Both the position numbers and the translations under genes were made by a program. Positions 1-64,000 of a stretch of DNA of 64,000 nucleotides are shown piece after piece. The stretch is from contig OX597824.1 in the NCBI GenBank assembly GCA_951406725.2, forward strand, positions 51,460,001 through 51,524,000. Direction: 5' to 3'. Source of the stretch: Octopus vulgaris. Its lineage: Eukaryota. The first letter of the stretch is position 1, and each line of letters begins with the position of its first letter. Under the pieces are notes generated by a model. It worked only from the letters and a program-made list of their open reading frames with translations. It was not told where the DNA came from and ran no database searches.

Positions 1-190
1 CACATATACGCAATTTGTTACAAACCTCTTGGCAAATCAATACGCTATTGTATTAACTTTCATCAATAGTTTTTCTATTGCAATGTTGTATGAGAGAAAA
101 ATGTGGACACCAACTCCATACGTTCACTTTTCTACTTTCATTTCATCTTCCACTGTTGCTCTTGGCGCTTCTCTCACGTCTGAAAATATT

Positions 191-662
<472 letters not shown>

Positions 663-975
663 ATTTCTTGTTCCTCTTGTTCCTTTTCTTTCCGCTTCTT
701 CAGCTGTTGTCACTTTTTCCTGGTCCTTTCCCTTCTCCATGCCTTCTTCACCTCCTCCTCACCTTTCTCCTCCTCATTCTTCATTTCTCATTGCTTTATT
801 GTTTTTGTTGTTTTGCTTTTCTTCGTTTCTCCTATTTCCGGTACAAATCCAATTCGACTTTTCCAATGACCTCCACCTATGTGCGTATGTCTATGTGTGT
901 GTGTGTGGTTGTTGGGGGGGGGGGTCGTGTGCGCACGCGCAATGTGTGTGAGTTTGTGTGAGATAGATAGATAGG

Positions 976-1017
<42 letters not shown>

Positions 1018-1139
1018 AAGGGAGAGAAAAAGAGAAAGAGAAAGTTTGTGTGTGTCTATAACAAAGAGAAAGCAGACTTCCATTGTAGAAGAGTTCCATT
1101 GCTGACGGTTATGCCGAGACATCTTTGTCAAATAGTATT

Positions 1140-1210
1140 ACAATTACCGCCATCTTTTGTTGACGACTCAACATGACTTTGTGTGACGTCACCAGTAATG
1201 GCGGTCGAGA
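1140..1210. promoter_or_regulatory. Candidate promoter with YY1-like and CRE motifs
   Basis: CCGCCATCTT (YY1, minus) at ~1147, palindromic TGACGTCA at ~1184 and AATGGCGG at ~1197, in a CpG-richer non-repeat patch. The minus strand reads AAG ATG GCG|gtaatt. Confidence 0.35.
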
Positions 1211-1404
1211 CAACGGCGAACGAATATCCGAGCCAAAAGGGAGAAACGGGTGTGTTGAAGAGGTGGAAGTGGAGGAGGAGGATTTGGTTTCTTTCCATGT
1301 CCTTGCTGTGCTTGTTACGGTTGAAAATTGTAGATACGGCATTTCTGTCTTGCTCCGTTATAATCGCTTCCATAACATCATTATCATCATCATCAACGTA
1401 ACAA

Positions 1405-1406
1405 TG

Positions 1407-1460
<54 letters not shown>

Positions 1461-1496
1461 GTAATAATAATAATAATGATGATGATGATAATAATA

Positions 1497-1540
<44 letters not shown>
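1405..1540. repeat. (AAT)n microsatellite
   Basis: Direct reading; abuts the 3' end of the adjacent LINE. Confidence 0.95.
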
Positions 1541-1541
<1 letters not shown>

Positions 1542-4500
1542 TATTTTTTTATTAACCACAGCACAGGACAAGAACAAAAAATGTGTGTATGTGTGTGTAT
1601 GTGTGTGAGTGTGTGTAGTTGTGAGGGTTTTGTATATAAACAAGACTATTAAGATTTAAAAAGAGAATGAGATCAACAATGTGCTATCCTCTATCGTGAG
1701 GAGACGTTCAAAGGCTGCTCATAGAAAAACCCCATAAAAATCATGGATGCCCTGACTTTTGGGGCAGATACCTTTTTTACTTTCCTTTTTTTTCCAACTA
1801 TAGGCGTATGCTCAGGGCAGGCTCGTTCACACGTACCATTCTCGTTGCTTTCAGCACCTTTCAGTAAACTGGCTAGAAGACAACACTTCCCTCTCTGCCC
1901 TTATTTTCCTTTTCAAGTAAAACTTGAAATTCATCAGGGATTGGCCAGAGAGAAAAGTGTTTATCTTCAGCTTCTTCAATTTTGTCCACCACACAACTTC
2001 TTTCGCCATGGCCACCAGGCATATAAAAACAGCCTTTCCTTTCCGGGATGATCTTCACAATGGATTCAGTTGATAGCTGGATCCGTCCTACACGCGACAG
2101 CAGGAGTTCGACATAAACTCACAGATCAGCAATGCTCGGGCACTGCATGAGTGCATGCAGGACCGTCTTGTCCTGTGCGCATCTCGAATATGCTCGGCCG
2201 ACGGTACTTCCGTGCCTGTAAAGTTTATCTCGAATAGGCAAAGCTCCCCGGTAGCAGCGCCAGGCCGGAGATTTTTGGAAACTATTCATTGGTCCCAGTC
2301 CAAAAGTTCTCCGGAAAAGAGCGACTAGCTGATCTTCGACGCCCAAGCTCTCCCCAAGAACGTCGTCGCATTTTTCTTCCACTAATCTTCTATAAAAAGC
2401 TAAAGTGAACGTTCCACCTGTCGCACTGGCTGATTAGCTGAGGGCTGTGAGCGCTTGAAGATATTCCACTTTTCCGCTTTCCAAATACTCCTCCTTGGTC
2501 TCTGTTTTACCCAGGACTGCAGCTCCGTTAAGGAAACTAGTTGGAGAAATACGTGTTTAGCAAACGGAGACCACACTTGCTCACCGTCAAGGAAGCACTG
2601 GAAATGTCGTAGCCTTAGCGTATGCCTGCACATCATCAATCACAGCATGCCCAGGCCACCACGCAGCGGGTGTTGACAGCAGATAAACCGCCTGACCACC
2701 GGAATACGTCCCTTCCCACAAGAAGCGGAAGAGTATACGCTCCAGCTTAATCAGACACTGACCAGGGCAAGGTACGACAGTCAGGCGATAGTAGGTGACG
2801 GATGCGATATACGCGTTTCTGCCCGACCTTTCAGGGATAGTTTTCTCTCGGCCCATTTCTGGGTGAGAGTAGTCACTCTGCTCCTTACCTCGTCCCTGTT
2901 TTGTCCATCTGGGGTTCCGGACCGAATCAGACTTGGAACAATTTAACCGGTCCAACCGTCCAGCGCCCAATGACGCAATTGGACGTCATGGGCTTGCTTC
3001 TCCGGACGCCAAGCCCACTGATTTTTTCCTGGCTAAGTGTTGCTCCTGAAACCGCCTCGTAGTCCCTGAGAGCGGTGCTGATCATTTCTGTGTATTTATG
3101 ATCCAACACCACTACAGTGACGTCGTCAGCTTATGCCGACACGCATCTCCCACGTCCTAGGTCATGCGGGATGTCTCTCAACGCTTCCGGTTTGTGTAGT
3201 AGTGGCTCGAGAATCAGTATATACAAGAGAGACGACAGGGGACAACCTTGCCGGACCGAGCACTTGATGCTGAATGATTCTGAGAGGCGACCGCTCTGTC
3301 TGACCACTGAACAGATGTCGCTGTGCATTGCAGCGATCCAGCCCCTGTAATCGCATGAGGTGGAGGTTGTCGTGGGAGGATCTTTTCAGAATGGCACATA
3401 TCCCCGACGACAAGCACCAACCTCGTAGCTAATAACTTGGCCAAAATTTTGAACTCTACATTCAGCATAGATATGAGCCTAAAGTTATGGGTCTTTTCTC
3501 AGCAACGCCACCACTCCACGGCTCACAAAACTAGGAATTCTCCCATTCTGTTGCCAGTTGCAGTAAACGTTTGTTAAGAGGTAACCTAACAAGTCTGGCA
3601 TGTAAACGTAAAGCTCGTAGGGAAGACCAGCCAAACCAGACGATTTACTCCTCATGCGGCGAGCCATATGCCGACATAACTCTCCCTAGGAAATCTCCGA
3701 TTTCCTGCGGGAATTGGGGTTTTTAAGTGTGTGTATGTTTTGTGTTAAGTGTATGTATGTTTTGTGTTCAGTTCGTAATGTTATTGTCTTTAGTTTGTGC
3801 TTCTTGTTGTTGTTGTTGTGGTGGTGGTGGTGGTTGCGTGTGTAGAATGGCTTGTGTTTTAGGTGTTAGAGGTGGTGGTGTCGATGTAGTGTTTGTTTTG
3901 GGCGTATTTGTTTTTGTTTTGATTTTTTTCCTCTCTACTTTTTGTGTGGATGAGGATTGTTGTTGTTTGTCCCCATGTTTATTTTTCCTTCTGTCTCTTT
4001 TACGTTTTCTTTTGTTTCTTTTTAACTGCCAATCCTCATCACGGTCCGTCTCTTCAGCTGTGATGTCCTCCCGCTTTGCCATAGGGAATGGAACATCTTC
4101 GGGCGCTGAGAAGTGTTTGGGTGAACTCGGTGTCAGTAAGGTTGTTGATGTTGGTGTTGGTGTTGCTACGGCTGAATCTACTGAAGGTGCTGCTGCTGTT
4201 GTAGTTGGAGTTCTGGCGGCCGTTATTGGTGTAGGGAGGAGAGGTGCCTGTCTCTCTTTTTCGTTTAGTTTAGAGTAGTCGGCTTTTAAATGCTTAGGGG
4301 AAAAGCAAAGGTGGCACTTTTCTTTTCTTCCATCTACCCTGACTGGAATTATACTGCCTACAGGAAGAAGGATCTGGTCTGGGATGGGATCTACATTCTT
4401 TTGTGTTGTTTGTATAAGGAGTTCTACGGTCATCCCAGACCAGTTCTTTTTGGTCTGATAGGCTTCAAGGATTTTCGAGTTTCCCTCGATGTCTATTATC

Positions 4501-5370
4501 ACTGCCGCAATTAGCCAAGGAATGGCTATTTCTGGCAACACCTGCTGAATTATAATTTTGGTCAGTCTCTGACCGCTGTAGTAAGAAACTAGCAACAGCT
4601 CTTCGCTTTTGAGGAGATTCAGAGCGTGCTGTTTGGCTTCTTCCTCGTAGTGGAATCTGTATATACTCCTTTAGATTTCAGACGGAACCTAAAGCTTCTT
4701 GTATTTGAGCCTCTGTGGCTTTTTCCACCCTCCTTGACTTTAACCCAATTGTACGGTACGTCACTGTGCGGCGTATCGTAGCCTGGATTATCTCAGGTGG
4801 TGTTTTCAACTTTACAACTATTTCGTCTCTCTCGATTAGCTGTCTAGCATCTTTAAGTTCCTCTTCGGAGAATCGTATTCTCTGAAGAGATGACTTGGTT
4901 ACTCCAGCGAAAGAAAGCTTTGAGAGACTGTTCTAAGCCGATGTACCGGTTTGTGTCTCAGCTCCTTCATAGTCTTTGTCATTGTTGTAGTTGCTTTTGT
5001 TACTGCCGTTGTTGGTTTTGTTGTTGCTGTTGACACCTTTGTTATTGTTTATGGTTGTGGTTGTTGATGGTGCTGCTGCTGCTGTTATTGTTGTTGTTGT
5101 TGCTGTTGCTGATGCTGTTGTTATTTATAGTTAACTCATCTGTTGCCTTTCATTGCTTACATTTTCGAAATTAATGCTTTCACTTCGAATAATGCTTTCA
5201 TTTCGAATAATCTTGTCAAAAACAGGGCCTTTCTTTTTCAAACGATCTTCTGAGTGATCCTTCTTGAAAAAATTGACTCAGTTGGCATTTTTGTCTTTTT
5301 TCGACAAAAATACAACTATCGTCTGTTTTTTGTTTGTTTTTTTTTTTCAGACCGAAGTCGCTTTGCACTC
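1541..5370 (-). mobile_element. Degenerate Tx1/L1-like non-LTR retrotransposon with the endonuclease region deleted
   Basis: ORF1 (3768-4595) has the zinc knuckle CHLCFSPKHLKAD and resembles ORF1 at 61244. ORF2 fragments include LLNVEFKILAK, SVRQGCPLS, VSA-ADD and C-terminal TVLHALMQCP. The 3' end reads AATAAAAAAA at ~1545. Confidence 0.9.
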
Positions 5371-5639
5371 ATGCTCGCCTTCAGATTGACGTTTGGTGAC
5401 GCTCCTCACTTTCTCCCCCTCTTTCACATAGTAGCGTCACCGTATTTTGTGTTTTCTCCATGTTGGTGGGGAAAACGCACACAACTGATCGGTTGTACTT
5501 GTTCAGAGGAAATGGTGGGGGAGGTTTGATCAGTTGTCGGGATTGTGTTGAAACAGAGGGAGACAATGTAGGGTGACATGTAAAAACTGCCGTGGAACCA
5601 CTGTTGATGCATGTTAAGAAGTCCGGCATCATCAAAACT

Positions 5640-6300
5640 AATAATTGTATTGAGAAAAAAAAATTTGAAAGAAAAAGAAATGGCATGGAAAGGGAAAAAA
5701 CGTACGGACAGTTTGCAAGAGTGCAAAGACAGATAGAGAAGGCTGGTGATTATGGATGTGGAGGAGTGACTCGAAGATAGAAGCAGAAGTATTTATATGC
5801 ATTGGGGACGAATTATGTTAAGTGCGAAATTGATAAAACAGCGACAAATACAGAATTTGTTGCAAGAAGGATGAAACAGTGTGGCACATTATTAGTGAAT
5901 GTCCTAAATCGGCACAAAGTGAAAACAAAAAGCGACATGACAATATGGCAAGACTGAACCATTGAGACCTTTGTGAAAGTTATGGCCTAAAAGGATTTTT
6001 TAAATAGTTAGATTAAATTCCAGGCGTTACTGAGAATAGGAATTGCAAAATCCTGTGGGATGCAATGATTCAACGTGACCGTCATATTAAACATCAAAAC
6101 CTTGACATTGTTGTAGTGAGCAGAAAAGAAAAAAAAAACATGCCTGATAATTGATATAGCATGTTCTAGTGACAACAGAATTGAAGGGAAAGAAGAAGGA
6201 AAAATGAACAACTATGAATTAATGTAGGAAATATGCAGGTTGTGGGAAATGAAGAAAATGGACCTGATAACAATGGGGATTGGTGCACTTGGAAGTATCA
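5640..6300 (+). mobile_element. Dong/R4-like (RLE-type) LINE 3' fragment
   Basis: ETVWHIISECPK..KRHDNMAR zinc motif, CLIIDIACSSDNRIEGKEEGK and IGALG, typical of RLE LINE C-termini. Confidence 0.75.
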
Positions 6301-8095
6301 GTACCCAACTACCAACATTCACCCACCTTTTAACAAACTTGCTGCAAGTCAGCACTTCTCTTTCAACCCTCACTTTCCTTTTCAGATGGTATCTGAAAAA
6401 GTTGATGAGGGGTAGGCCAAAGAGGAAAGTATTTGTCTTCAACCTTTTCAGTCTAGACCACCACACAACCTCCTTCGCTACAGCCACGAGACAGATGAAA
6501 ATTGCTTCCCCTTGCTGGTCAAAGGAAGTCGGCGGGGTAATCTCCTTTATGGAATTAGCCGACAGCATGTGTTCGACATAAACCCATAAATCAGATATGC
6601 TCGGGCACTGGACGCGAGCGTGCAGAACGGTTTCGTTGCTCTACGCACATCTCGGGCAGGTCCGACTGACGGTACTTCCTCAACTGTAGAGTTTATCTCG
6701 AACAGGTAAAGCCCCCTGTATCACTACCAGGCCAGGGATTTCTAGAAGTTATCCATAGGCCCCAGCCCGAAAGTCCTCCGGAACAGAGTGGCGAGTTGAA
6801 ATTCATCGACGCCTAAAGTCTACCCTAGAACGTCGTCGTTTCTTTTCACTAACCCTCAATACAATGCCATACTAGAACTTCCACTAACCGCACTGCCGGA
6901 CTGGCTGAGGAGCGTGAACGCCTGATGGCACTCAAGGTGCCAGACACTTAGCCTCGGTCTACGTTTGATCCAAGATTGCAGCTCAGTTAAAGGAACGAGC
7001 TGCGGGAAAGCGAGTCTGATAAACGGCGACCACACCTGCTCACCGTCATCGAGGAAACGCTGGATATGCCGCAACCTCAGCATATGTCTGCGCAGCAATA
7101 GGCGGCATACCCAGCCCACCGTTCATAGGGTGTTAACAGCAAATGGACCGCCTGACCCGCGGAGTCCGTCCTTTCCATAAGAGGCAGAAAAGCAAACGCT
7201 TCAGTTTGACCAGGTACAAACTGGGGAAAGGCACGACGGTGAGGTGGTTGTCAATGACGTATGTGTTCGCCAGCTCTACTCGACCGTTCAAGGATAGCTT
7301 CCTCTTGGCCCATTTCTTGGTGAGACTGGTTACCCTGCTCATCACCTCGCTCCAGTTCTTCTCCAGATGGAGGTCCGATCCGAACCAGACCCCGAGCAGT
7401 TCTTCTTGCAACAAATTCTGTATTTGTCGCTGTTTTATCAATTTCGCACTTAACATAATTCGTCCCCAGTGCATATAAATACTTCTGCTTCTATCTTCGA
7501 GTCACTCCTCCACATCCATAATCACCACCCTTCTCTATGTCTTTCGGTCGGCATGGATCTGCCTCTCCAGGTGCTGAGCTGCAGGCCCACCGTATTAACC
7601 CTTGCTCTCGTTACTTCCTCGCATTCTTTCACAGTAGTCCTGATCAGGTCTATGTGCTTGTCGTCCGACACTATGATGGTGACGTTGTCTGCATATGCCG
7701 ACACAACTCTTCCATATCCTAGTTCATGCGATACCTAACCCACGATGTTGAATGGTTCCGATAGGTTCACCCGAACTACCGAGAAAATGACTCTTTACAT
7801 GGCAGCGATCCAACCGCAGAAAACAGGACCGAAACCAGCCGCCGTGAGAACAGCCATCAGATATTGATGGCCAACCCTATCAAAGGCTTTTGACTGATCT
7901 AAATTAATCAGAAGCCCGCCCATACCAGGTTTCTTAACTACCCTATCCACGATGTAGTGCATAAAGTGGAGGTTGTCGTGGATGGACCTTTTTGGGACGG
8001 CGCATGTTTGTGCGTCTCCAACCAGTTTTCATATCTGCGTTAAGTAGAGTGATGGGCCTAAAATTATCTAATACCTCCCCTTTGTTTGGATCTCT
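6300..8095 (-). mobile_element. Tx1/L1-like ORF2 fragment (RT to C-terminus)
   Basis: DNFRPITLLNADMK, LDQSKAFDRV, SAYADNVT, LLGVWFG and KRKVRVERE; paralogous to 1541-3700. Confidence 0.88.
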
Positions 8096-8214
8096 CTCAG
8101 CAGTAGCACTGCTCCTCGGCTCACAGATTTGAGAATTCTCCCATTCTGTTTCCATAGTCAAAATAGAAGTGGAGAAATTGTCGAAGTAGAATGACTTCGA
8201 AATTGAAGTATTCA

Positions 8215-8735
8215 AAATGTCGGACATAAAGGTATAAACAATACCAATAATAATTGGAGCACTGGGCATGATAAAAAGAATCATATGAACAAAAATGTAG
8301 AAGCTAAACTTGGATCCTTAAAACTACACACTGTCCAAAAAATAGCCCTTCTAAGAACAGCCCATATCCTACGCAAGACACATCCATCCAATAATACAAC
8401 CTAAACAAAACAACCCACAAATACAAGACACACTCTATATAGCATTTACCCTGAGAAATAAACTCCCACCAGCAATCCAGAAAACAAAGCATTACACAGT
8501 AAAATGTATCCCTGTAGTTATCGATGCATAAGGAATTGTCTCTAAAGATTTGAACAGATGGATAGAGGAAATAGGCATAAAACTTAGTTTAGTGCAGCTC
8601 CAGAAAACAGTGTAATTAGGGACAGCTATGATACTTAGGGAAGTGCTTGGCACCTAAGGTTACTTGTAGCCCGATGTTAGGAACTTTTCTCTTCCAACAG
8701 TTTAATCTGTTGTGCATATATGAAATAATGATAAT
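8215..8735 (+). mobile_element. Two RLE-type (Dong/R4-like) LINE 3' ends
   Basis: TIPIIIGALGMI..QKIALLRTAHILRK, then IPVVIDA..QLQKTV.LGTAMILREVL followed by a short AAT tail. Confidence 0.65.
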
Positions 8736-9569
8736 TCTTTCTAATTTTTGGCACGTGGTAGGAATTATTTAGGGGAGCGCAAGATGATTACATCGACGCT
8801 AGTACTCAGCTGGTACTTATTTTATCGACCTTGAAATGCGAAATGTTAAAGTCAACCTTGGCTGCATTAAAGTTAATAATCATAATGATCATCGTTAGCT
8901 TTACCAACAGTTTTGCTAGCAGCCATCACAGACAGAAAGATGACCTTACTGTGCATTGCCAAAGCTACAGAGGCTTTTTCTTGTGGTTACCACACAATAG
9001 CTGGGGGTAAACTCGACGATACTCTTCAGTAAGGAAGAGTATGTGATTCAATGTGTTAGTTTAAAACTGAGGACATATTGAAGAAACAAATTTGTTCGTC
9101 ACACACACACGCACGTTTTTTTCCTATTGGCTAATCACACAATATTTGGGACGAAGGAGCAAAACAATATGGGTCATCGGTGACAGTGTTAACCCTTGGT
9201 TCATAGTCAACTTCAGAGCCCCATATGGGCTGGTGATCAACGCAGAGATAACTTTTGGTGATATGTGTGACTTTTATGGATGTACAAGTCTTCTTGAGCC
9301 CACAAAAACCACAAAATGACCCTGGAGTTGTAGTATGAGTGGGTGCCGAGAGAAAAATGTTAGGAATGGTCCTTCAGTCGTTTAAAATCTTTCTTTTCAG
9401 ATGAGCTGAAACAACAATAGCGACTCGCAGTAACTGTTGTTCATCAGAGTTGATCACCTCTACCTTAGTTCCTGAAGACTGCGGGAAAGTAAGCAAAGAA
9501 AACGGTAAAATAAAAAGAATATATTCCCAGAGAAGATAAGCATAAAATGTGAAAAGTTCAGCTACGATA

Positions 9570-9855
9570 GGCGCGAGCGTGGCTATGCGGTAAGATGTCT
9601 GCTTCCTAACCACATGGTTCCGTGTTCAGTCCCACTGCATGGAAACATAGGCAAGTGTCACCCTGTGAGTAGACTGGGTAGACGAAAACTACAAGAATCC
9701 TGTCGTGTGTGTGTGTGTGTGCATGCGTGCGTGCGTGTGCGTGCGTGCCCGAGTGTGTGTGTGTGTGTGTCTTCGGTTCGACAAAAGAATCCGATAAAAT
9801 TAGTAACAGGCTTTAAAAAAATATGTACTGGGGTTGCTTCGTTTGTGCCTTCTTC
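9570..9855 (+). mobile_element. tRNA-derived CORE-like SINE (family B)
   Basis: Head ggcgcgagcgtggctatgcggtaag, B-box-like gttcagtccc and an internal GT microsatellite. Related copies at ~19775-20160, 20925, 23878, 28630-29142, 38040, 44105, 50375, 50880 and 55100. Confidence 0.7.
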
Positions 9856-9859
9856 TTTC

Positions 9860-10510
9860 GGCCTAGATTGGGTGGTGTGACGGTTCTGCTTCGGAAGGCC
9901 CTGGACGTAAAGGTAAGTACGGTTTTCGTAAATCTGATGAGTAAGTTGATAATCTTGAATGTGGATAGCAGTAAATACGAGAGTAGAACTTCCAGATTAG
10001 TTGTGGTTTATGCCTCAAGAGAAGCCGAACGACCGGATTTCTTTAAACGCCAAGGAACAACTTGTTTCTTAATATTAGTGAACGAACGGGTAGAATGGGA
10101 TATTGGGTGCAGGTCAGGATTGTGTGGACGTGGTTAATTGAAGGGAGATGACTCGTCAGACTTGTCAGATAGGTTGTTTGCAATATCGTGTAGTTAACTA
10201 CAAAGACCACAAATCTGGGACCTCTACGTTCAACTTGGAAAAGACGAATAAAGAAGGATCCAATACTGGCAGTTGAAGGCGTCCTTCCCAACGATTTTAG
10301 GGACAGGATTAAGGAAGTAATTAAGCGGGAGTTGACTGAACGCTTCATCAACAACAGGTGGTGGATTTTGTTCCGAGAAAAATAATAGAAGCTTGCATTT
10401 GATTTGGGAAAGAGATGGTTATAGAGAACAAAATGATAAAAGAGTATTTTGATAGTAGTTTAGAAGAGGTGCATAGAAGGAACATACCAAATGTTGCCCT
10501 AGGAACGCTA
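9860..10510 (+). mobile_element. Tx1/L1-like APE endonuclease fragment
   Basis: GGVTVLLRKALDVKVSTVF..LIILNVD..RLVVVYA aligns with the ORF2 that starts at 62783. Confidence 0.75.
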
Positions 10511-10839
10511 ACACTGTGTAACACGATTTTTGTGTTTGGGTAGCAAACTAATATTTCCTATTTATTTATCCCTAGAAAGTATGAAAAATATTTCCTTCCA
10601 ACTTTGCGTTTGTTACGATATTCATTCAAACCCAAAAGAATCCCTCTCAACACATGGCTGTGTTGCTCACCCTCTACTTCTGCTCATGATCAGAGATACA
10701 CACATTGTCGATCACTAGTGGACATGCTCAAATGGTTAAGTTAAGCAATTGATAAGCAACTCTGTGGTATTGAACAGAATATTTGCTAATACGATATTTC
10801 TGCTTCAGCAACTCAGAGTTGAACCTGTTTGAAAAGTAA

Positions 10840-11390
10840 TGGAAAATGGGTTTCAGTTTCAAAACATTGATATCTAGGCCACAAAATCAAAGTTTGAACA
10901 GAATAATAGTCGTTTAACTTTGATTTTTAGATAAAAGCAAATAGGAAATAAAGCTTATCAACCAAAGACGAAAAAAGAAAAATTGGTTATACAGTGTAAT
11001 GATTCCTGCACAGTCTTTCTTTTTATTTATTTATTTTTGTCGGTGTAGAACATGAAGAATGTTTTGTACGACTTGTGAACACCGAGATGAACAAAATATG
11101 CGGTCTAGTGGGCTTTGCATAGACATGCATTTTCCATTGACCAGCGAAGATTCATCCCAGGGCAATGAAGGATTGATTCAGTATTTGAAGCCGATGATGC
11201 AGAAACGCGGGCATTCATCATTCATAGCCCAATTATGTTTTCTTACACATTTTCTACGAGGAGGATTTTCTTATGAGACTATTTCCGAGATGAAAGATCT
11301 TCCTGCGTCTAGTGTAAACGAATTTGTTAAGTGTGATTATACACACATACATTTCATTAAACGCTGCTTCGTTCGCCTCCAGTATATATG

Positions 11391-11435
<45 letters not shown>

Positions 11436-11599
11436 ATGCATATATATATGTATACATGTGTGTATGCATGTATACATGCATGCATACATACATACATGCA
11501 TACATACATACATGTATACATACATACATACATGTATACATACATACATACATACATACATACATACATACATACTTACATGTATACATACATACATAT

Positions 11600-11634
<35 letters not shown>

Positions 11635-11737
11635 CATACTTATATACATACATATATATTGGAGGCGAACGAAGCAGCGTTGAATGAAATGTATGTGTTT
11701 ATAATCATACTTAACAAATTTGTTTACACTAGACGCA
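10840..11737 (+). mobile_element. Penelope-like 3' remnant with an inverted terminal copy around a microsatellite
   Basis: 11304-11392 is inverted at ~11648-11737. A degenerate hammerhead-like motif lies at 11186-11217. Upstream FQFQNIDI.ATKS resembles a GIY-YIG C-terminus. Confidence 0.5.
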
Positions 11738-12043
11738 TACATGTATACATACATATATGCATACATATATGTATGTATACATGTATGCATGCATATATGT
11801 ATACATGCAAATATGTATGCATGCATGAACGTATGCATACTTTCATGAATGCATGTATATATGCATTCGTGAATGTATGTACGCTATGGGATCGAACCCT
11901 GAACCGCGTAGTCCCGAAGCCAGTTACTTAACCGCACAACCATACTTGTGCCAATAGTCTATTAGGGAAAAGCCCAACAACCATTCATAGGGAGAATATT
12001 ATTTTAGTGAATTTTATTAGATGTTGCGCTGCTGGTGCTCATG

Positions 12044-12094
<51 letters not shown>

Positions 12095-13359
12095 AGGGAG
12101 ATGTAAAAAACAAAATCCAGCTTTGAGGATATAAGAACCAAAAGTAACAAGAGAAAGCATTGTAATATAGTTCATCGACGTTTGCTCAACAGTCTTAGCC
12201 GTCCCCAAATATCACATCAACGGTAGTTTTAAATCTATTTTATTCTAGCGTGCTTTCAAGCAATTCGAATAAATCCTTCAATCAGAACTCACACAGAGCA
12301 AGGGGAATAAGTAGGAAAAGTGTAAGGGACAAAACTCTTCCTGTTTTATGTTATATCGGGAGAGAATCTTAATACCTAATTATCTAACCCACTTACCGAT
12401 TCGAGTTCCAGTCATTTATTATATTTTTTCTTCTAAAATTTTCGTTGCCTTTTGCAACTTTGTCCATGAATGCTGACTCTCTTCTTGTTTTGATATTTAC
12501 TTTCCATTAAATAAGTTTGATAGCATGCTTGCAATATGTTTTCTTTATTTTTTTATATATATATATATATTTCATTATTTTTTGTTTCTTTCTGAGTTGC
12601 ATGCAACTTTATAAGGGTATGTTAACTACATTATTAAGACTGCGAGCTGCAAAATCGTTAGTACGCCAGGCAAAAGGCTTTAGGCATTTTCGCCAGTCTT
12701 CACTTGATAAAATAAATACCAGTGGAGCACTCCCCTGAAATTGCTGGCCTTGTGCCAAAATTTGAAATCTATTCTAGCTACATTATTAGTATTTAGTATA
12801 TGAGTAAATATTAACTCAATATAAATATTAGCTTAACATAAATATTAACTATTGTCTATTTACATTAGCTTAAAAGTATAATTTATAAATCTAAAAGCAT
12901 TTCATTACAATTTTTTCTACAGAAAGTTTTTCTACAAAGGAACAATAAAGCACAATAAGTGGATTTCCATTTCAACAAGTGTATCCACTTGTTTGCTTGA
13001 CTCAGCTCCTTGGTCATTCAGTTAGCAGTTAAATCTCAGGCAGTCAGTGTGCTAACTGCAACACAACTATAGACTTAAATTTCACTTTCTATCTCCCTAA
13101 TTTCACTCCCAAGGATACAAATTCCCTACAAATTGTAAACCATGTGACACTATAAGATACTGATATACTTCAACATTTTCAATACTCTGAGTTTCCTCCT
13201 AAAATGGTTGCAATGACAAAAGACTGAGATCTCTGGAGATATGCTGTGATTGCAAAGACCCAACAAATAACATGAGTTCATGGCTGTTTCCTGCATCAGT
13301 TTCACATAGCAGCCCCAGCCCATCCAAAGTACCTTGGATCTCAGAACAGCCTGCACTGC

Positions 13360-13790
13360 TTACCTTGGATCATAGGGTAACCTGCTGTGCTTGAGGAGAC
13401 CTATTGAGTCAAGTACATCAACATCAAAATAAAAAAATCGAATGGAATTTGTAGTTGTGATACCTGTGCCGGTGGGCACATAAAAAGCACCATCCGAACG
13501 GGGCTGATGCCAGCGCCGACTTGACTGGCTTCCATGCCTGTGGCACGTAAAAAGCACCAACCGATTGTAGCTGCTGCCAGCCTCCTCTGGCACCTGTGCT
13601 GGTAACATGTAAAAAGCACCCACTACACTCACGGAGTGGTTGGCATTAGGAAGGGCATCCAGCTGTAGAAACACTGCCAGATCAGACTGGAGCCTGGTGC
13701 AGCCTCCTGGCTTCCCAGACCCTGGTCGAACCATCCAACCCATGCTAGCATGGAAAATGGACGTTAAACGATGATGATGATGATGATGAT
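13360..13790 (+). mobile_element. 5'-truncated RTE LINE 3' end with (GAT)n tail
   Basis: Matches the 3' UTR of the RTE at 26269. Other copies at ~32410-32765, 36195-36645, 38195-39110, 43530-43815 and 44697-44890. Confidence 0.8.
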
Positions 13791-14032
13791 TACTCACACC
13801 CACACTGAAGGCATCAAGGTTTCTTGATTTCATATTTCTTCTTATTTTTATACACAGCTACCTTTCCCCAAAGGAAAAGAAAAATATATATGTGAAATAG
13901 TGTGAATTTGGGAAAGAAATAAAAGAGCAAATCATGTATCTTAAACCTTTTATATTTGTTTTATTCAGAATCAACAGTTGTTTATTTGATATTCAAATAT
14001 ATGTTGTCCTTTCACACCTGTCTACCATAAAT

Positions 14033-14259
14033 TCATTGTATTGGAGATGATTCAGGTGAACTAACATTGTAACCAACCAGACTAGCTCGACAAGAAAGTT
14101 CTGGTAATGAATAATCCTGGACTTTCGAAGGAGACTGACTTGCAGACACGTTTAAGTTGGCGAACTCTTTCCTGGGGCTATTGAAACTGGACAGTGTGCA
14201 TGAGCTGAGATTTGAATAACTTCTTCTGAAGATGCTATGGTCAGGGGTGTTAGACCTAT
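14033..14259 (-). CDS. FSIP1: FSIP1-like terminal coding exon
   Basis: Acceptor ttaaag|AT; phase 1 matches the upstream exon. Reads (D)RSNTPDHS..ESSPIQ then stop. AATAAA on the minus strand at ~13981 and ~13961. Confidence 0.7.
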
Positions 14260-14681
14260 CTTTAATGCAGAAATAAAAACACAAAGCATTAGTAGAAAGA
14301 AATCCCTATTGCTAAGTATGGCAATGAGCACCATTTTCATGGTGCCAAATGAATGACAGACAAGTCTCCATTTAGAAGGACACTATTGAGTCACAGAAAA
14401 CATTCTCTGTTAGTTAATAAGGTGCCTGTTTTTGACAATTTGGTATACTGAAGCAATATAGAAATAAATATACTGTTCAAAAACACTTGCAACAGATTTG
14501 AAACCAAAATTTTTCAGCTGACAGTCCAATAACATGTCTGTTTGGTCACTCTACTTCTTGATGGAAGTTAAGTAGTGCAATACCAGACTAAGTTTTACTG
14601 AAGAATATAAGAGTGTGTCCTTGTCTAAATGAGAAAGAAAACTGTCAAAGACAGAGGATGATTGGAGAACTAGCAACCTAC

Positions 14682-14818
14682 CTGATATTGGAGACAAGGG
14701 TTTATACTTCATTGGAGCGGCTTCCATCAATAACTTTTGCAACACATCATCAGCAAGGCAGGGAGGAGACTTCATAATGGAGGATAAGACATCAGAAGGG
14801 CTTTGCCGACTTAAGTTG
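14682..14818 (-). CDS. FSIP1: FSIP1-like exon
   Basis: ttttag|C ... TCAG|gtagg; phase 2 in, 1 out. Reads NLSRQSPSDVL..LSPIS. Confidence 0.72.
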
Positions 14819-14845
14819 CTAAAACAACAACAGCAATAATAATAA

Positions 14846-14876
<31 letters not shown>

Positions 14877-14883
14877 AAGAATG

Positions 14884-14959
<76 letters not shown>

Positions 14960-15006
14960 TTATTATTTATTATCATTATTTCTTTATTAACAACTAAAGG
15001 TTTATA

Positions 15007-16296
15007 CGAGGGGCGTTCAATAAGTAATGCCCCTGACCCACTTCCCATAGCAGTAGAGCAACGAAACTTGGCACAGTTATTAGTCTGTTTCTACATAGGA
15101 ACCACCCAGAGATACGCATTTCTCCCATCGTTTGATGCGGCTCTGGAGACCGTTTTTGTAGAAGAACCCAGCTTGGTCCTCCAACCTCAACGTGACTTCA
15201 GAAATCAAGACTGCATCATCTGAGAAACGCTTTCCTTTTAAAAACAACTTCATGATTGGGAAGAGGTGAAAATCAGAGGGTGCAAGGTCAGGAAAGTAGG
15301 GGGATGGGGAGGAGTTCATAGCCATACGCCTGTGCTTCTGATCTGGCGACAAGCGAGTTGTGGACCGGAGCGTTGTCCTGCAGGAGGAGGATGCCTTTAC
15401 TGATCTTGCCCCGCCTCTTGATTTTGATAACTTCTCTTAATTTCCTCAAAAGTGAAGCATAATAGGCTCCTGCAATTGTGGTACCCTTTGCCAGGAAATC
15501 TGTCATCACTACTCCGTCCTGGTCCCAGAAGACTGTGAGCATGACCTTGCCAGCGGAGGGCTGCGCCCTAGCCTTCTTTGAAGGGGGTGAGTCACGGTGC
15601 TTCCACTGCATTGACTGGGATTTGGTCTCTGGATCATCATGATGGACCCAGGTTTCATCCTGTGTAATCAGTCTTTTGAAAAATTTTGACTCATCTTCTT
15701 GGCACATGTCCAAATTCACCCTCGAGCACTCGATGCGTTCTTGCTTCTGGAAAGGCGTGAGCAACCTGGGAATCCATCTGGCAGACACCTTTTGCATATG
15801 CAAATGGTCATGAATGATAGTTTCCACAGACCCGGTACTAATCTTGACCTCATGGGCTATTTGGCGAATAATTATGCGTCGATCTTCCAAAATGGCAGCC
15901 TCAACTTGATGGACAGATGCCTCATCAATGGCAGAAGGGGGCGACCAGATCTGGGAGCTGTTTTCACAGAGTTCCGACCATGTTTGAATTCACGATGCCA
16001 GCGTTTTACAAGGTCATATGATGGGGCATCATCACCATAAGTTACTTTCATTTCATCAAAAGTTTCCCGTGGTGTGCGTCCTTTCAAATACAAGAACTGG
16101 ATCACTGCTCGACACTCAACAGGCTCCATTTCACACTTGACTCGGTTCAAACACCTGTAAATCAGAAACCACAATTAATTCAGAGCTGTAATTTACCACT
16201 TACTCTATAGAGATATAAATGATTGCACATGCAAAATTTCAGCTAGATCCAACAACTGCAAGTGGGTCAGAGGCATTACTTATTGAACGTCCCTCG
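15007..16296 (-). mobile_element. Full-length mariner transposon, 1290 bp
   Basis: ~37-bp TIRs CGAGGG(G/A)CGTTCAATAAGTAATGCC(C/T)CTGACCCACTT, with TA target duplication at 15005-15006 and 16297-16298. Confidence 0.97.
15080..16129 (-). pseudogene. Mariner D,D34D-type transposase with two frameshifts
   Basis: MEPVECRAVIQFL HTH region, WIPRLLT, TQDETW, QDNAPVH and PDLAPSDFHLF are spread over three ORFs. Confidence 0.93.
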
Positions 16297-16499
16297 TACA
16301 AAGACCAAGACAGTACAGGTTGGGATAGTACATTATGATATGAAATGAGGGTTACATGAAGCTGTGTAAACAGTCAAATAACAAAGAAACAAAAAATACA
16401 AACAAGAAAAAATCTCAAATGTAGGGCAGCTTGTGTAAATCCTTCAAAATCACAGTCATCCTCACCATTAAAGTGAGTGCCTCTCTCTCCGCTCTCCTC

Positions 16500-18070
16500 T
16501 CTCAGTCTGCAAGCACATGCTCAGTGCAAGCCATTCACTATGATCACCCTTGCCACATTCAGCTGCCTGTCAACAAATTTGCAGGAAAGCAGCACTTCCC
16601 TCTCTACTCTGCCGAAAGACATTCTCACTGCAGTTGGACATGTCTACAGATGTGAGGGACATGACCAAGTTGTGCATTTTTATTTAGATGGTATTTACTG
16701 ATATGACTGCAAAAGAGGAGCTGTTAATAGTACTGCCCTTGAAAGAACACATGCGATGAGAGGACATCTTTCTGTCTTCCAAAAACCTTATCAAGAAATC
16801 CTAGCTCCCAGTGTGCAAATTCGTGTTCCCCACCACGGACGGATTGCCCACGATGGTTGGCTGGTCAAATGGATTTATTTCCAAGTGCAGGGAGGACGAT
16901 GCTTTCCCAAACTTCCTCAATTACCACTGCATAATACACCAACAAGTGTTATGCACAAAAATGCTCAACATGAAAGAGATATGGATGTAGCAATGAAGAT
17001 AGCCAGTTCTATTTGTGTCAGATCTCTTCAAAGACAGCTATTCCATGAGCATCTGCGACCATTTTAAGTTGTTGCTACACACTGTCATGAGATGGTTTAG
17101 TCGAGGAAAATTCCTACAAAGATTTCAAGAGCTGTGTCCAGAGATTAAGATTTTCCGTGAAGCTAAACATGCAGAATACAACCAACTAAATGATGATCAG
17201 TGGCTGCTAGACTTGGCATTTTTAACCAATCTGACCATGTTGAATGACCTTAATGTAAAGTTGCAAGGAAAAGACAAAACCATAATCAATATGATCAGCT
17301 CAATTAACGATTTCAAATGAAAAATGCAACATCCCTCCTCAAAGCTGCAGTGCCATGATTTGACAAACTTAAAGAACCTCATGACAGAGCTAGAGACCCA
17401 AGGAAAGGCGTGTGTGCAACTTGACAGTGCACACTATACAGAGCAGACTGACAATTGTCTATCAGAGTTTGACAATCGCTTTCAAGACTTTGCTTTACTC
17501 AAGCCAGTTGCTACATTCATGTGCTACCCTTTTTGAGAAGATGCTGAGGTTGATTCACTCACATCAAAAATTGCAACAATGTTTCACCTGAACTCTTCAG
17601 GAGTGGAGGATGAGATTTTGACACTACAGGCTGACATTCAGCTGAAGTCCAGGGCCCATGGACAGTTCTGGAACTTACTCACAGAAGAAAAGTACCCCAA
17701 CATGAGGAAATGTGCCACCTCCTTAACAACATTGTTTGGCTCCACTTATTTACGTGAGTCAGCCTTTTCCCACGTGAAGATTATTAGGTCCAAATACCAT
17801 TCCACCATGACTGGTGATCATTTTGGAAGTGTGCTTGAGGCTAGCAACCAGCAGCTACTGTCTGGACTATGCATCCCTGGCTGATTCTATTCAGTGCAAG
17901 TCATGTACAATATATGTTGGGGTAAGATAATGACAAAAAATATACAGAATTATATTATGCAATATGGATTCATGCAGTTATACAAGGTACCCCAACATAT
18001 ATTGTGCATATAAAGAATCCTCAATAAATTTATAAGTAGCTCGCATGCTAAAAAAATGTGTGCATCCCTG
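16500..18070 (+). mobile_element. hAT (Buster/GTF2IRD2-like) transposon, 3' part, degenerate
   Basis: FSLQLDMSTD, KEELL..LPLK, VMRWFSRGKFLQRF, WLLDLAFLT and LFGSTYLRESAFS. Right end ...CATCCCTG is followed by ccctaaag (NNNTANNN). Confidence 0.88.
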
Positions 18071-18526
18071 CCCTAAAGTATCTCACCTATTTGTTCATAG
18101 CTACGGTGGGGGGAGGGGGTGTTAGTGTGTTTTTATTTCTTTTTCTTTACTTTGCATTAGAACTTTTCACCACTTCAGCTCCTTGTTGTCCTCTTCTGCA
18201 CACATCATGGCTGAATGGTTCCAACCAGAGAGGACATACCTTAGAGGAGAGGGATCTGCAGGGGAGAGTCATTGCTTTTCTCTTGTTGTTTGGGGGCTTT
18301 CAGTTGCTGATGTTGTTAGTGTTGCAATGTCTTTTGTGGGGTATTGTTTGTTTGTTTATTTGGGTGGGTGGGTAGATAGGTAGGTAGGTAGATAGGTATA
18401 TGGATGGAAGGGTGAGTGGATGGGTGGATGGACTGAACTGAAATGAAAGGAAATGAAAATAATCTTGATTGGCAAATAAGCTGAATTGTGCTTTGTTACT
18501 GATAAGTATGGTGGTGGTGGTGAAGT

Positions 18527-18747
18527 CCATGTCTGGAAAGTTCACCGTCATCGATTCACTTCAGGGAAAGTTCACCATCATCAATTCACCATTTTTTTGC
18601 AATAAAATAGTTTATAACTATTACTGGTGAGATTCTATGGATATATTTTCTCGGTAAACTTTCCTCACAGTGAACTTTCTTGATGATGAATTTCTGGTAG
18701 TGAACTCTCTTGCAATGAACTGATGGTGGTGAACTTACTTGTAATCA
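18527..18747. mobile_element. MITE/foldback element with ~15-bp periodic subterminal repeats
   Basis: Repeated GTTCAC on the left and GTGAAC on the right; a second copy lies at 47231-47518. Confidence 0.7.
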
Positions 18748-19941
18748 GTGGAGTCAGTAGTGAACTTACTTGTAATCAGTGGAGTCAGTAGTGATAGTGG
18801 TGTTTGGACAGTAAAGAGTGTTGCTTTCTAATGCTTTGTTTTAAATTTTAATATCACCCATCACTTAACACATGTGCTTTAGTGTAATTAATTATCATCT
18901 GCTCAATTGAAACTGGTAATTATTTATAAAATAAGGACAACGATAGATGACACAAGTTAACACGAGAAAGAATAAGAAGGTTTAGGGTAAAGTGTTTTAT
19001 ATTTCTTTAAAGAAATGCATTAAGATTTTTTAAAACTCTACCAACATTCAGTAGCAGAGTAATATTATAGATAATGGCTTCAATTTCATTCCATAGATAA
19101 GATTCTTGACTTCTTGACATAAAATGGAAAATAATTGATAACTCACAAAATAGAAGGTATCATAATACAGCTTTCAGAGATGTTGTTTCTCAATGTTGCA
19201 CCTTCAGTACTACCTATGTGAACTTTACATCATCTCAAGAATCAAATAAACCATGGAGTTTCCACAAATACAGTTAATCATTATTATAACTCAATTAGAA
19301 GAATGCTATATGTTATAAAAAGAACAGTTTCACAATATTTCATTGCTACATCAGTTTTCATCAGGTTCAAAATAAAAGAAGAATGATAAAAATTGAAAAA
19401 TACACAAAGATGCAGTAATTCCAAAATTCAGCATGCATATGTGTGTGCATGTATATGTACATGGGTGCATGTGTGCTTGTGTGTGTGTGTGTGTGTGTGT
19501 ACATGGATGCCTGTGTGCATATGTGTGTACATGGGTACATGTGTGTGTACATAGGTACATGTGTGTGTTGGTGTGCACATGCATGTGTCTGTGTGTGCAT
19601 ATGAAATACCATCATCTTATCAATTTAATTTCAGTACAAGCCAACAAGGGAACATCACTGGGGTTGCTCAATCAGCTAAAAATAGCAGCAAAATCCACAC
19701 CATCATATACTACCTACTACTTTAAAAATTCGAGGATACAGTCTTAGCTACACTATCTTTTATCTTTTCTTTTATTTGTTTCAGTTATTAGACTATGGTC
19801 ATGCTGGGGCACTGCCTAGAATATTTAGACAAATGAATAGACGCCAGTACATTTTTTTCATAAGCCTGGTACTTGTTCAACCCATGACTTTTGCCAAACT
19901 GCTAAGTTTTGGAGATGTAAACGCATCAAGCAGTGGAAGGG

Positions 19942-19999
<58 letters not shown>

Positions 20000-20850
20000 C
20001 ACAACAGGCTTCTTTCAGTTTCCATCAACCAAATTCACTCACAAGGCTTTGGTTGGCCCAAGGCTGTAGTGGAAGACACTTGTTGCCCAAGGTGTCATGC
20101 AGTGGGAGTGAACCATTGGTTGGGGAGCAAGTTTCTTACCACACAGCCATGCTTGCATCTGCACTAAACCAAAAGCAAGAAAAAAGGGTAAGATGTGATT
20201 CTATGGCTGTCATCAGGGCTTAACCTGGAGCTAAACAATAACAGCTATTGCCAGTACATTTCAAAGTAGCTCAATTGGTTCCAAGTCAACAAGGTCATTG
20301 CCAAAATATATGATAGTATGCAGGAGCTGACTACAGTTTTCATCACTGCTCCACTGCCCAAAGATGATAATCTATATATTGTTTTTTAACATCTCTTTTT
20401 GTTTTCAGTGCTTTTGATTTCACCCCTGTCCACCTAAACTCTTCTACCATTCATTAACTCATTAGTTTTGTATTTGAAGCAAAGATTCTTAGTTCTCGTA
20501 TAACTCTAAAGAACTATATTTTTGCAGAAGTAGAAGACCTAAGTATAATCAGAGATTGCATCAGTTGAAATGCTGCCATCGTCATTGTCGACATCATCAC
20601 TATCATCATCGTTTTGTCATCCTCTTTTTCATTCTTGTATGGGTCAAACAGAACTAACTGAGACAAATTTTCTATAGCTAAATGTTTTTTTCTGTTGCCA
20701 ACTCTCACCTATTTCCAGGCTAAGTAATATTTCCCCAAGGCTGGACAAGTTTTCCGTGGAAGATGAGAAACAAAAATACATCTCTTGTATGATAGTGATG
20801 CTCATTTAGTTGTCACATAATGCCAATACAAGGACACACACACACACTCA

Positions 20851-20920
<70 letters not shown>

Positions 20921-21635
20921 TGGTACTTCTTTCAATTTCTGTCTTCTAAATCCAGTCACAAGTCTTTGATCAGACGGGGTTTATAGTAGAGGACACTTTC
21001 CCAAGGTGCCAAGCAGTGGGACCGTATCTAAAAGCATGTGGTTGGGGAGCAAACTTCTTAATCAGACAGTTATCCCTGCATCTACAGTGTAAAACATAAA
21101 CCTACAAAAACTGTGATTAATTGCCCTGGGAATTTAAATTATAACACTAATAAATTATCTCATCAGCTGAAAGATAATTATACCCACTAAAACTGGACAA
21201 CAATCGAAGGCAAGGTTTGCTTGAAAGAATGACTTATATTTATCATAACAAACTAAAAATACACTCAGTAATTCAATAGAGACTTTTCTATTTAAAATAC
21301 TCACCAGTTATCTTTCTATTGAAAGCTATTTGCTATGAGGAAGATGAGAGGTTTTAAAAATTAAGTTTCTCTATTAAGAATACATCTTTCCTGACTCCCA
21401 AAATAACAGACCAACATAGTAGAAACCTTTAGTTTCACTCTTAGTAGACTGTTAGTTTTCACCAATCATTTGGTGCTGATCAAAAACTTAACAGTTAACT
21501 TTAAAAGCATTACCAATTACTATTGCTATTCTCAGTGTATTGTGCAGTTTATCATCATATTTTCTGTCTTTATAAGGTGATTCTCATCACTTCTGAAATC
21601 TAAACTGTTTGCAGTATGTTGTATAAAACACTTAC

Positions 21636-21778
21636 CTTAGTCGCATTAAATCTTCATCAACAGAAGAGTTAGTTGATCGGGCAGTTGTACATAATGAATT
21701 GGCAGCAGATTCAGTTAAAGACACAGCACATGATTCCAACAGATCTTGTAAAACATCAGGCTCAAGAGTAGAATTCCC
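21636..21778 (-). CDS. FSIP1: FSIP1-like exon
   Basis: ctgtag|GGG ... AAG|gtaag; phase 0 in, 2 out. Reads GNSTLEPDVLQDLLESC..DEDLMRL. Confidence 0.8.
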
Positions 21779-21814
21779 CTACAGATGATAATAATAATAA
21801 TAATAATAATAATG

Positions 21815-22461
21815 GTTTTAGATCTGAGCACAAGGCCAGCAATTTCAGGGGAAAGGGTTAAGTCAATTACATCAATTCCAGTGTTCAACTGGTACATATT
21901 TTATCGCCCCTGAAAGGATGAAAGGTAAAGTCAATCCCTGCAGAATTTGAACTCAGAATGTACAGACAGATGAAATGATGCTAAGCATTTTTCCAGGTGT
22001 GCTAACAGTTCAGCCAGCTCACCACCTTAATAATAATAATTCTTTCTACTAAAGGCACAAGGCCTGAAATATGGATGCAGGGGACTAGTCGGTCACATTG
22101 ATTCCAGTGTTTCACTGGTACTTAATTTATTGACCCTGAAATGATGAAAGGCGAAGTCGACCTCAGAACAAAGACAAATGAAATTCTGCAAAGCATTTCA
22201 TGTGGCATGCTAATGACACTGCGAACTTGCGGCTTTAATGATAATAATAATGATAATGCTTTCTGCTATAGACACAAGGCCTGAATTTGGTGGGGTGCGG
22301 GTAAGTCAAATATCTCGACCTCAGTACTCAACTGGTACTTATTTTATTGACCCTGGAAAGATAAAAGGCAAATTCAACCTCAGCAGAATTTGAACTCAGA
22401 ACATAATGAAGGACAAAATACTGCAAAGCATTTTGCCTGGCATGCTAACGATTTTGCCACC

Positions 22462-22462
<1 letters not shown>
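21815..22462 (-). mobile_element. Three tandem tRNA-SINEs (family A, Meta-domain-like)
   Basis: Head aggtggtgagctggc, B-box gagttcaaattc and central ctttcatcctttcagggt.aataaa..aagtaccag; copies are separated by AAT tracts. Confidence 0.8.
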
Positions 22463-22532
<70 letters not shown>

Positions 22533-22568
22533 TAATCTCTAATAATAATGATAATAATAATGATGAAA

Positions 22569-22622
<54 letters not shown>

Positions 22623-24739
22623 CAAATCTGCATAAACTTCACTTTACATGTGCATGCATGCTTGTGTGTGCGTGTGTATGTATGTATGTATGTATGTATG
22701 TATGTGTGTGTGCATGTGTGTGTGTGTGTGTGTCCGTGTGTGTGTGTACGTGCGTGCTGGACTGTGTGTTTAGTTATATTTCTTTCCAATTCATTTGTAT
22801 CCTGAGTTTGCTTCCTGTCAAGTTTTACTTAACCATTTATTCTTCCAAGATGAAATACCGGTTAGCTACTGCATCGAATTAGATTTACTGGTTCATCGTT
22901 GATTTTCATCCTTTTGGAGTTGATAAGATAAAGTAGCTGCCAAATATCTAGCGTCCAAAATTGCTATCCTTGTGTCACACACGTGCACCCGTGCGCATAC
23001 ACACACACACACACACACAGATATATATATACATAAACGTATTTTTGCATGTGTACATGGGCATTTCATCAGAAGTTAAATGTCTGTGTCTAAGGGAAAT
23101 AACTGCAAATCCCCTAAATATATGTCTCATTATTACTTCCCTTGCATCCAACATTTTTGGTACGCGTTGACGACATTAAAAAAACGCTATGATCATTACA
23201 CTTCGATTTTAATTCCACTGAAACATCCCTATGGATTCGTGTTACGATCTCTAATTATTGTCATTTGGAATTGGTTACATTCCTGTTTTACTCGAAATAG
23301 AAACAGTCTTTACAAGACAACCTAAAAATGCAGCCTGTACCATTTCACATTCAATTTGGAAAAATTCTATTCAAAAAGAGAATACTAAAAATGAGAGTAA
23401 AAAATACTTTAATTATTTATGTATCACTAAAACACACACACAACATACATACATACATACATACATACATACATACATACATACATGCATGCATGCATGC
23501 ATACATACATGCATACATGCATACATACATGCACACACACACATACATACATACATGCATGCATACATACATGCACACACACACACACATACATACATAC
23601 ATATATACATACATACATGCATACATACATACATGCACACACACATACATACATACATACATACATACATACATACATACATACATACATACATGTTCAA
23701 ATTCCGCCGAGGTCGACTTTGCCTTTCATCCTTTCGGGGTCGATAAATTAAGTACCAGTTACGCACTGGGGTCGAAATAATCGACTTAATACCTATGTCT
23801 GTCCATGTTTGTCCCCTCTATGTTTAGCCCCTTGTGGGCAATAAAGAAATAGATATATACAGTCATACATACACGAAGGGCTTCTTTCAATTTCCATCTA
23901 CCAAATCCACCCATAAGACTTTATTCAACTTACGACTATAATAGAAGATACTTAACCAAGTTGTCATGCAGTGGGAAGTAAACTTCTTACCACATAGCCA
24001 CGCTTGTGGCATTTTCTTTTTTACTTTAGTTCCTAGGTTCTTTGGGAGATTTTGTTGTTTTTTATTGTGTTTTTATTTTTGTTTGTTTCTTTCCGGCTAC
24101 CACTCTGACAGATTAAATAATACCACAGCACATGATATGTATCTATAATTTAACATAATCAACGGTCCTCAAAAATCTGGACTGGATAGCAAGCTATTAC
24201 ACGGTAATGTGGTAGGTACAAAAATGCAATACCATGGACTAAGAACTAAGAAGTGCCTACTAGCTGAAAACAAGGAGAACGTAGGTTGTCTTTAAAAAAT
24301 TTTTTAAATACATGAAATATAGATGCTTAGAGTTAGTGTGTAGTTGCCAACGACACAAAAATCAAGAGGCGTTATGAACAATAATTTATTTGGTGAAAAA
24401 TTACGAAAACCAAAATACAATTTCAGGGATAAATATAACGATACAAGGGAGATCAATGTAATTTCAAGAAATAAAGAGTTATGCCCCTTAATCAATTTTT
24501 ACTTGATTTGAGCTTTATTTTATAATAGTTCAATTAAAAGGTCACAGAAATATAAAATTGCTCCGCGGCAAAACAGAGAAATCATTTATAAATTTTTTTT
24601 GCCAATACCACTAGCTTTTTAAACACCGCTCCCAGATAAACAAATTATAAACGGACATATATACACATCACTTTCTAAACCTATTTATACACACACACAC
24701 ACATATATATATACACATACATACATATATATATACACA

Positions 24740-24807
<68 letters not shown>

Positions 24808-24826
24808 TATATACACACATATATAT

Positions 24827-24873
<47 letters not shown>

Positions 24874-24886
24874 CACATATATATAT

Positions 24887-24921
<35 letters not shown>

Positions 24922-24964
24922 CATATATATATAAATATATATATATACACAAATATATAATATA

Positions 24965-25320
24965 AATAAAATTGGAGATGGAATGTTTAATAGACTTTAT
25001 TGTGTGCAACATATGTTTCAACTCGTTCTGGGTCCCTTCAGGTGCATCACTAAAAAGTCTCACTTGAGTCGGCTTACGTACCGTTATATATCCATCACAT
25101 TCGAGAATGAGTAAAATCTGAGAAAAATTATTGAAACGCCAAAAATTCAAATAGGAACATAGAAAGTTTACATTCTCCTATTTTATTAATACTGTTACCC
25201 CAACCACCACTATGAAGTTCCTGCAATAAATCTATGGATAACAACAGGTAATCAAAACTGTGCTGGTGCTTTACTCATCATTTATTTAAACATTTTGTAC
25301 AATTACTTCATTATATATAT
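24965..25320 (-). mobile_element. Penelope/retrozyme-like remnant with a degenerate hammerhead (25004-25046)
   Basis: Minus strand reads CTGAAGG-GACCC agaac GAGTT-GAAAC ATAT GTT. Same family as 52481, and adjacent to (TA)n. Confidence 0.55.
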
Positions 25321-25412
25321 AGATAGATATAGATGTGATTTTGAGGACTGTTGATGTATACATACATACATATATATATATAAATACAGAAACACACACA
25401 CACACACACATA

Positions 25413-26268
25413 TATAGGGTACAATGGGTAAATTGTTGCTATTTTATATTTTTAATTTTGCACATTCTTTGTTCTTGATTTTGTCGACTACACAGTATGG
25501 CAGGGTGAGTTGAGCACCATCTATGAGAAAAACAACACCATGATGCAATTCACTCTGCCAGAAATTTAGAAACGACATGCTGTACTGCTTGACATTTGTG
25601 GCAAAAGCTCCAGTACGAACATTTCAGAGTGTTTGTGTGTCAATCTGAGGACAGTGCAATCCGAGGACATGTACTGAGAGTGATAAAAATCAAACATCCT
25701 GTCAACATCATGGCGTTTGGAGTGATCACTAGTGATGGCAACGTTATACCACCATTCATCTTCTCACATGGCCTCAGACTCCACATGGAAGCTTACATTA
25801 AGTGCCTGGAGGAGGTAGTGCTGCCCTGGGTGAAGAGGGTGGCTACTGGAAGACCCTATGTCTGGCAACAGGACTCTGCCCCATGCCACACAAGCAGGGG
25901 AACTCAGTCATGGCTATCAAACAATTTCTGCGACCACATCTGGCCACCTAACTCCCCCTTAATTATTATGTTTGGGGTGCAGTTGAGCGAGAGACCAACA
26001 AAACACCTTGTAATACCAAAGATGAAATGAAGGCAAGCATTATGGCAACATTCAGCAACTTAAACAAGGAGACCATCCAGAAGATTTGCAGGAGATTCTG
26101 AAGTCATCTGGAGGCTGTGGTTGAAACCATTGGCGATTTTAATGAATAAATGAACTCTTTGGTATTTCAAGAGATTTTTATGTAATTTTGGTAAATATAT
26201 CTGTTAAAATGAGATTAGTGTAATGTTCAGTTTTGCATAATTTAAACATCAGATTATTCACTGCACTC
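25413..26268 (+). mobile_element. Tc1/mariner (maT-like) internally deleted element
   Basis: KHPVNIMAFGVITSDG..YVWQQDSAPCH..IWPPNSP; a related fragment lies at ~47890-48415. Confidence 0.8.
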
Positions 26269-28001
26269 CATCATCATCATCATCATCATCATCGTTTAAC
26301 GTCCGTTTTCCGCGCTAGCACGGGTTGGACGGTTCGACCGGGGTCTGGGAAGCCAGGGGCCGCTCCAGGCTCCAGTCTGATCTGGCAGAGTTTCTACGGC
26401 TGGATGCCCTTCCTAACGCCAACCACTCCGTGAGTGGAGTGGGTGCTTTTACGTGCCACCTGCACAGGGGCCGGGGGGGGGTCCGGCATCGGTCACGATC
26501 GGTTTGAGCTTTTAACGTGCCAGCGGCACGGGGGCAACGGGATCCGGGGTACTTTGGGGATCCGGGGTACTTTGAATGGGTAGGGGGTATGTGGAATTGC
26601 TGCAGAAAGCAGCCTGGGTCTTTGCAGTCACAGCATATCTCCAGAGATCTCGGTCCTTCGCTCTGAGGTCATGCTTGACTACTTCATCCCATGTCTTCCT
26701 GGGTCTACCTCTCCCCCTGATACCTTCAACTGTTTGGGAGTGGCACTTCTTCACACATCTCTCTTCATCCATCCGCAGCACATGACCATACCATCGCAAG
26801 CGTCGCTCTTGCACACCACATCTGATGCTTCTTATATCCAGCATTTCTCTTAGGATGCTTACACTCTGTCTTGCGTGCACACTGACACTACACATCCAGC
26901 GGATCATGCTAGCTTCATTTCTTTCAAGTCTACGCATGTCCTCTGCAGTCACAGCCCATGTTTCATTACCGTGAAGCATGGCAGTTCACACACATGCATC
27001 ATACAGTCTACCTTTCGCTCTGAGGGAGAGACCTTTTGTTGCCAGTAGGGGTAGGAGCTTTCTGAACTTTGCCCAGGCTATTCGTATTCTAGTGGTGATA
27101 CTCTCTGTGCATCCACCTCCGCTACTAACTTGGTCACCCAGGTAGCGGAAACTATCAACTACTTCTAGTTTCTCTCCCTGGAGTGTGATGGAATCTGTTT
27201 TCTGAGTGTCTGTTGTGTCTATTGTCCCTGTGCATCTGCCGCACAAAAGCTATCTTATCTGTTAATTTCCCTTTAATGTTGCTGCACCTCTTATGTGTCC
27301 ATAGCTTACATTGGGTGCATCTTATGGAGTTTCTACCTGTACCTTTCTTACAGATTGAGCAGGGCCACCTACCCGAGGGGGTGTGTGCTGAGTACCTCTT
27401 GCTGCTTACTAATACTTTGGTCTTTGCTACATTTATTCTAAGGCCCTTTGATTCTAACCCTTGCTTCCACACCCGAAATTTCTTTTCTAGTTCCGGTAGT
27501 GATTCTGCTATGAGAGCTAGGTCATCGGCATAGAGGAGCTCCCAGGGGCATCCCGTTTTGAATTCCTCTGTTATTGCCTGAAGGACTATGATGAATAAAA
27601 GGGGACTGAGGGCTGAGCCCTGGTGCACACCTACTTCTACCCGGAATTCTTCACTATATTCGTTGCCAATCCTAACCTTGCTGACAGCCTCTCTGTATAG
27701 AGCCTGTACAGCCCTTATTAGCCATTCGTCAATCTCCAGTTTCCGCATCGACCACCAGATAAGGGAACGGGGAACCCTGTCAAAGGCTTTCTCCAAGTCT
27801 ACAAAAGCTATGTAGAGGGGTTTATCTTTAGCTAGGTACTTCTCCTGCAGTTGTCGGACCAGGAATATAGCGTCAGTGGTGCTTCTACCTGGTACAAAAC
27901 CGAACTGCATTTCATCTAAACAAATTCTCTCCCTAATGAGATGGGTTATGACCTTCTCTGAGACCTTCATCACCTGGTCCAACAGTTTGATACCTCTGTA
28001 G

Positions 28002-28003
<2 letters not shown>
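26269..28003 (-). mobile_element. RTE-clade LINE, 5'-truncated, RT largely intact
   Basis: YRGIKLL, QFGFVPGRSTTDAIF, FVDLEKAFDRVP, GVHQGSALSP, LLYADDL, FRYLG, RLRWYGHVLRM and RGRGRPRKTW; (GAT)n tail. Confidence 0.95.
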
Positions 28004-28051
<48 letters not shown>

Positions 28052-28449
28052 GTAAATAAATAAAAAACGAAGAATAAGCACAAGAAAAAAACAACAATGC
28101 GAGGATGTGGTACATGTAAAGTATTAGCAGACACTCAGGGAAGGAAAGAAAGGTGGTATATAGTATTTTATAAGTTTAAAGCTTATAAAATATTACTATT
28201 ATTCTTACAGAATTTTAAAAATTGACACTGCTTACCAAAAATCTTCACTGAAAAGCATATACATAAAGTGAACACTAATGGCATCTAAAATTTATGACAG
28301 CTGTGTTCAGTAGAATTTTATTAATGCATTCATTGAAGATTACATCATAATATAGAATTCACTATCATGAGGTAAAATTTTAAACAAGTGAGATTTTTTC
28401 CTTCAAAACAAACAAGGTCCAAATCAAATGTTAAATATAAATATATATA

Positions 28450-28620
28450 ATGTTCATCCTTCGGGTTCGAAGATGACCATTGACATCATTTGGTGGAATT
28501 GCTGCTATGAGACCGGAGGTGGCTGGTGAGGCCAATCCGGGCAAGAAAGCCCCTCCCACAGGTGGGGCACCTGTTTCAGACAGCGGCTATGCTGAAATAG
28601 CACCTTGAAGGTTTTCAAAC
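28450..28620 (-). mobile_element. RTE/BovB-like LINE 3' end
   Basis: C2H2 finger CPTCGRAFLARIGLTSHLRSH on the minus strand. Confidence 0.65.
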
Positions 28621-29615
28621 TAATAAATCAACCCCAAAAACTGAATTTTTTTAAAGCCTGGTGCTTATTCTGTTGGTCTCCTTTTGTGGAACAGATAAGT
28701 TATGGGTATGCAAACAAACCAACTCCAGATATGAAGCAGTAGTTGGAGACAAATACAAACAGAAACACACACAATATAAAAGTGCACCATTGATGCAGGT
28801 CTGATGAAGTACCACTCTCATGTCTAAAACTGCAAATATCATGTAAATTTTCATATTGAATTTTTGCATGAACTGACAATGAAAGCAGAGATGGTACAGA
28901 AACAATTACAAAAATGTGTTAAAGAATTTCTTTAGACAGCTAGACAGAGAGATAGATAGATAGAAAGATAGACAGACAGATAGATATATGACAGGATTCA
29001 TTCTGTTTCCATCTACCAGATCTACTCATAAGGTTTTAGTCAACCTGGGACTATAGTAGAAGATACTTGCAGAAGGTACCACACAGTGGGACTGAACTGA
29101 CAACCATGTGGTTGGGAAGCAAGCTTCTTACCACACAGCCATATCATACACACACATAGGGTTGATGAAATAAGTGCCAGTTGTAAACAGGTCAATGTAA
29201 TCCACTTAACGTCGTCCCTGAATTTGCTGGCCTTGTGCAAAAAAATACGAAACCATTATTATTGTTATTATTATTATTATTAAGGTAACAAGCTAACAGA
29301 ATCATTAGCATGTCAGACATAATGATTAGTAGCAACTTTTTGACTCTTTGTGTTCTGATTTCAAATACCACCATGGCCAATTTTGCTTTTCAGCCTCATG
29401 AGGTCAATAGAATAAAGTCAAGAACTGGGGTCAATGTCATCAACTTACCCCATCCTTTAAGATTGCTGGCCTTGTGCCGAAATCTAAAAGCATTATTATT
29501 ATTATTATTATTATTTTAATTTTTTTTTATTTTATAATTGAGGTGGAAGTTGGAGTGTTGAATCAGTGTCAAGAGTAGAGATCAAAGAAGTCAATATGTA
29601 AAAATGTTTTCTTAC

Positions 29616-29783
29616 TTCAGAATAGTCGATATTTCTAGTGTTGATGTCATACAATTGTTCATCAATTTTCGTCAACCTTTCTTTCATATTTCTTTCTTCT
29701 TTTGTATCCAGTAAAATTTTCTCACCAAATTGTTTCAGTGCAAAAGTATCACATGGTGGTGAGACAGTGCTAAATATGCGCTG
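29616..29783 (-). CDS. FSIP1: FSIP1-like exon
   Basis: cacag|CAG ... GAA|gtaag; phase 0/0. GEKILLDTKEERNMKERLTKIDEQL resembles FSIP1 GEKILRNTKEQR..RLREIDEKL (recalled). Confidence 0.88.
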
Positions 29784-30481
29784 CTGTGGTGACAACAAAA
29801 TTCAAACAAATCAATATAAATTTGCATCAATTTGTATAATTAAAGATTATAAATCTACCCAAGTATATTGAAATTCATTTGAATCAATGAATTTATAGCT
29901 ATTGCTGTTGTTTTTAGTATTATATGACAAACTATACATTGAGATGGTTTTATCTTTGCTTTTTCCAAACCCACTCAAGGATCTAATATCATAAGTGAAA
30001 AGTTAACAAAACTTCTATCTATAATTAGACATGTTCCTCTATCATCACAATGTGAATATATTGTGATGTTGTAGGAATAATCACCAACAACTTTTAAATA
30101 CATTAAATATTGGTTTTAAGTTATATTCTCTTAATGCAGAAAATTTTTTCAAATAAACTTTTTAGAACTTTGTATATAATTTTGGAAAACATGTAGATAA
30201 GAAACCTCTAGCCCATAGATATACTGTCTCCTGTCATTCTAAGTTTTCTACCACTACTACAATAATATCTACTCAGAATTAGCTCAATAGCATACCAAAC
30301 ATATTCATTTTCATCTTATTCTCACCCAAGCTCCAGTAGCCACTTTCTTAACCCACCATACCCCCTGAATGTCAACTCTTTGTAGTTCCCTGCCTACTTA
30401 TGCTCTACTAGCAACCATAAACTTACAGATGTTCAAACTGAACATGAAACAATAAAAAATGTACTCCAAGCAATACTTAAC

Positions 30482-30652
30482 AGTGGGAGTTGGTGATCGA
30501 TGTTTCAAAGCAATCATTTCGAATTCTGATGGTGTCATCAAATATCTCAGTTTGTAATCTATTTCAGCAAGACTGGTTCTATCTTCCTGGCTGCTCAAGA
30601 ATCCATCTTCTCTTTGAGACAATAAGGAATCCTTAGTTGCCAAATCAGAAAT
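30482..30652 (-). CDS. FSIP1: FSIP1-like exon
   Basis: gatag|ATT ... ACT|gttaag (donor chosen by phase). SLAEIDYKL resembles FSIP1 QLAEIDIKL. Confidence 0.82.
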
Positions 30653-32088
30653 CTATCAAAAATAATAATAAAAAAAGAAAGAAGGGAAAAATAATGAAGA
30701 AAAAATTGAAAATATATCACTAAATAGAGTAGTTTTGTTTTCTTTCAATTTATATTTTCAGGAATATTTTATTGTTTTGGTTTGGTAAGATAAAGCCGTT
30801 GTCAGCATACATACTACCATATTAACAATATTACAGACCCTCTTGCAAAGCAATGCACCAGAATCTCAACATATACAATGACATCAATGATTGTTGGGCT
30901 CGCAGACCTGTGAGAGCCCAACACAGCAGCCTAGTGTACCCATGCTTTCAGACAGCATTGAGCATACAAACTGAAGCTTGTTCATATACCAGTAAAGTAC
31001 TGATCTCTTAGAAGAGAAATTTACCTCTTAATCACCCAGTTCATGTTACAGTGAAGATACAGTTTACCATTGTAAAGATACAGTTTACCATTGTAAACAG
31101 TGTGTGTCAACTTATTGGGTAATTGGTGACTACACTGCATACTTGATGCACTTCACATAAAGTGGTACCATGTGAAGATACAATTTACCATTGTAAACTA
31201 TAGAATCAAATTTCTGTGAAATTAATGAGTGTTCCAGAAACTCAAGAGGCCTAAATTTTCTTTTGAACCTAGAAAAAGTGACAGCAAATCACTCTTTTGT
31301 ATCTTCTTTTGAATTCCTCATTGAAGAGGAAATCTTTTGATGGTGATCCAAATACTTAACTGTATGCAGAACTTTATCAATGCTATGAAGATTTTGTTAT
31401 TCAAGTTAGTCACCTCTAGAGTTAACTACTAATTCATTAAACTATTTATATATGCCAGATGGATTATACATAATCAATTAGTTAGTCAATTAATTACTTA
31501 GTCAATTAGTATGCTGAGAATTTCTCTGCATTCCTGATATGTATTTTCCATTCCTCTGTATTGTCTATGGCATTATCTCTTGGGTAATACATCAAGCACC
31601 TTCTGATATGGTTCTTCCTTCACCAGCAGTGACCAATATTGTGTTTGTGATAAATGGAACATCTTGGTATAGCTCTTTGTTTTACTTGTGTCAACATCAT
31701 TAGATATTTAGAACAGCAAGGAGTATACTAGTGTGTGAATCCTTTAGAGATTTCATCGTGGAAGCTGTTAGTGACCATGTGATTGAACCATGAACTAAAA
31801 TTTATTCAAGTGAAAACCTGAAGAAGTCTATTTTAGTTCTCCATGGAAAATTAGATTTCCATATCATCCTTACAGTCAAGCAGTCTCCACATTTTACTAA
31901 ACCTGATTTCTATATCATTCTTAGATCTGGAGATATGATTTCCAAGCTATTTGCAGTTCCCTACTCCTTCGATTTTTTTACTCCATTCAGAAAAATACAA
32001 GCTTTCAGTTTTATCTTGGCTGTCATACATATATCTGTTTTAGATATGTGTCTGACAGATATAGACATATATTTAGATATAATGTTGA

Positions 32089-32310
32089 TATGAGGGTGGG
32101 CTGAAAAGTTCATAAGCTATGAAGGAGTGATGCTAGAGTTTTGAAATATTGCGCGCATTAATTTAAATTTCTTTATTAATAACTGCATTGTTTCATTCCA
32201 AGTAAACTGACAACTGACTATTCAAAGAAGACTTCAAAAGTAACGGGTAGGGACTTCTCTTGAAAATGAACAAAATTTGGCATCATGGGGTTATTAAGTA
32301 CCTGCAGAAA
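32089..32310 (+). mobile_element. Mariner 5' fragment
   Basis: TA-TGAGGGTGGGCTGAAAAGTT TIR-like start, then MNKIWHHGVIKYLQK. Confidence 0.55.
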
Positions 32311-32826
32311 AACAACAGCCACCACTGCCACCACTACACCACCACCATCAAAATAACAACACTGTCATGTAATATTTCTCATATATACTTCCTCTGATAA
32401 AATCATTATCATCATCATCAACAACATTTAACATCCATTGTCCATACTGGCATGGATTGGACAGTTTGACCAGGGCTGATAAACTGGAAGGCTTCACCAA
32501 AACTCCAGTCTGATTTGGCATGGTTTTCTACGGCTGCATGCCATTCCTAATGCCAACTACTCCAAGAGTGTGATGGAAGCTTTTATGTGCCACCAGCACA
32601 GGTGCCATTTGCATGACACCGGTATCTGCCATGACTGTGATTTTGCTTGGCTTGATGGATCTTCTTATCAAGCTTAACATAATGCCAAAGATCTTGGTCA
32701 TTGCCTCTGTAAGGCCCAACACTCGAAAGGAACACTTTTCCCCCATGAAGTCCAATGCGCAATGTGAAAATATAAATCAAATTATCATTATCATATCTAT
32801 CTCATAAATCTCAAAAGTTGTCTCAC

Positions 32827-32937
32827 CTGTAATTCTTTAGGAGTTTCATACAATGTATCCAAGTCTTGGAGCAAATCCTCAATTCTGTTTTTCTCTTCAG
32901 GTGTCATAGAAACTGCACTGTCAGCATCTTTAGCCAA
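32827..32937 (-). CDS. FSIP1: FSIP1-like exon
   Basis: ttttag|TTG ... CAG|gtgag. LAKDADSAVSMTPEEKNRIEDLLQDLD continues NFIKRNIQ, the conserved FSIP1 block. Confidence 0.9.
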
Positions 32938-33942
32938 CTAAAATCAAAAAGAAATAAATACAATTAAAACTAAGAATGTAAAAAAAATAAAATAAAAGGA
33001 AGATGAAACAAAAAGAAACTGTATTTGTTGAATATTTGATCCCTATAAAGATCATATAGTCGACCAAAACAATAAAGCTCTGAATGGCTGCATTTCCTTT
33101 CAGCTCTTCTTAGTTTTGAGCTCAAATCCCATTAGAGTCCTCTGTATTTTTTATTCTTTTGAGGTCAATAAAAGAAGAAGTAATAAACTGAGAAGATTCA
33201 AGTGAATATATGTGTTTTTATTCCCTTTACAAGAAATTTATATTTTGATAGCTGTGACAGCATTTTGATATTAGCTCTGACTTTTTGTATAAAGTATCAG
33301 TTAGTTTGGTTACAATATGGTATTTCTCTGGACAGAAGGTATTTTGAATAAATTAGAAAATCATGGTGTATGACATTCACTACCTCAACACCAACAACAA
33401 CAAAGAGCTAACAAGCATGTGTGATGACATTCCACCAGAGTGCAAGGATGCAGAAATACCTTTAGTTGGTGTCAAGGTATGCAGTAAAACCAATGGGAGG
33501 GAGGGACCCCTAGCTGGAGTCACATCATCCTTCTAAGAGAGAGATTCTGTGGTGTAAAACCTGCAGCTTAATATGATTACTTGTCATCTTGCTCTGACCT
33601 GTCGCTAGGTACTAATCATAGAGACTCAGAAAGTGGTAGTTGTTTTGTTTAGTTAAGTGACTCAAACATCAATAGATGTCTGGTATTTGTAGTTGTGATG
33701 ATGGAGGAGGGAGAAAAATCACAACCAGTGTGAAGTGAAATTAAAATACAAAGAGAACAAAACTAAAAAGTTTACAGTAGTCATTGGTTTCTCCATTCCA
33801 GAACCTCTACAGGCTAAAGGGAGCAGCTAACTCTCTTCAAAAATCACCTGCTGCTGCTTTGAAAATGAAGGATACATCACAGAAAATGGTTATGGCTTAA
33901 ACAACAATAGCAGTAGCAATGTAATCTAATAAAATTATCTAC

Positions 33943-34979
33943 CTGGATGTTTCTTTTAATGAAGTTCTTTTTGGTTTTCTTCTTCATCTGAGTATGTTCT
34001 TCATCCTGACTTGAGGTCGCCTCTTTGATTTTCACCGGACTAGGTGGCATTTCACTGAGTTCTAATTGGAGTGATTCATTACTAAATGACAGTCGTATTT
34101 CACTTGAGACTACTTCATTCAATTCCTGACTTAAGTCTGTCCCACTGAAGCCTACTAGTTCACTGGGTGATTGATTGAGTGATTTATTGTTGTTATATTG
34201 GCTCAAATCTTCACTAATGAGCCCCACTTGATCTGAGTCCATACCACTAAGTGCTTCAGCTGGAGACTCACTACTGATATTTTGGTTTGAGTATGTATTA
34301 CTGAGTCCCACTTGGTCCAACACTGAATCACTGGGCGCTTGATGTGGAGACTCAATACTGATACTTTGGCTTGAGCCTTTATTACTGAGCACCACTTGGT
34401 CTGAGACCACATCAATGGGGACCTTATTTGGAAATTCAATATTGATATTTTGGCTTGAGCCTGTACCACTGAGCACCACTTGGCCACAAGGTAACTGATT
34501 GAGAGACTTGTTATTAATATTTTGGCTTGAGCTTGTGTTGCTGAGCACCACTTGGTCTAAGACCACATCACTGGGTACCTGAGTTAGAGGCTCACAGCTG
34601 ATATTTTGGTTTGAGCCTACAACACTGAGTCTCATTTGGTCAGGATTCACATTAGTCGGTGTTGAGCTCAGGGAATTATTACTGGTAACCTGAACTAACT
34701 TCAAATCATAGGATGACACTGGGTCTGATATCATATCACTAACTTCTTGATTCAAAGACTTTTTGTCAGTGGTTTCATCTTTGAGGCCTTCATTTGAAAT
34801 TTCATTAACAATGTCTTTGACTGAATTTGTATCCTTAACAATATCAGCAGAGGATAGTTCACTTTGGAGAATTTTGTCTTTGACACTCTCACTATCGTCC
34901 TTGAAGTCTTCAAGAAAATAGTGTTCATCATCAAATGTGAGATCCCGAGTTTTCTTTTCAGTATATTCATTCACCATAG
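33943..34979 (-). CDS. FSIP1: FSIP1-like large exon (1037 bp) containing tandem repeats
   Basis: tgtag|CT ... CAG|gtaga; phase 1 in, 0 out. Open throughout and ends KKNFIKRNIQ. Confidence 0.85.
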
Positions 34980-35227
34980 CTACAATAATTACAACATACA
35001 ATAGGTGGTTAATATATGAACACTATATTTATGTTGATGATGATCATGATGAAAATGGTTATGAATAAGGGAGACCAAGTCATGCAGACAACAGTAATTT
35101 TGATGCTAATAAAAGACTGGGTAAAGACTATGATGATGTATATGATCATAACAATAATGTTGAAAATGATGGTGATTATGATGACTGATAATGATGATGA
35201 GGATGACAATGACAACAACAACGATGA

Positions 35228-35261
<34 letters not shown>

Positions 35262-35269
35262 GGTGGTGG

Positions 35270-35336
<67 letters not shown>

Positions 35337-35808
35337 GATGATGATGAAATTAATGAAATAACAGATGAAATTGATCCTACACATTGCATTTGATGAAAGA
35401 TCAGCAACAATGTTCAAGATGAATCAGATTACGTAAAAGCAAAGTAAAACATCAGAGAGCCACAATGTAATGGTGGTTTGACTAGATTTTTTTTTTAAAT
35501 GCCCATCTGTTCTTTGCAGCTGTCTAAGCCAGAGCTTACCTCTAGTTTCTTTGCCAATATAGGGATAAGAAACAAATTACCACCTGGATAGGCTCCCAGT
35601 ATATCACAGACAAAAGCTAACAAATATCTCATGGCAGTCAGTTACAATGAGATGGTTTGGGCCATTTTAAGTTAAGACATTTCTGCCATAGACACAGCAC
35701 ATTTCTGATGTTGAGACAGGAACTTGCAACTTCCTGACTGGTTTTCTAGTGTCACAGCCACTGTGCTATCAACTAAGGAAGAAGCATAAAGAAAGGACAA
35801 CAACTCAC

Positions 35809-35916
35809 TTGATATTGATCGAGAAGAATCACTTTCAGTATCATCTTCTGGTTTTAGTAGCCAAGTTTTGAAGAAAGGTGAATATGCAAAAATACTGTCT
35901 GTAGTGTCATCTTTCT
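35809..35916 (-). CDS. FSIP1: FSIP1-like exon
   Basis: ttacag|AG ... A|gtgagt; phase 1/1. SPFFKTW resembles the FSIP1 VFHTQ block. Confidence 0.8.
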
Positions 35917-38401
35917 CTGTAAATAGAATTATAATGTTAACTATGTGCATTCAATCCACTTGTTGTCATTTATGACATTACAGTTGTTATGTAATTGGGA
36001 TTTAGTTTGACTAAACTCAAAAGTTAAACACAAAAAAAAATTAGTGCAGGTAACACAAAGAGAAAAAAGAAACAGGGTTTGATGTTAAGTTGTTGATAGT
36101 TTTCAGTCCTAAAGGCCAGCTTTGACTGGGTAGACATATCACCAAAGGCATAACAAGTATGGCCCTTCTATCTTTCTTTCAGACAGTGTCTCATCATCAT
36201 TGTCATCATCATCATCATCCTCATTTAGCATCTATTTTTCAAGCTGGCATGGGTTAGCCAGTTTGACTGGGACTGGTTAGCTGGAGAGCTGCACCAGGCT
36301 CCAGTCTGTTATAGCCTGGTTTCTATGGCTGGATGCACTTCCAAATGCCAACCACTCCACAGTGTACTAGATGCCTTCTATGTATCTCCAACATGAGTGC
36401 TTTTCACCTGCCACTGACATGGATGCCTTTTATATGTCACTGGCACTGGCCATGACAACAATTTCACTTAGTTTGATGTGTCTTCTCAAGCATAGCAAAT
36501 CGCCAAAGGTCTTGATATCTTGTCATCATCTCCATGAGACTAAACATCTGAAGATCATACTTCACTACCTCATCCCATATCTTCCTGGGTCCACTTCTTC
36601 CACAGGTTCCCTCTACAGTAAGGGATCAGCACTTCTTTACACAGGACTACATTATCAAAAGTACCTTTCCTTTGTTGTTTATTCCATGTTTACCTTGAAT
36701 TACCAAAATTGTAATGAAAGGCATTCAATTATGAAGGCATCTTTTTTTTATGTTTTCCTTTGCAGAGATAGTGTTTTGAGACACCGGAGTAAGTTGGGGT
36801 CCTTTGATTTGTTTGATCCTGTTCAAATGTCTAATTCATGCCAGATTGGAAAATGGACACAAAAATGGTGAAAAGAAACTGACAATGTGTGTACAATGGA
36901 CCACATTATGAAATACTAATACTTTTTTAAAGATGATATTGTATGGTTTTGAAAAACCTAACTGCTAATTGTAGACATTCAAGTTACCACATAACAGCTC
37001 CTCCATTGCCTTACATAATATTGATTTCAAATTTTGGCTCAAGGCCAACAATTTTGGGTGACAGGATAAAATCAATTACGCCAACCCCAACTGGTACTTA
37101 TTTTATCAACCCTGAGAGCTGACCTCAGCAGATTTTGAACTCAGAACATAAAGATGGATGAAATGCCACTATGCATTTTGCCCAGCATGCTTCAATTTGT
37201 TCATCCGGCATGTGTAATAATATAAGATTATTTTTAAAATTTATTAATTTCAGATAGTTTTTGGTTTTAAAGGTTCAAATCACAGTCATAAAGATGCCAA
37301 ACACTGTAGAGTAAAACAGCTGACTGACTAATGTTATCAGTGGTGCGAAGAGAACAAGATGCATGCATACACATATGAATGCATGTGCACATATACATGT
37401 GAATATTCATACACACACATGCACATAGTGGTTATGAGCATAGGCTACATGAATGATTAACGACTGCTAGGTGTACACTTCAGATTTTGGTGGATTCATT
37501 ATGCCATGCCTTCACCAGCAAAATGGCAGAATTGTTAGATGAAATCCCTTGCAGTATTTATTCTGGTTCTCTGTACTCTGAGTTCAAATCTCACCAAGGT
37601 CAACTTTGCCTTTCATTCTTTCAGGGATAGATCAATAAAATAAAATACCAGTCCAGAGCAATCGCGTAGTGGGATTTTGAGAACAGCAGATGAGCTTTCA
37701 GAATATATTTCAGCTTCTTTGCATTCTGTGTTCTTGGATGGCAAACTCAATCCGTCATCTAGTCTTTGCAGATCTTTAACAGGCTCCAGTTTATTACAAG
37801 CATTCAGGCCATGTCCCTTCTATGAGGATAACATCCTTCCTGCCTTCGTCAAAAGCTCTGGTAAAATAAGAATCATAGATACTGCCTTTCATTCTCTAAT
37901 TAAGGGATAAAAATATGGTATCCACTTAAAATTAATGATCTGTTTCCTAACATCACTGTCTGGTTCACCGAAGACAAAAGAATACTGCAGTAGACAATGA
38001 CTGATGTCTCTTTTGACCCTATATTCAAACCACTGCTATCATGCATGGCTGAGTGGTAAGAAGTTTGTTTTCCAACCACATGGTTCTGGGTTCAGTCCGA
38101 CTGCATGCCAGCTTCGGTGTCTTCTACCACAGGCCAATCAAAGTCTTGTGAGTGGATTTGGTAGATGGAAACTAAAAGAAGACCATTATTGTGTGTGTGA
38201 GGGGTGTAAGATGAAGTGGTGAGGAAGGATCTTCAGATGCTAGATCTCACAGAGGAGATGACAAGGGTCCAAAACGTCTAGTGGTTTGCTGTACTTGAGA
38301 AGACACACCAATCTAAGTAAAATTGTGATTGTCCATGCATACAGGCATGTTCTCAACATCTCACTTTCAGCTGAGAGATTCAAGTCTTGCAGGCTCATGG
38401 A

Positions 38402-38956
38402 TGCTGGTACCACATAAAAGCACTTGTGCGAGTGTCACATAGAATCACCCATGCTGGTGCCATGTAAAAGCACCAGTGCTGGTGTCACATAAAAGCACCT
38501 GTGCTGGTGTTACATAAAAGCACCTGTGCTGGTGTCACATAAAAGCACCTGTGCTGGTGTCACATAAAAGCACCTGTGCTGGTGTTACATAAAAGCACCT
38601 GTGCCAGTGTCACATAAAAGCACCAGTGCTGGTGTCACATAAAAGCACCTGTGCTGGTGTTATATAAAAGCACCTGTGCTGGTGTCACATAAAAGCACCT
38701 GTGCTGGTGTCACATAAAAGCACCTGTGCTGGTGTTACATAAAAGCACCTGTGCCAGTGTCACATAAAAGCACCTGTGCTGGTGTTACATAAAAGCACCT
38801 GTGCCAGTGTCACATAAAAGCACCTGTGCCAGTGTCACATAAAAGCACCTGTGCTGGTGTCACATAAAAGCACCTGTGCTGGTGTCACATAAAAGCACCT
38901 GTGCCAGTGTCACATAAAAGCACCTGTGCTGGTGTCACATAAAAGCACCTGTGCTG
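38402..38956 (+). repeat. 25-bp minisatellite (~22 units) inside an RTE 3' UTR
   Basis: Unit TGCTGGTGTCACATAAAAGCACCTG, flanked by RTE 3' sequence. Confidence 0.95.
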
Positions 38957-39359
38957 ATAAAATCACTCAGTACACTCTGTAAAGTAATTGGTCCTAGGAA
39001 GGGCATCCAGCCATAGAAACCATGCCAAAACACAATTGGAGCCTATCAATCCGTCCAACACATGCCAGTATGGAGAACAGCTGTTGAAAGATAATGATGA
39101 GAATGGTGATACTGAAACACTGCATTAGAAATGAAGTCCCTGAGTTCAGACCAACTCCAGGGAATTATAAATACTCTTTAACACATTACAGCTCATGAGC
39201 TGTGGTCATGCTGGGGCACCACATTAAATATGTATATAAGTGTATGAAATAGAGTATGAACCAACTAAAATATGGTGTAAAACATGAAAAACTACAAAAA
39301 AAAATTAGTTGTATTGTTCAGAAAATCTAAAACTTTATTATAATAAAAGCAATTCTTAC

Positions 39360-39475
39360 TGCCACTACGATGCTTTGGTGTGTAGGTCAGGGCAAAGAAC
39401 TTTTCGGTGTTGGCTTTTTCATCCCTCATTTCTATTCTTCCAGTTTTCTTTATCTTTTCCAACTCTTCATGTAAC
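39360..39475 (-). CDS. FSIP1: FSIP1-like exon
   Basis: gttag|G ... A|gtaag; phase 2 in, 1 out. LHEELEK..DEKANTEKFFALT resembles FSIP1 LWEEIK..EEMENTKKFLSLT. Confidence 0.88.
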
Positions 39476-39594
39476 CTAACAAATTAAACATGTATTTTGG
39501 TGGACTTCCAAAAGAATTTTTTAAAAATATAACAAAAATAACAGGACACAGTGACTTGGAGTAAGAGACAAAGATATCACACATAAGTAATCTT

Positions 39595-39634
<40 letters not shown>

Positions 39635-39636
<2 letters not shown>

Positions 39637-40070
39637 CTTTTCTACTAAAGGCACAAGGCCTGAAATTTTGGGAGAGGGGCTAGTCGATTATATCAACCCC
39701 AGCGTTTCACTGGTACTTAATTTATCAATCCTGAAAGGATAAAAGGCAAAGTCAACCTCAGCAGAATATAGTGATGGGCAAAATACTGCTAAGCATTTTA
39801 TCTAGCAAGCTAACGATTCTGCCAGCTCACCACCTTAATAATAATAATAATCCTTCCTACTAAAGGCACAAGGCCTGAAATTTGGGGGTTGTGGACTAGC
39901 CAGTTACAATCAACCTCAATCAGTGTTTCACTGGTACTTAATTTATTGACCCTGAAAGGATGAAAGGCAAAGTCGACCTTGGTGGAATTTGAACTAAGAA
40001 TGTAAGGATAGACAAAATGCCATCAAGCATTTTGCCCAGCATGCTAATGATTCTGCCAGCTTCTCACCTT
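39635..40070 (-). mobile_element. Two tandem family A SINEs
   Basis: Same motifs as the 21815 cluster. Other copies at ~8737, 12646, 23694, 29160-29492, 37020, 37520, 42497, 44475 and 53925-54158. Confidence 0.8.
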
Positions 40071-40113
40071 AATAATAATAATAATCCTTTTTACTATAGG
40101 CACAAGGTCTGAA

Positions 40114-40164
<51 letters not shown>

Positions 40165-40165
<1 letters not shown>

Positions 40166-40718
40166 CCCTGATGCAGTACCAGGCAGTGGCTCTCGTGGCT
40201 TCTGATCTTAACTGATTGGAAGTGTTATCATGTACATTGTTTTGTCTTGGTATAAAAGATGGGCTACAGCAAATATTCTGTTCAACACCACAGATTTGCT
40301 TGTCAGTTGTTTGACCTTAACCAGTTGAGCATGTCCCTTAGTGGCTGACGATATGTGCATCTCTGATCACGAACAGAAGTAGTGGGGGAGCATCATAGCC
40401 GTGTGTTGAAAGGAATTCTTAGAGGTTTGGATAATTCACCTTTGGAAACATGGGTGCTTCGTTCAACATCCTTAAACAACCCTTATTCAAGGACCTTTTG
40501 AGCGGGATGGGTTACTCGACCAGAAGTACATTCTAACTGGGCCCCACCTGCAAGGTCATGTGCTGGTTATCTTGATATGAGATCACTATGTTGCGCACAT
40601 ATGGTTGTGATGCATGTGCCTAATGTACCCTTATCAGACGGGTAGTCATGACGGGTATACTGGGCTTCGTATATTTTACCCCAGTGTCACTTTGATGGCA
40701 TGCACTGCTCTCTCGCTC
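40165..40718. mobile_element. ~555-bp non-coding interspersed repeat flanked by (AAT)n
   Basis: Copies at 45748-46241, 42172-42480 (internally deleted) and ~10605-10790 (inverted, partial); termini are shared among the longer copies. Confidence 0.85.
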
Positions 40719-40757
40719 AATAATAATAATAATAATAATTATAATAATAATAATAAT

Positions 40758-40792
<35 letters not shown>

Positions 40793-40861
40793 TAATAATA
40801 GTGGTGGGGGGGTATGGTGATGGTGATGATGATAGATATATGATTTGATTCCACACTTATA

Positions 40862-42170
40862 GATTAGAGAATGCTTAGATATATTTGGAATTGCAAAGAA
40901 TAGAGAAGATTTTCAGAGAAAAAGTAGGGAAAAATAGAAGAATGAGTTAAAACAAGATGGACAAATTTGGGTGTAACTGAAATCAGGAGGCATATTTCAG
41001 GGAGATAGTTTGTCCCCATTGTTGTTTGTACTGTACATGGTGCCTTTGACAATGAACTTAAGAAGAACTAAAGCAGAGTATGAGTTCATGGGAAAACATC
41101 AAAGGGTTAATCATTTATAATTCATGAATGATCTGAAATTATATGGGAAAGATGAATCTCAAATTAGTTCACTTGTGGATACTGAGTATGACTTTAGTTT
41201 GGGCATCTGAGTTTGGCAATGAGGCTTACAGAAATGTGGTGTGCTCATTCTGAAACTGGGTAAGATTAAACACCTGGACAGAGTAGTAATACCATTCAGG
41301 AAAGGCCATGCAGCAAATAGATGAGAATGACTACAAATGTCTGAGAAGTTTGGAAATGGATAACTTGATGGAGTAGGAAATGAAAACTAGGATTACAGAA
41401 AAATATTCCAGGAGAGCGAGATTGATACTAAAATCAAAGTTGAATGGCAGGAATAAATATGAAGCACTTAATATTTAGACAGTATCACTGCTAACATATG
41501 CTGCTGGAGTGGTTGGGTGGACAGTTGATGAGTTACAATGTTAGGATAGGAAAGTGAAGTTATTCACAGTCAACAGAACATTTCATCCAAGTTATACATG
41601 TCAAGAAAGAAGGGAGGAGGGAGGGAGGGAAAGGACTCATCAGTTCTGAAGGATGTGTGAGAGCAGAAGAGAACAGTGTAGTTTGATACATAAAGGATGC
41701 CACTGAACCAAAGCCATTGCATGTGAAAAAGTCAAACTGGGTAAAAATTGGATATAGCAAAGAAAAATCTGAATACAAAAAGAAGTAAATTAAAACCATA
41801 AGAAGGTGGAAAGAAAAGACGATGTATGGACAATTTTACAGGGAGAGAAGCTGAAATCAATTTGGAGAAGTGGCAGCTTATAGATGCAGAAAAAAGAGCT
41901 TAAACCAAAAACAGAAGCTTTAATTTGCGCTGCACAGGAGGAGGCCCTGAGGACAAATTATGTTGCACACAAGATTGACAACTCAAGCACAACAGAAAAG
42001 TGTGGAATGGGCAGAGCAAATGGAGAAACTGTGTGGTATATCACCAGTCAGTGCACAAAGCTGACACAGAAAGAATACAAGCAACATAACAATAACATTG
42101 CAGAAATTGTTCATTGGGCATTATGTGGAAAACACGATCTTGAGAGAGCACAAACCTCATAACAAAACAA
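40862..42170 (+). mobile_element. Dong/R4-like LINE RT and zinc-motif fragment, degenerate
   Basis: IFQGDSLSPLLF, NHL.FMNDLKLYGK, LKSKLNGRNK, TEALICAAQEEALRTNY and ETVWYITSQC. Confidence 0.85.
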
Positions 42171-42714
42171 ACTGATGCAATACAATACCAGGAAGAGGCA
42201 CTTGAGTAATTCACCTTAGAAATTATGGGTGTTTCATTCAACATCCTTAAACGATCTTTACGTGGGGACCTTTTGAGCAGGATGGGCTACTTGACCTGAA
42301 GAAAATTCTAACTGGGCCCCACCTGCAAGGTCATGCACTGTTTATCTTGATATGAGAACACCATGTCACACACATGTGGTTGTGATGCATGTGCCTGGTG
42401 TACCCATATCAGACAGGTTTATTGGGCTTCGTATATTTTATCCCAGTGTCACTTTGATGGCATGCACTGCTCTCTCACTCAATAATAATAATAGTAATCC
42501 TTTCTGCTATAGGCACAAGGCCTGAAATTTGGGATGGGGAATAAGTTGAATACATCGACCCCAGTAATTAACTGATATTTTATTTTATTGAAAGGTAAAG
42601 TTGAGCTCAGTAAGATTTCAAATCATTTTTAAGCATGTAAATAAGATGTACTTTTTTGGATATATTTTTCAAATTATGAATAATAAAGATACAATAAAAA
42701 GTTTTAAAATTTAC

Positions 42715-42946
42715 TGTTTTTGTAAAAGAGCACTCTGCATCTTAACTTCTTTCTCCTTTATGATCTTCTCAAACAAAATGTGGTCAAGTCTTCTGATTTC
42801 ATTAAATCCTTCAAAATAATTAGTGTACTCATTTTCTGGAACCCCTCTTAAATACTCATCGAAGTCAATATTATATTTGAAAACCTCAGGATTTGTTTTT
42901 GCTGAAATATTCTCCTTGTTGTTCTCTTTGGTTCTGTTATGATTCT
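42715..42946 (-). CDS. FSIP1: FSIP1-like exon
   Basis: caag|AG ... CA|gtaaa; phase 1 in, 2 out. EIRRLDHILFEKIIKEKEVK resembles FSIP1 [20 protein letters not shown]. The acceptor is less certain. Confidence 0.85.
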
Positions 42947-44384
42947 CTTGAGTGTAAACATTGCAAGTCAAGTTATTCCATTCAAGAGGTAGAGAAATGA
43001 AAAAGAAAAAGAAATAGCTCCCATGATTGTTGTTATTTAGTTCTGATATTACAATTAAAATGAAACAAAATAGCTATGCTTTGTAGCTGGTGTGATAACA
43101 CAGATTGCTCTAATGAGTCATGGGGATGACAGTTTTTAAACTATCTTATGCATATCTTATGCAAGTATTGTTGTTACATATAAAATGGCAAATAGCAATA
43201 TTAAAACATAGGGTCCTATGGAGGAGGTTTTGTCTAAATTTGGAAGCCCTCAAAAGTTTGTAAAAACACTGAAAGCTGTCCATAAAGACATGAAAGCCAA
43301 AGTAAAATTTGGGGTCACACTCTCTGAACCTTTTCCAGTAGAGAGTAGTGTGAAACAGAGACTTTGATGCCTGTGTTTTTCTTTGCAGTATATTTTGCTG
43401 CCATGTTCTATTATGTTCTCCAAGACAAAAATGAGGGGCATATGCAGAGAGACATGAATATGGGTACAAAGATATGTATACATCCATGTACATACACATT
43501 TGTGTGTTAATGCACATGTATATAGATATACATCATCATCATCATCATCGTTTAACGTCCGCTTTCCATGCTAGCATGGGTTGGACAATTTGACTGAGGA
43601 CTGGCAAACCAGATGGCTGCACCAGGCTCCAATCTGATCTGGCAGAGTTTCTACAGATGGATGCCCTTCCTAACACCAACCACTCCAAGAGTGTAGTGGG
43701 TGCTTTTACGTGCCACCGGCACAAGGGCCAGTCAGGCGGTACTGGCAATGGCCACGCTCAAATGGTGCTTTTTATGTGCCACCTGCACAGTAGCCAGTCC
43801 AGCGGCACTGGCAACATGTAAATATGCATATATATTCACACACCCATGTAAGGTGCATACAGATACATGTATAAATATATGTCAATACACATTTATAGAT
43901 GCACATATGAGTAGAGATATATAAATTAGACACTGGGACATACAATGAACTAGGTTACACTGGATACATATAAGAGTAGAGGGACATAGATAGACTAATA
44001 GACATATGTAAAAAAGTAATCACAACATCAGGGGTCATTTGGCTCAGCCAGAATTAGAGAGGAAAAGTTCAATTTTCTGTAGTGTCTGCGAATAACATTT
44101 TTAGTTGCAGGCATTGGTGTGTGGTAAAAAGTTTGCTTCCCAGCCACATGGTTCCGGATTCAGTCCCTCTGTGTGGTACCTTAGGCAAATGTCTTCTACT
44201 ATAGCCTCAGGCTGACTAACACCTTGTGAGTGGACTTGGTAGATGGAAACTGAAAGAAGTTCATCATGTGTGTGTGTGTGTGTGTGTGTGTGTGATAATG
44301 GAAGCTATTTACTACCTCTAAGTTGTTCCCCTGGCAATGCACACACACACATATATATATATTATACATACATACATACATACA

Positions 44385-44453
<69 letters not shown>

Positions 44454-44954
44454 ATAGTATATATAATATATATATTTTCTACTCTAGGCACAAGGGCCCG
44501 AAATTTGGGGGGAGGAAGCCAGACAATTAAATCGATCCCAAGTACACAATTGGTACTTAATTTATCGACCCTGAAAGAATGAAAGGCAAAGTTGACCTCG
44601 GCAGAATTTGAACTCAGAACGTAGCGGCAGACGAAATACCGCTAAGCATTTCGCCCGGCGTGCTAATGATTATATAATATATATATATATATATATCATC
44701 ATCATCATCATCATCGTTTAGCGTCCGTTTTCCATGCTAGCATGGGTTGGACGGGTCAACTGGGATCTGTGAAGCTGGAAGGCTTCGTCAGGCCCAGTCA
44801 GATCTGGCAGTGTTTCTACGGCTGGATGCCCTTCCTAACGCCAACCACTCCGCGAGTGTAGTGGGTGTTTTTTACGTGCCACCTGCACATATATAAATAT
44901 ATGTATGTAATGTATGTATGTATGTATATAGTATATAATATATATATATATATA

Positions 44955-45584
44955 AAATTAATTGTTATCGCCATATTAATATGGCAATCTTATAGATATA
45001 AGACTAAAAGCTGTCGCTGATTAGCTCCATGAGGCCATCGCCTTAAGATAGCTATATGACACACAAACTGTGTCCATTAAAACCTTCGAACAAGGGAGGT
45101 CAGCCGCTTCACACTGCTAGTCAGACAGCTACAGACGCGTTTCAGGGTATTTGCCCCTTGTCAATGTAGCGTAGTCGACTCAGCAGGTGTCGCCACTGAT
45201 CGTCTCTGTTTGAAGGTTCTATTTACCTATTTTCGGTGGAATACATCCACTTGTTTTCAATAATAGAAATATTAAAATTACTAAGTCTCTCTAAAAGAGA
45301 TTACGACAGCGTTACTGGAAATTAATTGTTATCGCCATATTAATATGGCAATCTTATAGATATAAGACTAAAAGCTGTCGCTGATTAGCTCCATGTTCGA
45401 GGGTTCTAATGGACACAGTTTGTGTGTCAAATAGCTATCTTAAGGCGATGGCCTCATGGAGCTAATCAGCGACAGCTTTTAGTCTTATATCTATAAGATT
45501 GCCATATTAATATGGCGATAACAATTAATTTCCAGTAACGCTGTCGTAATCTCTTTTAGAGAGACTTAGTAATTTTAATATTTC

Positions 45585-45590
<6 letters not shown>
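44955..45590 (-). mobile_element. Retrozyme / non-autonomous Penelope-like element: 364-nt monomer, 77-bp direct repeat and ~195-bp inverted segment
   Basis: 44955-45031 equals 45319-45395. 45396-45590 is the reverse complement of 45260-45318 joined to 44955-45090. (TA)n lies on both flanks and the element contains a hammerhead. Confidence 0.8.
45128..45170 (-). ncRNA. Minimal type I hammerhead ribozyme, U3-A8 variant
   Basis: GCUACA-UUGACAA-GGGG caaaua CCCU-GAAA-C GC G-UC^-UGUAGC: 6-bp stem I (extendable), stem II, palindromic ACGCGU stem III and a GUC cleavage site. Confidence 0.8.
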
Positions 45591-45635
<45 letters not shown>

Positions 45636-47057
45636 ATACACAGGTATACAATATACATGGATGCAGTTGACTGCAGCCATGCTGGGGCACTGCCTTGAAG
45701 ATATATATATACATATATACATATATAATAATAATAATAATAATAATCTGATGCAGTACCAGGCAGTAACTCTTGTGGCTTCTGATCTTAACTGATTGGA
45801 AGTGTTATCATGTATGTTTTGTCTTGGTATAAAGATTTGCTTGTCAGTTGTTTGACCATAACAAGTTGAGCATGTCCCTTGGTGGCTGACGATATGTGCA
45901 TCTCTGATCACAAGCAGAAGTAGTTGGGGAGCATCATAGCCATGTGTTGAAGGGAATTCTTAGAGGTTTGGATAATTCACCTTTGGAAACATGGGTGGTT
46001 CGTTCAACATCCTTAAACAATCCTTATTCAGGGACCTTTTGAGCAGGATGGGTTACTCGACTAGAAGAAAATTCTAACTGGGCCCCACCTGCAAGGTCAT
46101 GCACTGTTTATCTTGATATGAGATCACCATGTTGTGCACATATGGTTGTGATGCATGTGCCTGGTAATCATGATGGGTATACTGGGCTTTGTATATTTGT
46201 ACCCCAGTGTCACTCTGATGTCATGCACTGCTCTCTCACTCAATAATAATAATAATAATAATAGTATATTATTTAAACAGCTTGATTCGGTTTCCATGCT
46301 ATTTCAAGAGTATATACAGATAGAGAGGGGTAGAGAAAGAGAGAGGGGAGACAAAGAGAGGGACAAAGAGGGGGAAAGGGGAAGACAGAAAGAGAGACTC
46401 TGATGACAGTTGTATGTTGATTAAACTGTCATCAGTTTCTTCTTAGATCAATATCTAAAAGAGATTTCTTTCAAAATATTTGCATAACTTATATTGAAAT
46501 TTGGTTCCAGTGTTCATGTCCACAACTGTCCTGCAATCCAATCAGTACCTATTGTTGTATTTTCAGCATTTTCTCCAATGCATCAGGGGATTATACTGAT
46601 GAAGCATATAGTGGAGATAAAAGCCAAGTATAAAGTTAGTATTATGATCAATACATTCTACAACTATGACCAATTACTACTGAGCCTTCTCTTATTTGTT
46701 GTACCACACTAGAAACTGTAGACTAAGCCTGACTCATCATATAGTAAATACCACCATGAGTGATATTCTGACTACAGTGGAAAAGGCAAGTCACTGGATT
46801 TGGTTAGGAAGAGATGATGAGCAATGGCTAGAAGAATATTGAGTGAAACCTGACAGCCAGTTGATCTAGCAAGCAGGGCCTCATTTCAGTGAGTGGGGCT
46901 GTATGTGCAATGATGCTGTCAAGAGGAAAGCCCTGAAATGGCACACATTCTCTCCTGATGACCCCATAAACTTGCTAGCATCTGGTATGTGGAGCTTTCA
47001 ACTGGTAGCATCTGTAAATTGTTTTCAGAAAAAAGATTATATTATATATATATATAC

Positions 47058-47151
47058 CTGTGTTATTGTCCATGTATGTTGAAAAACAAAATGAATTGGT
47101 GTCATTGCTGTGAGGACAAGGTGGAGATTGTGCATCTCCGGGTATTGCAGA
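47058..47151 (-). CDS. FSIP1: FSIP1-like N-terminal exon
   Basis: Strong polypyrimidine tract tttcag|TCT ... ACAG|gtata; phase 0 in, 1 out fits the next exon. No recognisable homology. Confidence 0.62.
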
Positions 47152-47230
47152 CTGAAATAAAGACAAAAAAAGGAAAAGGAAATAAGAAAAGAATAATTAA
47201 ACATTAGTTGGATTATTAAATCATATGATA

Positions 47231-47518
47231 CATGTCCAGTAAGTTCACTGTCATCAATTCACCACAGGGAAAGTTCACTGTAGAAATTTTTTGACATAAT
47301 TTTTCAACTTCAATTTTTCTTTTTTCTTTTTTTTATTTATCTATTTATTTATTTTTTTATAAAATAGTTTTGAACTATTACTGGTGAGACACTATGAATA
47401 TATTTTCTCAGAAAACTTTCTTTGCAATGAACTTTTCTCTTGGTGAACTTTCTTCATGGCGAATTGATGGCGGTGAACTCTTCTGTGATAAATTGGTGTT
47501 GGTGAACTTAACTGAAAT
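47231..47518. mobile_element. MITE/foldback element, second copy
   Basis: gtaagttcac..ggtgaactta ends with the same core as 18527. Confidence 0.7.
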
Positions 47519-48869
47519 TGCATTAAATAAATGTAAATGTAAATAAACTAGAAGGTGTTCTGGCTAAATTCAATGATTTTTTGTGTCCTCTTTTTTCAAG
47601 AATAGCTTTAATTACCACTGAACAATCAATGGTGAGAACATTAAAGTTGTAGTTGAGAAAAAGTTAGTTGACATGGAGGACTGGAAGCTACTTTTATGCT
47701 GGAAAAGAGTTACCTTTATCATCAGGATTTGTGTTAGATATCAAAATGCCAACATCATGACTGCTGCTGAAGGCTTTGTGAACACTGTAAAGGCTGTAAG
47801 ACATGACATGGACAGCTGCAAGGGAAATTATGAAACTGTAACCACTAGGAAGGGACACTGCAAGTATTCTTATTATGTCTGCCAGAATTTATGCCTGTAT
47901 GTTTGAACAGGGCCTCAAGCTCAATGCAGATGGCTGTATGAAACAGTTAGAGAGTGTACTCAATCCCTAGCTGGAAAGGGTTACTATTTGAAGGCCATAT
48001 GTATGACAGCAGGATTCAGCTCCTTGCCTTACCTCTAGAGTCAGAAGCGATTGTCAAAGAATTTCTATGACTTCTCCAGGCCCAATTTCTGGCTTCCTAA
48101 TTCCCAGAACCATGTGTGGGGCACAGTTGAGAAAGACACCAACCAACTCTGCCCACAACACCAGTCTAACCAAGCTGGGAGTTAAAGAGGTGTTCAAAGA
48201 CCTTCCCAGAGATACAGTGGGGAATGCATGCACCAGGTTCTGGAGCCATCTGGAGGCTGTAGTAGAAGCTTAGGGTGGCTACTCTGAGTAAACGGTTTTC
48301 CTCCAGTCATAATCTAGTTGATATTTTTTGGTGTTTTAAAATACTTTATTTCTAGATAAGATATTGTTTTCTTTTCCTTTTATGCCAACCGTCAAATTTA
48401 GCCCAAACACCCTGAGAGGGACAAGTCAAACATAAACACTAACAGTACTTAAACATTGTATCTTACCATTCAGCAAATGATAGATATATAAGTTCCATCA
48501 TATGGGCCAGATTCACTTTTCTATTTCAAATTGATGTATGCAGTGTATAATGTAATTTATATACAAACACACTATTAATGTCGAAAATCCACATTAGGTG
48601 TGAAAATTTTAGCAGTCTTATTGTTAAAGACCCCTTGGATATACCTAAGTTAATAAGAGATGTTGAGTGATGCTTACAGTGTTGATCTACATTGTTATAG
48701 ATAGATTTGAATAAATATTAGTGAGATTAGCTTTCCATCAATGGAGTTCATACACTGTTACATCAAAATTAAATATAGAAAAACTGAAAAAGTTCAGAAA
48801 GTTTTGCAATGAAAATTTTAAAAAGATGAAAAAACATTGTGTAAATTGTTTTAGGAGGACATCGATTAC

Positions 48870-49295
48870 ATTTTAGATGGAGATCGATCAGACTTATCAC
48901 CACCACCATATTCACAACAACCAGCTTGGTTCCACAAGATAAAGATTTTGTGACAATGGGTGATGAATTTCACTGTAGTGTGTAGTCTGGTATCTCATCT
49001 ATTACGATCAGCCAAAGTCTTTGTCTACAAAGCTTCATCTGCCAAAATTAAGAATTAAGCTATTGAGGACATGGGAGACTGAGATAATTTACAATTATAG
49101 CCAAATTTTGTGTAAGATTTTACCTCTGAGATGGGAGGTCCAGTGAACTGAGATAAGAGGGGGAGGCCAGGTATATCATATCACTTGTTAAAAAGTACTT
49201 CCAGAGCTCTTAAGCCCCTTGTAGGCAATGGAAACAAGAATGCATTATAAGAAGGGAGTTAATTTGTCCCATTCCTGACCTCCAACTTGACACCT
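48870..49295 (-). mobile_element. Old CR1/L2-like RT fragment
   Basis: Degenerate DMIYL and LADEA motifs in RT order. Confidence 0.35.
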
Positions 49296-49371
49296 ACATA
49301 TATATCTATATCCATGCATGCATGTATGTATGTATGTATGTCTACAGCTTGAGTGTGTGTGCATTATATCT

Positions 49372-49419
<48 letters not shown>

Positions 49420-49519
49420 CTGTAATTATTTCATATATATATATATATACCTCTGTAATTATTTCATATATATACTAGACTACCTGCTGGGTCACCGAGA
49501 AACTCTGAGTTTCCTAGCA

Positions 49520-49755
49520 ATGGAGTTTTGTTTCATGGTTTTTTTTTCTTTTCCAGGTTATTTTGCATGCTTTCAATGAATGTCACATATTTGGCTGCTT
49601 TTTCTTGCATGCCCTGCTACCACGTAACAGGTATTTCAGGTCCTTTATTGCAAATAGCTGTTACATGGTAGCAGGGCATGCTAGAAATAGCTGCCAAATC
49701 TTTGGGGGTGAGATATGTTGAATGCACTTGAGAAAAACCCATGAAAAAACTATTT
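49520..49755. repeat. Imperfect palindrome (MITE-like hairpin)
   Basis: tttggctgct..gcatgccctgctaccacgtaacag pairs with ctgttacatggtagcagggcatgc..agctgccaaa. Confidence 0.75.
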
Positions 49756-51032
49756 CACACTGAGATTATAACAGGTCTTTTACAAAATATTTACCATAAT
49801 TTTAAAGTCATTTTCACTTTAAAATATTTTTTAAATAGGCCAAAAAAACATTTTTGTAATGGTATTCACTTGAAAATAATTAAAATATTGTCTGTTTAAA
49901 GAAAGCTAAAATATAAATACTTACTGTACAAACATCTTACATTTTTGATCTTACACATCCACAAAAAAATATTTATAAATGATTAAAATATTGTGTTTAA
50001 CAAAAGCGAAAATAGAAACATTTACTGTAAAAAAACAACTCATTTTTTCGTTGTCAATTCATTGTGTCTAATCAAACGATAAGAATTTCTTCCCTTTCAG
50101 GATTAAGATTATTTTCGGAATATTTTCTGGTGTCAACATTTGGCAGACTCTCCTCCTCCCATTCATTCTCCATGTTCAACAGTCTTTCATAATGGCATTT
50201 TGAAGCCTCTTTCTTTGCAGAATCATTAAATGCAAGTGCACCATCATCCATGTGGACACATTGCTCCTAGGACATCACAATTTTCTCTCACACACTGTCT
50301 AGCAATCTTTGGTCCTCATGTTACTGAACATAGGCAAACTTCTTCTTTAGTGCTTCAGATATACCTGTCTCCAAGCTTCCCTATCATCATTTTAATGTCC
50401 ACTGTTTCATGCTTGCATGTTTTCATCAGAATGTGTTGAGCAGTACATGGATGATTGGAAATGTGGGACACGACACCACTTGCATGTTGATGACACTTGT
50501 TTACAACTATCACAATGTCAAGACAAGGACACACGCACACACAATACATGACAGGTGTCTTTCAGTTTCTGTCTAGCAAATCCATTCACAAGGCTTCGAT
50601 TGGCCTGGAACTATAGTAGAAAATACTCGCCCAAGGTGTCATGCAGTCAGGACTGCGTCTGAAATCATGTGGTTGAGAAGCAAACTTCATACCACATACT
50701 CAGTCCTACCTGCACCTATATAAATATAGATATTATTTCGCTTAGGCATTAACCTAGTGAAGAACTCAATATGCGTATGTTTCAGAACAAAGTATGAGAC
50801 AAGTAATAAGAAAATGAAATAACAAAGGAATAAGACAATTGTTTATTTCTTTATATTTGTGTGTGTGTATATATATATAGGTACACGTATGGCTGTGTGG
50901 TAAGAAAATTGCTTCCCAACTATATGGTTCCAGGTTCAGTCCAACTGCATGACACTTTGGGCAAGTATCTTCTACTATAGCCTTGAGTTGACTGAAGTGA
51001 GTGGATTTGGTAAACGGAAACTGAAAGAATCC

Positions 51033-51088
<56 letters not shown>

Positions 51089-51089
<1 letters not shown>

Positions 51090-51907
51090 TAGCAGCATAG
51101 CCCGGCGTTGCCCGGGTATGTAAGAGCCCCTAGTAGGCAACGACTAATCCCAATCTAGTCCTTTCCCTCTAGGGAACGAAGGCGCATGTGTAGGTTGCAA
51201 TGTCTTCTCTTCACTCGAATACTTCTGTGTATACGATGTTCCTAGCTGTCCCTTTGGGCAAAAACATGAAAACATCATTGCGCCTCCCAAGAGAGTTAAA
51301 AAGGTTGAGTTGCGTCCCCTAGACAGTCTGTGGTTTGTGTTTAATACACAAATTGGTTTGCTATGTGTGCCACATATGATTTAATTAACCGATTTTTTCC
51401 AGTAATAAAGTATTCTATTGGAATACTTATAGCTCCTTGGAGCAGACATGATGCTCGCTGTGAACTTTAAAAAAATTCCTGCCAATTTGTGAAAGATAGT
51501 GTCGAAAATATTTCATCTTGAATTTGAACGCGATTTCCCCAAATGGCATGATTTTATCAATTTTTTTCTGATAGTAAGGTATTGCATGGAAAACTAACGT
51601 CAGAATTAAGTTTCTTAGGGTAACATTAAGCTTCACCATGAGTTTGGTGAAAATCGATTGCAAGTTGCGAAAACTACAACAGAAAATGTGTTGCATATAA
51701 AAAGCTTAGATTCTCGACCCCATGTCGAATTTATCGATGTTTTTCAGAACTGGGGGAACTTTTCAAAATTTTCTCTGCGTTAGTTTTGAATTATGACATT
51801 GGGCTATGTGTGTGTCAAGTTTCATCAGAATCGGTTGAAAGCCGTGGTCAGGGTGAGGGTACAACCTGACAGACACCCAGACAGACAAACTGCCGTTTAT
51901 ATAGAGA
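51089..51907 (-). mobile_element. Non-autonomous Helitron, 819 bp
   Basis: 5' TCTCTATATAAAC followed by GTCT repeats; 3' hairpin CCCGG-GCAACG-CCGGG then CTAG. Inserted between A and T with no target duplication. Confidence 0.88.
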
Positions 51908-52426
51908 TATATATATATATATACACACACACACATATGTATATGTTTGTGTGTCTATGTTTGTCACCCCATTATCATTTGACAACTGACGTTGGCGTGT
52001 TTACGTCCTGTAACTTAGCAGTTTGGCAAAAAAGACCAATAGAAGTACTAGGCTTGCAAAGAAAAACTGCTGGGGTTGATTTGTCGAACTAAAGCCAGTG
52101 CTCCAGCATGGCCACAGTCAAATGACTGAAAAAACAAAAGAATACAAGAATATATATATAAAAATATATACATGATGAACTCTCCTTTCGAAGACAACGT
52201 ATAAACATTCAGCTTTTACCGAATGAGCTGCCCAAACAATTTGTTTATAATGATTAAATGCTTGTGCTGCAGATTAGCTCACTCTCTCAATCAAAACGAC
52301 GTTGTCTGAACAGGTGCATGGTGCATCATGTATCAGATATCAAAGTGATCACAGAGGAATGTGAGAGGAAGTGTTTTGCTCAAGAACACAACACACCACT
52401 CAGTCACTCCCAACTACAAAGCCTGC

Positions 52427-52465
<39 letters not shown>

Positions 52466-52480
52466 CACATATATATATAA

Positions 52481-53570
52481 TATCAATTAATAGTAAGATA
52501 TGGATTTCTTATTAGACTTTTATTAGGTACAACATATGTTTTGATCCTCAGTCTGGGTCTCTTCAGGTACATTGATAAAGATGTCTCACTATGTTCTGAA
52601 GAGTCACTCTCTATGTTAATTAACAAAGGAGCACATTATAAACAGATTTATGGAACAATTACCCAGGTACTTGCATACAGCTAAACACACATTCACATAC
52701 TATAATCAAAACCATACCTAACTGATGCAAACTTAACACCGACAACTCGGATTAATCCCCCTGAGTTAAAACCTCATATACTAAAAAAGAACTGTATCCG
52801 AATAACATGTATTTAGACACATAATTTTACAACCCAGCTGTGTATATGTAGATATATCTATAAATGTATGCATGTGTATGTGAATGTATAATTACATATG
52901 TGTGTCTTGTCTTCATGTGTGTGTGTTTGGGTCTTTGTATGTATCTATATATCTATATGCATGTGTGTATATGCATATATGCGTATGTGTACTTACATGT
53001 ATGTGTTCATGTATATGTGTATACTTATGTATATATATATATATATATATCTATATATATATATATATATATTTATTAATGAGTAAAAGGATGCTATATA
53101 TGTAATGTATGTGTATATGTATATATACATATATATATATATGTATATATCTGTGTATACATATATATATATGTATATATATATCTGTGTATACATATAT
53201 ATATATATGTATATATCTGTGTTCCTCTGTCTCTATGTATGTATATGCACAAACAGAAAACTACTTGTCTAAGTATTAATCTCTTTTCTCCTCCTACTTT
53301 CTTTTTTCTCTAAGCAGTTATGACAGTGAAAGCTGATTCGGTCATTTTATCTAAACTGGAATGCAAGATGTTCATGTTCATATTTGAATTTTTTGCATTT
53401 CTATATTATTTACTTTTATTCATTGCCTAACTTGATAGGAATATAACAACAAGCCACCTGACACTAAGAATCTCTAGTGACACTTCTTTATCAATGTACC
53501 TGAAGAGACCCAGACTGATGGGTCACCCAATAAAGATTTAATACCAAATCCATCTCCTGTTAATTAATAT
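52481..53570. mobile_element. Penelope-like remnant with inverted terminal repeats carrying hammerhead motifs
   Basis: 52481-52595 is inverted at 53476-53570. Minus 52527-52570 reads GTAC-CTGAAGA-GACCC agactga GGATC-AAAAC ATAT GTT-GTAC. Confidence 0.65.
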
Positions 53571-53744
53571 TATTACTGTAACTGCCACTGCGGAGTTTCT
53601 GAAATAGATCCAGCAGAAGTGTATCACGACTGTGGATGACAACAGGTTGCCTAAACTGTGCCATTGCTCTACTCAATATTTAAACACTTTCATTGACTTA
53701 GACTTATTTGTCCAAATCATTATTATTATTATTATCATTATTGT

Positions 53745-53785
<41 letters not shown>

Positions 53786-54313
53786 TGTTACACACACACG
53801 TGTGTGTGTAATATCTTAATGTTTATGTACATTAGCAGTTAAATGTAAGGTACTGAATAAAAGCAGAAAAGCTGGGGGGGAGGGTTTCCATACATTAACT
53901 TATTTCTCTTTTTAAACCGTTAATACCTATTTTTTTACTACCCACAAGGGGCTAAACACAGAGAGGACAAACAAGGACAGACAAACGGATTAAGTCATTA
54001 TATCGAACCAGTTCGTAACTGGTACTTAATTTATCGACCCCGAAAGGATGACAGGCAAAGTCGACCTCGGCGGAATTTGAACTCAGAATGTAGCGGCAGA
54101 CGAAATACTGCTAAGCATTTCGCCCGGCGTGCTAACGTTTCTGCCAGCTCGCCGCCTTTTAAAACGTTAATACCCACTAACTGAAGGAGTAAGATGGGCA
54201 CCATTTTCTACACATCTTAGTTAACTGGGCTCTGTACCAATGATAATTTTAGACTAACTTAACTTTACGCTAATACGTTTGTCATGACAATTTGAAACGT
54301 TGGTAGAACTTAC

Positions 54314-54319
54314 AGTCAT
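54314..54319 (-). CDS. FSIP1: Putative first coding exon end of FSIP1-like gene (ATG ACT|gtaagt)
   Basis: Consensus donor; phase 0 matches the 47151 acceptor. Lies ~55 bp downstream of an X-box. Confidence 0.45.
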
Positions 54320-54374
54320 AATGTTGAGTAACGACAAACAAAACTGACGGCTTGACGTTTAGCTGCACACAAAG

Positions 54375-54388
54375 GTTGCTATAGTAAC
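54375..54388. promoter_or_regulatory. RFX X-box
   Basis: GTTGCTATAGTAAC fits the GTTGCYATRGYAAC consensus. A second X-box-like palindrome, TTGTCATGACAA, lies at 54279-54290. Confidence 0.7.
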
Positions 54389-55424
54389 GCTTAATGCCAT
54401 ATCCACATTATAGTAGAGTTATTTCCTACACCGACAGTAGTTTCGTATGAAATTATTCTTCGTTCTATTTATTTCTCTTAAATTTCTTCTTTTTTTCCCA
54501 CATTTTCTGTTGATTTCGCATTCGCTGTTAAACAAGAAAAGTCATTGAGAAAGAGCGAGTAGAACATTCTCGCTGTTTTATTCTCCTTTTCATCTTCCCG
54601 TTCTCTTTCATCCTTTTTGTCTACGTTTTACTATTCTACTGCTTTCTTTATTTTCATATATATAACACATAAACATGTACATCTTTTAGAACATTGTTAT
54701 TTTATAAGATTTTGCTGGCAAATTCTTAAGTGAACATAAACATTTATTTACATGAAAAAAAATTACCGGAGAACTTTTTTCTGATACTTCTAAATATTTC
54801 TGTTAAAACTGTACTGAAACCATTCGTAAGGAAGAAAGAGAAAAGGAAAAAGTTCATTATTTCTTTTACGTCTTTTTCATTGTCTCATCTCACTCTCTCT
54901 GTCTCTTTCATTCCTCACTCTCATTTCTTCCCTTTTCATTGGGTTTTCGCTTCAGCTTCCCTATATATTACGCCTTTTTATCACTCTTTTCGCTCTCTTT
55001 CCTTATTTTCCATTCCTCTTTTTTCTTTCTATTTCGTTTTTCTCCCCATCATTTGTCTTTCAAAGACCTTGTACTAATTTCTTTCATTTGTTTTTAGATA
55101 TTCTTTCATTTGTTTCAGTCATTTTACTTTAGCCATGCTGGAGCACCGCCTTTAGTCGAAGAATTAGCGCCCCTAGGACTTATTCTTTGTAAGCCTAGTA
55201 CTTATTCTATCGGTAAATTTTGCCGAACCGCTAAGTTACGGAGACGTAAACACACGGTTGTCAAGCGCTGGGCGGTGGGGGGCAAACACAGGCACACACA
55301 CACATACATGCATATATATACATATATATATAATATACATATAATAATTATTTGATGGAATATAAATCCAAACTTACAGGGGAAAAAATTCAATTTAGAA
55401 ATACTAAATCAAATTTCACACAAT

Positions 55425-55760
55425 ATAATATATATATATAAAAAATTAGAAAAAAAACAACCTTTTATCAATTCAAAATGAACAATTAAATTACACCATC
55501 TAGAAAATTACGTATAATAGGAATATTAAAATTAAAATAACAATAAAATATCAATGATTAAGTAAATTGAAAAAAAATAATAAAACCAATTATATACGTT
55601 TTATTATTTTTTTGCAATTTACTTAATCATTGATATTTTATTGTTATTTTAATTTTAATATTTCTATTATATGTAATTTTCTAGATGGTGTAATTTAATT
55701 GTTCATTTTGAATTGATAAAAGGTTGGGTTTTTTTTCTAATTTTTTTATATAATATATAT
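55425..55760. repeat. Near-perfect AT-rich palindrome with ~160-bp arms
   Basis: The arms meet at a ~11-nt spacer (caattatatac) near 55592; nested within a family B SINE. Confidence 0.92.
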
Positions 55761-56779
55761 CATATATATTTTGTTAATACTAACCATTCTTTAAATAATA
55801 GTAACAGCGGGGTTATTGTTTCTGTAGCCAACTCGAATCGCATGGACACATAGTACGTAGGGATGTCCATTTGGTGGTCGTCCCTCTTATATGTATATAA
55901 TATAATTTTTCTGAATCTTCAGATTTTTCTATATGCTAGACCACTGGTTTTAAATTGATATTAATCAAATTAATATTCAATTTTCACCCTCATTATTTTA
56001 AATTATATATATATATATATATATATATACAACGGTCTTCTTTCAGTTTCCGTCTTCCAAATCCACTCACAAGGCTTGGGACGGCCCGAGGCTATAGTAG
56101 AAGGCATTTGCCCAAGGTACCACGCAGTGGGATCAGAACCCGGAACTATGTGGTTGGTAAGCAAGCTACTTGCTACACAGCCATAGATTAATTATTTTCT
56201 TTCGCTTCCTTAATTTTCTATCGGGCTAATGAGAAGAGAGCCAAATTGTCTCTGACTAAGTCACTAATATATCTCGAACATTAGGCATGGGTAATCTTTT
56301 TCGAGAATCAGGCCGCATCATTAGGTGGACCACACCATGAATGATATTGACGGTAATTTTTCGTTAGACATGCCATTTAGTAAGCCTCGCGGTTCGTAAG
56401 TTACTAATAACTGTCATAGATCCTCTCTCTTACTCTAAATTTGACATTAACCTTCCCCTCTCTTTTCTCCTCTATCATTGACTCTCTGCCCTTCTCTCCT
56501 CTATCTTTCTTCCTGAAAGAAGTTTAGAAATCAAGCCAGTTCGATTGCAGTTACTCTGGCCACAAAGATAAAATTCTGTAACCAATAACCAATTTGGTTA
56601 TTTTTAAAGCTAAATTTATATTTAATAAAAAAAAATAAGGAAAATAAGAAAAAGAAAAGCCTTTGCAGCTCCCATGTAGTAAGTTCCAATCACAAGACTT
56701 ATTAAATATATGCATTTGCCAAGATACTGTGCCATTAAGAGAAACCATATAGTTGCGAACTGAACTTGTTAACCAGACG

Positions 56780-58053
56780 CAGAGGCGTAGCAATGTTCTA
56801 AAGTTGGGGGTAACAAGCACATAAGAAAAGGCGCCGTGACACATACCTAACAATTTTCAACTCATTTTTCTTACATTACGCGAGATGTTTCATTAGTTAC
56901 AATACATATGTAGTGGATCTTGCAAGCATGAAGTGGATTCGATCCACCATAGTCAAATTTAAATTAACACTGCAACAGGACTTTTCCCACGGTGGAACAA
57001 TGGTTTTTCTCTGACAGCAGTTTTACATTTTCCAGATGCCTTTAGCTAGGCCGAAATAATGTCTTCACCACTTGACCCTTGACCTCTTCTACTTCATCAA
57101 AAGCTAGAATAGAGATAACAAGACCACCAACTAAATCTAGTGTTCTCAATGATATATCTATCCTTCTGTGTCGTTATAAAAGCAAGCACACCCCAAGCAA
57201 AAATCAGTTAGTCACAGTCGGTGACGACTCAACGAAGTCTGGCTGACCAGCTAGAACATTGGTCAGAGGGAGAAATGAAGTTTACTGTCAGCAACTGTGA
57301 GACAACGTCCCACAGCCTACAACTCTCACTAGCTCTAATTCTGTTCTCTTACAACATCATTCTATTTCTCTCTGTAACCACTAGTAAACAATGAAGAGAA
57401 CCCAAACACAAACTTTATTTAGTATACTTTTGGGTTTATCATAACCTGCCAGTCGAGGCAACGTATTGTAACGTATCGGTAAATACTTTCTTAAAACTTC
57501 ATGCATTGTTCATCTTTCACCTCCTACAGTATGCAATTATAACAACATATCTTTCATCGCTTACAACTGGTAACCTTTACCGTTACATATGTAAATGTAT
57601 TCCACATTCATTAATTTCATGTTTCAGTAAAAATGCCATTATGTATGAAACTTGCAACTACTCATATAGGTATAACGTGAAAAAGATGAAACTCTGCGGG
57701 ATCGTCTCAGTGTCGAGAGGTTATAAAGTCAAGGTTTGTTTTGATTCTTCAGATGTCAGCGGTCACCAACACATCACAGGAGACAGTTCGAAAACACAAG
57801 AGGTTGATCAAATAAAGTAATGACTCTAGAAAGTTCTTTCAGGGCCATACTATTAACAAAAAATTTGACTTTTATCGCACAATGGCGCCTTCTCAACATT
57901 TTATCGCACAATTGGCGCCTTAAATCCTTAAATCCTTAAAAATGTTTTAGCCTGAATAGTTTAAAAAATGTCGAGAAGGCGCCAATTTCGAAAAATGTGC
58001 TTGGAGGTAAAGGAGCCGTCGCTCTCCTTGCTCCCCTATTAGCTCCGCCACTG
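56780..58053. mobile_element. Non-autonomous hAT-like element
   Basis: Termini CAGAGGCGTAGC and GCTCCGCCACTG with subterminal GGCGCC motifs. The 8-bp flanks match at only 5 of 8 positions. Confidence 0.5.
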
Positions 58054-58111
58054 ACCTCACAGTTATGTGAAGTGCCGAGTTTAAAATATCTACATTTCCC
58101 ATGACAGGCAA

Positions 58112-58981
58112 AATAGGTGAGGGAGCAAAATGAGTTGCTTCTGATTTCTCGTTAATTTCTCCCTACCCATTTGAAATTATTATATTGCAAGAATTGTATC
58201 ATTATTTTGAACTGCTGCATCATCTTTAGGAATAAAAATGGGTCAGCATAGTTGTTGTTGAAGTTGAGAGGGTCCAAAACATAGTCAGGTGGAAGATCCT
58301 CTATTCTCAAAAAAACTTTTTCCTCAACTTTGATCCGATTGTAATTGAGGCTGCTAATAAACTATCAACAATCAATATTCTCTTCTCTGTTGGATTCTAA
58401 GTTAATTTTCCCCCACACTAATGTCTAGTTTGATAATCCTCAAGTTTCAAAACATGTCTAAAATGGGGCAAAATGAGTAATGTCTAATTTCAATAATTTC
58501 TTCTTTTTAATTGCATAATTAGTAAATATACAATGAAAGGGACATTTCGCCAGATCGTGAAGAAGCTATTGATATTATATGTTGAGTTCTATTTTTATTT
58601 AATCGAGTTTCGTTAATTTCATATCATGTACTATTTTTCCCCGACCCTCTTCCATTTGACCTTGATATTTAAAATTGCTTTTGCACTTCTGGTCTTTCTG
58701 ATGTCTAGGGATGGATATTGATGTATATGAGCCCGCTTTCTAGAGAACTCGAACGGTAAATTTACCTTATCTTGGCTTACTCATTTTGCCCCATCAAAAT
58801 TTGTCATTTATATCCTCCAAGAGAACGGCGATAATTTTCTGAAATAGAGATCAAATTATATCATAACGCTTTTAATGCATTTAGGAAAGGCATTCTGAAG
58901 GGTAGAGAACACTTGTAAGAAATATATTTTGTCTCAAAGTCAAAAATACAGTAAAAAACATCATTTGCACCCCTCCTCTAC
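58112..58981. mobile_element. Old MITE-like DNA element
   Basis: Inverted atggggcaaaatgagtaa (~58463) and ttactcattttgccccat (~58777), with related motifs at both outer ends. Confidence 0.45.
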
Positions 58982-59052
58982 TTAACTACTTTCTCGTCTC
59001 CAACTTTTATCTATTTCTTAATTACCATTATGACATACCATCACTGCTATCT

Positions 59053-59084
<32 letters not shown>

Positions 59085-60605
59085 TACCACGACTGTCATC
59101 ATGGATAACGAACATCTGTTTTCTAACATTCGCTGTGTAAGTTCCAACTCGCTAATCTTTATCAGTTCAATTGTATGTCTATATTTCCAATTAATTAATT
59201 AACTCGACGAAACAACAACTCAATGAATTAATAACGGTACTGAAGTGCAAAGCAACGTATGTGTAACATTTGCAAGTCTTCTTTCTTCTACTGCCGCTGC
59301 CACCACCCCACCACTATCATCATCATTGTCATCATCATCAAAAGCCCTGAAGAACATTACAATTATCATCACTACCGTCGCATAAAAATTACCATACCAC
59401 TATGGCCACCATCACCATTAACCTCATCGTCCCAACATCACCATAGCCACCGTCATCATCATTATTGCCATCACCATCATCATCACTCAGTCGCCATTAC
59501 TATCATCACAATCACCAACACCATCAGCACTGCCGTCTTCATCATAATCACCACTGTCACCAACATAATCATTACTACCATCACCATACTCAACCGAGAT
59601 TCTCATCCAACCAGATCAGAAACAAATAACCTCTACACTGGCCTTACCATTCCATCCGAACACATACGGAAAAATCACCGATTCTTCTTTCATGATTTTC
59701 TTTCTTTTGTTTTCAATTCTATAAATTCTTATTTCTGTTGGAAACAATATATTGGCCAAGCGGTTAGTGTACAGGATGGCTAACCAATTGGTTGATTGTT
59801 CGTGTTCCGTCACTGTTGTATGTGTGACTGGTTTACTTTGTGTTTGTTACAAAGACATTCTACACTTGATGGCCAAGTTCATCTCGAAGGTTTTAAGACA
59901 TGCTATATAATTCAGTGTGAGCAGCGGCTTCGTTATGTAAACTCATCACGTTACAAAGGTGAAGCGTCAATGTTGCAGGAATATTCAGCAATGACCCGAT
60001 GTCGCAATTCGCTGGAATTTTACCCACGTGATCAACAAAATCTGATCAGTCACGATTTCGAGTGGAAAGAATATTACCCACATGATAAACAAAATCTGAC
60101 CAATGACTACTTCACGCGGAATAGGCCTCATAGCCCCAGCACAAGTGGTGACATCTACATTTTGGCATGTTCAATTATTTAGAAAGCATTCAGGAATTTT
60201 CTGCAGAAATTAATTGATCCAGCCAAACGGTATTGCCGTTTCAAAAAGCATTGTATAATATACACTTTAAAAACCCACCAAATACTGATTTGAAGGGATT
60301 ATTTCCTCTCTCTTGAGCTAGAATTCATAACTGGTTTCAAGTTTCTTGTAGTGATGGTTCAGGCGTTCAATTCTTTTCAAATATTTTGTCAAATGATTTT
60401 TATGAACCAAATATGTTGAGAGTGATTTCCTTTCCGTTGATTTTTCGTAGATACAAATACTGAATACTGTCAACGCACGACGTTTTATGCGGTTGTGCAT
60501 TAACATGGAGGATGGCCTTCGTTTGTATCTTTTCGTCGCAAACAGTCGAAGACGTTCAAGGCGAAATATAATTGAATGAGTAGTTAATCTTTGAGATTAC
60601 TTCAA

Positions 60606-60662
<57 letters not shown>
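60606..60662. repeat. (TTA)n microsatellite
   Basis: Direct reading; abuts the 5' end of the Tx1-like element. Confidence 0.95.
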
Positions 60663-60663
<1 letters not shown>

Positions 60664-60881
60664 TTTCCGACGCCGATGGACGTACGTGAATCAGCTCTGT
60701 GAGTTTTGTGCCAATTTTATTGGAAATTTTTTAATAGGCTTGAGTATTTTTTAATATTTTTGTAGCCAAGCCGACCGGCTTCTTGCGGAGCTCGTCGGTT
60801 GGGCGAAAACTTTGCCCCTTCGGGGTGAAATTGCTATTTTTTATTTTGAAATTGACATTTTTGCACACACATATTTACAAA

Positions 60882-62740
60882 ATGGCTTTGAAACGAGCTG
60901 CTGGCTCTTCCCTCCTTCTTGCAACACCCCCTCCACAAGAACAAAAAAAAATAACGTCACGGGTTACGTACAACCCATTTCAAGCCGTAAAAGGCAACAA
61001 AGATCCTCCTTCCGAACCGGAGAGCACGCGCTCGGTTCAAAAGGAGAATGCATGCCAGGACGTCGCGTTCGACGTCACTCTTGATTTCCCCCCTCTGCCT
61101 TCAACAAGTGATGCTGTACCGAAGGGGAGGTAAAGAAAATTATAACAGACACAAACACAGACAAGAACCAACAAAAAACTGTAAAAGCTTCTAACGATTT
61201 TGCTTCTGCTGCGAAGCAAATTTCGGAAGATGTAGAAATTACAATGGAGGACATAAAAATGGCACAAGATTTGTTGAGAAAGGAGGGGAACAGTGTTTTC
61301 CTCAACACACCTCAACAACTCACACAAGAGACAAACAAAAGAACAATCTTTTATAAAGTCTTCGAAAAGAAAACTAAAAGATTGTTTAACGCCACACCAC
61401 AACAGTTGGAGATGGCTCTGAAGCCCATTTGGGGCCAGAAGAGCTATGTGACAAGAGGGAAGCGATTTGGAACCGTGGAGGTTCGCTTCCCAACAGAGGA
61501 GCTTGCAAGGGCGAACGCCATTTCGCCCTTGCAAAATGAACATTTGTTCCTCGTCCCGACGTACCTCGGGCGTAAGGTACAAAAAATAACTATAAGCACA
61601 ATACCCCCCGAACAGAAAATCTCATGGCTAGTGGCGGCTGTCCTCTATGGCATAGAGGACACTGCCACTATTCTGAATGTTCGGAGGGTACGAGAAAAGA
61701 ACTGGTCAGGCATGGGTATTCAACTGCTGGTACAGATCCAGCAGGAAAACATCAATGCCATACCTGACTTTGTCATCTTGCTGGATGGGACCAGGCTAAA
61801 TGTTATTGTAGAGGGGCGAAAGCCAAAATGTTTCCTCTGCAGTAGCGAAAGCCACCTAAAAAGGGACTGCCCCATTCAAAAAAAGAGAATGGAGGAGTAT
61901 AGCAAGAGGCAGCAGCAACAACAACAACAACAACAACACAAGCAACAACAACAGAAACAACAAAAACAGCAAGAAAAACCAAAGGCTGCCACACCACCAA
62001 CACCATCACCAACACCAGCACCAAGACGAACAACACCACCTCCAACAACAACAACCACCACCAAACCAACACCGACAACCACCACCAAACCAACACCGAC
62101 ACCAGTACCTCGAAGGTCGACAGCAGCGACATCAACAGTAACAGGAGCAGCGGCACCACCGATACCGGTGGAACCAGAAACTTTTCGTCCTGCTACTGAA
62201 GCAGACCCCTCAACCATTCCTTTGCCGGATGAAGAGTCGGATTGTGCGAGCTCTGATTCCAACAAAGGAGAATGGAGTATAGTGCCTCCAAAGAAGAAAA
62301 GGAGGAAGAAACAAAAGATTTACAGGGGAAGCACGAACAAATAGTGCTTCCCAACATCAACAACAACAACAACAACAACACACACTCACAACAACAAACA
62401 ACAACAACACTTTCGACACCACTACTGCCACTGCCACACACACAAACACACACAGACACAATTACATCAATAAACACAAAGAACCAAAAACTAGTGGAGT
62501 ACTTAAAAACAAAACTAGTACAAATATAACCGATTTCATCATACCAACACAAAACACACCACCAGCACACATTCTCACAATAAAAATAAATGCAAAAACA
62601 TATGATGAAATCAAACAAATATTCCCTAACGATGTGGGATCGCTAGGGAAAAGTTTCTCGAAGAAACTTTACAAAAACATTGTGGAAGCACCCGTGCAAA
62701 AGCACAAGGGAGCCACCCCCACCACCAACAACAGTAAGTA
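60882..62740 (+). pseudogene. ORF1 gag-like protein (RRM-like plus CCHC knuckle), frameshifted
   Basis: Main ORF 61244-62344 contains GTVEVRF and CFLCSSESHLKRDC, with a Q/T/P-rich tail. Confidence 0.85.
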
Positions 62741-62782
62741 GAGCCTTTTTTCTCCTTTTTTTTTCGCCCTAACTTTTGAAAC

Positions 62783-64000
62783 ATGGCAAATCTTAGAATC
62801 GGTTGCTTGAATGTGAGAGGCCTCGGGTCACCTTGGAAACAGGGTCACCTGTTAAACGACCTGAGGTTTCATGATGTGGATGTAGCAGCCATCAGTGAAA
62901 CCAGGCTCTCCGACCCGCAGGAACTCGCAGCCCTTTTCGGCGGATACGAGATATTTCTATCTCCGTGTCGGCCGGGAGCGGGCGGTGGTGGTACTGCGGT
63001 GTTGTTTCGGAAGGGCCTGGACCTGAAAATAAGGACAGTCTTCTTGGATCCGGAAGGTAAGTTGGTGGTCCTCGACGTGGACGGTAGTGACGGTGGTGCT
63101 TTCAGACTGCTGGCTGCCTACGCTCCGACAGGAGCAGGGCTGTCGGATTATTTCAAACGTCTGGAAGTTTTCCTGGGAATGTCACGCACTCTAGTACTTG
63201 TTGGGGATTGGAACGCTGTCTTAGACGAACGTTTCGATCGGGTGGGCAGGGGAGCGTCTGATAGGAGAGGGGGAGGGTGCAAGAGCCTCGCCAACCTACT
63301 CGGCCGCTTTCAGCTGTCCGACAGGTTTCGACTAGACAACCCGAATGTGCCAATGTGGACTTGGACAAACCGCATCGGGTCGTCTAGATCGTACTTAGAT
63401 AGAGTGTTTTGTAGGCCAGCGGATAAGGACAGCGTAGGGTGACCACAATTCCACCTAGTCGAATATACGGACCACAAATTAGTGATCTGTACGGTCGACT
63501 TAGATAGGCTACATAGACAGGGACCCGGCTACTGGAAGCTGAACGCGTCGTTAACGGCGTGCAAAGCTTACAGAGACCGGATTAGTTTACTAGTTAAGCG
63601 GGCGCTCACGGGGGCAATCATCAACAACAACTGGTGGTTTGCCCTCAAGAGAGCAATTAGAGTAGAGTCGATTAGGTATAGTAAGACTCTAGCTATTGAA
63701 CGTAGGAAGAGAGAGTGGGATTTAGTTAAGAAACTAGACGAGGCTCTTGACACTGGCATCGCGACCGACGTGTTGGCGGCAAGGTTGGCCCTCGACCAAC
63801 ACTTCGACGCCAAACACGAAGGCTGCGTTGTCAGAGCTAAGGCACGTTCGCTAAGCGGGGAGGGGACTAGAGCCGCTCGATGGGCCCGCGTGGCGGAGGC
63901 GAAGCGAGGCAACAGAGCAACCATTCGGTCTTTGGTGGACCAGAACGGGCGCGAGGTTACCCAACCGAAGCAGATGTGTACGGTGCTTCAGCGGCACTTT
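62783..64000 (+). pseudogene. ORF2 APE endonuclease and linker, with one premature stop at 63440
   Basis: IGCLNVRGL, ISETR, VGDWN, WTW and SYLDR, then YTDH and GPGYWKLN in the same frame after the TGA. Confidence 0.9.

Follow-up and report, generated by a model that had tools for sequence, protein, structure and literature searches.

A 364-nt hammerhead retrozyme family in Octopus vulgaris with the insertion pattern of Penelope-like elements

The stretch of Octopus vulgaris DNA analysed here (64,000 nucleotides of contig OX597824.1, hereafter the window) holds, at 44955-45590, one copy of a non-coding 364-nt hammerhead family that was probably put into (TA)n by a Penelope-like reverse transcriptase (RT)/endonuclease copying a predicted small circular RNA. 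The family comprises thousands of dispersed copies in three subfamilies, together with a distant sister family. On every sequence-level feature tested, and known here from sequence alone, it is a member of the non-LTR retrozymes, a class that is itself already known: its tandem units of 364, 360 and 362 nt fall within the range of 150-450 bp, each unit has a type I hammerhead, no protein is encoded and unit runs directly into unit. With elements mobilised by Penelope-like elements (PLEs) it shares two 3' termini, a tail on one end and an adjacent inverted 5'-truncated copy. It thus appears to insert as a PLE does, yet, being without an ORF, it is no autonomous PLE.

The window copy, its hammerhead and the family

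As the initial annotation had described, the locus consists of a 364-bp non-coding monomer (44955-45318), a repeat of its first 77 bp (45319-45395, 100% identical) and an inverted segment (45396-45590), all lying between a TA-rich tract (44889-44954) and a (TA)16 tract (45588-45619). In reverse complement, the inverted segment corresponds to monomer positions 306-364 joined to 1-136. It extends past the direct repeat by exactly 59 bp, where about 60 had been given, and differs from the first copy at exactly three positions, the number annotated (monomer 102, 126 and 131), a fourth mismatch appearing only when a 5-nt junction overlap is counted. The length and repeats of the annotated layout stand; its starting point does not. 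The RNA sense of the element is the minus strand, 44955 is a 3' terminus and not the start of a monomer, and the real unit junction lies at 45259/45260. Unit positions are numbered below in RNA sense, with position 364 at window position 45260.

The locus is an ordinary case for its family, with two head-to-head arms whose 3' ends point outward into (TA)n. Arm 1 (minus strand, 45395 to 44955, 441 nt) runs through unit 229-364 and then 1-305 to a tail-less terminus (about 304) at 44955, and includes an internal copy of the 59-nt tail, unit 306-364, at 45260-45318 (minus strand). Arm 2 (plus strand, 45394 to 45590, 197 nt) covers unit 168-364, carries its tail at 45532-45590, ends at a tailed terminus at 45590 and has no hammerhead. 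The two 5' ends are joined at 45394-45395 with a 2-nt overlap. The longest stop-free stretch of the unit is 31 aa in sense and 60 aa in antisense, there is no PLE ORF within the window, and Rfam at its gathering threshold gave zero matches anywhere in the 64 kb. Elsewhere the window contains an endonuclease/exonuclease/phosphatase (LINE-like) ORF at 62780-63439 (plus strand), an RVT_1 fragment at 27158-28123 and a mariner-type transposase fragment at 15291-15989 (both minus strand), and four stop-free frames of 291-410 aa with zero Pfam matches (33880-35022 and 3771-4670, minus strand; 61112-62341 and 11056-11928, plus strand).

A relaxed motif scan of the window returned four matches, one of which alone had hammerhead helices, in keeping with the single hammerhead annotated. 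This minimal type I motif (minus strand, 45169-45129) pairs CTACA at 45169-45165 with TGTAG at 45133-45129 as stem I, has the core TTGACAA...GAAA (U3-A8) instead of CTGANGA, a 4-bp stem II and a palindromic stem III (ACGCGT), and is predicted to cut after the C at 45134. The U3-A8 variant and the need for a dimer, imposed by a palindromic helix III, have been described for PLE hammerheads (Cervera and de la Pena 2014, PMC4209133), and two copies of the octopus motif are predicted to co-fold as a dimeric hammerhead. The window copy, with its one hammerhead, could not, to judge from its layout, free a monomer through double self-cleavage.

The hammerhead sits at the tip of a predicted long imperfect rod in which unit positions of about 41-95 pair with 127-179 (45081-45219, minus strand). 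Folded as a circle, the unit falls far below shuffled sequences on both strands (z of -5.7 sense and -8.1 antisense, 60 shuffles); the predicted fold strength is about equal on the two strands, a point against the explanation favoured here. Compensatory changes among the subfamilies in stems I and II and in the palindrome of stem III suggest constraint at the RNA level, the covariation being that of three lineages: stem I has A-U, G-U or G-C pairs, ACGCGT becomes ACATGT, stem II is altered on both sides and N7 is free. In a 10-copy alignment, which represents three lineages only, both sides change in 7 of 81 pairs (0 of 500 shuffles). When the single fold of the window copy is taken as reference, 8 pairs are broken and 5 retained in subfamily B, and 5 are broken and 8 retained in subfamily C, several peripheral pairs being among those lost. 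Variants are rarer in the hammerhead core (4/1,028 versus 728/38,695 elsewhere), a figure we set aside as evidence because one search had selected on that region.

Genome-wide BLAST, as the initial annotation had proposed, revealed a multi-copy family with thousands of dispersed members and tandem arrays of up to 7.5 units. The monomer gave 3,002 candidate places, 40 of them scored. Subfamily B (360-nt unit, 86% identity) has 2,887 candidate places, and for subfamily C (362-nt unit, 87% identity) a 24-nt marker was matched exactly 858 times; a degenerate hammerhead pattern drawn to fit all three subfamilies matched exactly 1,804 times genome-wide (control 0). Subfamily C is young, its copies being 98-100% identical, and its arrays hold at least two consecutive hammerhead units, the mark of an 'active' retrozyme in Li 2026. 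The sister family (2,787 candidates) is 57% identical to the unit, with a score of 146 against a shuffled maximum of 102. Its unit measures 346-358 nt in 4 of 24 loci (about 357 nt; L212-L236, e.g. L225:1380-1737, and L246:1408-1969), a canonical CUGAUGA core (C3-G8) is found in 12 of the 24, those that the pattern matched, and the palindrome is a different one, TCGA. These copies too are tandem and inverted and terminate in (TA)n. One 77%-identical arm, at L085, which had seemed divergent, is explained otherwise: this copy (968-1266) has an internal inversion of its hammerhead-bearing segment. Assembled contigs from four sequencing runs (three of guessed RNA type, one of unknown type), which fall under two organism labels, covered all 28 bins; they carry no information on strand, ends or circles, and we count them neither way on the question of expression. 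Beside the window copy, at 44100-44860, lie other dispersed repeats nested in microsatellites, parts of which turn up again in as many as 34 of the 135 family loci examined; this recurrence suggests shared TA-rich landing sites.

Termini, tail and a candidate partner

Arm ends were compared in 75 loci of subfamilies A and B (90 fetched, 15 duplicates removed), which, taken from the top of the BLAST results, over-represent long copies, and in 29 of 45 fetched loci of subfamily C, after overlaps and one locus with a masked flank were dropped. Two fixed sites, separated by 59 nt, take most of the 3' ends: of the 116 A/B arms, 100 end at 364 (61) or at about 304 (39). The 5' ends are scattered across the unit. 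Head-to-head orientation was found in 35 of the 75 loci and tail-to-tail in none. A microsatellite lies within 20 nt of 92 of 110 outward 3' ends versus 11 of 40 outward 5' ends (p 2e-10). Where a head-to-head A/B locus has two canonical ends, one is tailed and the other tail-less in 26 of 27 cases, with eight further loci having one non-canonical end; subfamily C, with the locally duplicated pair L156 left out, has 20 mixed loci, one with a non-canonical end and seven that are unidirectional. Overall, a tailed end is paired with a tail-less one in 46 of the 47 inverted loci whose ends are both canonical (p 3e-13). The 5' ends do pile up at unit 165-182 (A/B 17 against 4.8 expected, scan-corrected p 0.016; C 11 against 2.8), which is the base of the predicted rod that the RT would reach first. 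Overlaps of 1-7 nt occur at 46 of 58 inversion points, a count for which no null was computed and in which 1-2 nt are expected by chance. Target-site duplications are unreadable at these loci because the targets are microsatellites.

By analogy, the rule of one tail per insertion is the known PLE 'tail'. Craig et al. 2021 (10.1101/2021.04.23.441226) describe partial tandems, a neighbouring copy in inverted orientation and a one-sided tail as features of PLEs. For an anole PLE in vitro, Frangieh et al. 2024 (PMC11167929) showed that the tail is the stretch between two internal RT starts, with nicking and extension of both DNA strands where the target is AT-rich. Together with the copy number, the end pattern thus supports the proposal of the initial annotation that a non-coding hammerhead retrozyme was moved by Penelope-like machinery. 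One of its arguments falls: the inverted arm's crossing of the monomer end-start junction, taken as a sign of a circular template, is the 59-nt PLE tail present on one end in 46 of 47 inverted insertions, and is therefore uninformative on circularity. A circular template is still preferred, on what the multimers and variants of subfamily C suggest.

The genome does hold intact PLEs with RT and GIY-YIG domains. An abundant one (L051-L054) has an intact 781-aa RT+GIY-YIG ORF, an upstream overlapping ORF and a Neptune-type CxxxxCxxC linker. It ends in (TA)n, with a tail of roughly 30 nt in 4 of 15 copies and tail-less ends in the other 11, and has a U3-A8 hammerhead about 60-80 nt upstream of the tail-less end; by analogy it is a candidate helper of the 364-nt family. 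A second PLE family (L055:321-3483) has 766-bp head-to-head arms, 100% identical, one tailed and one tail-less, with a CUGAAGA-type hammerhead. Neither BLAST nor nhmmer found unit sequence shared with an autonomous element among 64 PLE loci, a partial sample in which 150 of 6,136 GIY-YIG candidates were scored, and the partner is accordingly read from the end pattern alone. Attachment of all copies to a coding Penelope ORF, which the initial annotation had named as the contrary case, is not what we found: sampled copies are unlinked to a PLE ORF. Searched with a PLE protein, 135 family loci (a count that includes duplicates) gave no linked ORF and a single neighbour, placed tail-to-tail across TA tracts. 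This subfamily B copy (L049/L060) was rejected as a link to a parent, the two being independent neighbours, and so were sister-family copies near PLEs (L055, L246), from which TA or unrelated DNA separates them. A weak AT-rich likeness in BLAST between the unit and the 3' repeat of another PLE family (L058) was not supported by nhmmer. That family (L192-L211) has a fixed, diverged duplication of roughly 287 bp straight after the stop codon, in which the motif pattern found no hammerhead. A small head-to-head inverted remnant at window 55431-55750 resembles its 3' repeat; a 21-nt exact match to the unit's 3' end inside the remnant (55650-55670) is probably an AT-rich coincidence.

The template and rival explanations

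Subfamily C has the longest arms (2,731, 1,827, 1,406 and 1,295 nt), reaching up to 7.5 units. Its arms cross the predicted cut site 66 times, with one 5' end within 124-130 (0.9 expected) and no indel listed at the site, and 24 of 24 unselected A/B arms pass it as well. A cleaved linear monomer as template should make 5' ends pile up at unit 127. No such enrichment is seen in A/B or C arms, at the cut site (unit 127) or at the 364/1 junction, which led us to reject, as the main template, a linear monomer whose end lies at either the cut site or unit position 1. Crossing the cut site nevertheless requires no circle, since the anole PLE inserts with unprocessed RNA, its dominant substrate in vitro, and equally well with mutant hammerheads; zero RNA reads started or ended at the cut site there (PMC11167929).

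Variants within single insertions are more telling. Among 107 variant-by-locus cases in subfamily C, 30 are in all passes, 73 in one pass and 4 in some (two in L148, where a short arm stands apart; the L156 duplicate pair; and one present in two of three). The share of cases in which a minor variant is held in common is 52% inside an arm, 34% from arm to arm and 4% from locus to locus; the corresponding divergence values are 0.46%, 0.62% (arms of the same locus) and 1.27%. In A/B, rare variants are shared in 32 of 373 within-locus cases, the figure from locus to locus being 0.6%. Homogeneity in young arrays is 99-100%, and inverted arms carry the haplotype of their array. Variants found in all passes or in one, and rarely in some, point to repeated copying of one monomer followed by independent mutation. 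This pattern argues against stepwise expansion at the DNA level; it is also compatible with transcripts of young arrays combined with occasional in-register template jumps.

DNA elements too show inverted arms, TA targets and tandem units, and the hammerhead drew zero Rfam matches, both of which could speak for a DNA-based repeat (a fold-back, a Helitron-like rolling-circle DNA element or a satellite) with a chance hammerhead look-alike. We give this almost no weight, given the polarity of the copies, with fixed 3' and scattered 5' ends, the tail asymmetry, the covariation, tolerant of G-U pairs, seen in each of the three hammerhead helices, and the exchange between C3-G8 and U3-A8. Alternatively, the copies might be 5'-truncated pLTR fragments of an unsampled autonomous PLE, their arrays having grown later by slippage or unequal crossing-over. 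PLE ends have been proposed to amplify locally (10.64898/2026.07.22.740005), and a parent could have been missed with 150 of the 6,136 candidates scored. However, the arms go from 364 to 1 directly into the next unit and not into an ORF, PLE protein matched only the one neighbour across the 135 loci, stepwise growth should give variants shared by blocks of units where only 4 of the 107 cases are partial, and the array haplotype is common to inverted arms; we regard this origin as improbable.

A PLE-driven insertion with a linear template carries more weight, though we still consider it unlikely. Here the RT would copy either uncleaved read-through RNA from an array still young and homogeneous or a short linear molecule along which it skips back in register, with no need for a covalent circle. 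The anole substrate fits this, as does the homogeneity of young arrays, whose transcripts would likewise repeat one haplotype; minimal PLE hammerheads are moreover poor cleavers in vitro (PMC4209133), and 8 of 9 Xenopus dimers failed to cleave (Li et al. 2026, 10.64898/2026.07.22.740005). Such a template cannot lengthen arrays, however, and the many locus-private variants present in every pass would need frequent expansion from monomer to multimer. Neither the cut site nor the 364/1 junction is marked by indels or 5' stops, and the hammerhead has been kept, with covariation, across four lineages. We therefore hold copying of a circle by the PLE machinery to be the probable course, and put it no higher, nor the linear template lower, because uncleaved RNA was the main substrate in Frangieh et al.

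In the circular reading, genomic multimers would be transcribed, their hammerheads would cut as dimers through the palindromic stem III, and the monomers would be ligated into circles. A Neptune-like PLE protein would then nick both (TA)n strands and prime at internal sites of the RNA, using position 364 for one strand and about 304 for its partner. Each cDNA would circuit the template until drop-off, often at the base of the long rod, and the two 5' ends would be joined via short overlaps. The window copy would be a one-hammerhead dead end of this cycle.

Relation to known elements and meaning

Like the animal non-LTR retrozymes described in PMC7229834 and 10.64898/2026.07.22.740005, the octopus family has non-coding tandem units of 150-450 bp, a type I hammerhead, a highly self-paired sequence and a host genome with autonomous PLEs; mussel units measure about 350-390 bp (Cervera and de la Pena 2020, PMC7229834). 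Unlike them, its hammerhead is of the minimal U3-A8 PLE type, and its copies are single insertions scattered over (TA)n sites, showing PLE tails and arms placed head-to-head. Circular RNA has been demonstrated for the animal retrozymes, whereas the octopus family is known from the genome. Points in common with EN+ PLEs of the Neptune/Poseidon type (10.1101/2021.04.23.441226; PMC11167929) are partial tandems, a neighbouring 5'-truncated copy in inverted orientation, a tail confined to one end, two starts of the RT inside the RNA, insertion into microsatellites or AT-rich DNA, and a hammerhead upstream of the 3' end. The octopus family differs from these PLEs in its ORF-less unit, a tail of 59 nt against 30-40, arms that circle the whole unit up to 7.5 times, and the lack of a sequence parent among the sampled PLE loci. 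The minimal PLE hammerheads of PMC4209133 show the same U3-A8 covariation and palindromic helix III needing a dimer, but they are mostly single motifs or lie in pLTRs and have a helix II of 7-8 bp, where the octopus motif has 4 bp and sits at a rod tip in an ORF-less tandem unit.

Mobilisation of animal retrozymes by PLEs has been argued from co-occurrence and pLTR similarity, with circle-templated multimeric cDNA drawn as a hypothesis (PMC7229834; 10.64898/2026.07.22.740005); tails, inverted arms and within-insertion haplotypes are not reported in the accessible parts of these two sources. Literature searches returned no account of the 364-nt family or of cephalopod retrozymes; an entry in a repeat library (Repbase/Dfam) may exist. 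In its main text, an octopus repeat-annotation paper (PMC13282606) uses neither 'ribozyme' nor 'retrozyme', and for the giant squid the available text gives only a count, 235 Rfam hammerheads (PMC6962438).

What the family offers is evidence at the level of single insertions, for PLE mobilisation in the near-perfect one-tail rule and for circle-templated cDNA in the monomer bottleneck. Since one genome contains both a young subfamily and intact TA-targeting PLE ORFs, open PLE questions, namely the origin of tandem and inverted ends and the role of the hammerheads, could be tested with one protein and a 362-nt RNA. Tentatively, and with less confidence than we place in the circular template itself, we suggest that this may be an old lineage of viroid-sized RNA circles of about 360 nt that has outlived any coding parent and exploits a Neptune-like PLE protein in trans as a parasite. 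In that case its young insertions would be a direct record of rolling-circle reverse transcription, a PLE dimer priming two target strands at two fixed sites of the same circle, always one strand per site. If true, a single mechanism, a PLE dimer on a circle, would account at once for the tail of PLEs, for the inverted ends and for what PLE hammerheads do.
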